A stretch of DNA of 64,000 nucleotides from Narcine bancroftii (lineage: Eukaryota), in contig NC_091470.1 in assembly GCF_036971445.1 (NCBI RefSeq), positions 291,710,001 to 291,774,000 of the forward strand, read 5' to 3'. Both the position numbers and the translations under genes were made by a program. The notes below the pieces were generated by a model. It did not search any database and was not told the DNA's origin. It saw only the letters and a program-made list of their open reading frames with translations. Below are positions 1-64,000 of the stretch, in pieces (position 1 is the stretch's first letter; every line of letters begins with the position of its first letter).

Positions 1-242
1 CTTGTACCTTTTCTTTGGTGCACCTCTGTCATGGTGGCCAGTGGAGAGCTCGCCATATAATACGATCTTGGGAAGGCGATGGTCCTCCATTCTGGAGACG
101 TGACCCATCCAGCGCAGCTGGATCTTCAGCAGCGTGGACTCGATGCTGTCGACCTCTGCCATCTCGAGTACTTTGACGTTAGGGGTGTAAGCGCTCCAAT
201 GGATGTTGAGGATGGAGCGGAGACAACGCTGGTGGAAGCGTT
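1..242 (-). mobile_element. RTE-clade LINE fragment (3' part of ORF), truncated by window edge
   Basis: Near-identical reverse complement of 12373-12613 (…cagcgttgtctccgctccatcctcaacatcca…ggtgcaccaaagaaaaggtacaag). Confidence 0.85.
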
Positions 243-2049
243 AATATAAACTTTAAATATCACATATATCACAGTTTTATGACTAAAATTGTACTTAAAT
301 GGGCTCCCAGCCTGCCTGCCACCAGCTGCTTAAGTGCATCATTCACTCCATCCGAGCTGCGCAGTATGATGAACATCCCATTTTATTGAAATATTACCTT
401 GATAGCTTCAAGCTCACTAGCTCAATTTCTAGTCATATCTTAGCCAATCCTGCATGTGGGGCACATCTAGAGTAACTTGACAAGCAGTGGTCTTTGGATC
501 TATTAATTTGGCCATACCAATTGACTCTATCCCTTTAGAGTCATCTGACCTAAAATTTCCCATGTTGCTGTAACCTTTCAAAAACTGGTCTACCTTGAAT
601 GTGGACAGTTTATGGCTCAATTTACAACTTTGAAAGTGAAGAAATTTATTTTGCTCTTTATTTTGTTTATTGCATTTAACCAAAGAAATTGGTGCACAGT
701 TACAGTCATGTTGCATAACTATTTCACGGAAAGGTATTGAAAATATTTCTTTGAATGCAGAAAATTATGCAAAGGGAAGTGTGGCTTTGGAGACCAGGAA
801 CAGGTTAGGGATGGGAAACAAGAATGAATAAAAGGCAGGCAATGATTAAAGACTTGATTGGGGCCTAGGCTACTGAATTTGATTCAGCTATTGGAGGATC
901 AAGGTAGATGGTGGAAGGTGAATAGGATGGAGAGTGCAAGAGGAAGAGGGTCAAGGCAAGTTTGATTGTGGAATTGTGTTCAGAGGACTAGAGCTAATAG
1001 GTGATTGAGATGAGTGGGGGTGGGGGGGGGGGTGGTTAAGGGGATTGTCAAATTAGTGTGATCGGTGGAATGCAAGGATAGAAGATCAGTAGTCAGAATT
1101 ACCTTAGTGGGGACCCAGGTAATGGCAGCAAGAGTTCAATAAAACTATGACCAGCAATAGTCATCTCAAATCAATATGGTCTTACTTCTCTTGCAATATT
1201 CCAAAGGGAATGGAGCATTCTGCACGTAATGCAGTCTGTGCAGAATGACACACCACTAGAAATGCCTGGTCAAATTTAAGCAATAATGTTACTTTATCTG
1301 GAAACAGTTATTTTATGAGGCCATGAAAGGTGTAATTTTAATTAGATCATGCTGAAATGAACAACTGAATACAATAGAATTTGTGACTCTTAACCTTTTA
1401 TCTGCAGCCTCCAGTTTTTGATTTGTTGAATTCCGGACACATTACCTTTTCATGTACTTTTAAGGCATCATCAAGGGGAACCTGTGGTGCACCCTCATTC
1501 AGGCTCAAAACATTTTTACTAGTGCCGAGAATACTGCATCCAGCGCTATAACTAAGTTTTTGAGGTTTAACATGAGTTTTTATATTCATACCTTCAGAGA
1601 TGAAACTTAATACTTCCATCAGCTATTTTAATTTCTATCAATCCATAGGATTGCTATTAGTGAAAATGACAAATACATAACAAACACAGTGAAGTAGTGA
1701 ACTGCTTCTCCAGCAACAATTCCGTGTTTTCCTTGTATTTCAGATTTCTAATATGTGCAGTTTGTGGCTTTCTGTGTTCTCTTCTAATAACAAAGAACAG
1801 AAACTTGCAATTGTATAATGCCTTTAAGATGGGATAATGCTTCAAGACATCTCACAAAAGTATAAGTAGACATGAATGGCAATAGAATGATGTGACACCT
1901 ATCTAAAAGATTCCAGTAAAGTATGATTAAAAAGAGAGGTGGAAGGTCAGAATGGTTTGGTCGGGTGGGTGTGGAATTAGAGTTGAATACATTCCACTAG
2001 TAGTTAGGTTGAGTAGTTTAGGGATGGGTTAAAGTCTAGAACTGCAGAA

Positions 2050-2940
2050 AACCAGGCAGGGCCAACAATAAGTGCCAGGTGCATGCAGAGTATTGGAGAA
2101 CAGAGAGGCCTAGGGGTACAGATGCTTGAAAATGGCAACACAAGTAGACAGGGTGGTGAAGAAGGTGTGTGACACACTTCCCTTTATCTCATCTTCAATG
2201 CTTTGTTTCTCAAGTTATCTACATTCCTGTCTGCAAACTTTTGTACTTCATATGCCAGGACCTTTGATGCTTATAAGTAATCTGTAGTCTCTCACCATTT
2301 AAACAATATTCTACTTTTCTCTCCTTCCTACCAAAGTGAATTGCCTCAGATTTATCACAATATATTCCAGCTGCTAATTTTCTGCACACTCGTTTAACTC
2401 CTTGCAGGTTCTAGGTCATCCTCAGTACTCTTGTTCCCACTTGTATTTGTATTGTTAACAAATCTGATTACCATACACTCAGCCTCTTCATCCAGGTGTT
2501 AATATTGAATATGAGTAATTGAGGCCCTAGCACTGATTCCTGTTGCATCCCAAAGATCACTGTTTGCCAATCTGAAAGTGACCTGTTTTACTAACACTGT
2601 TTTCAAATAAATCTGTTGAACACTATTTCTCTTTCACAAAACCATGTTGGCTCTGCTCAATTGTAATTTGATTTTCAAAATGTGTTCCTAATACTTCTTT
2701 ATCAATGAATTTCAACATTTTCCCCAGGTTATTGCTTTCTTCTTCCCTTTCCTTGAATAGGGTTGTTATTTAAGGGAGAGAGAGATTGATAGATTCTTGA
2801 CTAGCCAGCACATCAAATGTTATGAAGAGAAAGCCAGGCAGTGGGGCTGAGTGTGAAAATGGATTGAGTCATGATTAAATGGTGGGACTGACTAAATGGG
2901 CTGAATAACCCATTTCTGCTCCTATATCTTATGGTCTTAT
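2050..2940. mobile_element. Mosaic of degraded CR1-type LINE fragments in both orientations
   Basis: CR1-like phrases (gaacagagaggcctaggggtacag…gtagacagggtggtgaagaagg; 3' tail gagattgatagattcttg…ctgctcctatatcttatggtcttat) shared with other CR1 copies in the window. Boundaries approximate. Confidence 0.6.
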
Positions 2941-4919
2941 ATTTGCATTTTCACAGTCTCCTGGTGCCTTTCCTAATGAAGCAGACTTGGGAAGGCCACA
3001 ACCTAGTACCTCTGCTTCCACTTCCTTTAACTTCCTAGGATGTGTGAGGGATGTTAGCCTTTAATCTCATTAATATGTTAACTTATCTCTGTTTATAACA
3101 ACATTAATTTTTCACCCTTGGTTCTGCTCTTGGATTTTTCATAATTATTTGGATATTTTAGTGTCTTTTTACACAAAGAGAGAAACTAAATATTTGTTCA
3201 AAGAATCAATTCTATTTTCTTATTTCCCTTTATTAATTCTCAAGTCTCATCCTTTCAAGAACTAATTTAGCCATTTTTACACTGAAAAGCCACATTATTG
3301 CCATATATATGGCCCATCTCTGGAAGCCCGCTTGCTTATTCACATAAAACAGAGGAAAACCTGAAGCAAAAGAGGCAAGAAATGTAGCACAGCAGTGTCG
3401 GTGCTTAGTGTGTTGTGTTGAGAAAAGCATCAGATGCCATTGCTTCAAGGATTTGCAATCACATGTAGCTTTTATTAATTGTGTACTGTTTAACATTTTC
3501 CCATGCTCTTCTATAAATTGTGCGCATGTGTGTTTTATTCTCGTAATGTTTTCTATGCTCTTCTACAAATTGTTGTGTGATAATAAAAACTACATGTGAT
3601 TGGAAACCCTTGTGACCTTGTGCTGACATTCGTACACAATGCTTTACTCACTATGCAATGAACCTTTGCTGGACCTAAGATTATGATGTCACCTTCCCTT
3701 CCAGTTTCGACCCAGCAACACAGGTCGCCTCTTTTAGACTGGCCCTGCATCAATATGCTCCTCTGACATTACCTACCTTGGTGGATTAAAGCCAGCTAAG
3801 TTCAGACCCCCAATCCGCCTTTGATGTGTTCACACAGCTACGTGAAACATTCGAAAGGTGGATAATACCTGGCTTTAATTATCTGTGTAAAAGGGGTATA
3901 TGCTTACCTTAGCTCCTCACTTCATTTTAAAATATTTTATGTTTCTCTCTACTACATTGTGCCCAGAATAGATTTCTACCTGATGACTGAAGATGATTGA
4001 CTATTAAGGTTTAAGGTTTCTAACACTTGTTACATAATATTTGTCAGTCAAAGACAGGTTGGCTTTCTTTGTTGTGGCATTTTTTTTAAATGGGGTAATA
4101 AACCTACCAGGGTTGAATTCATGTATTTTTTTCTTTATACAAAATTCATTGAGTTATTAAATTTTTATGAGAAGAATAATCAGTAATATTGGCTCAAATT
4201 CTTACTCGAGTATTTTTTGTATTAAACTCATTGAACTATTTATTTTTACAAAAAGAATATTGAGAATTATACATTCATTTTTCTCTTATTTCAAATTTGA
4301 ACTTGCATCATACTTTTTAAAATTGCATGGGAAATGTTAAAAATCCTTTTCTTGGTTGTAGTCATAATAGAATTAAGTATCATTTGGAAGAGCTGATTAT
4401 ATTTACATTAACAGGAATGGAGCTAGAGATAACATGTCCAGCAGTACGATTTATTTGGGTGTAAAATGGATTGTTTTGAAGAGCTTGCTGTTGACATCTT
4501 TAGCAGCTATCTGGCTTTGGGGTAGAAGTGGGGTGGGAAGGAGGGTTTGTTTTCTCAAGGTTATAACTTTAGGAATCTGTACAGATTCTGACCTTGTTAG
4601 GGTTATTTACAATTTATCACCAGCTTCATATTTTTGCCTAAAGGCTGACACCTGGTACCTGGATATTATTTGTGCTAATTAACTTACAATTTTTATGAAA
4701 ATGTATGGATAATTCTATTAATTTCCTTAGTTGGAACATGAAAGGTTTGAATCGTCCTGTTAAGACAAGTGTTTTCACATATTAAACAATTTAAAGCTAC
4801 AATTTTTTTTAACAAGAAAAGCATATTCACAGTTGTGATAATTCCCACCTCATTACAAGGTGGAGGGGGCAGAATTTTCATTCCTCCTTTCTGGCTAAAA
4901 CCGGGCTGAGGGGGCATCT

Positions 4920-7900
4920 TGATTCTTATTATTCAGAATATTCCTTTTGTTCATCACATCAGATATTATGCCATTGCTTCAAGGAAATTGTATAATAAAA
5001 TGGTAGTTTTTGATAATATTTATGCCCCTAATGTAGATGATGTGGTGGTGATGGGGGGGGGGGGTTTAATGGTTTTTTTCTTCCTTACCAGACTTGAATT
5101 TATTCTCTCTGTTACTTGGTGAGGATTTTAATTTTTGGTTAAACCCTGTCTTGGATTGCTTGTCTCTTAACTCTACTACAATGAGTAAATCTACCTCATT
5201 AATTAATTCTTTTTAATCAAATTATAGTATATCTGATGTTTGGTGTTTTTTATTCAAACAGGAAAGAGTATTCTTTTCACATGTTCATCAAACTTAGTCA
5301 TGAATTGATTATTTTCTTATTTATAATCAACTGATCCCACTTACTCGTTTTTGTAATTATCAGAGTATAGTAACATCAGATCATGCCCCTATTGTATTAT
5401 CTAAGTCTCTTCTTAACCTCCCTCAAATAAAATGGGATTTGCATTTCCATTTGAGTTTACTGTCAGATAATGACATTGTGAAACTTATGGAGGAGCAGAT
5501 AACTTTATCTTTGATACAAATACTTCATCAGAAACATAGTTCGATTGTTTTGGATGCATTGAAAGCTTTTGTGAGGGGGGAAATTATTTCTAATACTGTG
5601 AATATAAAAAGGAAAGCCAATAAAGAAAGATTAGAATTAGTCAATCAAATTAAACAAATAGATCAACAATACACTCAAATAAAAAATCTTGAGTTATATA
5701 AAAAGCGAGTTTAACTTCAAACTAAATTTGATCTCCTTTCAACGTATTCTACTGAGTGCCAATTGCTGAAGAGTAAGAGTCAGTTTTATATTCATGGTGA
5801 TAAATCTGGTAAGTTTTAACTAATCAGTTGAGAGGTTTTGAAGACGTGGCAAAATACAAATATTCAAAAGGAGGATGGTAACATTATTACAAATCATTCT
5901 GGGATAAATGATAAATTCAGGAAATTTTATTCGTGACTTTATACTTATGAATTCACAAATAATAACAGTTTGATGAAAAGTTTCCTGGATCACTTAAATA
6001 TTCCCACACTTTCTTGGGATGACCAAAAAAGACTAGATGAGCCTATACTGCAAGAGGAAATAGCTGCTGCTATTTCTTCATTACATTCTGGAAGAGCTCC
6101 AGGACCTGATGTGTTTCCTGTGGAGTTTTTCAAATAATTTTCTCAATTGCGTTATCTGATTTGTTTAGGCACGGAAATCTCCCAGCAATATTTAACAAAG
6201 CATGTATATCTCTCAAAGTAAAGAAAGGTAAAGATCCAACTAATTGCTCCTCCTACAGGCCAATTTCTTATTAAATATTGATGTAAAAATTTTGGCTGAA
6301 GTTTTGGCCTGTAGATTGGAAAATATTTTACCATCTATCATTTCTGAACATCAGATTGGTTTTATTAAAAACTATTACTCTTATTTTAATATACATTGTT
6401 TATAGGATATTTTGTATTTCAGTGCGGCTCCTGAATATGTTCTTTCCCTTAATGCAGAGAAAATGTTTGATCAAGTTGAATTGATGTATTTATTTATGAT
6501 CTTAGAAAAATTCATTTTGGACCATATTTTATTACATGGATTAAATTATTGTATTCATGTCCTATTCAATTCTTACTAATTTCAACAGTCACAACCTTTA
6601 AATTCCAACGGGGAACTGATCAAGGGTGTCCTCTAAGTCCATTACTCTTTGATTTAGATATAGAGCTATTAGCAATAGCATTTCAAGAGTGTGGGGATAT
6701 TTTGGGGATTTGTAAGGAAGGAATTGCTTTTCTTATAAAGTATTGATATTATAAAGTATTGATACTTCTTTACCATCCATGCTGTTGTGACAGATTATAG
6801 ATATGATTTTGGGAGATAAATTGGGACAGGTTTTTTAGTGTAGGTCACATAAAAACACTTTAAAACAGATCTTATTTAAAATACTGGAGCTCTGCTCATG
6901 CTTGATATGTCAGTTCAAAAAGCCTATGCAAAAGCTTTGGAGAGTGCCCAAGAGACTTTTGTAATGGATTGTTGTTTACAAAAAGGCAACAGAAGAAAGA
7001 ACTTGTTGGAGACTCAGGCTGTCTGGAGTGGAACTTGCTGTTCTAAGATGGTCATGTGGTTTTGTAAGTAGAGAGAGAAAAACAGGCTTTTTCTCAGAGA
7101 GAGAGTGAATTCAATTCTGCAGTGCTCCAGTCAGCAGCAGTAGCTGGGAGTATAACAGGACAAGCTGGAAAGCTTGTGGAAAAACCCCATTTGGAAGATG
7201 GGTTACGAGTGCTTAGTTCAACCTGGTCAAATCGCTTGTGGTTCATACAAGAGGAGAGGACTGGCTGCCTAATGTTTCACTTGAGAGACCTGAAAGACAG
7301 AGGTTATCATCTGGAAAACCCTTATGGGGCAAGTTTCTTCAGCAAGACACTGAAGAGACTGGTTACAAGGAATCAGTTGTGGGTGTCCAGCAAACAACAA
7401 ATCCTTCTCTCTGAAATCCCACAAGAACCTTCCTGAGTGGTAACCATTTACCTTTCAAGCACCAAAGCCTGGTGAACTTCATAAATGTTAAATTCTGAAT
7501 GAGAAGCGAGATTGGACTGTGAATCAAAGAAACTTTCTGAACTTGTATACATATTACATATACTTGCACTTAGAATTAGAAGGGGGTTGTTAGGTTAAGT
7601 AAGTTAATAATAATAAGTTAAAGTTTGATCCTGTTTTCATGTTTAAAGATAATCAAACACATCTTTTGTTTAAGTAACCATTTGTCTTGGTGAATATCTA
7701 TTGCTGCTGGGTTTATGGGTCCTCTGGGCTCTTAACTCTGTCAATACTTCCTCAATTTAGTCAGTTTTCGGGATAATTATGAAATCTGCATAAAAGTGAA
7801 CTTTTCCCTTTGAATGCACCTACATCAGTGTACAGTAATCTCCTTTTAAGATTTTTATATCTTTTTCAATCTATACCAAATTTTATTCCCAAATTGTTTT

Positions 7901-9331
7901 TTTGAATCACTTGATTTGATTATATTGTCTTATAAATGGAAGGGTAAGCGCCCTTGTCTAAACAAAGTTCATCTTCAAAAATCTAAAAGGAACAGAGGCA
8001 TGGTGCTACCTAAATTCAGATTTTATTATTGGGCGGTCAATATATGCAACCTTATGTTTTGGTTACATTTTCATAACCGAGTGGACCTTCCAGTATGGCT
8101 AGCAATGGAGCTGAATTCCGCTAAAAATTTTTCCATTTCAGCACTTCTTGGGTCCTCATTTCCCTTGTCTTTAAATAAATCAGTTGATAATCCTGTTGTT
8201 AGGCACACTTTAAGTATGGGTGCAGTTGAGAAAATACTTTGGACTTTATAGTTTGTTTTCATTAATGCCATAGATTGGATATTGAACGTTTCAAAGATTG
8301 TTTTATTGATAACAGCTTTCTGAAAAGTTCAGTTTACTAAATACTCATTTTTTTCAGATATCTGCAAATCAGGCATTTTCTTTAATCTCAGACAACTGAT
8401 GCAAAAATTTTTGTTTTTTTTTAGTTTACGACATTCTCACAAAGGTTTAATATCCATTATTTATGACAAGTTGGTGGGTTTGAGCCATGTCCCTCTAGTT
8501 AAAATTAAAAATGCCTGGGAACAGGATTTAAACTTTTCATTATTGGACAAGGTTTGGGATTTAATTTTTAAGACGGTTAATACTACATCCTTATATGCCC
8601 ATCATTGTTACAATTTAAAGTTGTACATAGGGCCCATATGTCGAAAGTCAAATTATCTCGATCTATTCAGATGTAAACCCTTGTTATGATAAATGCAAGA
8701 GAGGAGAGGCTTCTTTAATTTGTATGTTCTGGATGTGTCCAAGTCTTGAAAAATATTGGAGGGATGTGTTTTAAATCTTTAATACTTAATGTAAATCTAG
8801 AGCCTAATTCTTTGGTTGCTCTTTTTGGTACAACTGGAGAGGATGTTCTTTTAACTCCAATCTCTGTCTTTTGCCTCTCTTTTGGCCTGACATGAAAGGA
8901 TGCTGCCCCCCCCCCCCTCCATGCTCAGTGGCTGAGGGAATATTATGTCCTGTTTAAATTTAGAAAAGATCTGTTACTCAATTAATTACTTAAATATAAG
9001 GTTTCAAATGCTGTGGGGACCATTCCTGAATTATTTCCATAACCTCTAGGCATAATATTCATACCAAATTTCAGTACTTTGCCATTTTATTTCAGGAACT
9101 AAGTACATTTTTTCTTTAGTCGTATGTTGGTTTGGAGATGGGGTTTAGAGTGATGCTTATACATGATAAAATCTTATTTTTGATGTATTTTTGCATTATG
9201 GATGTGCTATATGTGCTTTTGTATTTTGTTGAGTTATGTAATTTGTCATTATTATTGTGCATTTCATAAATGTTTTGAATGTGTATGTTTATTTGTGTAA
9301 AATCAATAAAAATTATTAAAAGAGAAAAAAA
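4920..9331 (+). mobile_element. Old, 5'-truncated L1/Tx1-clade LINE ORF2 (endonuclease, RT, C-terminal region, 3'UTR, A-tail); pseudogenised
   Basis: Remnant motifs NIYAPN, SDH, DALKAFVRGEIIS, RAPGPD, YRPIS, QGCPLSPLLF, GMVLPKFRFYYWA across many frameshifts; ends aataaa…aaaagagaaaaaa at ~9305-9331. Confidence 0.85.
6786..7737 (+). mobile_element. Solo LTR (~950 bp) inserted in the L1 RT region
   Basis: Begins TGTGAC, ends CTTAACT (degenerate …AACA); 4-bp TSD CTGT at 6782-6785 and 7738-7741; L1 sequence joins up when it is removed. Strand tentative. Confidence 0.7.
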
Positions 9332-9339
9332 TCTATTAT

Positions 9340-10370
9340 TGCAATATATTTAATTGAAACCCATAAAACTTCTTAACAACTTCATGGGGTCTGTTAGTAA
9401 GGAAATCCAGAATCCAATTACAAAAGTATGAGTTGATACCATACGAACAAAGTTTGGTTATCAGCTTTGATGGTGCAAGTGTTGAAAGCCGAACTATATA
9501 AATAGTAATCTTACACAAGAATTCAGTCTATCCAGGTGAGTCATAGTAGAGTGTAGTGCTGTTGAAATAGCATCCTCTGTTGACCTATTAGCATGGTAGG
9601 TGAATTGATGCTGATCCAGTCACAGGCAAACAAGATTTCAGATGAGATAAAACCAACCTCTCAAAACATTTCGCAATGATGGAAGTAAATGTAACAGGAC
9701 AGTAGTCATTCAGACTCATGCTGGTAGAGTGCTTTGGAACAGACATGATTATAGCAGTCTTAAAACTTGTTGCAATAGCCTAAGCCAAGGACAAATTAAA
9801 AATATCTGAAAAAACCTCCGCCAACTGATCTGCGCAAGCTCTAAGCACTCAACCAGGAATACCATCCAGTCCAGCTGCCTTCTGCACATTCACCCTACTA
9901 AGAATGGCCCATACATCCGTAATAGAAAACAAGAGAGGTACTTCATTCAGACGATTCACCTTGAAAGGGACATCCTTATTTTCTCAATTGAAAAGAGCAT
10001 AAAAATAATTAAGCTCTTTGAGAAAGTTAAGGGGTCACAGCTAGAAACAGGTGCTATACCAAATGATTTATCATCTGTGATAACCTGTATACCCTGCCAC
10101 ATGCGCTGTGAGGCCGAGGATTCAAAGTGCTTCTCAATCTTCTGTTTGTATAAATGTTTAGCCCGAGAGATTTCCCTCTTTAAGTTGGACCTGGCCAAAC
10201 AATATATCTCTTGGCCTCCAGATCTAAAGGGTCTCTGTCTCTAATCAAACTATGAACCTCACTGTTCGTTCGCAAATATTTTACTTTTTTTCTGTGATGT
10301 AACTCCATCCACACACCTATTTATATACTCAATAAAAAAATTGGTATATACATCAATATCAATCTGAGAA
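9340..10370 (-). mobile_element. Rex1/Babar-like LINE RT fragment
   Basis: ORF remnants ARSNLKREISRAKHLYKQKIEKHF…RMWQGIQ, KAAGLDGIPG, PSKLITKL…CNWILDFLTNRP typical of this clade. Confidence 0.7.
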
Positions 10371-10379
10371 TCTACTGTG

Positions 10380-11200
10380 GCATGTTCAGGTGACCAGAAC
10401 TGAACACAATATTCAAAGAGTAGTCCAACCAGAGTTTTATAAACCTATAACATTACCTCATGGCTTTTGAACTCAACCCTCCAAATAATGAAGCCCAACA
10501 TGACACAGGCCTTCTTAACTACCCTATCAACCTTGAGAGATCTATGGTCCCTTTGTTCTCTCACACTGTTAATAATCCTGCCATTAAAAATGTATTCCAA
10601 CTTCAAATTTAACCTCCCAAAATGCATCACTTCATCCAGATTGAATTCCATCTGCCATTTTTTGCCCAATTCTGCATCCTGTCTATATCCTGTTGTAACC
10701 TCTGACAACCTTCTACATTATCCTCAACACTTTCTACCTTCGAGTCATCTACAAATTTACTGACCCACCCTTCCACTTTTTCATCCAGGTCATTTATAAA
10801 AAACACAAAGAGCTGACACCCAGGCAGAATACATTCCATCTACCCTCTGCTTTCTGCAGGCAAGCCAATTCTGAATCTACAGTTAAGGTTTCATGCATCT
10901 CATGTCTCATAATTTTTTGAATGAAACTACCACGGGGGATCTTGTCAAATGCCTTACTAAAATCCATATACACCACATATACCATATCATCTTTTGTCAC
11001 TTCCTCAAAAAAAATAATTAGGCTCGTGAGGCACGACCTGCCCTTCCAGAAAGACATACCGACTATCCCTGGGAAGACTCTGCTTCTCTAAATGCTTGTA
11101 AATCCTGTCCATAAGAATCCTCTCCAATAGTTTGTTCAATACTGACATAAAACTCACTGGTTTATAATTCCAAAGATTCTCCCTATTCCCTTTTTTAAAC
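10380..11200 (-). mobile_element. CR1 LINE RT fragment
   Basis: GRSCLTSLI, VVYMDFSKAFDKIP, FINDLD…SKFVDDSK, KWQMEFN motifs. Confidence 0.9.
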
Positions 11201-12205
11201 TACAGGTATGTCAGGGCTACTTACTGCTCCAGTAAAAATGTGCAGATGGCTGCCTGTCATTTTCACATACCTACTGACTTCTTTCATATGGGGAATGTTT
11301 CCTTTTGGTGATTGATAAGTGATTTAAAATTCAGCTGCATGGATCATGCAGCTCTACAAAATGGATGATTAGAGGCACTGACTCAGCACATTTCCTACCT
11401 GAAGAACTGGATACTGATACTGATAACAATTCCAATAGGAAGAACGTTGCATTCCTGTGTAGCAATGCAATTCAGTAAAGCTTGACATTCCTAAAAAATC
11501 AATTGTATAATGAGGAGTCTAAAGTGTTTGTTTTCATAGTGAAGATAATAATTAGGTGGCAGTTATTACAGTTCAAAAGTCCAAGTAATCAATAAATCAT
11601 TGCTCTTGCTATGAGTTTGACCATCTGATTCTTCACCACAAGGCAGTCTCAGCTGAGATGATGGATTGTTGTTTGGGAGCACAATGAAATGGTGCAGCCT
11701 GAGAAAAACTAAAGATAGGAGCAGAAATAGGCTATTCAGCCCATCAAGTCTATCCCTTCATTTAATCATGACCCAATCCATTTCGCACTCAGCCCCATTG
11801 CCTGGCCTTCTCCCCATATCTGATACCCTGACTAATCAAGAGTATATCAATCTCTGCCTTAAAAATGTCTTACAAGCCGCAAGGTCAGGAGAGATGGTTT
11901 CAAGTGGGAGACACATTTTGTCAGGATATGCAGATTCTGGAAGCGAGAAACTATGTGGTATAGCTGGACAACAAATATCAACACAAGCTGAGGTAATCTC
12001 AGAGTCCAAGAAGACTAGTTAGTTAATTTAATTTGTATTAAATTGAATGTGATTGATTATTCATATGTAAAATCCTAATATATAATTTCTGTAAATTGTT
12101 AACATCATTTATTTTAATGGATTGAGCAACTTTAAAAAAAAAAGTGTTGTGCAACTTGGATCTGAGTTAGACCTTGACCTATTTGGACTTTGCCTATTCT
12201 GCATG

Positions 12206-12927
12206 ACTCGCCAAGGCAAATAGCGCCTTTGGAAGACTACACAAAAGAGTCTGGAAAAACAACCAACTGAAAAACCTCACAAAGATAAGCGTATACAAAG
12301 CCGTTGTCATACCCACACTCCTGTTCGGCTACGAATCATGGGTCCTCTACCGGCATCACCTACGGCTCCTAGAACGCTTCCACCAGCGTTGTCTCCGCTC
12401 CATCCTCAACATCCACTGGAGCGCTTTCATCCCTAACGTCGAAGTACTCGAGATGGCAGAGGTCGACAGCATCGAGTCCACGCTGCTGAAGATCCAGCTG
12501 CGCTGGGTGGGTCACGTCTCCAGAATGGAGGACCATCGCCTTCCCAAGATCGTGTTATATGGCGAGCTCTCCACTGGCTACCGTGACAGAGGTGCACCAA
12601 AGAAAAGGTACAAGGACTGCCTAAAGAAATCTCTTGGTGCCTGCCACATTGACCCCCGCCAGTGGGCTGATATTGCCTCAAACCGTGCATCTTGGCGCCT
12701 CACAGTTTGGCAGGCAGCAACCTCCTTTGAAGAAGACCGCAGAGCCCACTCACTGACAAAAGACAAAGGAGGAAAAACCCAACACCCAACCCCAACCCAC
12801 CAATTTTCCCCTGCAACCGTGTCTGCCTGTCCCGCATCGGACTTGTCAGTCACCAACGAGCCTGCAGCTGACGTGGACTTTTACCCCCTCCATAAATCTT
12901 CATCCGCGAAGCCAAGCCAAAGAAAGA
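12206..12927 (+). mobile_element. 5'-truncated RTE-clade LINE with TSD
   Basis: Encodes RTE C-terminus (QLRWVGHVSRMEDHRLPKIVLYGEL…RGAPKKRYKD); tail …gaagccaagccaaagaaaga; perfect 10-bp TSD ATTCTGCATG at 12196-12205 and 12928-12937. Confidence 0.9.
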
Positions 12928-12999
12928 ATTCTGCATGCAACAGCATTGGTTTCATTTGAATGCTCTGATTTTGTACCACATCCCCAAAATGGGTGGGTT

Positions 13000-14330
13000 C
13001 ATGGATTTATTTTTTTGGCCACGGTAAATTGCTCCTCGAGTCGTAGTGCATGATGCAATTGATGGGAAAGGGAAGATATAGGTCAGAGGGAAAATTGGAG
13101 GAAGATGGGCCAGAATAGACGTAAACGGGTGAGCGGACGCAAGTTTATCTCCGAGAATGACAATGATGTGACTTTTGCACCAGAGTTAACTGATTTTACT
13201 ATTTTGTTGACGGCTCCATCACTGCCTTAGTCAGCAACGATGCCAAACGACCCAGAACCGTAACACCTCCAATACTCCTCGACACGACGACAAATCGCAG
13301 CGGCGAACGACGACTTAACCCACCACTGGCGATTATTTGGCAAATCGCGAAGGTTAAACATCATCAAACCAAGACAATGCCGGGAAACGATGACATCGAT
13401 GTCCCTTAGTAACCACACAACGACCCGACTGCTCGTTCGAAACGGCCGCCCCAACGCGCTCACGTCCTCGCAGTCATGAGGAAAAATACTATGGAAAGGC
13501 TAGTAATACAAGCGGAGCGGATCAGATCCCAAAGTGGAACTTCTCCAGAAAAATGCACAGTAATTTCAATTGGAATTCCCTGAGATCGCCGATTGCCACA
13601 CGAACCCCCTCCCCCCCCCCCCCCCACCGAACGTGACACAGCCATCACCTCTCCTCCCGGCACTCCTTTCGCTCGTTCGTCGGCTGTCCGGTCCCCAGCT
13701 CGATGGACAACCTTGTGGCTTGTCATGCTCTCCGGGAATTGTAGTTTTCATCTTCCATTCCCCGCCTCTTACCGAAGGCAAGGGCGCCCTCCGGAACTAC
13801 AATACCCACCCTGCAAAGTGCAGTCAGCGCATGCGTGCCTGACGCCGCCTCCACTTGCCGCTGTCTCTCCAGGCTTCAAGAAAGGAGACTTGTTTCGTTT
13901 CATTTGATAACGGAAACTGTGAGTGGAAGGGAGAAAGAAGCCGAGTACTTCCGTGTTTCGCCTCCCAGTGAAGAGTATTCCACCCAGAAACAGCCTCTCT
14001 TATTATCGACTGATCATGACACCGTGAGCAGTGACGATTACAAAACAGAGGGGCTGATTTGGTTAAAATCTGGATTAATCAATGAAACAATGTTGCAAGG
14101 GTCCAAGAAAAAAGACAGACGTATTCTGTCGGGGACGTGTCCGGATCCCAAGTGCCAGGCTCGGCTGTATTTCCCAGCCTATGGAGTCAGTATAGAATGT
14201 ACCGAATGCGGACAGCGCCATGAACAAAGAAATCTGCTGAAGGTAGAAGAAGTCACCGACCCTGACGTGGTCTTGCATAACCTGCTGAGGAATGCTTTGC
14301 TGGGAGTCACGGCCCCCAAAAAGGGCACGG
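13000..14330. promoter_or_regulatory. CpG-island promoter of VCPIP1 with ZNF143/THAP11 motif (13796-13815), NRF1 site (13827-13836) and ETS-type ACTTCCG (~13947)
   Basis: Sharp CpG enrichment over an AT-rich background; ACTACAATACCCACCCTGCA resembles the ACTACA-SBS composite; GCGCATGCGT matches the NRF1 palindrome. Confidence 0.8.
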
Positions 14331-16688
14331 AAATGGTGAAAGTAATGGGGCTGTCAAACTACCACTGTAAACTGCTGTCTCCTATCCTGACTCGGTATGG
14401 TATGGATAAACAAACTGGGAAGGCCAAGCTGTTAAGAGAGATGAACCAAGGAGAAATGTTTGATTGTGCCTTGTTGGGTGATAGGGCTTTCCTTATTGAC
14501 CCAGAGCACATTGGGACTATGGGCTATGGTAAAGATCGCTCAGGGAGCCTATTATACCTCCATGATACCCTGGAGGAGATCAAGAAGGCAAATAGTAATC
14601 AAGAATGTTTAATTCCTGTTCACGTGGATGGTGATGGCCATTGTTTAGTTCACGCTGTGTCTAGGGCCCTGGTGGGTAGAGAACTTTTTTGGCACGCCCT
14701 GCGTGAAAATCTCAAACTGCATTTTAAGATCAACTTGGATCGTTACAAAGCATTATTCCATGACTTCATTGATTCAGCAGAATGGGTTGATATCATCAAT
14801 GAATGTGATCCTTTGTTTGTTCCTCCTGAAGGAGTTCCTTTGGGTCTTCGTAACATTCACATATTTGGTTTGGCCAATGTATTACATCGTCCAATTATTT
14901 TATTGGATTCCCTGAGTGGAATGAGAAGTTGTGGAGATTATTCAGCTACTTTTCTTCCAGGATTAGTTCCTGAAGAAAAATGTCAGGGAAAGGATGGACA
15001 GCTTAATAAGCCTATTTGTATTGCATGGAGCAGTTCAGGACGAAATCATTATATCCCTCTGGTTGGAATTAAAAGTGGTCCTTTACCCAGGCTTCCTTTG
15101 AAACTGTTGCCTAAAGCCTGGGGCGTCCCACAAGAGCTTATTCGAAAGTACATACTGTTTGAAGATGACAATTGTATAGTAGGAGGTGACCGAAGTTTGC
15201 AGGATAAGTATTTGCAGAGGCTAGTTGCTGCCATGGAAGAAATTTTCTTGAAGAAGCATGACATCCATCCTTCACTGGTAGCAGATGTTCATCAGTATCT
15301 ATACAGACGGACAGGGGTAATTGGAATAGATGTAACTGAAGCTGCAAAAAAAGCTGTAATTGAAAATCGTTTGCAGAAATGTTTGATTTGTGGTGCACTT
15401 TCAGAGCTTCACACACCTACAGAATGGCTGGTTCCAGGAGGAAAACTGTACAATTTAGCTACAAACACACATGGTCAACTGAAGCCAGACAAAAATTATA
15501 GCTTTCCAGTTCATCATCTTGTATGCTCCTATGATCCAAAAGATGATGTTCTAGTTCCAGACTACAATTTGAGCCACATAACATCTTGCAACTGGTGCCA
15601 TGGGACATCCATGCGTCATGTTAGAGGAGATGGTTCTGTTGTATATTTAGATGGAGATCGAACCAACTCTAGATCCACTGGAGGCAAATGTGGTTGTGGT
15701 TACAAACATTATTGGGAAGGAAAGGAATACGACAACTTACCTGAAGCTTTTCCAATAACTTTGGAATGGAGCGGAAGGGTTGTGCGAGAAACTGTATATT
15801 GGTTTCAGTATGAAAGTGAAGTGGTTTTAAACAGCAATGTTTACGACGTTGCGATGAAGCTTGTCACCAAACATTTTCCAGGTGAATTTGGAAGTGAAAT
15901 TTTGATTCAGAAAGTTGTTAACACAATATTACATCATACAGCTAAAAAGAATCCTGATGAATATACACCTGTCACTGTTGAAGGTGCACATAGTCATAGG
16001 GATGGAGATTTGCAAGATGAACCAATATCAGAGCAGCATTTGCCAACCAAAATTATTTTAATGGGTCAGAAGTCAAAGACTTTGCATAAAGAAGAACTGA
16101 ACATGAGTAAAACTGAACGAGATATTCAGCAGAATATAATTGACCATGCACCAATTTTACAAAAGCGGAAAACAGACAAATCACGACAGGATCTGAAAGG
16201 ATCAGGTCAACAATCTCTTTCCGGAATTGTCAAAGATGGTTCATCATCTGCCCCAGTTACTCCCACTAAATCTCCTTCTTCCCCATTACCTACAAAGGAG
16301 AAAAAGATTAGAGTGACCACTAGTGATGGGAGACAGGCAACACTAACCCTTCAAGTATCCCTAACTTTTTCTGAATTTCAAGATAGTATAGCAAAAGAAT
16401 TTGACCTTCCTCCACATTTGCAATGTATACGATATGGCTTTCCTCCAAAGGAATTGCATCCTCCCAAGAAGGGATTGGAGAATGAAGTTTTGCCCTTGCA
16501 GCATGGTGATCGCGTATCGGTGGAGATTATGAAGGATAGCAAAGAATCTGTAAGTGATGCTTCAATATCTGTGACTCATTCCTGGAAAGGTGAAGAAAAT
16601 GAAGCATCTGGTCGAGCTTCAGTTAAGGATGTGCAAGACCACATTGATCTTGAAATGTCGTCCCTTTGTCTTCTTGCAACCTTAATGG
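14090..16688 (+). CDS. VCPIP1: VCPIP1 (VCIP135) deubiquitinase, coding exon 1: N-terminal Cys motif, OTU domain, UBX-like domain
   Basis: MLQGSKKKDRRILSGTCPDPKCQARL… matches VCPIP1; catalytic VDGDGHCLVH and SSSGRNHYIP intact; first in-frame ATG at 14090; phase-1 donor ATG G|gtgaga at 16688/16689. Confidence 0.97.
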
Positions 16689-17931
16689 GTGAGAAATTAT
16701 CTTTGTTTATATCATTGTTTTGATGTGGCTATTATGATGGCAAGGTAACTGGTAAACTTAAAAAAGGAAAATTAAGTACAAAAGGTGAAAAATACTGTTA
16801 ACTGGGTTCCATGGCCTTGTATGCCTGCTTCATTTCCAATCCACATTAATTTTAAGTGCTGAAATAGACTGCTACAAGGCCAGAACATATTTATATGAGT
16901 ATATTTAGCAAGAGTGAAGCTAGTGCACTTGATTCAATCAGTACCATGATGTGTTGAAGCCTGCAAGTCACTTCACCCAGCCATTATTTGATCTAATTAG
17001 ATTATGTGATGCAAAAGCATTAGGATACATGAACACACAGCATAGAGACATTATTGCATTTGGCCATATGAAAAATATTAACATTAGATGTCTGTTCAGA
17101 AATAAAGAGATATTCTGGTTTAATATATTTAGACCATTTGTATTTACTTCCTATTCGCAGGATCATCATTTGCTAATGAGTACAGGACATCAATGGAAAA
17201 TCAAATGTTTCTTTTGAAGATTTTTAAACTTGTGGACATTGTACTGTCGGTTATGGATAACTTGTCTGTAAAATTAACTTTGAGCAGTGGCATGAACTAG
17301 TAATGACCTTTAATTTTTTTTAAAAATTACTCGTGCATCGAACACAGACAGCAAATTAGTTTATGAAGAGATCTTGTATGTATGTACATACTATATTGGG
17401 AGTATTACACCATCAGTAGAGTTTTGAAGAACCTGTTCTAATGCGACTTGCATTTCACACCAATTAAATCTGTGAATCTCTTTTGGTTTTTATGTCGACA
17501 GCACTTCAACTTTGAAAGCTGAATTATTAACTGCATGAGCAAATTTACACATCTTGGGACACTGGCTTACACTGAGTGAACAAGAATGTTTGCATTAAAT
17601 TCTGTTGTGTTTGCTCATCTTAAGAAAACAATCTAAATTCTATCCATTTTGTAATAGTTTAATGGATAACAGTTCAGCAAATTTAGTATTTTCAGGCTTA
17701 AAATCAGGGTTATAGTGTTCATTTTTCTGTTCCATGCTGTTGTGATTTGTTTAGTTGATTGTCCCAGCTACAGAAATGATAGTTTCTGCAATGGGTTGCT
17801 AACAAGCTTGGTTTAAATGACAGGTCATTAAATCACAAAACTTAAAACAGTTAAATCTGTTGCTTTGTTAAAAATCTTTCATATGTGTGCAGTACCTTTA
17901 GATTCTTGAATAGTGTTCAGAATTAGAAATA

Positions 17932-20886
17932 CAGGGATCCCCTGCTTTTAGAACATTTGCTTTACATCATTTTGCTTTTATGAAAGAAATACATTAGTAC
18001 CTGTTTTCACTAATCTGAAGAGAATTTTTCTTTTCACGAAAAAAGGTGAGCGAAAAGTCGCAGTCTCTGGAAGGATCGTTATTTGCTGTGGTCAGACTCT
18101 GGGTGGTAGTAGTGAGCAAAATAAATGGTGACAAGGAGGTCATGCGAGATCTGGCCTAGGTGGCCACTATGTTGTATTTGGCTTCAACCTTTAAATAAGT
18201 TGGGGGGGCGTGGCAAGATGGCATAGAGGGCAGATGTGCGATCCCACCCCTTCTCAGCCAGTTTTTTAAGTACTCATCTTTAAAGTTTATCTAAGTGATT
18301 AAAAGTTATATCTTTATTTTTGGGAACATTAGTGGGTCATAATGGTGACTAATGTTAAAAAAACGAAAGCTCAATTACAGAAGAAATGATCTTTTAAAAG
18401 TGCTGAACAATTGAGGCTGAAGCCACGGAATTGTCGTTTGGAACCTCCAAGGCACAGAAAACTCCTGCCAGGCTGAGTATTACACTGGCGCCGACCTTGT
18501 CTCCACAAGATGGCGCCAGCGTAATGACGAGCTCATCCGGAGCGGACGCGCGGGCGACCTGGCTGCCGTCGGGTGAGCCGGGGAAGCGCAGAATGGCGTC
18601 GGAAGCTTCCTCTGTGCAGTCCCTGGCCTTGCCGGGCATGCGCGGTGCTTTCAAGGGTCCGTGAGTTACTGGACCGTGTATGGGCTGTGGGGGGGCCCCC
18701 GAGTGGTGGCGTCCGGATGTGGTCGAGTGTGCAGACCTGCAGCTGCACCGGGAAGGGCCCGACAACTTTGGAAGAAGAGGAAGACTTATCTTTAACGAGC
18801 AGTATAACACATCTGACTGAAAAAGAACATTTGAAATTGAAGAGAGATTGGGTTGGGCATGTGTTTATTTTTTCATTTAATTCTAAGACCAGGGGTGTAG
18901 CAATTTTAATTCATAAGAATTTGTCTTTTGAGTTGCAAACTATGGAAGGGAATGCTGGAAGGGTTTTAAAGGTGAATTGTAAAATTTTTACTGTATCTTG
19001 GACTTTGCTTAATGTTTATGCACCTAACGTGGATGATGAGTGTTTTATTTTGGATGCTTTTTGTTATTAAATCAAGCTAATGAAAATATTTTAGTTGGGG
19101 GAGATTTTAATTGTGTCTTGGATCCTTTGTTGGATAGATCCCCAAAAAGTATAAAGAAATCAAAGATGGTGATACAAATTGGGGCCTTGATGAAGGATTT
19201 AAATTTGGTAGATATTTGGAGAAGGGTTAATCCTACAGAGAAGAATTTTTCTTTTTACTCGTCTCGACATGATTCATTTTCTAGAATAGATTTTTTTTTA
19301 GTATCGGCACATTTACAAGGAAGGGTATTACAGGCAGAATATAAAAGCAGGGTTATATCAGATCATTCTTTATTTTTTTTTCTTATGTAAGAATAGAAGT
19401 GGTACGTTCATCTTAGATGGAGATTTAAAACAATGTTGTTGAAAAAAGACGTTCGTTATCTTTGTTAAAGAACAGATTGCTTTTTTTTGTCTGACAATGC
19501 TAATTCAGTAAAAAGTAATTTTGTGTTATGGGATGCGTTAAAAGGTTATTTAAGAGGACAGATTATTAGCTATACCATTAAAGTTAAGAAGCAGTATATG
19601 GCAGAAAGTTTAGAATTAGAAAAGCAAATTGATGAATTGGAGAAGGAATTTCAGGAGGAAGTGACAGAAGATTTAAAAAAGTGGTTTTGACTAAATTGAA
19701 ATTGCGTTATAATACGATGCAGTCTTATCAACTTGAATGTTTAATTAATGATAGTGTTACTAAATTGACGAATGTGCAGTATGGAATGGTTAATTATAAT
19801 TTTCTACATCAGTTGTATTTAACCCCAGAGAAATTGAAAAAATATGGTTTTAGTAATTCAGATTCTTGTTTTACTGGAACGTTTTTACATGTTGTTTGGT
19901 CTTGTGCGCATGTACAACCATTCTGGGATGAAATTAAGTTAATTTTGGAAAAATTATATAATTTTAAGTTACTATTAGATCCATCTATTTTTTAATGGGT
20001 TATATGATTCCTTTAAAGGGATTAGGGTTGGATAAATTTCAAATTGCATTTATATATTTAGCATTGTCTGTAGCTCGAAAATGTATAGCAAGTACATGGA
20101 AAGATAATTTAGTGATTAATATAATGCGATGGCATAATGAATTGAAAGCTTGTTATGAAAAAAAATTACATATAATCTGCATGACAATTATTTTTTTTGT
20201 TAATAAGTGGTTACCATATTTGGAATATATGCATTTAGATATATCCTGATTTATTATATACTTTTAGTTTCTTTTATATATTTTTAGCTCTCCTTAAGAG
20301 AGCTGGCTGATGGGTGGGGATTTGATTTATTTTTTGTTTTTTTTCTTATTATTTTTGTTGTTTTTTAATTTTTAAAATAAAAAAAAAATATATTCATATA
20401 AAATTCTCTTTATGAAATGTATTCTGTATTACTATTAATGATTGTTCAAATAAATAAAGTTTAATAAAAAACCTTTAAATAAGTTGAGAGCGAATGGGAG
20501 GAGGAAGAGGGGGGTGGACGGAGCGAGGGAGATACTGAGCATAGGGGGCTTAGGAGGGAAACACTTGGGGCAAAAGGAATTGGCACTAGGAGAGAGGCCC
20601 GAAGGTGGCTCTGCCTGAGGAATGAGAGGCTGGAGGTGAGAGGCAGTTAGTGGGCGAGGGAAAAGAAAGAGGTGTGTTCGTTGTATGTGTGGGTGAGGGG
20701 AGTGCTAGGGATGTGGCCTGGAAACCAAGGGGGTGGCAACCTGAAAAGGTTTGGGAACCACTGTGTTGGATTAATCATGTATGATTTTATAGGTTTTTTG
20801 GGGGTCTGGGAACACTCAAAATGATTTCCTATATAAATTAATGGTAATTGCTTCTTTCCGTCATTTTGGATAGTGGGGGATACCTG
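17932..20886. mobile_element. Tigger/pogo-type non-autonomous DNA transposon split by an L1-derived insertion
   Basis: ta|CAGGGATCCCC… and …GGGGGATACCTG|ta imperfect terminal inverted repeats with TA TSD. Confidence 0.65.
18203..20469 (+). mobile_element. Internally deleted L1-clade element (5'UTR, ORF1 start, endonuclease, ORF2 C-terminus, A-tail; RT missing)
   Basis: 17-bp TSD AACCTTTAAATAAGTTG (18186-18202, 20470-20486); 5' GGGGGGCGTGGCAAGATGGC; EN motifs THL…KRDW, NVYAPN, VGGDFN, SRIDFF, SDHS; jumps at ~19745 to YNFLHQLYLTP…HVVWSC. Confidence 0.85.
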
Positions 20887-22749
20887 TATAGGCTAACATA
20901 TTACCATGTAACTTAATTTACATAAGAAAGAACACCCAGTTCTACAATTCCACTCCTCAAGTAGGGAATTTAAAAAAACAGTTTGGATCCTTGGCTGTTA
21001 TTGTTCTGAGCAAAACTGTCATTTTCAAATTATGTACTTTCAAATTAGTTGTTGATGGACACCCCAGCTTTAGCTCATTATGGAGTCTAACCCTGCAGTT
21101 AAAATGTACCTTGTACAGAATGTTTCCTAATTTCAAAATATGGTCATAAAGTTTTGCCACAATGGCTGCAATCAATATGTTCAGTTTGGTGAGGTTGTTG
21201 GTTTGGTTCTGTGTTTGTCTTTCCTTTCTAATTTTCCCAAGAAATAGAATTACAGATGTCAGCTTTGTATTTTAAATTGTGTTTTCCATCTGAAAGACTG
21301 TGTAAGAAGTCTAAAGTTCTGGGTGAGCAGGCCAAACACTGAGTGGGGGGAGGTGGGGTGGGGGGGGGTGTGTGAAATTGAAGTGGCAGATTTCCAAGTA
21401 GTTGATTATTATACCAGAATGGAATCCAATAGCAAGAATTTGTATTTGTATAACACAGAAGATGAACTGAAACACATGATGGGCATAATCAAAGAAATGG
21501 GCATTGATAAAAGGAATGAAATATTAGAAATATGGCATTGAATAATATTCAAAGAAGGGATTAGGTCTTGGAAGATGTTTGGAGTTACCATTGTCAAGTG
21601 AATTATGCAAGTTTTAAATTGTTGGAAAAAACAATCCTGTTTCTGCTTTCCTATTTTTTCCCCTTTTTCTTTTCTTCCCCCAGTGTGCATTTATTTTCCT
21701 TTCTAGAGTTCCTTTTGAGTCACCCATCTCTTTATCAGTGTTTTAGATCAAATCAGTTTGATGTTTTCTTTAAAATATACTTCCACTGGTACATTCCTAG
21801 TTAGCTTTCATTGGAAAGATTTTGTCAGAATCAACATCTGAGGAGAGGAGCAGGTAATTTTGAGGGATGGTTGTTGTCTTGAAGAGATTATGGCAGGTGT
21901 TGATTATTGTGTCCTGACTTCAATCCCTCCATCGGTTGCTCCCAGACATACAACCACTAATTGGTGTTTTACGAGGGAAAAATCCATCACTGGTCTGATG
22001 AGCCGAGGGTGTTCAGTATCTAACCAAAGCTGCAAGAAACTGTGTGAAAGACTTGTCCATTTTCAGTAATGATGCCCTTATTAAAATCTGCCACAGCACA
22101 TCTCCCTTTAAGGTGTTGTAGTTTTGTTTTAAGTAGTCCAGGTAACTAACAATCTGACTACTTGGGAACTTCACTCCAGTCAAAAAAAAATCTGTGTGTC
22201 GTTTTATAAAATGGGCCTTGGAAGTCCAAATATACCATATCGACCTTGTTTCTCTTGTTGACTTTTGTATTTTGTTTCATCGAGGCCCTCCCAAGCTAGA
22301 TGCGTAAGATTTGCATTTGACAAATCCACGTTAGCTGTCTCTAATCAATCTATATTTGTCCATGTAAATGCCAATTCTAACTGATTTTATTTATTGTACA
22401 CCAACCACTACTTGGGATGAACTGACAGATCTGTCATTATGAGGTTTATCCTCACACCATTTTGTCTTTGAACAATTTCAATTTTCCAATACTTGAGTGT
22501 CATCAAGTGTCTTACAATTTCCTCCTTTCTATTACTGACCTAGAATACGTTCCATCTGCATCAAGAGTATGTACACCTTTGGTGCAGTTTGTTTTTGCAC
22601 TCTCGCCATTTTACCATTTTTGCCAGCCAGAATCTCAATTACTTCCTCTTCCAGCAGAAATTTCTTCTTTTGTAAGGACGAGTGTAACACTCAGTCATAT
22701 CCTCCCAACTCCATGAGCAGGCTTATTTTTAAACTCTGATCAGCTCCAT

Positions 22750-23200
22750 AGAACATTGCAGCACAGAAACAGACACCTTCAGCCCTTCTAGTCTGTGCCA
22801 AACCATTTTTTTGCCTAGTTCCACTGACCTGCACTCAGTCCATAGCCCTCCATACCTCTCCCATCCATGTACCTGTCCAAATTCTTCTTAAATGTTAAAA
22901 TTGAGCCCACATTCTCCACCTCAGCTGGCAGCTCATTCCACACTTTGTGTGAAGAAGTTCCCCCTAAATTTTCCCCCTTTCTCTCTTAATCCATGTCCTC
23001 TGATTTGTATCTCACCTACCTTTAGTGGAAAAAGCCTATCTACATTTACTCTGTCCATGCTCTTCATAATTTTAAATACCTCTATCAAATCTCCCCTAAA
23101 TCTTCTATGTTCTAGGGAATAAAGCCTTAACCTGTATGACCTTTCCCTGTAACTCCATTCTTGAATATTGGGTAACATCCTAGTAAATCTTTTCTGCGCT
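22750..23200 (-). mobile_element. CR1 LINE 3' end
   Basis: SYRER…LYSLEHRRFRGDLIEVFKIMK…RGHGL…FFTQ C-terminal motif plus the CR1 3' tail. Confidence 0.9.
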
Positions 23201-26200
23201 AGGAGGAGTCACGTGATGGAGTAGTGGTCAGTAGGGTAAAACTAGCCCTCTCCAGAAAAGAAAAAAAAGTTAAGAAAAGACAAAGTTCAATAAATACAAA
23301 ATATAAGATAAAGTTGCAGAGAAGAGAAAGAAAATGGCACCTAAGAAGGAAAAAGTAAAAACAACGGGGAAAAAAAGAAGAAAAGACACCGGAAAAGAAA
23401 GGAGAAGGCCTTACCTGCACGAAGGAACAGGGAGCCATGGTGAAGAGCGCCCGATCTCTGAGGTTGGTGACGGCCCCGCGGAGTCGCGACCCCCCCCGAC
23501 CGGTGGACTGCAAAAATGGCTCTCTGAGCCAAACAAAAGTGCGCAACTGCGCAATCAAAGGTAAAGGAAAACACCAACGGGAGGGGGGCTCAGCCGAGGA
23601 GCGGGCAACCACGGTGCAACCAGCTGAAGGATGCCCGACACCAGGGCTCTCAGCTGGAAGATGAGGAAAGCGGCAGGAGAGGGAGTGAAGAACCAGGTGA
23701 GAAAGAAAGTTGACGGGGTGAAAAGAAAGAGGAGCAGCAGCAGGAGTCTCAACAGATGAGCAGCTCAGAAGAAGAGGACCAACAGCAAGAGGCCAAGCAA
23801 GAAGAGACCCGACAAAGTGAGACAAGCTACTCATCAGAAAAATCAGAAGAGTCACAGACACAAAGAAGAAGACACAAACACAGGTACAGACACAGAAGAA
23901 GGGGAAGAAGAAGACCAAGATCTTCACAGAGAAATAGAAGGTAAAACAGATGGACAGAATATAGATAAAGCTTTTTTTTGAAGAACAAATGGAGAGCATT
24001 AAAAGAATGGTTGTCATTAGAATTTAGTGCAATTAAAAGAAAAATGAAAAGAACAGAAGATAAAATGCAACGATTAGAACTAGTCATGACAGAAATAGGG
24101 AAAAGAGTAGAAAATGTGGAAGAACAAGAAATAGCTGTAGAAATGGAAGTAAACAACTTATGAGGAAAATTGGAAGAAAGTGATAAAAAAATTAAAGAGA
24201 CACAAGAGTTGTTGGCTCAGAAAATTGATATGTTGGAAAATTATAGTAGGCAAAACCACATAAAAATAGTGGGCCTGAAGGAAGATGAAGAAGGCACAGA
24301 TATGAAGGAATTTATAAAAGAATGGATCCTGAAGGTCCTGGGAATGGCAGAAATGCAAGAAGAAATGGAAATAGAAAAGGGCACACAGAACACTAGTTCT
24401 GAAACCACAGACACATCCAAAACCAAGATCCATTTTAGTAAAATTTTTGAGATATACGACAAGAGAAAATATAATGGAGCGGGCAAGGAATAAAATTAGA
24501 GAAGACGAATAAACCACTGGAATACAAGGGTCAAAAAATATTTTTTTACCCAGACATAAGTTTTGAACTCTTAAAGAAGAGGAAGGAATTTAATACAGCA
24601 AAATCGATCCTATGGGAAAAAGGTTATAAATTCATGTTAAGACATCCAGCTGTGCTTAAAATATTTATCCACGGGGAGCAAAACAGACTGTTCTCGGATC
24701 CGGAGGAAGCACAAGAATTTGCAGAATGCTTGCAGGACATAAAGAGAGATGAAGAGGTGTAATAAGAATGAAGAATGGCGATTAAAATATATTTAAAGAT
24801 GTATTAACAATGTATATGTAAAGAACTAAAGGAAAAGAGAAGGGAAGGAAGGAAGAAAGTAAGGGGGGAAAAAAAGGGAGAACTTTGTTATATATGTGTG
24901 TGTTTTTTTTAAAAAGTGTTTTCTGGGGGGGGTTGGGGGGGAAGAGAATAACCATCACTGCGAAATCAGTTGATGCTTGCAAGCAGGTTCGCAATCCAAA
25001 TGAAAAGGTTTCCTGGCAAGGGATAAGGGGCAACTTAGAGAGGGGGGGGGATATTTGGGGTTAAGGGAATATTGGATGTGGGAGTTGTTGAAGTATTTTA
25101 TGTTTTAAATGTGTTGTTATACATTGAATTTAAAAAGGGAAAACTGAGAGATAAAAATGGAGGAAAAGGGGGATGGTGGTAGTGAGGAAGTGGAAATGAG
25201 GTGTAAACAGGATATGAGATGGCCACGTTGAACTATATGACTATAAACATTAATGGAATACATAACCAAATTAAAAGGAAGAGGTTATTAAATTTACTGA
25301 AAAAAAAGAAAAAATAGACATAGCATTTGTGCAGGAAACGCATCTAACTGAAGTGGAACATAACAAATTAAAGAGAGACTGGGTAGGACACGTAGCGGCA
25401 GCATCATATAATTCAAAAGCTGGAGGTGTAGCTATATTAATTAATAAAAATGTTCCAATCAAAATAGAGGAGGAAATAATAGATCCAGCAGGGAGGTATG
25501 TAATGATAAAGTGTCAGATATATTCAGAATTTTGGAATTTGCTCAATATATATGCACCTAATGAGGAGGATCAAAAGTTTATGCAAAATTTTTTTGAAGA
25601 TTGTAAATACACAATGAAATATATTGATAAGAGGAGATTTTAACCTTAATTTGGATCCAATGTTGGATAAAACTGGACAAAAGACGAGCAAAAAGAATAA
25701 AGAGGGCAAATTTATGGTTAAATCAATGCTGGAAATGAAACTTATGGATATATGGAGGAGGCAGTACCCAAGGGAGAAGGAATACTCATATTATTTGAGT
25801 AGGCATAAAACATACTCAAGGATTGATATGTTTTTGTTGTCGGCCCATATTCAAGGGAGAGTTAGGAAAACTGAATATAAAGCTAGGTTACTATTTGATC
25901 ATTCACTCCTGTTATTAGCAATAGAACTGGAGGACATCCCATCAAGAACATATAGATGGAGGTTAAACTCCATGCTATTTAAAAGGCAGGAATTTAGAGA
26001 GTTTATTGAACGCCAAATTAAAACACATTTTGAAATAAATACGGAATCAGTGAAAGACAAATTTATATTATGGGACACAATGAAAGCCTTCATTAGAGGG
26101 CAGATAATAAGTTATGTAATTAAGATGAAAAAGGACTACAATCGGGAAATAGAGCAGTTGGAAAGGGAGAAAGTAAGTACAGAAAAGGAACTAGCAAAAA

Positions 26201-29041
26201 GGAATGATATAACGAAAAGGAGAGAATTGGCAGACAAAAAAATAAAATACGAAACATTACAAACGTACAAGGTGGAGAAGAACATAATGAAAATAAAGCA
26301 AAAGTATTACAAACTAGGAGAAAAAACACATAAAATATTAGCCCAACATCTTAAAACAGAACAAGCTAAAAGAACTGTATTGGCATCAAGGAAAAAGTAC
26401 AAACAAATTACATATAACCCAATAGAGATTAATGAGAACTTTAAGGAATTTTATGAACAATTATACCAAACTGAGAATGAGGGGAAAGATGATAAAATAG
26501 AAGAGTTTTTAGCTAAAATTGAACTGCTGAAATTGCAAGAAGAGGAACAAAACAAATTGATAAAACCATTTGAAATAGAGGAAGTACAGGATATATTAAA
26601 AAAGCTGCCGAACAATAAAACACCTGGAGAGGATGGATTCCCAATAGAATTCTATAAAACATTTAAAGAGTTATTAATTCCTCCTCTCCTGGAAGTAATG
26701 AACCAAATAAAAGAAACACAAAACTTGCCAGATTCATGTAAGACAGCAATAATTCCAGTAATACCAAAGACGGGAAAGGATCCACTAACACCAGCATCAT
26801 ATAGACCAATATCTCTACTTAATTCAGATTATAAGATAATAGCAAAATTATTAAAATACAGATTGGCTGATTGTGTACCAAAATTAGTAAAACAAGATTA
26901 AACTGGATTTATTAAGAAAAGATGAACAGTGGATAATGTCTGTAAATTTATTAATTTAATTCGTGCAGTTCAAGGAAATAAGAAGCCAACAGTGGCTGTT
27001 GCTTTAGACACAGAAAAAGCCTTTGACAGAGTAGAATGGAATTATTTATTTAAAGTATCACAGAGGTTCAATCTACCAGAAAAATATATTAATTGGATTA
27101 AAGCATTATATAATGGACCATTGGCGAAGGTAACAGTAAATGGATATATATCGAACCAATTTAAATTAAGTAGGTCAACTAGACAGGGATGTCCATTGTT
27201 TGCTTTAGCAATAGAACCATTGGCAGAACTGATAAGAACAGAAAATAAAATAAAAGGGATAAAAATAAAGGAGAAGGAGTATAAAATCAGTTTATTTGTA
27301 GATGACATCATAGAATACTTAACAGAACCAGAAATATCAATAAAAGAATTACATAAGAAATTGAAGGAGTATGGAGAAATATCGGGGTACAAGATCAACG
27401 CAAATAAAAGTGAAGCGATGCCAATGAGTAATGCGGATTATACAGAATTTAAAAAAGATTCACCATTTAAATGGCAAACACAAGCAATCCGATACCTAGG
27501 TATTAGGTTAGATAATAACTTAAGCCACCTGTTCAAACTAAATTATTAGCCACTAATAAAGAAATTGCAAGAAGACTTAGAACATTGGAAAGAATTACCG
27601 CTAACATTGATAGGGAGGGTAAATTGCATTAAAATGAATGTCTTCCCAAGGATACAATATTTATTTCAATCGTTACCAATTCCCTTAACAGAGAAATTCT
27701 TTAATGAACTAAAGAGAATAATAAGGAAATTCTTGTGGAAAGGTGGGAAACCGAGGATAGCGTTAGATAAATTAACAGAGAGGTACAACCAAGGTGGTTT
27801 GCAGTTACCAAACTTTAAAAATTATTATAGAGCAGCACAATTAAGTTATTTATCAGATATTTACCAGACAAGGGAAAAACCAGACTGGACTAAGATAGAA
27901 CTAGATGTACTTTATAAGTGGGATGAAAAGCTGGTGCAATATAAAAGCTCACCAGTATTGCATCATTTACTTAATATATGGAAGAAGATCCACTTAGAAA
28001 GGAAAAAAAACGAATTACCAAATACCGTTATTGTCACAAAACCTACTAATCCCTTTAACAATAGATAACCTTTCCTTTAGAGTATGAGAGAGAAGGAATC
28101 AAAAGAGTAGAAAATTGTTTTTTTGGGAAATAATTTATTAATATTTCAACAGTTGAAGTACAAATATGGAATAACTCATGGTACAATGTTTGCATATCAT
28201 CAACTGAAAGCTTATTTAAAGGATAAATTGGGAAACAGTCTGAGATTACCAGAAGGAAGCAGCTTTGAATATGTGATTACAGACACAATGATAATTAAAA
28301 GATTTATAACGAACATGTAGATTGAGCTGCAAGATTGGAAAATGATGAAATAAGCTATTAACCCAAACAAAAGTGGGAAAAGGATTTAAACGTAACTTTT
28401 CCCTTGTTTCATTTTTTAATCTTTATGTTCTGGAAATATGCAGAATATAATAAACACAAGGTTGCGCATGATACAGTATAATTGGTTACACAGGTTATAT
28501 ATCACGCCCCAAAAATTAAAATAATGGAATCCAACATTATCAGATAGATGCTTTCGCTATAAGAAGGAAATGGGAACAACAGAACATGCAATTTGGGCAT
28601 GTGAGAAAGTGAAAATGTTTTGGGAAGATCTAAATCAGATATTAAATAAAATCACAAAAAATAACATAGCAAAAAATCCAGACATCTTTCTTCTGAGTAA
28701 TATAAGAAGTCAGGAATTAGGCCTCAAATTGGATAAAGTGCAAAAAAGATTTATTATGATAGCCTTAGCAGTAGCAAAAAAATGTATAATGTCAATTTGG
28801 TAAACGGAAGAGAGCCTGAGAATACAGCAATGGTACATGGAAATGAATAAATGCATTCCATTGGACAAAATAACATATAATTTAAAAAATAAAGTCACAT
28901 TATTTGAACAAATTTGGGAACCATACATGGACCCCTAAAATGATAAGAAGAGAAAATTACTTGATCCAGTGTGTAAAGGTAGGTGACACATTTTTCTTGT
29001 TTATTTTTCATTGTGTGATGACATTTTTTAATGGTTTCATT
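23201..29041 (+). mobile_element. Near full-length L1/Tx1-clade LINE: ORF1 ~23334-24763 and ORF2 ~25219-28940, both disrupted
   Basis: ORF1 coiled-coil and ENYSRQNHIKIVGLKE, FYPDIS motifs; ORF2 QETHL, NIYAPN, GDFN, SRIDMF, KTPGEDG, YRPISLLN, RQGCP, LFVDD, GGLQLPN, HAIWAC; multiple stops and frameshifts; no A-tail or TSD found. Confidence 0.93.
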
Positions 29042-29268
29042 GAATCAGTGGAAATTTGTTGTCACAGACTTCTGTGGAGGCCTAGTCCATTGGGTATATT
29101 TAAAGCATAGGTTAATAGGTTCTTAATTAGTATGGGCTTCAAAGGTTTTTTTTTGAGGGGTGGAGGGGGAGACGGCAAAAGAATGGGGTTGAGTGGAAAA
29201 ATGCATTGGCCAAGACTTGAATAGCATGGCAGAGTCGATGGACCAAATGGTTTAATTCTGCTCCTCAT
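29042..29268 (+). mobile_element. CR1 3' tail fragment
   Basis: gtggaaatt…ctgtggaggcc…tgggtatatttaaagc…gatggaccaaatgg…ctgctcct, matching tails at ~2770 and ~58455. Confidence 0.7.
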
Positions 29269-30456
29269 AAATGGGACATTAAATTGTTGACAGGGAAGAA
29301 GTGCAGCCCCATATTAAAACAAGTGATTAGTATCTGGGCCAAAATTAATCAGTATTTGGATATTAAGATGGGGCTGTCACCAAAAACGCCCTTGACTCCG
29401 AATAAATTAATACCACTGACAGTGGGTAACAAGTTTCTGGACATGTGGCTCCGAAATGTTATGAGCAAGGGAAATTAATGTTGTTTGAACAGCTTAAAAA
29501 TAAATATGATTTACCGAATAAAACATTCCACTGCTATCTTCAAATAAGGTATTTTCTACAGGACTTATTAGGTCCAGGAATGGTCCTACCTCGTTGCAGT
29601 AGCAGAGAGGCCCTGATTAAAAGGGGGAATGGCAAGAAATTTATTTCAGTAATGCATTACCTGTTCCAGTTAGAGGGATCCAAACCAGACCTTCATAGGT
29701 CGAGAGAAAGATGGGAGTTGGACTTGGATATTACATTTGATGAGAGGGGCTGGTCCGACCTGTGCCGGGAAAGTATGACCATGGTTGTTAATGCAAGGTA
29801 CAGGCTGGTCCAGTATAACATTTTGCACCAGTTGTACATAATGCCGCAGAAAATCAACAGATCAAAGCCAGAACTCCTGGACAACTGCTTCAGGTGTGGA
29901 GTTGCAGCTGGGACGTTTGTACATGCAACCTGGTCGTGTGCCAAGGTGAGGCCCTTTGGGTGGATCTAGGCCAAGTGCTGGAAAAAATTATAGGTAAACA
30001 ATTCCCCCAGGACCCAGACGTGTTCCTGCTGGGGAATATAATGGACATAAGGCTTACAATGAAACTGTCCAAATTTTAAATCCAATTTGTGTTAATCGCA
30101 TTGGCGGTGGCCAGGAAGTGCATTGCAGTGACCTTGTTCGAGTGATGGAACAAGGAAATGCAAAGTTGCGTTCCTCTGGAGAAAATAACTTACAATCTGA
30201 GAAACGAGTACAGCACCTTTCGGAAGATTTGGCAGCCTACATAGGTGCATGGAGGTGATTGTTCTACCATCCCCCACTGCCGCTCCCTCTCTTGTGCATT
30301 GATCCCGATTAAGGAAAGTCAAGAATGAGCACCGATCTGGAAGCCTCCCTGTTTCTTTTCTCGTTTCTTTTTATCATTTGTATTCTTATTCATTTCCTAA
30401 TGTTAGTGTTTGTTATTGTTATTGACATTGTAGTATGAACGAATTGTTTAGTTTTA

Positions 30457-30778
30457 TAGGTGGGCAATGATGGGGGCTTGTATAAGTGGAGACCGGCGGT
30501 TGAGGGAAGCAGCCGAGGGACCAGCGGTCAGGGGAGACCGCCTGGCGGCCGAGGGGCCGGCGGTCGGGGGGAGACCGCCTGGCGGCCGAGGGGCCGGCGG
30601 TTGGGGGAGACCGCTGGGCGGCCGAGGGACTGGCGGTCGGGGGAGGCGGCCGGGCGACTGGAAGGGGTTGGGGGTGGATACAGTAGCCAAATTCGGGTGG
30701 GCTTTCCGAAATCCAGAAAATTCTGAAATTTGGAATACACTGTCCCCCAAGGGTTCTGAATAAAGTATCGTATACCTG
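30457..30778 (-). mobile_element. Tigger-like MITE carrying a GC-rich ~36-bp minisatellite
   Basis: TA TSDs at 30455-56 and 30779-80; minus-strand end CAGGTATACGATACTTTATTCAGAA…GGATTTCGGAA resembles Tigger4-type termini. Confidence 0.6.
30516..30660. repeat. Tandem repeat, ~36-37 bp unit x4 (gaggggccggcggtcgggggagaccgcctggcggcc)
   Basis: Four adjacent diverged units visible directly. Confidence 0.85.
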
Positions 30779-31547
30779 TACATGTATATAAGATTGTGAA
30801 CTGCCATCGTTGGCAGGTTGTGGTATAAGACTACAAGCCTGTGTGAAAAATTATAAGTGAAATATAAAAAAAAATTCTGCCCCTCAGTCTTATTATGGTC
30901 TCAATCTTCATGTCTATGGAATAAGGTAGGAAGAAGGATTAGCTTGAAAGCTCTTTTGTAGATGGTGTAGACGTAGTTGTCCAAATGGTCTTTTACAGTC
31001 AATATGTTTGTGATTCTGTTTAGTTCTAGGAATTTAAATAAAACTCAATGCAGAGATGTAATCCATAGGGTAGCATTTCTGTACTAATTTGTATATTGCT
31101 TATGGATCAGAATGTTCATCTAAAATGTAACTTTGTGGCACTAAAATGTTACTTTTTTTCAAACTACTGTGATTATAACACATGTATGCAAGGTGATGTG
31201 CATTTCCGGCTTCATTTCTGAAGAAGATTTAATCAAGTTGCACATGAGGCAAGATTGAAATCTCTGGGGGAAATAAAACTGTTCCTGAATATTTCCTTCT
31301 GTCTGCTTTATCAATATTTTTGTTGAGGCTTGAGGTTGGGATATCAATCTAACCTTCTGGTTAGAATGGATAAAAGCTAAAAGTGCATGAGTGAAAAGTT
31401 AAATTTTAAAAAAGGATTTTGGTTTTGGGTGAAATGCTAGTGATATCATTCATCAATATATTCTGATATCTAATTATAGAACGGTGAAGTAAATAATGGT
31501 AAAATCAATCAGTGGCTTGAAATGGCAATTTTTTTTGCACTCTGTAG

Positions 31548-31634
31548 GAGAAGACGTTTGGTCATATGCAAAGAAGCTACCATACTTGTTTGAAGAAGGT
31601 GGAGTGTTCTATAATGCAATGAAGAAGGATGTTG
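31548..31634 (+). CDS. VCPIP1: VCPIP1 coding exon 2 (87 nt; GEDVWSYAKKLPYLFEEGGVFYNAMKKDVG)
   Basis: Acceptor ttttttgcactctgtag|, donor G|gtaagc, phase 1-1; peptide matches VCPIP1 GEDVWSYAK…GGVFY; not in the ORF track. Confidence 0.95.
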
Positions 31635-32814
31635 GTAAGCTGAATGACATTCCAGTTTTCATCACTTAATATTGAATTTTCATGTAATCTATATGTTTGA
31701 GCATAAACTTTTGCAGCAAAAACTTCTGCATTATCAGGTTTTTTTTTAAAAAAAAACCTTGCTGCTACTTTAACTGACGCATCATACAGTCAGCGGTAGC
31801 TTTTCACTGGATTAATGAAAAAGTATGGAAACTTCCAGAAATGCAAAAGGGAAAAAAAAAACATTTATTTTCTAACCTGTCCATGATCTTAATATCCTTC
31901 TAAAATAGGCCATTTCAAGCTCTACAATTTTATGTGACATTCTCTTTGCTCTCTATTTTATACTATGGAGAGATACTAATACTGTGCCATGTTTCAATGT
32001 TGACTCTTAGAAGTAACCATTGTTGACATTGGTCCAGTTTTTAAAATGGCCATTGTTCACAAGAACCTGTTTTCTTGGCATTATTAAATTTCTGAGCTAT
32101 GTTGGTGCGTTCTGTCAGATACCACATGCTGTAATTGTAATCAATATGAGTGGATGAGTAGACCACTTGGTTGCATACAATATCCATTGCATTAATGCAA
32201 TTATTTTCTCAATTATATCTGTTAAAGATAGTTACTTCAATAAGCCTCTGCAATCTCCTTAAATGGCCCATATCATTCGTGTTCATTCTTCTGTTATGCA
32301 AGGTTGATAATGTATTTTCACCATTTTCAACTCTTTGTACCTCCTCAAAGTAAAATTTAGATTATATTTTAGCTTTAATTTTTTTGGTTTATTTTAAGTG
32401 CACTAGTTTTTATTCCTTCACTTCTCAGTATGGCAGCTGTTGCAGCATCCTTTCAGAATCCAAAATTGCTGCATCAAACGATTTCTTTTTATCTGCTACT
32501 TTATATGCCATTTTCTTTTATTATTTGTAAAATGTTAAGTATTTCAAATGGCAAAGGTATAATTTGTAAAAGTTTAAAAATATGTTGAGACTCCCATGAA
32601 ATTTCATAATTTAGTTATTGATGCAATCAATACCAAGTTTGACTATTTTTTCCTTAATTTAATGATTATTTTGTCCAAGGGTTTTATGTGTAAAATTTCT
32701 GAAAATGAATGAGGTTTCCTTTTTATAACTTTCTTAAATTTAATTTTGTTTACTTTGTAGTTGTGTTTATACCAGAGTAATTTAAAATACTTGAATTTTG
32801 TATTTTTGTTAACT

Positions 32815-33045
32815 TCCACAATTGGAATGTAAGCACCTATGCCTGGAATTGTTTGATCTCGGAAGCCAAGCAGGCTCAGGACTGGTCAGTACTTGGAGGG
32901 GAGACTGTCGAGGAACACCAAGTGCAGTAGGTTTCTGTGAGGATCTCTGGACAAAGTGGTGACTCTCTGTCTGCCTTACAGTGGACAAAAGTTCAAGAAT
33001 TTCATGTATCTTGCATTCTAAATGTAGTATTACATGACATTGATG
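32815..33045 (+). mobile_element. 5S rRNA-derived SINE (SINE3-type) or 5S pseudogene with attached tail
   Basis: tgatctcggaagccaagcaggctcaggactggtcagtacttggaggggagactg…gtgcagtaggttt aligns with the 3' two-thirds of 5S rRNA (box A, IE, box C), followed by a non-5S body. Confidence 0.8.
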
Positions 33046-34189
33046 GAACCATGCCATACTCTTAACCCAAACAATTATATTCATTGATGTACATTAATTT
33101 TGCATTATTAAGCACATTATTAGTTTCTGCCATGATTTAGCCATAACAACTTGGATCAACTTGCAGCAAAGATGAGTGAAAGAATTGGGTAATATTTAAA
33201 TTGAAAGTAAAGTAAATGTCTGGAAAATACAAAGGAATAAGTTGGAAAATGACAAATGTTGAGGAATCAGTTGAGAAAGATGTTAATAAGAAATATACAA
33301 ATGAAATAAGGTTAGAAAGTTTTTAAAAAATCCTCTTTGTAGTTGAAAATGTTAAAATCTTAAATATTGTTTATTCCATGAGCTATTGAAAGTTTGTGTA
33401 GTTAACAATATTCATTTTCACAATTAAACAGTACTTTTGTGTGACAAATTTTAGATATTCTGCACTTAGGACATGCAATCTTGATTGTATGCCTGCAGCA
33501 GCTATCATTTATCTTAAATTTCCCAACTATGCTTTGCATGATCATTTTTTAGTTTGTTTTTTTTGATTCATTATCTAGTTTAGTGATTCATAATCTGTCT
33601 TCAATTAACATTTAAATAAACATATAATTTCTTAATTTCAGAAAGTTTTTTTTAAACCAACAAGTATCAAAGAGAGGAAAATATTGGCAGGGATTTCCTT
33701 GGAATTTTCTTGTTCCTACTTTCCTGTCGCAATTTCACCAGTAACTGGACCATTGCAGAAAAAAGATAGTCCTTACATTACATTATATTTTGCCACTGTG
33801 CATTAGTGGGAGAGAGTATTGTGTGAAATTTTGAATGTTAGGCAGATACTTAATTTTTTACCCCTTATGTAAAATTTATCTCAATGAAATTTCAGAGCTC
33901 TTATTGCAGGCAAATCACTTACTCTTTGGTAATTTGTATCTTGGATCTGTTTATTGCAGCTATATAAAACATTGATTATTACCGGAGAGCAACTTGCTCT
34001 CATCAAGGGCTTTTTAAAAAAAAAAATCTTATTTAGATGAAATTAATGAAGTATTGTATATAGTTCTGGTAGTTATTGTACTAGAAGAATATTTAGCATT
34101 AGAATGAAAGAATGCAGATGAAATTCACGAAGGCGTTTTCTGGATTGTAGAGCTTCAGTCACAAAAGACATTATACATGAAAAAAAGGC

Positions 34190-34310
34190 ACAAGTGAGAG
34201 ACTGGAGATGAGGAATCTGGAGCAAAACAATCTGTAAGAGGAACTCAGTGGTTTGAGTAGTATCAGTGGGAGAAAAAGAATTGTGTTTCAGCCCAGAACC
34301 CTTCATCAAG
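34190..34310. repeat. Short interspersed repeat (ctgcagatgctgg…aactcagc family; related copies ~51830-51970 and ~54420-54760)
   Basis: Shared phrase (ctg.agatg.tgg…aactcag…cccttc.tcag) in several places; possibly Penelope-like, family not established. Confidence 0.45.
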
Positions 34311-34379
34311 GTAAGCAGGTTTGAACACACCAGAGTGTAGGAAGCTGAGGTGTGACCTTGCAGATGGTATGACTATTAT

Positions 34380-34700
34380 GAGGAGCGTAGAAGGGAAGAT
34401 TGTCTTTTTCCCAGGTAGTGGAGTCTAAATCTAAAGGGCATTGTTTTTAAAGTAAGGGGAAAAAATAGATCTGAGAAGCATGTTTTTCCACTCAAGGTGG
34501 TGGTGGTATGAAATGAGTTGCCAGAAGAGTTGGTAGAAGCAGATAAAATTACAATGTTTAAAAGACATCTGGACTGGTGCTTGTTTAGGTAGAGATATAG
34601 GCCTAATGCAGACAAATGGGATTAGCATAGAATGGCATCATGGTTGGCATGGACAATTTGGGCTAAATGGCCTATTTTTCTGCTGTAAAACTCTATAACT
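34380..34700 (+). mobile_element. CR1 LINE 3' end
   Basis: ctttttcccagg…ctaaagggcattgttttaaagtaagggg…ttccactcaagg…gggctaaatggcct…ctgtaaaactctataact. Confidence 0.75.
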
Positions 34701-34862
34701 CCTGGAATATTATCAGTGGATGTTCACCTTCAACCTTTTATCTTTTGTTGTCTTGATTCTTCTACTTCCTCAACCCCTGTCTTCTTGCTCTACTCTGTTT
34801 TCTCAGCCCCACTTATTTTCATTCATCTTTCCATGGTTGTGCCAGCATTATGAAAATTAATA

Positions 34863-37800
34863 GCCCCTTTCACACTTGCATGTGATCCAAGGAATTATCC
34901 ACCAATTGGCCTTTAAAGTGTCTAGTGTGAAAGCAAAATAACGTCAGATGATGTCATCTCATGCCGGGGATTGACGGCCTCCACCCCAAGTACAATCCCT
35001 GTCATCTCCAGATGCTGCCGGTGTTGCAATCAGATAAGTGTGAAATGGGTGATTGCATTGTGGGATTGAAATGACCCGTTTTTGCACGAGTGCAGGAACG
35101 TGAAGAAAGAAAGGATTAAAATCAAGCTATAAATTTTGCTGTTGTAAAGTTGCAGCAAGAAAGAGAGGAAATAAATAGCAATAGTGGACAATTTTTAAGC
35201 ATCATGGAAAGTTGGTAGCACGGGGGGCGTGGCAAGATGGCGTAAGGATCAGACGTGCCTTCCAGTCCTCTCCTGACTCTATCTTATTGTTTTGTCTAGA
35301 AATGCCCGTTAAAATTCTTTAAAAGTTTAGATAATTTCAGTGCTGTTAATTTAACTTATGATGGTACAATCGGTGGAAAAGAGCAAAAAAAAAACGACAA
35401 CAGATCATCAAAAAACTACATTTGCCAAAAGTTCAAGTTTTGGAGCCTACCTACAGGAAAGACACCGGGACTCAGCGTGAAATGGATCCCAGGAGAGAGG
35501 TACAGTGTTCGGATGCAGAGCTCTATGTTACATCGGTAGAGCCCCCTAAAGAGGGCGCCAAACAGCCTTTAGAACAAAGAGTTACTCGGGTTTGCACATG
35601 CGCAGTAGCATCTGATGGCAATGTATGAATGAACCGCTTGTAGTATCATCAGCTGAAGTATTACCAGCTGAAACACCGGCTGGGGAAAGGCATTTGTCAA
35701 CTGTAGTGGTGGCGCTGCAAACTGCACCTCTTGAGTTGGAAGAACCTATACAACTTGATGTACTGGGAGAACTTAATATATTATGGACTGGGGAAAACCC
35801 CGGCCAGCGTCCTCCAGTTATTGCTGGAGAGGCTGTGACTGGGGTTTCCACACGCAGTCATACTATAAGGAAGGCAACCAGAATGAAGGAAGGAACAGAA
35901 GACCCTTTGGTTATGCAGAAGAAGCAGGAATCTGTTGAGCCAGAATCTCTTCCAATTGAAAAAATTCTTGTGAATCTTGAATCTAAATGATCTTATACAA
36001 TGCAGGGATTATCCAAGATTATGACTGAACTTGGTACTAGGTTTAATACCCTGGTGAAAATACATTCTCAACAGATGGCTGAGTTTGGAGCTTTTAAGCT
36101 TGAAGTGAGAGATAAATTTAATTCGTGTGAAGAAGATATAGACGAAATACGGGATCAAGTTCTTGATGTGACCAAAATGGTTGAAGACTTACAAACTCAA
36201 AATAAAAATTTGGTGAAAAAGACTGATTATTTTGAAAACCAATCCAGACGGAATAATATAAAGATTATTGGTTTGCCGGAAGGTATGGAGGGACCAGACC
36301 CAAGAAAATTTTTTACTGAATGGATTCCGCAGGTGCTGGGTCAAGAACATTTCCCGGAAGGTATAATACTGGAACGTGCTCACTGAGCCTTGCGTAGAAG
36401 ACCTGTTTTGGTTCGTTGCTTGAATTATTACGACAGAGAAATAATTTTACGAGTGGCTATTAGAAATGCACAACAGAGAAAATCACCCTTGATGATTCAA
36501 AATAATCGAGTTTTCTTCTATGCGGATTTGAGTCAAGAAGTTATGTTCCAACGACGGGAATTCAGTCCTGCTAAAGAGTTGTTGTGGAAGAAAGGTTACA
36601 AGGCAACCTTTAGATATGCAGCTGTTTTGAAGGTTTTTCAAGATGGTTGCCAACCAAAGTTCTTTGATTCTCCAAAGGAAGCTATAGCATTTGCTCAAGA
36701 GCTGCCAATTACTCAGTTTCAACAGAGACATAGTCCGCCGCGATTTCTAAGGAGACAAGAGATGGAAGAAAAGAGCCGTGCTCCAAGAAGGAATGGTTGT
36801 AATGGTGACTCGGCAGTTGGAGCTGATTAAAAGAAGAGTTGTCCTTTTTTTTTCTAATGTTTTTTTTTAAAAAAAAGGGATATTAAATAATGATGATGTT
36901 AGTTTAAGATGAAGTGAGAGTTGGGGGAGAGAACTGGATAGGCACTATATTTCCTGAAAGTCATCTGCTACGTGTGAGTTATCTCACACCCATTTTTTTT
37001 TGGGAGTTACCGCATTGCGCGGTTTAGACGGGAGGGGGTATTTTTAACCTCCTACCTGTTTTTTTTTCCTTTTTTTTGTATTATTAGATTAAAGAGTGAA
37101 GGGTTTTTTTTGTGTTTATAAAAAAAAAAGCATAAGAAAGTATTTGATTGTTTAAAAAAAACTAAAAATTGATGTTTTTTTTGTAAAGTTTATTCAGTAG
37201 ATAAGGAATATTTGAAATTTAAATGTGAATGGGATGGATAAGTTTTTTTTATATTTTTTCTTTAACTTTAAGGTGAAAGGAGTGGTAATTCTGGTGTATA
37301 TTATTTTGCTATTTTAGTTATAGAATGAAGGGAATAATGGTGAAAGTTATAAATTGAATTGTACAATTCTTAATGAGGCTTGAATTTTGTTTGTGGTTTA
37401 TGCTCCATTTGTTGAAGATATAGATTTCGTTGTAGATGTGTTTTATTATTTGGATATCTGAATTTTAATGTAATGATTGGGGATATTTAAATATGGTATT
37501 GGAGCTTTTATTGGATAATTATTCAACAGTAAAAGGGAAAAATGGTGGAAGAGTACTAAAATTGAATTGTACAATGCTTAATAAGGTTTGAATTTTGTTT
37601 TAAGATGGTGGTTTATGTGACTAATATGATGATAGATGTGAAGTTAGTTGATATTTAGTGAAGGTTTATCTCTATAGAGAAAGTTTTTTTTCATCTTTTT
37701 CTCATGCTACAATTTTTTTTAAGAATTGATTATTGTATAAGAATTTTTGATAGACAATGTTACTAACTTTACTAATTTTTTATATTAAGTTTGAGTTAAA

Positions 37801-38826
37801 TATATGTTTCATCTTAACTCCGTTTGTTAAATATATGCATTTAAGTTTGAATTAAATATGTTTTTTAAGTCTGATATCTTAGTATTAATTACTTTTTGTT
37901 AGTATTTTAATCGGTTATGTTTTTGTTTTTTTTTTGTAAGTGGGTTTTTTTCTCACATATTATTAACTTTATTAATTCTTCACTCTTTATTTTGGGGGGA
38001 AAGGGGGGGGTTGGACTAATTTGAGTTAGATTGTTAATGTGTAATAATTATTGGGGAGGGTATAGTTTATTTAGATTACTGATACTGTATTGTAATTTTA
38101 TTATTTTATTCTTAATTTTTTTTAATGTAATCCTATATGTTATTCATGTTATAAAATCTTAAATAAAGTTTAAAAAAAAAAGAAAGTTGGTAGCACTACA
38201 GCGCACAATTTATGAAGACCGTGGGAAAAAGCAATGGCAGACCTCACTTCCCAGAATGTCATGTGGCAGAGAAATCCCTCCATAATTGCTCCGTTGCTGC
38301 AGCCGAGCTTACAACCCTTTCTCTGCTGCATGGATTTCTGGGAGAGCAGGTCCACCATCACTTTTTCCCCCTCAGTATTTATAAATTGTCCGTGATAGTG
38401 CTACCAACTTTCCCACGCTATATAAATTGAGTACTATAGTGATACCAACTTACCCTGTTCAAAAATTGTCCACTATTGCTATTTATTGCTGGCACGTTCC
38501 CATGGTCCCTTATAAAGATTTATAAAGGTCAGCACAACATCATCAGGGGTTGAAGGGCTCATACTGTGCTACACATAAAGCTTAATTAGGCATGCTTAAT
38601 TTTGTTCAAATGTAAGATCAGAATACATTGATCAGAATTTAGGGCAGGTTCACCATCGCTCAATGTGTCATGACATCACCAGTAGAATAGTCCTAACCCC
38701 AGGGATGGCTCCTTGCAAGTGTGAAAGCATCCCAGTTAGGAGTGGCCAAGTGTGAAAAGACAAACCCCTTTTCCTATCCTGGGACACTGAATGGCCAATT
38801 TAGTGAGATGCAAGTGTGAAAGGGGC
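34863..38826. mobile_element. Fold-back MITE (~1 kb without insert) split by an L1-derived element
   Basis: TIR GCCCCTTTCACACTTGCAT…ATGCAAGTGTGAAAGGGGC flanked by TA (or TTAA); internal inverted arms aaatagcaatagtggacaattttt / aaaaattgtccactattgctattt. Confidence 0.8.
35222..38181 (+). mobile_element. ORF1-only L1-derived element (HAL1-like), complete with TSD
   Basis: 15-bp TSD GAAAGTTGGTAGCAC (35207-35221, 38182-38196); ORF1 ~35360-36830 with ENQSRRNNIKIIGLPEG, LERAH, FFYADLSQEV…RREF; only eroded EN traces after it; aataaa plus A-tail. Confidence 0.85.
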
Positions 38827-39299
38827 TATTAATTATTTGTATCCCCTTGTTTCCCCCCCCCCCCCCCCCCCCCATCGTAACACCTACAGCTTATGTTCTA
38901 TTCTTCGTGTGTGAAAGAGTTGTGACTTCCTGGGAACATTTACTGTTTATGCAGGTACACAGCAATTATTGCTGTTACTTTGACATAATTTGACATGTGT
39001 CAAATTCTTCTATTGGTTGGAATTTTTTACTCACATGATGGTAGAAATATTGTTACTTTCTCTAAGCGGCTCTTGAACCAAAGTCCTAAGGTACAATATT
39101 TATAGTTCATTGCAGATCTATTGACTGTGCAGTCATATGCCACTTTGAAACACAAGAATTCATTTGATTCCAAAGAAATGCCAAATTTCTTCAGTGACAG
39201 TGCAATTATTAATTTTTGAAATGGAGGTCATAATGCTAGGTTATTTAAAATCATGTTAGCAGATTCTAAATATTTTTTGATATTCTTTCTTACATTTAG

Positions 39300-40216
39300 G
39301 TTTGGCAGATGGCAAACACTTCACACTTCCACACCTTCCTGGTAAAACATTTGTGTATAATGGGACAGATGATAGATTGGAGCTGTGTATTGATCCGGCA
39401 GGGCACATTCCCATTGGACCTGACATTGACAATATGATCAAAGAGGCCTTAAGTCAGTTACGGTCTGAGGGAGGACCAAGAAGTAGAGAGGGAAGTCCTT
39501 CCTCACATGGAGGGATGAAACTTGGAAGTGGAGGAGTAGTGCGAAAAAAGTCTGAACAAATGCCAAATGTCACAGCTTTTCAGGGAAAAGGCCATTCCCT
39601 GGGGACTGCTTCAAGTAGTCCACAGTTGGAGCAGAGGCATAGCAGGGAAATGCAGATGCCTAGAAAACAAACTACAGCCACTTCCTCAGCAACAGATCTT
39701 AATTGTGCGATTGGCAAGTCTAGTCCCAAGCAAGGAGCTTCTCCACCTAAATCCAGTGTTGGAGATTGTCATCTAATACGAATGGCACCAGGCTTTGTAA
39801 CAATGAGAGATGGTAGACAACTTGACCCTAATTTAGTTGAAGCACAACGTAAGAAATTGCAGGAAATGGTATCTTCTATTCAAGCATCCATGGATAAACA
39901 CTGGAGAGACCAGAGTGCAGAAGAATCAATTCCTAGTGATATCCATGAAACAAAAGTGCATTCAACAACTTCCTCTGTTCCATTAATAACGCGAACTGAA
40001 ATTCTTCAAATGGATGCCCGAGACCAACTACCAGCCACTCCACAAGCAGGGGAATATGACAATTTGGGTATGGAAACAACAGCTGGCGTGGAACTGTTAT
40101 CCTATTCAACCATACCATCAAGCAAGGTACACGATCCAGCCCTTTTGAATGAAGATCTTGAAGAAATGGATAGTCAAGAAATAGAAGGAACTGTTGAACC
40201 CATGGATCATTCTTGA
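39300..40216 (+). CDS. VCPIP1: VCPIP1 coding exon 3 (terminal)
   Basis: Acceptor ttctttcttacatttag|; LADGKHFTLPHLPGKTFVYN…AFQGKGHSLG…EAQRKKLQEMVSSIQASMDKH…EPMDHS* matches the VCPIP1 C-terminus. Confidence 0.96.
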
Positions 40217-40306
40217 TTTCATATGGAGATGCATATTATAAAGCTTGGTGAGTCTCAAAAAAGTATCTGAGTTTCTTGTAACTATAGAAATGTATTGTTA
40301 AAAGGA

Positions 40307-40595
40307 ATAAAAGTAATGAATGTTTTTGGAGCACCCATTTAAGAATCTGTGCCTCATACAGTTTATTCTGTAAGCTGAGAGAAAAACTAAGAAAATAATG
40401 ATTAAGAATACTAACGCAGTGTAACTAGTTACTATAAAATTAATTTTTATATTAGCCAGTTTCCCTTTGTTTAAACTTGACCATGAGATTTAAGTTTGAT
40501 TTCCCTTGTACATGCAGAGGTGAAAATGATAGATTAAATTGCAGAGTATGATCCTTCTGCCCTTTCAACCTTGTTTTCTGCCCTTATGAAATAAA
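40307..40595 (+). terminator. Candidate proximal poly(A) signals of VCPIP1 (AATAAA at ~40307 and ~40590)
   Basis: Canonical hexamers within 400 nt of the stop codon; usage unproven. Confidence 0.35.
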
Positions 40596-40669
40596 AGTAT
40601 TGTATAAAATAATTATTGTCAAAATTGTTTGCCTTATCCTCCCTTTATTTGAACTCTAAAATGACAATA

Positions 40670-40965
40670 GTGTTTCAGCTGGTGGAACTGCTGCCTTAGT
40701 TTGGTGACCCGAGTTCAAACCTAATCATATGTGTAGAGTTTCCACTTGGTCCCTGTGATGGCTGAGGTTGCCCCTTACTTCCCAAAGACTGATTAGTGGA
40801 TTAATTGGCCACTGTAAATTACTCCTTGTGTATTGAGTGGTAGACTCTGAGGAGATATGGTGGGATTGTCAGAAAATTAAAATGGGATTGGTGTAATCAA
40901 GTGTTCGATGGTTGGTGAGGACTTGCAGGACCAAAAGTGTTATTTCCATCTTGTATTCGATGATT
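40670..40965 (+). mobile_element. tRNA-derived SINE (V-SINE/HE1-like), degraded
   Basis: A-box/B-box-like head (…ggtggaactgctgcc…gacccgagttcaaac), central taattggccactgtaaattactcc, CR1-like tail. Confidence 0.65.
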
Positions 40966-41559
40966 CTAAGGTGGACCAAGTTTTGCTGTTGTTGTTTTTC
41001 TTTTATGAAGAAAAAAACGCTGAAAACCTTCATGCAGCATCCATGGAAAGAGAAACATTTAACATTTCAGATCCACTATCTTTGATCAGAGTTGGGAAAG
41101 AAAGAAAAGAAACTTAGTTTATAGTTGCAAAGAGAATTGGGAGGAATAGATAGAACAAATGGAGCATCTTTATTGGAATAAATACAAAGTAGCATTTAGA
41201 AGCACATTATATTTCTTTGTCTGTCTGAATAGGTCTGTGAGATATGCCCAGCATGCGAGGTTATAAAGAGCAAAAGGCTGAACCAATATCACAGATGGAT
41301 GACTAGCAGAACTAACTGGTTCTGATAGAGCATTTTAATAACAGTTGAATAATTTAATAAAGTCTGGAAGGCTGCATTTTGCCCAAATGTTGGGGTGGAA
41401 GGCATGGACCAAGGGAACTGTGCTTGCTCTGCCCAGGAGGAGAGTGGTGTGGAAAAATCAGCAATAGTAGTGGGGAAGCCATAGTTCGGGAAGAATCCTA
41501 ATTTTCCTACTTCGGTCCCTGCAGCATTTTGTTTTTTTTTTTCTCCAGGTCATGGAGAT

Positions 41560-42290
41560 GATGAGGCAGGAGGAAATTAATCTGGAGAAGATATTAAAAA
41601 GGTGGATTACACTTGATGTAAATAATTTCCTGTCTCCAGATAGAATGCATTCTAGTTTGCTTAGAGAAGGAAGAGTGGCAACTGCAGACTGTCATAATTG
41701 ACTAATCCTCCATAGATACCGGGAGAAGTGCCAGAGGACTGGAGAAAACCAAATGTGACATCTTTTTCTCAAAATTTGTTCCATGATAAGGCAGTCAAGC
41801 AAGACATGGTATTTAATACAGAGAAGTGTGAGGTGATACATACTGGGCAAAATAATGAAGACTTGTTGGGACAGTTCTAATAAGTATGGAGAAATAGTGG
41901 TACCTATGGGGGAAATGTATACAAATCATTGAAAAATATATTGTGAGCTTGATTTGTAAAATATTGAGCAAGGGGGAAAAACAATAGCAGGGAGCTTATT
42001 ATGATCCTTAATAAACTTGGAATATTTAGTCCAGTTCTGGTCACTGCACTTTAGGAAAGGTATGTAGTTCCTAAAGAGTGCAGAAGATATTTACTGGAAT
42101 GATGCTGTGAAGGGAGATCTCAGTTACAAAGTTTCAGGTTTCAGGCAGAATCAAAATAGGTACTGACGAGCTTTCACCTGGGGTGCTATGTACAATTTGG
42201 GTTCCCTTATCAAAGAAAGGAATTACTGGGACCAAAAGAGATTTGCTATGCTGATCCCTGGGATGAGAAAATTGTCCCATCATGAAGCAG
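41560..42290 (+). mobile_element. Highly degraded CR1 fragments
   Basis: gaagtgccagaggactggaga…aatgtgac; tttaatacagagaagtgtgaggtgata; ccagttctggtcactgcactttaggaagg-like phrases. Confidence 0.6.
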
Positions 42291-43381
42291 TTGAATCACT
42301 GGTAAAGTTGACTTAATGAGATCTCTAATATGAATTTACATCAATTAAACATAACCTAACCCATTCTGGTTATTACAAGTTACAAAATTAAAAAGTAGAA
42401 ATTTGGTTTTTGTTTTAGAGAAAAAATGCAACACTCTGTTAGAGTTTAATAATATCTAATTTGGTCTGAGATTAGTGCATCTGAAATCAATGTTTATTAT
42501 TAACATACAGATTATGAATTCAAACATTTTATGGGACTAATCTATTTCATTTCAGATCTCATGAAACAATAGCAATTCAGTTCATTAACACATGATAATA
42601 ATTTAAGAAGCCACAAACTGTATAGAACCTGAAAATGTAAAAAATTATTAAAAAAGAACAAACCTGTTAATTTTCTTTGCATGCTTTAATACACTTCATA
42701 CCAAACGCTGGTATGCCTAAATCTGATCATTTTTTGGAGTAAATTCCAGCCTAATTTTACATAGACGCATACAAAAATACATTCATTCAGTTATTTGAGG
42801 CAGCTAATGAAGAAAAACAGTCTTAATTTATCCCCTTGCGTGTTTTAACCATTTATACAATGCCATTTAGAGTAGACTGCAAGTGGCTATTGAAAAATCA
42901 TCATGGTTAACAAAAGATCAGAATTAAAATAAGAAACCTTGTAATCAGAGAGAAAAAATGGAGTTGAGTAAGAGTTACCAAAGGTTTTAATTTAAAGGCA
43001 GGGGATATTGTGGAATGTGTGAAACACAACCACAATATTGGCTAAAAGTGAATCCCCTTCATTTAGTTTGCATCTGTTCCTTCTGTAATCATGTATCACA
43101 ACAAACAACAGGTCATTATGTTATTATGTTAAATCTTATTGGAACACTTTTTTATTAGTAATAATCATGAATTACTTGGCAGGTGAGAGCATATTGGGAA
43201 AGAGAAACTGAATTGAGGTTGTTCTTTTTACATCAGCAATATTTTTATGTTTTCTTTTGAACATAGTTGATTATTTGACCCTCTAAGTCAATCCCATTCC
43301 CTTGTTTAGTTCCCTGTAGCTCATTCTTTCTCACATGATTAACAAGCCCCTATCTATGATCATATAGCTGTACTAGCCAAT

Positions 43382-43780
43382 CTGCATAGGAGAAGGCCAC
43401 TCCGATATAAAACCTACGACCCAAGGACCTCGCTGCCACGTCCCAGCTTGCTTGGCCACGGCACACGAACCATGGGTGTAAAGGGTGGGGCCAGTACTGC
43501 GCGCACTGCACTCCACCTAAAAGCTCCTTTGCGCAGGCCCGAGGACAGGTCCACGTCCTCCCCCTCAACGTCCTCCCCCTCCACGTCCTCCCCCTACAAA
43601 AGGCAAAGGAGGAAAAACCCAACACCCAACCCCAACCAACCAATTTTCCCTTGCAACCGCTGCAATCGTGTCTGCCTGTCCCGCATCGGACTGGTCAGCC
43701 ACAAACGAGCCTGCAGCTGACGTGGACTTTTTACCCCCTCCATAAATCTTCGTCCGCGAAGCCAAGCCAAAGAAAAGAAG
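43382..43780 (+). mobile_element. 399-bp non-autonomous RTE-derived element (putative 5'UTR part + 15-bp x3 repeat + RTE 3' end) with TSD
   Basis: 10-bp TSD ACTAGCCAAT (43372-81, 43781-90); 43596-43780 near-identical to the RTE tail at 12756-12927. Confidence 0.85.
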
Positions 43781-43790
43781 ACTAGCCAAT

Positions 43791-43927
43791 TATAGAGTGT
43801 CTATGATGTACTAAGAAACCAAAGCAAATGGTCACAATGGGAATATGACAACACTAGGGGACAAGACTGAACCCAGATTGGTGAAGCTGTGAGGCAGCAG
43901 TTCTACCTGCTGCTTCAGTGGGCTGCA
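43791..43927 (-). mobile_element. tRNA-derived SINE head (host of the RTE-derived insertion)
   Basis: Reverse strand gcagcaggtagaactgctgcctcacagc…ctgggttcag resembles the SINE head at 40670. Confidence 0.55.
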
Positions 43928-46900
43928 TTAATTTGAGGTACACAAAAAGCAAATCTAATTTAAGTACACAAAATGTTGCTTGCTTTAAGGCATCTTCTAA
44001 ATGAACTGAAAACCTTATCTGTTTGATTCTCAAAAATGTGATTAAAATTTGAGATTGTGCTCTTGCGCAGCTGGACTGAGGGGACCAAGGACTGAAGGAG
44101 GGGAATAATGAAGTAGATGAAGGAAGCAAAGATAATAATTCAACATCAGAATTAGCACATGTATTGAACAGAAGTTGAACAATTGTATTCAATTCTTAAT
44201 TCAGGCCAATGTTGTCAACGTTGTCAAGCCAATGTGTGCTGTTGGCCAGTTGGATGAACAAAGGTTAGATCTACAATTTTATGGTATTTTTCCATAGCCT
44301 TTTAAAGGCATCTCGTGGTGTATTACAGATGTACTTTGTTGGAAAAGAGAAAATGTCTGACTAGAGAAGGGAGAAAAAGATTTAATTTAAATTTAATTTA
44401 ATTGTTTGTCTAATTTCCCTCTTTCCCCAACCCATTTCCATCCAAGTTGACAGAGCTACCTTTGTACAAGAGTCGTGGCATCGCAAAAGGAACTCGTCGT
44501 GTTCAAAAGACTGAATCTGATTTAATTTCCCCATATATTGGATCTAACTAGATCATTCTTGATCATCCACAGAACATCTACCTTACTCCACAAAACATTT
44601 TTGTTAGTTTGTAATTTGATTCTGTTGTAAATGCAGCACTCAGTAAGACCTCTTTAATAAGATGAGTCTCCTAAGTACATATTTCCCTGATGCACTCAAA
44701 ATTGATTTTAACAATATTAGTTGGTGGTAATGTTTGTGCTTGAAATGAAATATTGAAATGTGAAGTTTTGAAGGTCATGTATGATGTCCATCTATTAACG
44801 AGATAAATATAATCCTTTTTTAGAAAGATGCAGACACACTATTCAATTTCCAGGCCTTGAGTGCTGGGACTGAGACTAGAACCTAGTATAATAAAGTTTT
44901 TGGTTTGGCACTTTGCATAAAAAAAGTTGTGTCAACTATTATAATTATTTAATACAAAATAAAAGTATCACAGAAACATTTGTGACAGTTTTGAGATTTG
45001 CAGTTTTTAGAAAAACATCTCTTCTAATTTAGATCAATTAGTGACAATGGAATGACCTGAAATTAAAATGTGCTCTCTGTGTTTAGTTTATTTCCCATGG
45101 TATGCTGATTAGTTTTGGTTGAGTCCTTGGGTGGGGATGCAATACTGTGAAAATTGCTGTGAAATTGATTGGTTCTACACTTGTAAATTTCTGCTTGGGC
45201 ATGGATTCAATTTTAGAATTTTGGGAATTCTGTACTGATATAAATGTTTTTTTTTCCTCCAGAAAGCAGAAATGGGGGGGAGGGGGGTGTGGATAATGCT
45301 TGAACTAAAGTTGTATCTTGGAGAAAATAATTCACTCTACTGAAACATTTGTTATTATCAAGACCAAATCATTTACAATTTTTTTCCATTTCCAGACCTT
45401 TTTTTTGATGCAATATCTTTTGATATTGAGGTCGGTATTGATATCCAAAATACTTTCCAAAATTTAACTTTAAAGCAAAATAATGTGAAGAAAAGTCCAA
45501 TTTCCTTTTTTATTTAAAACAACATGTACACACACAAGGTTTGAAGTGTTGGTTGGTTTTTTTACTTTCCTTTACCTATGTCAGCCAGCAATGTGATTCC
45601 ACAGGATATGTCAGGGTAGAGGTCACACTCTTTGATTTAAAGGACAATAAGTGCATCAGTCAGTAATTGGAATGCTTTAGAACAAAAATGTTGTTTATTT
45701 TGAACAAAAATGTAGAATGTGGCAGGTTTCAAAATGAAGACACCAGATTGACTAGCCACATATTTTCCAGTTGCTTAATTCATTTTCTGGAAGGATTATC
45801 TCACTTCATCCATTTCTCTTTTTAAAAAAAAAATCACCATAAATATTTAGTTGTTGCCTTTAACAAAAAAAATCCATTATTCACACTCAAAATTCCAAAT
45901 TGTATTAAACGTCTTGAGCACTTTATTCCACTTGGTGTGATACAAATACCAAGAAAGCAAAATTTTTTCATCTTCAGGGTGTCATGCTGTGATGTGCACG
46001 ATCCCTGACCATGGTAGTATTAATTGTAGTCCAATAGAGTGGTTGTTGACTTTTGCAGGTGGTTTTACAGTGGCTCTGAGTGGTGCATAAATATGATCAA
46101 GACAACTGTACTTTGTGATTGGGAATGAAAGAGCTACCAAATATGTTCTGATTTTTTCAAATGTGAATACCGCAGTATGAATAGGGAGATCGTTATGTGT
46201 GAAATCAAAATGCACAAATCTTAATTTTTTTTTCAAAAGTTTGCTTGAAATTCACAAACCCATCACAATACAATTGTAAAAGACTTGGTGGGATTAAAAA
46301 CTTATTATTTTTGCTTTGTGGAATCAAAGTTGAGAGTTTCTATTTCTGTTTAAACTGTGCTTTGAATAATCAGTATCACAGACAATTAGCCTTAATATTA
46401 ACAGTTGTTTTATTTTAAATAAATTTCCTGACATTTATAGTAATTGCAATGACAATTGTATTATTTTTAAGGATGCTTGGAGACTTTGTGTTTTTTTTAG
46501 AAACCATAAAGATTTGCATCCTTAAAATGCAAAAAAATGAATGTGCTTTCTGACAAATGTTGATTAAAATTCAAATTTCACAGGAATGATTTACTTTTCA
46601 TGGCTCTTTTCAAAATGTGCAGTTTGCTGACAGTTAGGGTTTTGAGCTATTTTAACAATTCATTTGCTTTTGAATTTGTTTTTAAATAATTTGGAGGATG
46701 GCAAGACAACTCCATTAAGTATATGCATTAAATTCATTGCCATTTTTTTTCTTGGGATTTTCAGCTTTATCCTTATAAAATAGCAGGTTTCATCCAGAAT
46801 ATTGTTGTCAGGCCTTCCTTCATTAGAATGAAATAACCAAAACACAAAATTTGAGACTTTGGATAAACTGTGCAAAGCAAGCCTAAAGTTAAATATCCCA

Positions 46901-47869
46901 CAAAAGCTGGAGATTTTCTTTTGCAGTGTTTTCCATCCAGTTATTGGAACTTATAAAGATGACCTTGAATTTGGATACTATAATGTATATATGGGTTATT
47001 TTTAATGGAGAACATGTCCTGTTTAAAAGAAAATGAAATAATTGATGAGAAATGTAAGGAAACATTTATGAGAGCAGGATGACACTGGCAAATGTTCAGC
47101 AAATTTGGTTTGTTTATATTTGTGGTTGCTGTACTTAATATCTGCAATGAATTACTCTATAATGTAACATCTGTATTATAATAGTATATATTGTACAGTA
47201 CTAAGTGACTTGTACAGTACTTGTTCTTTACTTGAATGCTATAAAATAAGTATATTCAATAAGCATCAGCTTGCTGTTGGCATGAGTTATGAGCATATAT
47301 ATTGAAGGTGCAATAAATTAATGTTTCCCGTGAATATTGTCCAAGTGTTTTAACATTTCAAATGGCTACAATATAGGTTGGCATGCAAGACTGAATTTGA
47401 ACACCCCAATTTGAAAATGACACCCCAAAACCAGGGGTCTTTTTGAATGCTAGGTTTAAAATCTAAACGTTATTATTGTATGGTTTAGAATGTTCCCCAT
47501 GGTGATGGAGAACAGCAAAAAACACTCATATAACTCCTACAGTCCTACCACTAAATATTTATCTACTAAAAGTTACATTTGGGAAGCTGGATTAATAGTA
47601 ATGTTAAATTAAAACTACAAAATGTATTATAAACCTGTTTAACATACCTTAAAATAACAGCAGTGACCAGTTACCTGTACTTTTGCCTAAGTGATGGCAC
47701 TAGTATATGCATTACACCACCATGTTTGATGCCCATTATGGTAGGTAATTGACTGTATTTTGCCATTACTTGAAATGAATTGGCAAATTTTAAATCACCA
47801 AGACTGTGTTGCTTAATAGTGTGTTTTAACAGCATCACTCCACTGGTTAGTGGGATGGTTGGTATAGAA

Positions 47870-48151
47870 CAGTGGTTTTCAAACTGACCCCCTAAACCCA
47901 CATTCCATCTTAAGCAATCCATATTGGCATAAGTGCTCTGTGATTAGTAAGGGATTGCTTAAGGTGGATTTTGGCCCATTTCCTTTGGAGTTATGAAACC
48001 ATGCACATAACGAGTCAATTAGTGGTTTTCTAACTTTTTCTTTCTACTCACATACCACCTTAAACAATCCCTTACTAATCACAGAGCACTTATGGCATAG
48101 GGATTGCTTAGGGTGGAATATGAGTTTATGGGGGCAGTTTGAAAACCACGG
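47870..48151. mobile_element. hAT-type palindromic MITE (possibly a composite of two)
   Basis: CAGTGGTTTTCAAACTG.CCCC…GGGGGCAGTTTGAAAACCACGG termini; ~95-bp inverted arms; 8-bp TSD not evident. Confidence 0.75.
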
Positions 48152-48759
48152 TTTTAAACTCTGATGAATAGTGGCCTAATCTATTATCCATCTATTATTG
48201 GCCAAATCTATCCATTATCTATAGAAATTTACAATATCTTTTCAAAATTAGATTACCTTTGTGCCATATGAAATAATGCTTCCATTTCCAAACTTTAAGA
48301 CCCTGATTCCACCTTGTTTTCTAGGATCATGCAAATCACAACTTTGTCTGCACATCCAGAGTCTGGACCCACTAACTGTGTATCTTTTAAATTTAATTTT
48401 ACTGTTCTTTAGTTAATGTAATAATCTCCACCTGGGCCCTCCATTCATGGTTCATTGTTTCCTATTCAAAATTCTGAAGAAATTTCATTTTTTTTCCCCT
48501 CCACAATGCTCTTGCATCCTGAAGTCCTCCTCTCGACCCTGAAATCCTTCACAACTCTATACTCTAATTGCATTGCTTCCGGATATAAGTATTAATCAAA
48601 ATGCTGCCACTTCAGGTGTCGAGTAAGTTTTCAAAGGCTCGGCCCTCAGGTGAGTCAGACGGTGTTTGGTTCCTGGATTTTTCCAGGACACTGCACATTA
48701 CTTGGGCTGATTTCAGTGTGTAAAGCTACTCCACCACAATCTAATTTTCCCCTGTCTCA

Positions 48760-49095
48760 CACCCATGACTTGTACTTTACTTGCATCCTTGTGCTTCTCT
48801 GAGACTTTTGAACGCCCCTATTCTGCCAAGCTTCACCGTGCCAATGCCTTCTAGGCACCCATCATCCACCAGGAAAAGGGTGTTGGCTCTCTATTCTATC
48901 TATGCCCTAGATCTGTTAACCTTGCTTCATATGACATGTTCTGCAATCTCCTCTGCACCCTCTCCAAATGAGGCAACCAGAACTGAATGCATTACTCCAA
49001 GTGTGGCCTAACTAGAGTTTTCTAGAGTTGCAAGATTAGTCAGGGATTTAGTTCAAGAGCTTTGAGGTAATAAAGGCCATCATACCATATAACTT
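48760..49095 (-). mobile_element. Degraded CR1 3' fragment
   Basis: caaccagaactg…tactccaagtgtggcctaactagagttt…aaggccatcatacca phrases. Confidence 0.55.
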
Positions 49096-49619
49096 AACCA
49101 ATTTGGGGAAACTTAATGTGCAGTTTATGGCCTCAATCTGTCTTAAATCAGAGGCAAATTTATACTGTTGTAGATATTATTGCCACATGTACCAAGGTAC
49201 AGAATCTTGTTTTTGCATACTATCCAGGCAAGTCAACCATATCTCATTGTATTATCCTCATTTTATGTTTAGGAATCCTAATGTTTCCCTACTCTATCTA
49301 CCCTGATTCCCTAATACTGCACATTTAACTTCTCCCAGTCCATTGTTTTGGTCATTTTATTTGGTTCCTTCGTCAAGTCATCCCTGATTTCTTTATTACT
49401 TAGTGCTGCAAATTTGCCAATGTTCCTCTGGCAGAATGAATAGAACTGAAAAATGAGAAGGCAGATAAACAGTAGTGGTGGTGTGGAAGCATAGCTACTT
49501 TGAAGGGATGAGAGGAAAATTCCAAAGAGTTAAATTTCCTCACGAGTACCACCATAAACTACTATTGCAAACATCTCTCATCTGGAAAGATAGAAAAGGT
49601 GAGAGACATGCTTTATGCC

Positions 49620-50960
49620 ACTTTTTATGCGATTTGCAGGAGGCTGAAGCACTGCTCGCAGCCCACAGGATGGCGCTGTCGCACTTCATTTCGCGCCGCT
49701 CGAATGCGGGGGGGGGGGTGGTGGAAGAGAAGCTTTTAAAAAGCGAAACTACAGTCCCCATCATGCATCGTGGTCATCGCGCCGCTCGGTACCGCCCCTG
49801 CAGATGTCACACTCGCGCTCGCGTCTCTGCCTCGCGCTCGCCGACCCGGCTTGTGCTCAGCCTATGAACGGTCAAGGACGCGTGCGCACATTCAAATGCG
49901 GTGGGCGAATGGTTGAGAGGGAGGCTGGCGCGAGATTTGGCGGGACTTCGAAACGGAGCTGGAGCGTGAAAGTGGCTGCGGGGGGCGGGGGAAAGGTTTG
50001 ACGGTGACTCGGCGCCTGGGAATATGGTGACTCCGCTCCTGGCACTCAGACAGCGAGCAGCGACCTTTTACTGGTCGGTGTCCCGCACCACAACCAAGTG
50101 ATCATTAGGCGCCGACTTTCCCAGAGTCGCGTCGTGAGTGATCAAGCGGACGAGGGAGCCCATCAGTCCCGGGCGGAAGCGGTCGCCGGTCAATGATGGC
50201 CAAGCGGGCTCGGGGGTGAGTGTCCGGCCGGCAATGGCTCCCCGAAACCGTCACCCGTCCCCGCGCCGTCTGCCTGCCTTCCCCACCAGACGAGAAGTGC
50301 GCCTCCTGCCAGCTGTCGGTCCGCGCCGCCTGCTTGCACTGACGCGGCTTCCCCGTCAAACAAGGTTGCTCAAACTTGTCTTTCCTCCGTGGGTTTAACT
50401 TTCATTATTGTTGTTAGGCATTTTGCATCAAAACACACCTTTTCACGGGGGTCTCCTGTGGACGAGGTTATTAAAAGTTGCTGGGAGAACCACTCCTGTC
50501 AAACGTGCATCAGGTGTTAGGCGCGAATTAGGAGAAATGCGCGCTTTAATCCATGTATCCTTCTCCGTGGAACGCTTGCCACATCAGTGCAAAACAAAAT
50601 AAAATCAACAAGCATCGCGACGACTGGGGCTTGGCTGCAATTGTTTCGGCTTCGGGCGACAACAGTGCGAGTCCATGAGCTGATCGCTTCATTCCTGAAA
50701 AGCCGCTCCGTAAGAATCTTTCAGTGTACCGTTTAGGCGCGTGTGCCGACATCTGCCGGGTGAGCGAGTGAAACGCGAAGAACGCACCGAAACGCTGGAG
50801 GACCTCAGCCCGCCTCGCAGCGTTGACGAGAGGTCAAGGTCCAGCTGTGGACGCGGTGACACCGGCCGAGTTCCTCCAACATCTCTCTCTGTCTGTCTGC
50901 GTGCGGGGTTTTCTTTTATCTTCAGGATTTTGAAGCGCCTTGAATGCACTCGTGTAATTT
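49620..50960 (+). promoter_or_regulatory. CpG-island promoter/first exon region of MYBL1 with E2F (49689-96, 49936-43), ZNF143/THAP11 (49748-67) and CHR-like (49891-96, 49947-52) elements
   Basis: High CpG density; TTTCGCGC, TTTGGCGG, ACTACAGTCCCCATCATGCA, TTCAAA and TTCGAA read directly. Confidence 0.8.
50196..50215 (+). CDS. MYBL1: MYBL1 coding exon 1 (MAKRAR-G; a second in-frame ATG at 50193)
   Basis: ATG GCC AAG CGG GCT CGG GG|gtgagt; 20-nt phase-2 coding exon corresponding to A-MYB MAKRSRS. Confidence 0.85.
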
Positions 50961-50970
50961 AATAAATAGT

Positions 50971-51018
50971 ACCCCTCCATAAATCTTCGTCCGCGAAGCC
51001 AAGCCAAAGAGAGAAGAG
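50971..51018 (+). mobile_element. Extreme 3' tail of RTE element (~48 bp)
   Basis: acccctccataaatcttcgtccgcgaagccaagccaaagagagaagag, essentially identical to the tails at ~12885 and ~43735. Confidence 0.8.
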
Positions 51019-51989
51019 ACATGTAAAAGAAATCAGAAATTTCTATTTTGAACGATGTGTCTCATCACATCCGAAATCGAGTGTTTTCTACCCCAACATA
51101 TGCCAAAGTACCCTTCTCGGTATCAATGAGCAAATAGGGAAACAATACATTTTCATTGAAATCCTTGATAAACTACCGCTGGGAGAGAAAACAAAATCCT
51201 GATTTAAATGGTTACAATCCTTATTGGTAAATGGATTTTAATTAATTGTGGTACGATTCTGGTTGAACGCCAGTGTCCCCCGCTTTAAAAATTATTCTTG
51301 TATAATTGACATCGAGCTCTAAAGTGAGAAATATTTATAGAATTGGCGTAACTTTAATAGGTCTGAATTTTTAAAAAAATCTAACTATCGTGGTCATTAG
51401 AATTCTCCAGTGCATTTGGATGGGAATCCAATACTTTTAGATTCTGTTATGTTTAAATTTAGGCAAATCAGTTTGATGTAAAATTGTTTAAAATTAAGTC
51501 CAGGCTGCCTCTTTTAACAAATTACAGATTCAAACTAGAATGACTGCAAGCAGGCTGCATGTGTTTGTTATTCAGAGGTACGAGCAGTGTACATTCATTT
51601 TGAATATGTAGTTGATAAACAGAAATTGAACTTGAGTGATATAAATATTTGCAAGACCTCTGCATCTTAATTGAAACTAAAAAATACTCAAATGTCCAGA
51701 AATTTCAAGGTCCTTAATCTATCAAAATCTTAGCCCATCAATGTGCAAGAGCATTATTGTGAATCCCAAAGGTGGGGTTATTTGGAGAAATGATATAGAC
51801 ACTCATTATTTGAATGCTCATCCTACAAGGTTTGCAGAAGGACTCCGGCCTGAACCGTCGATTATTACAGCTTTACCTCTTATGAACGCTGTAAAACCTG
51901 CTGAGTTCCTTCAACATTTCTGTGTTTATACCACAATCACAGCATTTGCAGACTTTTCTGTTTCACTATCTACTTGCATGGTCACTTTC

Positions 51990-53020
51990 AGGGACCAATG
52001 GGCTTGTATCCGCAGACCTCTCTGTGCTATTAAAGATCCTGTATACTACCCCCTTAAATTTGATCTGCAGAAGTGCAAATCTTCACTCCTGCTCAGATTA
52101 GACTCCACTTGTCATTTTTCTACCTATACCTGTAAATTATTTGAATCCTGTACTCTCCTTTGACAACGTTCTACGGTGTCCATAATTCCACTAATTGTTG
52201 TATTGTCTGCAAGCTTATTAACCCACCATTTACTTTTTTAAATATCCAGGTCACTTGTGTACATCACAAACAACAGGGGTCCTAGCCACAAACCCTGCAG
52301 AACACCACTGATCAAGGGTCTCCAGCCACAATAAAACAGTTCACCTTCTACCCTCTGTTTCCTATGAGCAAATCATTCTCAATTCAAACTATCATTTCAC
52401 TGTAGATTTCATGCATCTTAAACCTGGATCCATCACTCATAGGCATGTTGTCAAATGCCTTACTAAAATCCATGTAGACAACATATACTGGCATTTTTAA
52501 GACATGACTGACCAAACAAATCCATGTCAACTGACCCTAATTTGGCCATACTTTTCCAAATGTGTATAAATCCTATCTGCAAATATTCTCTCCAATAACC
52601 TCATTGCCAATGATGTGAATCTTACTGTTCTGTAATATCCTGGATTATTCTTATTTCCCTTCTTGATCAAAGCAACAGCATTGGCAACTCTCCCTCTGGG
52701 TCCTTGCTTATTGCTAGTGATTATACAAACATCGTCAGGGCCCCAATAATCTTTTTCCTCTTGCCACATCACATCAGGCATTGAGGACGTCTGCCTTGAT
52801 GGTCTTCAAAAGACACAGCACTACTTCTTTCTTGATGGCTCTTGCTATCCTCCATGTCGTTCTCCTTAGTGAATTCTGATGCAAAATACTCACAGTGCCA
52901 TGTCCTCTGATTCCAAGCATAATTTTTTGCTTCATCTTTGAGTGGTCCTACCCTCTGCTTGGTTATCCTTTGCTTTTGAATGTCTAAAATGCCTTGGGAT
53001 TCTGGATGATTGAATTCCAC
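51990..53020 (-). mobile_element. Degraded CR1 RT fragment
   Basis: ANAVALIKKGNKNNPGYYRTV…LLERI, gtctacatggattttagtaaggcatttgac (YMDFSKAFD). Confidence 0.75.
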
Positions 53021-54769
53021 TCATGTTAATGCTATCAAGTTTTAATGTATAACTTGCTGTTCCTTTTAGAGGTTAAACATAGTTAGAAGTTGTGGCCCAA
53101 TACAGATTCCTGGGTATTACTCACTAACCAGATGCAATACATCCTTGAGGTAATACATGAACCTTTGTCCCTGCTCTGTCCTACCACCTAAAGAATTTGA
53201 TTCCTTTGTCAATAGGTAACATCCACTTTTTGTTTTGGTCATTATTTAGTATATTCTAGAAATGTATGAAGTAACAAATATAGGAACTTTCTGATTTGTC
53301 ACATTAGTGGTCTAAAAAAAAACGACACTTTTTCTTTGGCAAATTCATTCTTGCTTCCCATTCAATTCATATTTGACAGTGCTCTGTAACTCAGTACCTA
53401 ATACATTCCAATAATTTCCCCATCAAAAACAAGATGAATAGGTCAATAATTATCAGAGGTTCTGTCATTACAAATTGAAAACGGGAGGGAGAAATGAGGA
53501 GTGGCTTAGCATGGATTGAATTCCACATGGATCAGAATGAAAAGACTGGTGGAAATGACACTGAAAGTAGCATCTGTTGAGTTTAGCAATTCATTACACA
53601 TCTCTTTTTTTTTTAAATGTTATGGAATTAAATATTTTGCACTTTTTTGAACAATAGCTCCTGAAGTATTTAAATTCATTTTGTTAGAGTAAAATGTCTC
53701 AATCTGCTTTGGTATAAGCACCAAATAGTAAACTTCTGGTTTTGTTTTTTTTTAACTCGGCATATTAAAGTAGGTTTTCAAGCTACAGGTTTTAAAACTC
53801 ATTGCTAAAGTAACTTGAACAAATAAATTATGTAACAACTAGTTTTATTTATTAAAGCTTCCTAATGAATTACCATTTGTGCACTTGTTTTATGAAATGA
53901 ATGGCTATGAAGTGATCTAATATTGTATTCCATTAATGACACTGATTGCTTGAATCCCTTTTACAGATTCTGAGCCAATTATATTATGTCTTGTCTTGCA
54001 TTATTGAGAAAAATGCTCTTAAGTGGTAGGATCTGCAAACTCTTGTGTTACTGCTTTAACAAGCAAACAAGAGCTATCGTTAAAACATCATTTATTGAAG
54101 ACAAGAACTCTTAATGGAACAGCAGTATTTGATGCAACAACAGATGGCAGTCATTCTACATGGTGCACTACATTAATGCCTTTGTATACACTATGTAACT
54201 TCCTTTTCAAAAAGGACCTAAACACATGCTGAGCAATTATTCACACGGTTGTACAATAGGTTGATGATAGTTTATTATCATATACATGAGTACAATGTAC
54301 AGATGCATTGAAATTTTTGCAGCTACACATGCATAAAATACACTAACAATGAGTATGATTTAAACTGACACAATGTGCCATGAGAGAAAAAAAGACAATG
54401 AATGTAACTGGTGGTCAACTAGAAAATCTGCAGATGCTGGTGGTTAGTGCAGAACACAGAAGTACTGAAAAAACTCAGCAGGTCATGCAGCATCCATTGA
54501 AAGAAGGCAATTGAAGTTTCAGACCTACGTCCTTCTTCAGGAATGCCAAAATCAGACAGATGCCTGAATAAAAAGGTGGGGTGAAGAGAGCAGGGAGGAA
54601 CACAGACAAGCAGGTAAGAGGTAATGGGTGGATACAGGTGGGAGGGTAGAAGGAGATGTGACGGGGAGAGGGCAGATAGCTAAGAAAGGAAAGAGCATGG
54701 GGATCTGGAGGGTGAGAGACCAGGTGAGGTGGGGGGGGGGGGGGGGTTAATAGAAATTGGAGGTCGATA

Positions 54770-55330
54770 GAGATTCAACCAGAAACAGACCCTTCAGCTT
54801 GTCCTTGCAGACCAGGTTTCCATCTCATTTCCCTTTGTTAGGCACATATCCCTTCAAAGCTTTCTCTCTAAATCTTTCCCACCCAAGTACCTGTTTCATT
54901 CCATCTGCCCACCACTCCTGATGTGGAAAATGTTGACCCTCGGGGGTTGCTTTTAAAACTTTTCCCTTGTGTTAAACTCCTTGCTCCCTCGTTTGAGGCC
55001 CCTGCCCTGAAAAAGACTGATCTATGCCTCTCATGATTTAGTGCACTTCTGCAAGTCAACCCTCAGTCTTCTACCCTCCAGGGAAAAATGACCCAGCCTC
55101 TCGTAATGTCCATAACGTTTTGCACACTTAACACCTTAATAACATCCTTCTTGTAGCTGGACAATCAGAACTGTCCAAGTATTCCAAAAATAGCTTCACA
55201 AACATCATGTATATATCTATAAACTTCCCAACTCCTGTACTCAATACCCTGATCAGTGAAAGCAAGCCCTCCATCACCACTCTGTCTATATGCACCTGAA
55301 CACAATCCAGGGCCCTGCCATTTACTGTGC
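54770..55330 (-). mobile_element. Degraded CR1 3' fragment
   Basis: CR1 C-terminal and tail phrases (aacttcccaactcctgtactcaataccctg; cagacccttcagc). Confidence 0.6.
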
Positions 55331-56455
55331 AAGTTCTTCCCTTGAATGATAAAGCAGATGGTTGACCCACATTTGCTATTGTCTGTTTAACTATATCCTG
55401 ACATTGGGGGAGCCCAGCATATGTGTGCCAAAGCAAGCTAGCTTGAAAATGCTTAAAATAGTTGTAACACCATAATTATGCTCAGTTGGTACTACTCTTT
55501 ACCCTATCTTCACATGCCATCCACTGCAGATGGTGGCAAATGTCATCATTGGGTTTGTCCTTTGCTGTCAAATATCTCCCAATGTATAGTTCACAATTTC
55601 ATTGATAATTTTTTAATGACTTGTTGTTGAAACAGGTTGGAAGAAAGGCTTGGTTTTCCTGATGCTGACTTTAAGGCTAATTCTCATGTATGCTTCAGTG
55701 AGGGAGTTTGTGATTGCTTGGAAATTAGCATGGGCAGTTCTTACAGGTTGGATTGGTCTTGGTATCGGGGCTGAATAGTTTCCAATTTGGCCAACAGACT
55801 CGTTCTCATCCATTCATCAGAAAGGAATATTGGTAATGATCTTTTCTAATTTTCATCCTGCTAATGAAGGGGTATGAACAGGGTATTTTTGTAATGTGGA
55901 TACCAAGGAATAATCTCCACAAGATCAATTCTGTTAAAGAGTTTGTGGGATTAACATCTAGTTTGGCTCATAAAGGTGAAGGAGCATCATTTTTACACTT
56001 GTTTACTGATAACTGTTGTCACTTCTTCCACTGAAATATGCGAATTATCAGTGATCTGAATTAAGCATTTTGATTGACAGGAAAATTGAAGTACATTATA
56101 TGATTAGCCGGTAGTTTGTATTATGAGTAGATTAGTGCAATTCTTATTTTGTTTTATTCCATTTTTAATTTTCCTTGACATTAATATGTTTCTCATGGAT
56201 TAAGTAAATCACTGATTTGAAATATGTTAGTGAATGACATGATATAAATGTTTATTCTTCCCTTGGAAATGCAGCTTGGACAAAAATACTGAATTTTCTT
56301 TATCCAAGTTTGAAATCCTTAGAATTCACTTTTTCCTGATGAATATTTACTTTCATTGCTTTGGGAAAGAACATTCTGTTTTTATATTCATCACTTTTAC
56401 TGTAGTTTGTGCAAATTAATTTCAAAGTGTAAAATAATATGTCTTTTGGAAACAG

Positions 56456-56561
56456 TGAAGATGATGACAATGAACATCTGTTCCAAGATCCTGATCATGA
56501 CATCCCTCATCAGAAAATTACAAAGAAGCTCTGTAACAAAGTTAAATGGATACCTGATGAG
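56456..56561 (+). CDS. MYBL1: MYBL1 coding exon 2 (106 nt; EDDDNEHLFQDPDHDIPHQKITKKLCNKVKWIPDE)
   Basis: Acceptor aaacag|, donor GAG|gtaaat; acidic stretch plus start of Myb repeat R1 (KKL.N.VKW..DE is A-MYB-like); phases agree with exons 1 and 3. Confidence 0.9.
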
Positions 56562-56639
56562 GTAAATCTAAGGAGTTCATTGCACGACGAAGGGCTTTTT
56601 TGATCATGTAAATGCAATTTAAGAACTCCAGCTCGAAAT

Positions 56640-56830
56640 ATCATGTTAGCACAACTCTCAGTGACCTGGGTTTGAATCTGCTGCTGTCTGTAAGGAGTTT
56701 GTATGTACTTGTGTCCTACGTGGGGTTTCTCTGGTTTCTTCCCACCCTGCAAAACATATAGTTAATTGGGTGTAATTAGGCAGCATGGGGTTCATGGGCC
56801 AGCAGGACTTTCTACTGTGCTGTACTGTAT
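56640..56830 (+). mobile_element. tRNA-derived V-SINE-like element
   Basis: gacctgggtttgaatctg (B box), tctgtaaggagtttgtatg, ggtttc…ttcttcccac core. Confidence 0.7.
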
Positions 56831-57036
56831 CATTAAAATTAAATCAAGAAAATAATTTTATTAATGCTGTAATAGTAAAAGTGTAAGCTGGTTTCTGTCT
56901 GAATTCTTGTAGATATACCATTCTGTAGATGCTTTTGCCAAGATTTTAAAAAGGTCTTGGTTGTTCTAGTTTCTGCCATAATCCCTGTGGCTTTCTTTTA
57001 TTAATGGTAATTTTTCTGCCCCCTTTTGTTAAACAG

Positions 57037-57108
57037 GATGAGAAGTTAAAGAAGTTGGTAGAAGAACATGGTACAGAAGATTGGAATTTTATTGCTAGTC
57101 ATTTTCTT
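57037..57108 (+). CDS. MYBL1: MYBL1 coding exon 3 (72 nt; DEKLKKLVEEHGTEDWNFIASHFL), Myb repeat R1
   Basis: Acceptor ttttgttaaacag|, donor |gtaagt; canonical Myb R1 helices; synteny with VCPIP1 supports MYBL1 over MYB or MYBL2. Exon 4 not found in the window. Confidence 0.93.
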
Positions 57109-58454
57109 GTAAGTGTTCAATAATTGAATTGTGATTATTTTTAAAAAATTTTTTTAAAGCCATAATGTTAATGTGATTGGTTAAAACCATTCATTAAAGA
57201 GAATAGTACTGCTTCTAACTATTTTGTAGCTAGAATTTCCAGGAGAAAATATAAGTATAGGGAGAGTAATTTCTTATTTTGTGAGTTCTGTCACCATCGG
57301 TTCATCTTTGTGATTTTATTGGGAGTTCCAATTTTGAATTAGGATGCAGATGAATTACTTTTTTTTCTCAACTGGCAAAAAAGGAAACTGAGAAGGAACT
57401 AATCTTTAATTTCAAATAATAATTAACTTTTTAAATATATCATTGTCTATTTACATCAATTAGAGCATGACTTTAAAAGAATAAATCTCTTCAGTAGGAG
57501 TTTAATACATTGATGCAAGTAAATTACAGCAACATTTGCTGAACAGGGCATCTCCTTTATTGAATAAAATTAAAGGAATAAGAAAGTGGTGGGAATAATG
57601 GTAAAAGAAAATTTGTTCAGCTAACAAAAGGAATAGAGAGCAAAAGACAGACTGTTGAAAAACAGGAAAAACAAAAAGCAATTTTTTTCAGGAATCATAA
57701 ATCTTGTCAATAAAATGTTCCTTGGCACAATTAATTACAAGCCTGAGGCTTTTGAGGTGTATTTAGCATCTGACAAACATAATTTCTTGAATCTAACTGG
57801 ATGTTTGATGGTGAACTGCTGCCTTTACTATTCTAACCATCAAACATCAATTTATACCAATCCATTGCATTCACCTGACATTTCCAACAGCTACCCCAGC
57901 TTCTACTGCTTATCTTTACATTGGAGTGTGGTCCTCAAGAGGAGAGGAGAAGGATGATGGGGGTGGGGGGAGGGTGAGAGAACAATTTATAGTGGTCAAC
58001 AAACTTACTTGGCATGTTGTTTGAAATTTTGGAGAATGTACACAAAGTCAAGATTAAGGCAGTCTCTGTAGCTATAAAGCAGCAACTCAACTGTCCATAC
58101 TACTGTACCACACTAATCTGTGATTTGTGAATTTATGTAAAAGATTGGAGATCAGACTAAATATTTAATTGAGAAAGATATTTGGGGACCAAAGATAGAT
58201 AAGACATGTTAATTAAGAGGGAGAGCTAGTATTTTGAGAATAGCAGTAGTAGTGATGGAATAAATAGTTATGCTTCTTAGAATTGACATGGCATTTAGAA
58301 TTTTGTTTTGAAGATTCCTGCACTCTGAGCTGGAAGAAGATATGAGGCCTCTTATCTTGGTCATGAACTTTTGTGACAAAGGCTGGACAGAGGATATCCT
58401 TGTTTGTACATCCAAAATGATGGGAAGTACAGTTGGTTGGAAGATATTGCTTGA

Positions 58455-58665
58455 ATCTGTGGAACTTGTTGCCACAGGCAGCTGTGGAACGAGGTTGTTG
58501 GGTGTATTTAAGGCAGAGATTGACAGGTATTTGATAGTTAGGACATCATGGATTATGGGGAGAAAGCCGGGGAGTGGGGCTGAGTAGGAGGATGGATCAG
58601 CTCATGATTGGAATGGTGGAGCAGACTCAGTGGACCAATTTGCCTACTACTCCTGTGATCTCTTG
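58455..58665 (+). mobile_element. CR1 3' tail
   Basis: aatctgtggaacttgttgccacaggcagctgtgga…tttaaggcagagattgacagg…cagactcagtggacca. Confidence 0.75.
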
Positions 58666-58848
58666 GAGCAAAGCAACCTGTTTTAGCCTCTGTTTTAACA
58701 GAAGGCCCTCTTATGTATTGTTGAATTCCTTGATACTTCATTGATTTTTTCCAGTTACGGTATGCGCCACTTAACATCCACGATATGTTCTGTGAAATTG
58801 GGCATTATGAGATTGTGGATGTTGTGCAAACACCATATTACTGTGTAT

Positions 58849-59527
58849 CGGGGTGGCCAACCTTTTACATTCCATGCGTCAATTTTTTCACACACAAGTT
58901 CAGATGCACCACACAATTCTTGTACCCTTTACAATTCTTGTAAAAATGTTAATATCGACACATTTAGCATTTTTGCATTATATATTGATTTAATATAAAA
59001 ACAATATAAACATTACTTACCTTAATGAGACTTTTGAGCCTGTTTTGATTTTGCCAAGCTTTTAATGTTACAAAACTGCAAACGTACACAAAGGACGAAC
59101 AAACCACAACACCGTGGTGCACGATTGTCAATTGTAAACTGACTGACAAAAACCTCCGACGCACTGCTGGTGCAGATGCCTGGCACTTCAGGATCAAATA
59201 AATATCAAACTGCAGAACAAAAGTCCTTTCCTAGTTTGACTCATTGAACATTTTTTAAAAATTAAAATAGATTAATTTGAAACAAGATAACATTTGCCAA
59301 AAGATGTGCATGAAATAATAAAATCACTAAAGATAATTGCTAAGTTTTAGATTTATTCTTAGTAAAACCTATTTCAATCTCTAAGTTACTTGAATTCCTG
59401 TTATATATTTTTTCTACTAATTGGTTTTGGTTAATACTTTTTGCATCAGTAGGCTTACTTTTTTATTCATATCACTGGGGTACAATGTGCCACTTTTGGC
59501 GCATTCGCCATAGGTTGGCCATCTCTG
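58849..59527. mobile_element. hAT-type non-autonomous DNA transposon
   Basis: Termini C(A)GGGGTGGCCAACC…GGTTGGCCATCTCTG; degenerate 8-bp TSD ctgtgtat/ctgtatgt. Confidence 0.65.
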
Positions 59528-59757
59528 CTGTATGTACTTAGCAAAGCTATATAGGATACTGAACTTTAATTGTTTAATTTTTTTTCACTTAAACTTTTTG
59601 TAAACACTTTCTTAGCCTATATCACATAATTTAACAAAGAGGATCATCCACATCACTGTTCTCAACTTCCTCATAGTGTTCCACTAGAAGAGTTTCAGGT
59701 CGAATAAACTCAATTGATGAACTGTCACTCTGTAATGCTCTTTTTGGAGAGGTACCA

Positions 59758-60782
59758 TGGAACACTACAGCACAGAAAACAGGCCATTTGTCCTTTCTAG
59801 TCTGTGCCAAAATGTTATTCCACTAGTCCCATTGACCTGCACCCAGTCCATAACCCTCTAGTCCTCTCAAATCCATGTATCTATCCAATTTATTCTTAAA
59901 ACTTAAGAATGAGACCGCATTTATCTTAACAGATGGCAGCTTGTTCCACACTCCCACCATTTTCTGAGTGAAAAAGTTCTCCCTAATGTTCCCCCTAAGC
60001 CTTTCACCCTAAAGCCATGTCCTCTTGTATTTGTCTCTCCTAATTTAAGTGGAAAGAGCCTACTCAAATTTACTGTCTATACCCCTCGTAATTTTGTGAA
60101 CCTCTATCAAATCTCCCCTCATTCTTCTACAGTCCAATAAAGTCCTAACCTGTTTTAATCTTTCCCTCTAACTCAACTCCGGAAGATCCGGCAACATACT
60201 AGAAAATCTTCTCTGCACTCTTTCAACCTTACTGATATCCTTCCTGTAATTTCGTGACCAGAGCTGCACACAATACTCCAAATTTGGCCTTGTCAATGTC
60301 TTTTACAACCTCACCATAACATTCCAACTCCTGTACTCAATACTTTGATTTATGAAGGCAAAGATGCCAAAAGCTTTCTTTACAATCCTGTCCACCTGTG
60401 ATGCCACTTTCTGGGAATTATTTATCTGTATTCCCAGATCCCTTTGTTCCTCCACATTCCTCAGTGTTTTTGTCCCTCCAAAATGCAACACCTCACACTT
60501 ATCTGCATTATATTCCATTGGCCATTTTCTGGCCCATTTTTCCAGTTGGTCCAGATCCCTCTGCAAGCTTTGAAAGCCTTCTTCATTGTCCACAACACCT
60601 CTAATCTGAGTTCATTCAGCAAACTTGCTGATCCAATTTCCCACACTATCAGCAGATCATTGATATAGACCACAATGGTCCCAGCACCACTAATCACAGG
60701 CCTCCAGTCTGACAAGTAATCATTCACTACCACTCTCTGTCTTCTCCCATTCAGCCAATTTTGAATCCAGTTTATAACCTCT
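59758..60782 (-). mobile_element. CR1 LINE 3' ~1 kb
   Basis: [30 protein letters not shown]…QRDLGIQI…KKAFGIFAFI; tail matches the copy at 22750-23200. Confidence 0.92.
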
Positions 60783-62775
60783 GGGTGGTGAGGGGGTTGC
60801 AGCGTGATCGGTAATGGTCTCCGGAACCCCTGAGAGCACCAGGCCCCTAATAGAGATTTTGGAGGTTGGTGTCATGGTCTTGTAGGTCAAGGTCTACCAT
60901 TCAGTCCATCTCCCGCTGGAAGACTGCCAGTATATTTGTGGTCCTTCTCGAAACCAGAATATGGGTGGTCCTCCAGGCAGATGAGGAGCTGATGGTATGC
61001 TGACTTTAGGTCAGTGGTGAAGAAAACCCGATATTGCGTGATTTGGTTTACCATATCGGATATGCGGGGAGAGGGTACACGTCCAGCTGAGTGCATCTGT
61101 TAATGGTTTGACTGTAGTTGATGGCCATTCTCACCACCACCACTTAGGCTCTCCAAGAGCTGATGCTGGGTTCAATGATCCCCTCACTGAGTAGCCGTTG
61201 TACCTCCATCTTAATGAAGGCACTGTACCACCTACTTTTGGTGGTAATGGGTTTACAATCAGGGATGAAGTTAGCAAACAGCAGTGGAGGGGTGATCTTG
61301 AGAGTCTGCAGGTTGTGCGCTGTGGGCCATCTTGGCTGGGAGTGGTGAGGGAAGAAGCCAGCGGGTTTATGCTGGTGGAGACCAGTGGGCGATTTAAGAA
61401 CTGCTAGTTACAGACAGTGTGGGGGGGGGGGGGGCATCAAATTCTATCATCATGCTTTTAAGGTGGCATTAGAGGTCCAGTCCCGGTAGCATGGCACCGC
61501 AATGCTGTGATATCACCAGGAGTTTAAAGTCTTTGTAGACAGTGCCCCACATGGTCAGGGTCACTACACAGTAGTCGTGGACATCAGCTGTACGGGTCTT
61601 TGAGGCAAAGGAGACTTTGTGGCTCACAGGCTTAACCACGAGGGATTAATACTGCACTGTATCTGGGTGAATGAAGCTCTCTGTGCTCCCACTATTGAAC
61701 AGCCAGCTCGTCACATAGCCATTTACCTGGATGTCCATCATCGATCTGGCAAACTGGTGAGGATTACCTTTGTCCAGCGTGATGGAGGCCAGTGTTGAGT
61801 CACTGCCTGTAGCTGCGGTGGAGAGTTTGTGTGTTCGGTTGCAAGGTGACGGTATCCAAGATGGTGGCCGCCACGGCTCACACATGGCGTTGATGTGCCT
61901 CAAATATGGTGGCGTCAAAGGTGGCGGCTCCGACGGTCCACGTGCGGCGTTACTGGGTTGAGGTGGCTTGGACTTGCATACTTTCGCGTATTGCTCTTTC
62001 TTCCCGCAGTTGGAGAAGACCGCTTCTTTTGCCAAGCAGTGTTTCCTCGGGTGTTTGCTCAGACCACAGAAGTAGCACTTCGGGTGCTCAGGAGTACAGA
62101 GGCCGTGGTCGGATCGTTGGGGGGATGTGGCGATAGCGGTGTTAGGTGTTTGGATTGATGGTGGTGCATGGCGGTGGCAACGCATCCCAAGATGGTGGTG
62201 TCCACGTTGTTGGACGAGTAGCCTTAAATATTCTTGAGGGCCACCTCCAGTGCGCCTGTCAGTTTGACTGCTCTCTGCAAATTGAGCTCACCTTGTTCCA
62301 ATGGTCTTTGACAGGTGTAATTGGACCTGATGACTGCGACATATGCATCTCTTGTCAGATCCTCCATGTTCTCCATGGCTGTCACGGCCTTGTAGTCCCA
62401 GTCCCGTCCAAGAATTGGTAGGGTCAGGAGATACTCAGCGCTCAATTCCCCGGGTCACTGTTTTCGGATGGCTAGGAAGCGTCTCGAGTAGACCTCATTT
62501 ACCTTCTTCAGGTTCTGGCCTTTCAGAATGTCCATCACCTCCGAGTTTGACACAGTATCCCTGGTCATTGAGTATACCAGGGGCTGACCCGGGAGTGTTG
62601 TATCTGCAGCTTGTCATTCTCTAATTGGACGATGGCAGATGATGCCTACAGGATCGCTTCAAAGCAATGCAGCCAGAGTTCAAAGTTGGTGGAGGCTTCA
62701 GGTGATTGTGGATCGATTCCCAACTTCTCCTGCTTCAGGATCTGCTCCATTGTCAAAATCTATTGTGAATAAAAT
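60783..62775 (-). mobile_element. Gypsy (Mag-like) LTR retrotransposon internal region: gag (ATG 62750), two CCHC knuckles, protease, partial RT; decayed and truncated
   Basis: MEQILKQEKLGIDP… gag start; CYFCGLSKHPRKHC and (C)SNCGKKEQYAKVC; LF(D/N)SGSTESFI protease; FFTTDLKSAYHQL RT motif. Confidence 0.85.
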
Positions 62776-62997
62776 TGATGCACCATCAATAACTCCAAAA
62801 GACTGGAAGTTATGTGAAACTGATAGGCTTTTATTCGCAATAGAATGGAGCCACGTCCATTCTAGTCGACTGTCCTGAACTGGGGAGGGGGCTGTGGAAC
62901 AGTCACCTTTGTTCAGGAGTCTGTGGGAGGAGCCACAGGTACAGTCGGCCAATGGGTGTGCCCAGACAGTTAAATATACAAATGGTGGTTTACCACA
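62776..62997 (-). mobile_element. 5' LTR (222 bp) of the Gypsy element
   Basis: Minus strand TGTGGTAAAC…AATAAAAGC…GGTGCATCA, TG…CA ends, 25 nt upstream of the gag ATG. Confidence 0.85.
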
Positions 62998-63810
62998 CAC
63001 ATGCCCTTCATGGTCACATCATCTCTGGCCCAACAAGGTTCTTTATGCAATGTAAAATGTTGTACTCCTTCCAGAACTGCATCAGTGTCATCAGTTGCAG
63101 TAACAGCCTGAGCAAAGGTCCTCCTCGGGTAGTAGGCCTTGAATGCTGCAATAACCCCTTGGTCCATTGGCTGAATGAAAGAGGTGGTGTTTGGTGGGAG
63201 GAACGCCACTTTGACGTTGGGTTGGAGGTCACCAATGAAAGGGGGAAGTCCTGGAGCATTGTCTACAATTAGCAAAATCTTGAAAGGTATGCCTTCTTCG
63301 AAGCAGTACTTCTCCATTTCACTGGCATATCAATTGAGAAACAGGATTTGTGTTATCCAGGACTTTTTATTGCTCCTGTAATAAGATGGCAAGGTGTGTT
63401 TGTTAATGTTCTTGAAAGCCTTGGGTTTTTCACTAAGCCAAATAAGAAATGGCCTTAATTTGTAGCCAGCAACATTGCCTCCTAACAACACTGTCACTCT
63501 GTCTTTAAAAGCCGTAAAGCCTGGCATTGACTTGGCCTCCTTATGAATGAAGATCCTTTCAGGCATTTGCTTTCAGAATAAGAAGGTTTTGTCCATATTA
63601 AAAGTTTGCTGGGGCAAATAAGCTCCCTCTATAATTACCATAGTTTATCTAAGGTTTCAACAAATTCTTCTGCCTTCGCATCAGCACTTGCAGACTCATC
63701 ACTCACTTTCATATGATGCAGCAAAAACATTGTTTGAAGCGCCCGAACCACCCAGAGCGAGCATTAATCTCAATATCCTAATCTGGTCCTGCTTTTTCTT
63801 TAAGCATGTG
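62998..63810 (-). mobile_element. Tigger1-like pogo transposase pseudogene (CENP-B-type HTH end + DDE_1 domain)
   Basis: SGWFGRFK, ESASAD, MPERIFIHKEAKSMPGF.AFKDRVTVLLGGN, KILLIVDNAPG, FLPPNTTSFIQPMDQGVIAAFKAYY; stops and frameshifts. Confidence 0.9.
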
Positions 63811-64000
63811 TGTGGTGAACTGCTGTACACTCATTTATCTAGCTCTGCCCCATTCTGTGACTGTACCCATGGCTCCTCCCCTTGACCTTATATAAAGGTC
63901 CCAACACCATAATCCCTCTCTAGAAAGCCTTGGTTACAGCACAGGATGACGAAGGATATGTAAATAAAAGCATATTGTTCTGTAACTCCAGTCCTTCAAG
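63811..64000 (+). mobile_element. Related Gypsy LTR, truncated by window edge
   Basis: TGTGGTGAAC…gactgtacccatggctcctcccc…TATATAAAGG…AATAAAAGC…ccagtc, collinear with the LTR at 62776-62997. Confidence 0.75.

Follow-up and report, generated by a model that had tools for sequence, protein, structure and literature searches.

Probable tRNA-independent self-priming in a chromodomain-less animal Gypsy lineage whose primer site is complementary to the poly(A)-signal segment of its own LTR

To our knowledge, self-priming of reverse transcription is proven only for the yeast retrotransposons Tf1/Tf2; for the related chromoviruses and a single copia group it is a prediction. In Tf1/sushi elements the primer site lies just past the CA of the LTR and is complementary to a segment of the LTR, and no tRNA is used (available excerpts of PMC4600332, PMC5341516 and PMC7175516). 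The RNase H of Tf1 cuts between bases 11 and 12 (excerpt of PMC7175516), and the primer is formed by the extreme 5' terminus of the RNA, held inside a pretzel of three duplexes (excerpt of bioRxiv 2022.12.06.519325). Self-priming was also predicted for Tcn1 of the moss and fungal chromoviruses and for the copia elements TAR/Houba/Osr-1, based on at least 10 bp of complementarity located 0-5 bp past the LTR (excerpt of PMC6317226). These three groups are the only ones for which self-priming is reported in the available excerpts of PMC6317226, PMC4600332, PMC5341516 and PMC3601003. A literature search, with Butler 2001, Simmen and Bird 2000, Repbase notes and some supplements outside its scope, returned no report of self-priming in a chromodomain-less animal Gypsy element and none of a primer ending in a poly(A) signal.

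The element described here lies in a 64-kb window (the whole stretch of DNA that was analysed, 64,000 nucleotides). Like the Tf1/sushi elements, its lineage has a primer site complementary to its own LTR and no tRNA site, and related proteins have the Ty3/gypsy domain order PR-RT-RH-IN in one ORF, as in Tf1/Tf2 of Schizosaccharomyces pombe, Tj1, Tosmo and the Tf1/sushi chromoviruses. At least 10 bp of complementarity 0-5 bp past the LTR is shared with Tcn1 and TAR/Houba/Osr-1, which belong to other lineages and hosts and for which the excerpt of PMC6317226 gives no link to a poly(A) signal. Several features set the lineage apart from Tf1/sushi. The relatives have no chromodomain (13 of 13 proteins), and their hosts include invertebrates. 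The helix between primer site and LTR arm, here called P1, is 13-18 bp across the lineage compared to 11 in Tf1; the arm ends in the poly(A) hexamer, is in ray-type LTRs probably not at the 5' end of the RNA, and is followed directly by a second conserved helix, P2. The features of the window copy were as follows.

62776..62997, minus strand: 5' LTR, 222 bp, TG...CA; 5' end placed by ray protein P0011, 3' end deduced from two-LTR relatives.
62907..62916, minus strand: TATA-box position, non-consensus in the window copy, aligned with TATATAAA of the second LTR (63889) and with the LYK codons of P0011; putative function.
62841..62864, minus strand: 9-bp hairpin sharing the outermost 4 nt of the arm; according to folding, formed only without the primer site (3'-LTR context).
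62829..62844, minus strand: LTR arm of helix P1, candidate self-primer, ending AATAAAA (hexamer at the 3' end).
Between 62829 and 62828, minus strand: predicted cut.
62780..62828, minus strand: long hairpin filling the loop, starting at the first base past the arm (GCC...GGT core, helix P2), from folding.
62775..62775, minus strand: single spacer base from LTR end to primer site, a distance kept in 38 of 44 distinct arm/site pairs.
62759..62774, minus strand: primer binding site position, complementary to the own LTR arm, no TGG.
62744..62750, minus strand: gag start codon region, which according to folding would pair with 62851-62845 and lengthen P1 in the window copy; variable in relatives.
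61650..62750, minus strand: gag (two CCHC knuckles) and protease, disrupted by stops and frameshifts.
60880..61320, minus strand: broken 5' part of RT; the element is truncated here, RNase H, integrase and 3' LTR missing.
63811..64000, plus strand: second LTR, related family, with TATATAAA (63889) and AATAAAA at an AATAAAA/GC junction (63969); runs off the window.

The original prediction had claimed a 15/16 reverse complementarity between 62774-62759 and 62844-62829 (both minus strand), a perfect 9-bp hairpin at 62864-62841 (minus strand) and the absence of a TGG-initiated tRNA site after the LTR. On re-reading of the window letters, coordinates and letters were found to be exact, the hairpin having a 6-nt loop, and no TGG followed the CA of the LTR in the window copy. 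The sole mismatch of the window helix is a C.A at 62837/62766. Both T-A and C-G pairs were seen at this place in relatives, and the mismatch may reflect either CpG decay or a T>C change on the side of the LTR arm. The 16-mer is separated by 8 bases from the gag ATG (62750). The fold of the region had a z of -3.57, with 2 of 200 shuffles equally good. No tRNA gene was found in 55000-63100, and an Rfam search gave two chance-level matches only, far under the gathering score.

The window element is a dead Gypsy copy in which only an LTR, gag, PR and part of RT were recognized. The RVT_1 match of its RT (E 0.046) was below the cut-off, a Pfam search of six window pieces gave only a weak RT and a DDE_1 match, and a word-index search with the gag N-terminus gave no match. 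Near 60880 the truncation adjoins what we take, from its translation, to be a LINE RT fragment. No second copy of the 5' LTR, and no 3' LTR, was found within the window. The 5' border of the LTR could be set because ray protein P0011 reads through the PPT into the start of an LTR homologous to that of the window. Two related LTRs stand back to back in the window around a pogo/Tigger-like DDE_1 fragment, and their outer flanks, when read in the direction of the LTR, are identical over 7 bases (62998-63004, minus strand, and 63804-63810, plus strand); target duplications of relatives showed no preference for this sequence. Elsewhere in the window, two long inverted repeats of 71-74% identity (38182-38412 and 47862-48159) are probably non-autonomous DNA transposons, and a 242-bp inverted pair (1-242 and 12373-12614, 96.7% identity) is a young repeat.

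The nearest named proteins were from rays and sharks (Hypanus, Mobula, Hemitrygon, Narcine and Mustelus), and named members of the wider family were found in cnidarians, a sea cucumber, crustaceans and Trichinella. Intact relatives have a length of 3980-4232 bp and a single ORF of 1177-1239 aa; their LTRs span 150-230 bp and their target duplications 5 bp. The features of Ty3/gypsy elements, namely gag-PR-RT-RH-IN, TG...CA LTRs, a PPT and a target duplication, were all present in relatives. Two CCHC knuckles were observed in 64 of 67 related proteins and GPY/F in none of the 67. A search with chromo families at E 0.01 found no chromodomain at the integrase C-terminus of any of 13 related proteins; the window copy itself has no IN. 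The RT active-site motif had N in place of the last D (YxDN rather than YxDD) in 70 of 99 motif matches and in 44 of the 64 full-length proteins having an RT motif, including intact single-ORF copies with YMDN, YLDN or YVDN (L010, L027, L003, L023). The two forms are interleaved on the RT tree. A change from YxDD to YxDN blocks transposition of Ty1. A literature search gave no paper on YLDN in retrotransposons. The Cigr-1 clade or the Mag lineage is a candidate placement for the window lineage. The Cigr-1 element of Ciona has a length of about 4.2 kb; its LTRs are short and its single ORF comprises about 1200 codons. The compact single ORF, short LTRs and two CCHC knuckles are shared by the relatives with the Cigr-1 clade and the Mag lineage, features that are not diagnostic. 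The Cigr-1 clade has been reported from molluscs (available excerpt of PMC6238403), and no priming mode for the Cigr-1/Mag clades is given in the available excerpts. A clade name for the window lineage was not found in the available parts of PMC3670739, PMC2774666 or the PMC8556966 supplements.

Relatives were obtained by a metagenome scan, in which the best 80 of 104 were kept. Nine of these were set aside (six start inside gag and three have less than 70 nt upstream), and the remaining 71 loci plus the window, 72 sequences, formed 28 families at 80% gag identity. RT identity among the positive families ranged from 42 to 85%, with a median of 58, and the RT tree covered the window lineage only. 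Viral contigs gave one unrelated match (L001) and a second scan none. Seven further loci (L082-L088) were collected afterwards as a held-out set. These are animal-type retrotransposon contigs inside GTDB bacterial genomes, probably host contamination of the MAGs.

The complementarity between the post-LTR site and the LTR is real and lineage-wide. At least 12 of 14 site bases paired with the own LTR in 23 of the 28 families, taking the best member and including the window. Mean pairing was 13.6 of 14 with the own LTR and 8.7 across families, where 28 of 506 pairs reached 12; at positions 7-14, outside the hexamer, the values were 7.6 and 4.1 of 8. Most of these positions showed three or four Watson-Crick pair types across families. 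Covariation between the site and the AATAAAA region, the check proposed with the original prediction, was observed: compensatory change keeps the pairing down to 42% RT identity. An unanchored search for the best inverted repeat upstream of gag found the same helix, which scored above each of 30 dinucleotide shuffles in 49 of 71 sequences; two of the 71 contained N and had no shuffle control. Five families fell below 12/14, namely L018 (deletion), L036 (9 bp, same register), L020 (10/14), and L034 and L080 (nothing found). In L018 (5900-6000), half of the 5' LTR and most of the primer site are deleted, and 6 leftover bases match the arm of the 3' LTR. Two of the seven held-out loci have no 5' end, and the other five all paired 13/13, L083 sharing its arm with L028. 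Held-out L085 is the closest RT relative of the shark and ray proteins (support 100/99). This locus (3270-3357) lies in a bacterial MAG bin and is likely mis-binned; it has a T spacer, an arm ending AATAAAA like the window, and a P2 changed on both sides to TGG/CCA.

P1 was found to be strictly Watson-Crick. In the 38 in-register rows (494 cells, six rows dropped), 4 G-U and 4 A-C were counted, the ratio expected under neutral decay. All 44 distinct rows together gave 515 Watson-Crick pairs, 23 G-U, 4 A-C and 29 other, and 19 of the 23 G-U were in the six out-of-register or chance-helix rows (L018, L034, L036, L049, L072, L081). In P2, G-U made up 27 of 153, mostly at one position. P1 was kept where the hexamer is non-canonical (L003, L031, L035, L043, L084), the site having changed along with the hexamer.

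The register of the site was equally constant. The spacer from the LTR's CA to the helix was 1 nt in 38 of the 44 distinct arm/site pairs (0-4 allowed, G-U counted as a pair), with a P1 loop that varied from 24 to 72 nt across relatives. Leaders in relatives were 15-53 nt long. A TGG at the site, which the original prediction had asked to be sought in relatives, was present in 0 of 23 families. In 19 of 23 families the end of the arm falls within A(A/T)TAAA or one base away from it, and the arm is oriented with its 3' end towards the LTR end, as a primer must be. P2 starts at the first base past the arm (RCCT...AGGY, with the variants ACCAA/TTGGT and TGG/CCA) and has at least 4 bp in 15 of 23 families, compared to 3.2 expected; its partner lies 8-54 nt from the primer site, non-adjacent to it. 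The original prediction had also noted a geometry differing from that of Tf1, and this was borne out. The outer duplex of the pretzel is missing, pairing between the sequence 3' of the site and the loop being 4.4 nt against 4.3 nt in shuffles, and a TATA(-like) box precedes the arm's inner end in both window LTRs, TATATAAA by 80 nt in the second and the homologous non-consensus position by 84 nt in the first. From these positions the cap would fall 35-40 nt upstream of the arm. A consistent TATA position was not found in the other 22 families.

The most probable reading is that the post-LTR site of the lineage serves as a Tf1-like self-primer site, tRNA-free and in a different layout, to which we give a probability of roughly 0.72. 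The RNA would fold so that the primer site pairs with its own poly(A)-signal segment via P1. By analogy with Tf1, the RNase H of the element would cut the RNA just past the hexamer, at the P1/P2 junction (hexamer|RCC), and the freed 3' end of the arm would start reverse transcription without a tRNA. The minus strong-stop cDNA, from the cut to the LTR end, would be just 23-71 nt, and could jump via the stretch from hexamer to poly(A) site, which is usually some 10-30 nt long. In ray-type LTRs the primer would be capped and about 50 nt long, with only its last 16 nt paired. The primer would be copied back into the primer site every cycle, which could explain both the fixed spacer and the strict Watson-Crick pairing of P1. 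Such copying is established for tRNA-primed elements, and for Tf1 it was reportedly addressed by Atwood-Moore in 2006. A second use of P1 would be to hide the hexamer in the 5' LTR only. The tRNA-independent priming suggested by the original prediction is favoured by the fixed 1-nt spacer, the strict Watson-Crick pairing and the persistence of P1 without a canonical hexamer.

Some observations stand against self-priming. The primer of Tf1 is the very 5' end of the RNA, but the window TATA places the start before the arm; the outer duplex of the pretzel is not above chance; and five of 28 families do not reach 12/14. AT-richness and the shared hexamer inflate the pairing, as the cross-family mean of 8.7 illustrates, and the low G-U count drops six rows, which, when included, raise G-U to 23 against 4 A-C in 44 rows. 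The overlap left for strand transfer would be short, and most relatives have a YxDN rather than a YxDD RT.

The duplex could instead be a regulatory fold only, one that conceals the poly(A) signal of the 5' LTR and possibly also the start codon of gag, with priming by something not visible in the sequence. Folding predictions are consistent with such a role. With the window LTR alone, the 9-bp hairpin was predicted to form and five of six hexamer bases were unpaired at 0.86-1.0. When the leader was included, P1 reached about 1.0, the hairpin was gone, so that it is predicted to form only in the absence of the primer site, and the hexamer was unpaired at 0.01 or less. Over the families, the unpaired probability fell from 0.48 to 0.04 with the leader and was lower in 21 of 22; the canonical hexamer at the arm's inner end in 19 of 23 families fits as well. 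In HIV-1 and other retroviruses, a poly(A) hairpin in R occludes AAUAAA; it is local, present at both ends, and accompanied by tRNA priming. The window lineage would likewise occlude AAUAAA in R, whereas its partner strand is the primer site, present at the 5' end only. The original prediction of masking at the 5' LTR alone agrees with the folding in that the hexamer is closed only with the leader present; whether this masking, open at the 3' LTR, is a by-product or a second function is about an even bet. As the sole role of P1, masking is unlikely. It would need no fixed distance to the LTR end and should tolerate G-U pairs, which are rare in P1, and P1 remains perfect in families whose hexamer is non-canonical; L003 even has a canonical hexamer outside P1. 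Start-codon pairing was variable, at probabilities of 0-0.99 across relatives, and a conserved pairing of the gag AUG was not supported. Furthermore, leaders of only 15-53 nt leave no room for another primer site. Because of the fixed spacer and strict Watson-Crick pairing, self-priming is better supported than masking.

The same duplex could also form with an arm donated by the 3' R of genomic RNA (the same or a co-packaged molecule) or by a short, prematurely ended transcript, its tail clipped to the hexamer and the 5' R left uncut. Such a donor would explain why the arm ends exactly at the hexamer, would free the RNA start from coinciding with the arm and would leave a long overlap to use in strand transfer; it too predicts a fixed register and strict Watson-Crick pairing. 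The local hairpin, however, is predicted at a probability of about 1 and would occupy the site first, and no precedent was found in the literature search. A donated arm is regarded as rather improbable.

Ordinary tRNA priming would require the LTR end to be misplaced, the real site being TGGTGCAT (62785-62778) or a tRNA fragment. The end cannot be read off a 3' LTR, as the window contains none, and a TGG lies 10 nt inside the assumed end. Against this, five families with two LTRs end in CA + 1 nt + TTTA.. in the same context as the window, which places the window LTR end, by inference, at ...CATCA. In the two-LTR copies listed, the CA of the 5' LTR was followed by A and then T in 11 of 11, L083 and L086 agreeing, and an exact 5-bp duplication was present in 8 of these 11 from three families, two apparently representing one insertion. 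The TGG 10 nt inside the window LTR belongs to P2, the GGT in TGGTGCAT being the 3' strand of this conserved helix. A fixed tRNA is ruled against because each family's site follows the changes of its own LTR, and tRNA priming is considered very improbable. Chance complementarity of AT-rich sequence, to which the non-significant match of the 16-mer across the 64-kb window (BLAST E 0.58) and the cross-family mean of 8.7/14 might point, was refuted by the family data and deserves next to no credence, since a complement of at least 15/16 was found in 0 of 20000 shuffled LTRs, which is significant given its position, and the same register recurs in 23 of 28 families and in all 5 held-out loci with an intact 5' end.

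A broader proposal, with the odds somewhat against it, is that a widespread Gypsy lineage of animals, which lacks the chromodomain, ranges from cnidarians to sharks and rays and has a YxDN RT, evolved self-priming apart from Tf1. Its poly(A) signal would be the 3' end of the primer, and one helix would block 5' polyadenylation, mark the cut and supply an internal primer from a longer capped (or 3'-terminal) RNA. Self-priming as read here gives exact predictions, namely a cut at hexamer|RCC and a strong-stop cDNA of 23-71 nt, and explains how PBS-based LTR finders would miss or mislabel elements of this lineage. If correct, it would add a second Gypsy lineage with another layout, so that tRNA-free priming would have arisen more than once. 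It would also link two long-standing questions about LTR elements, the source of the primer and the way in which the 5' poly(A) signal is ignored, and would extend self-priming to marine invertebrates and cartilaginous fishes.
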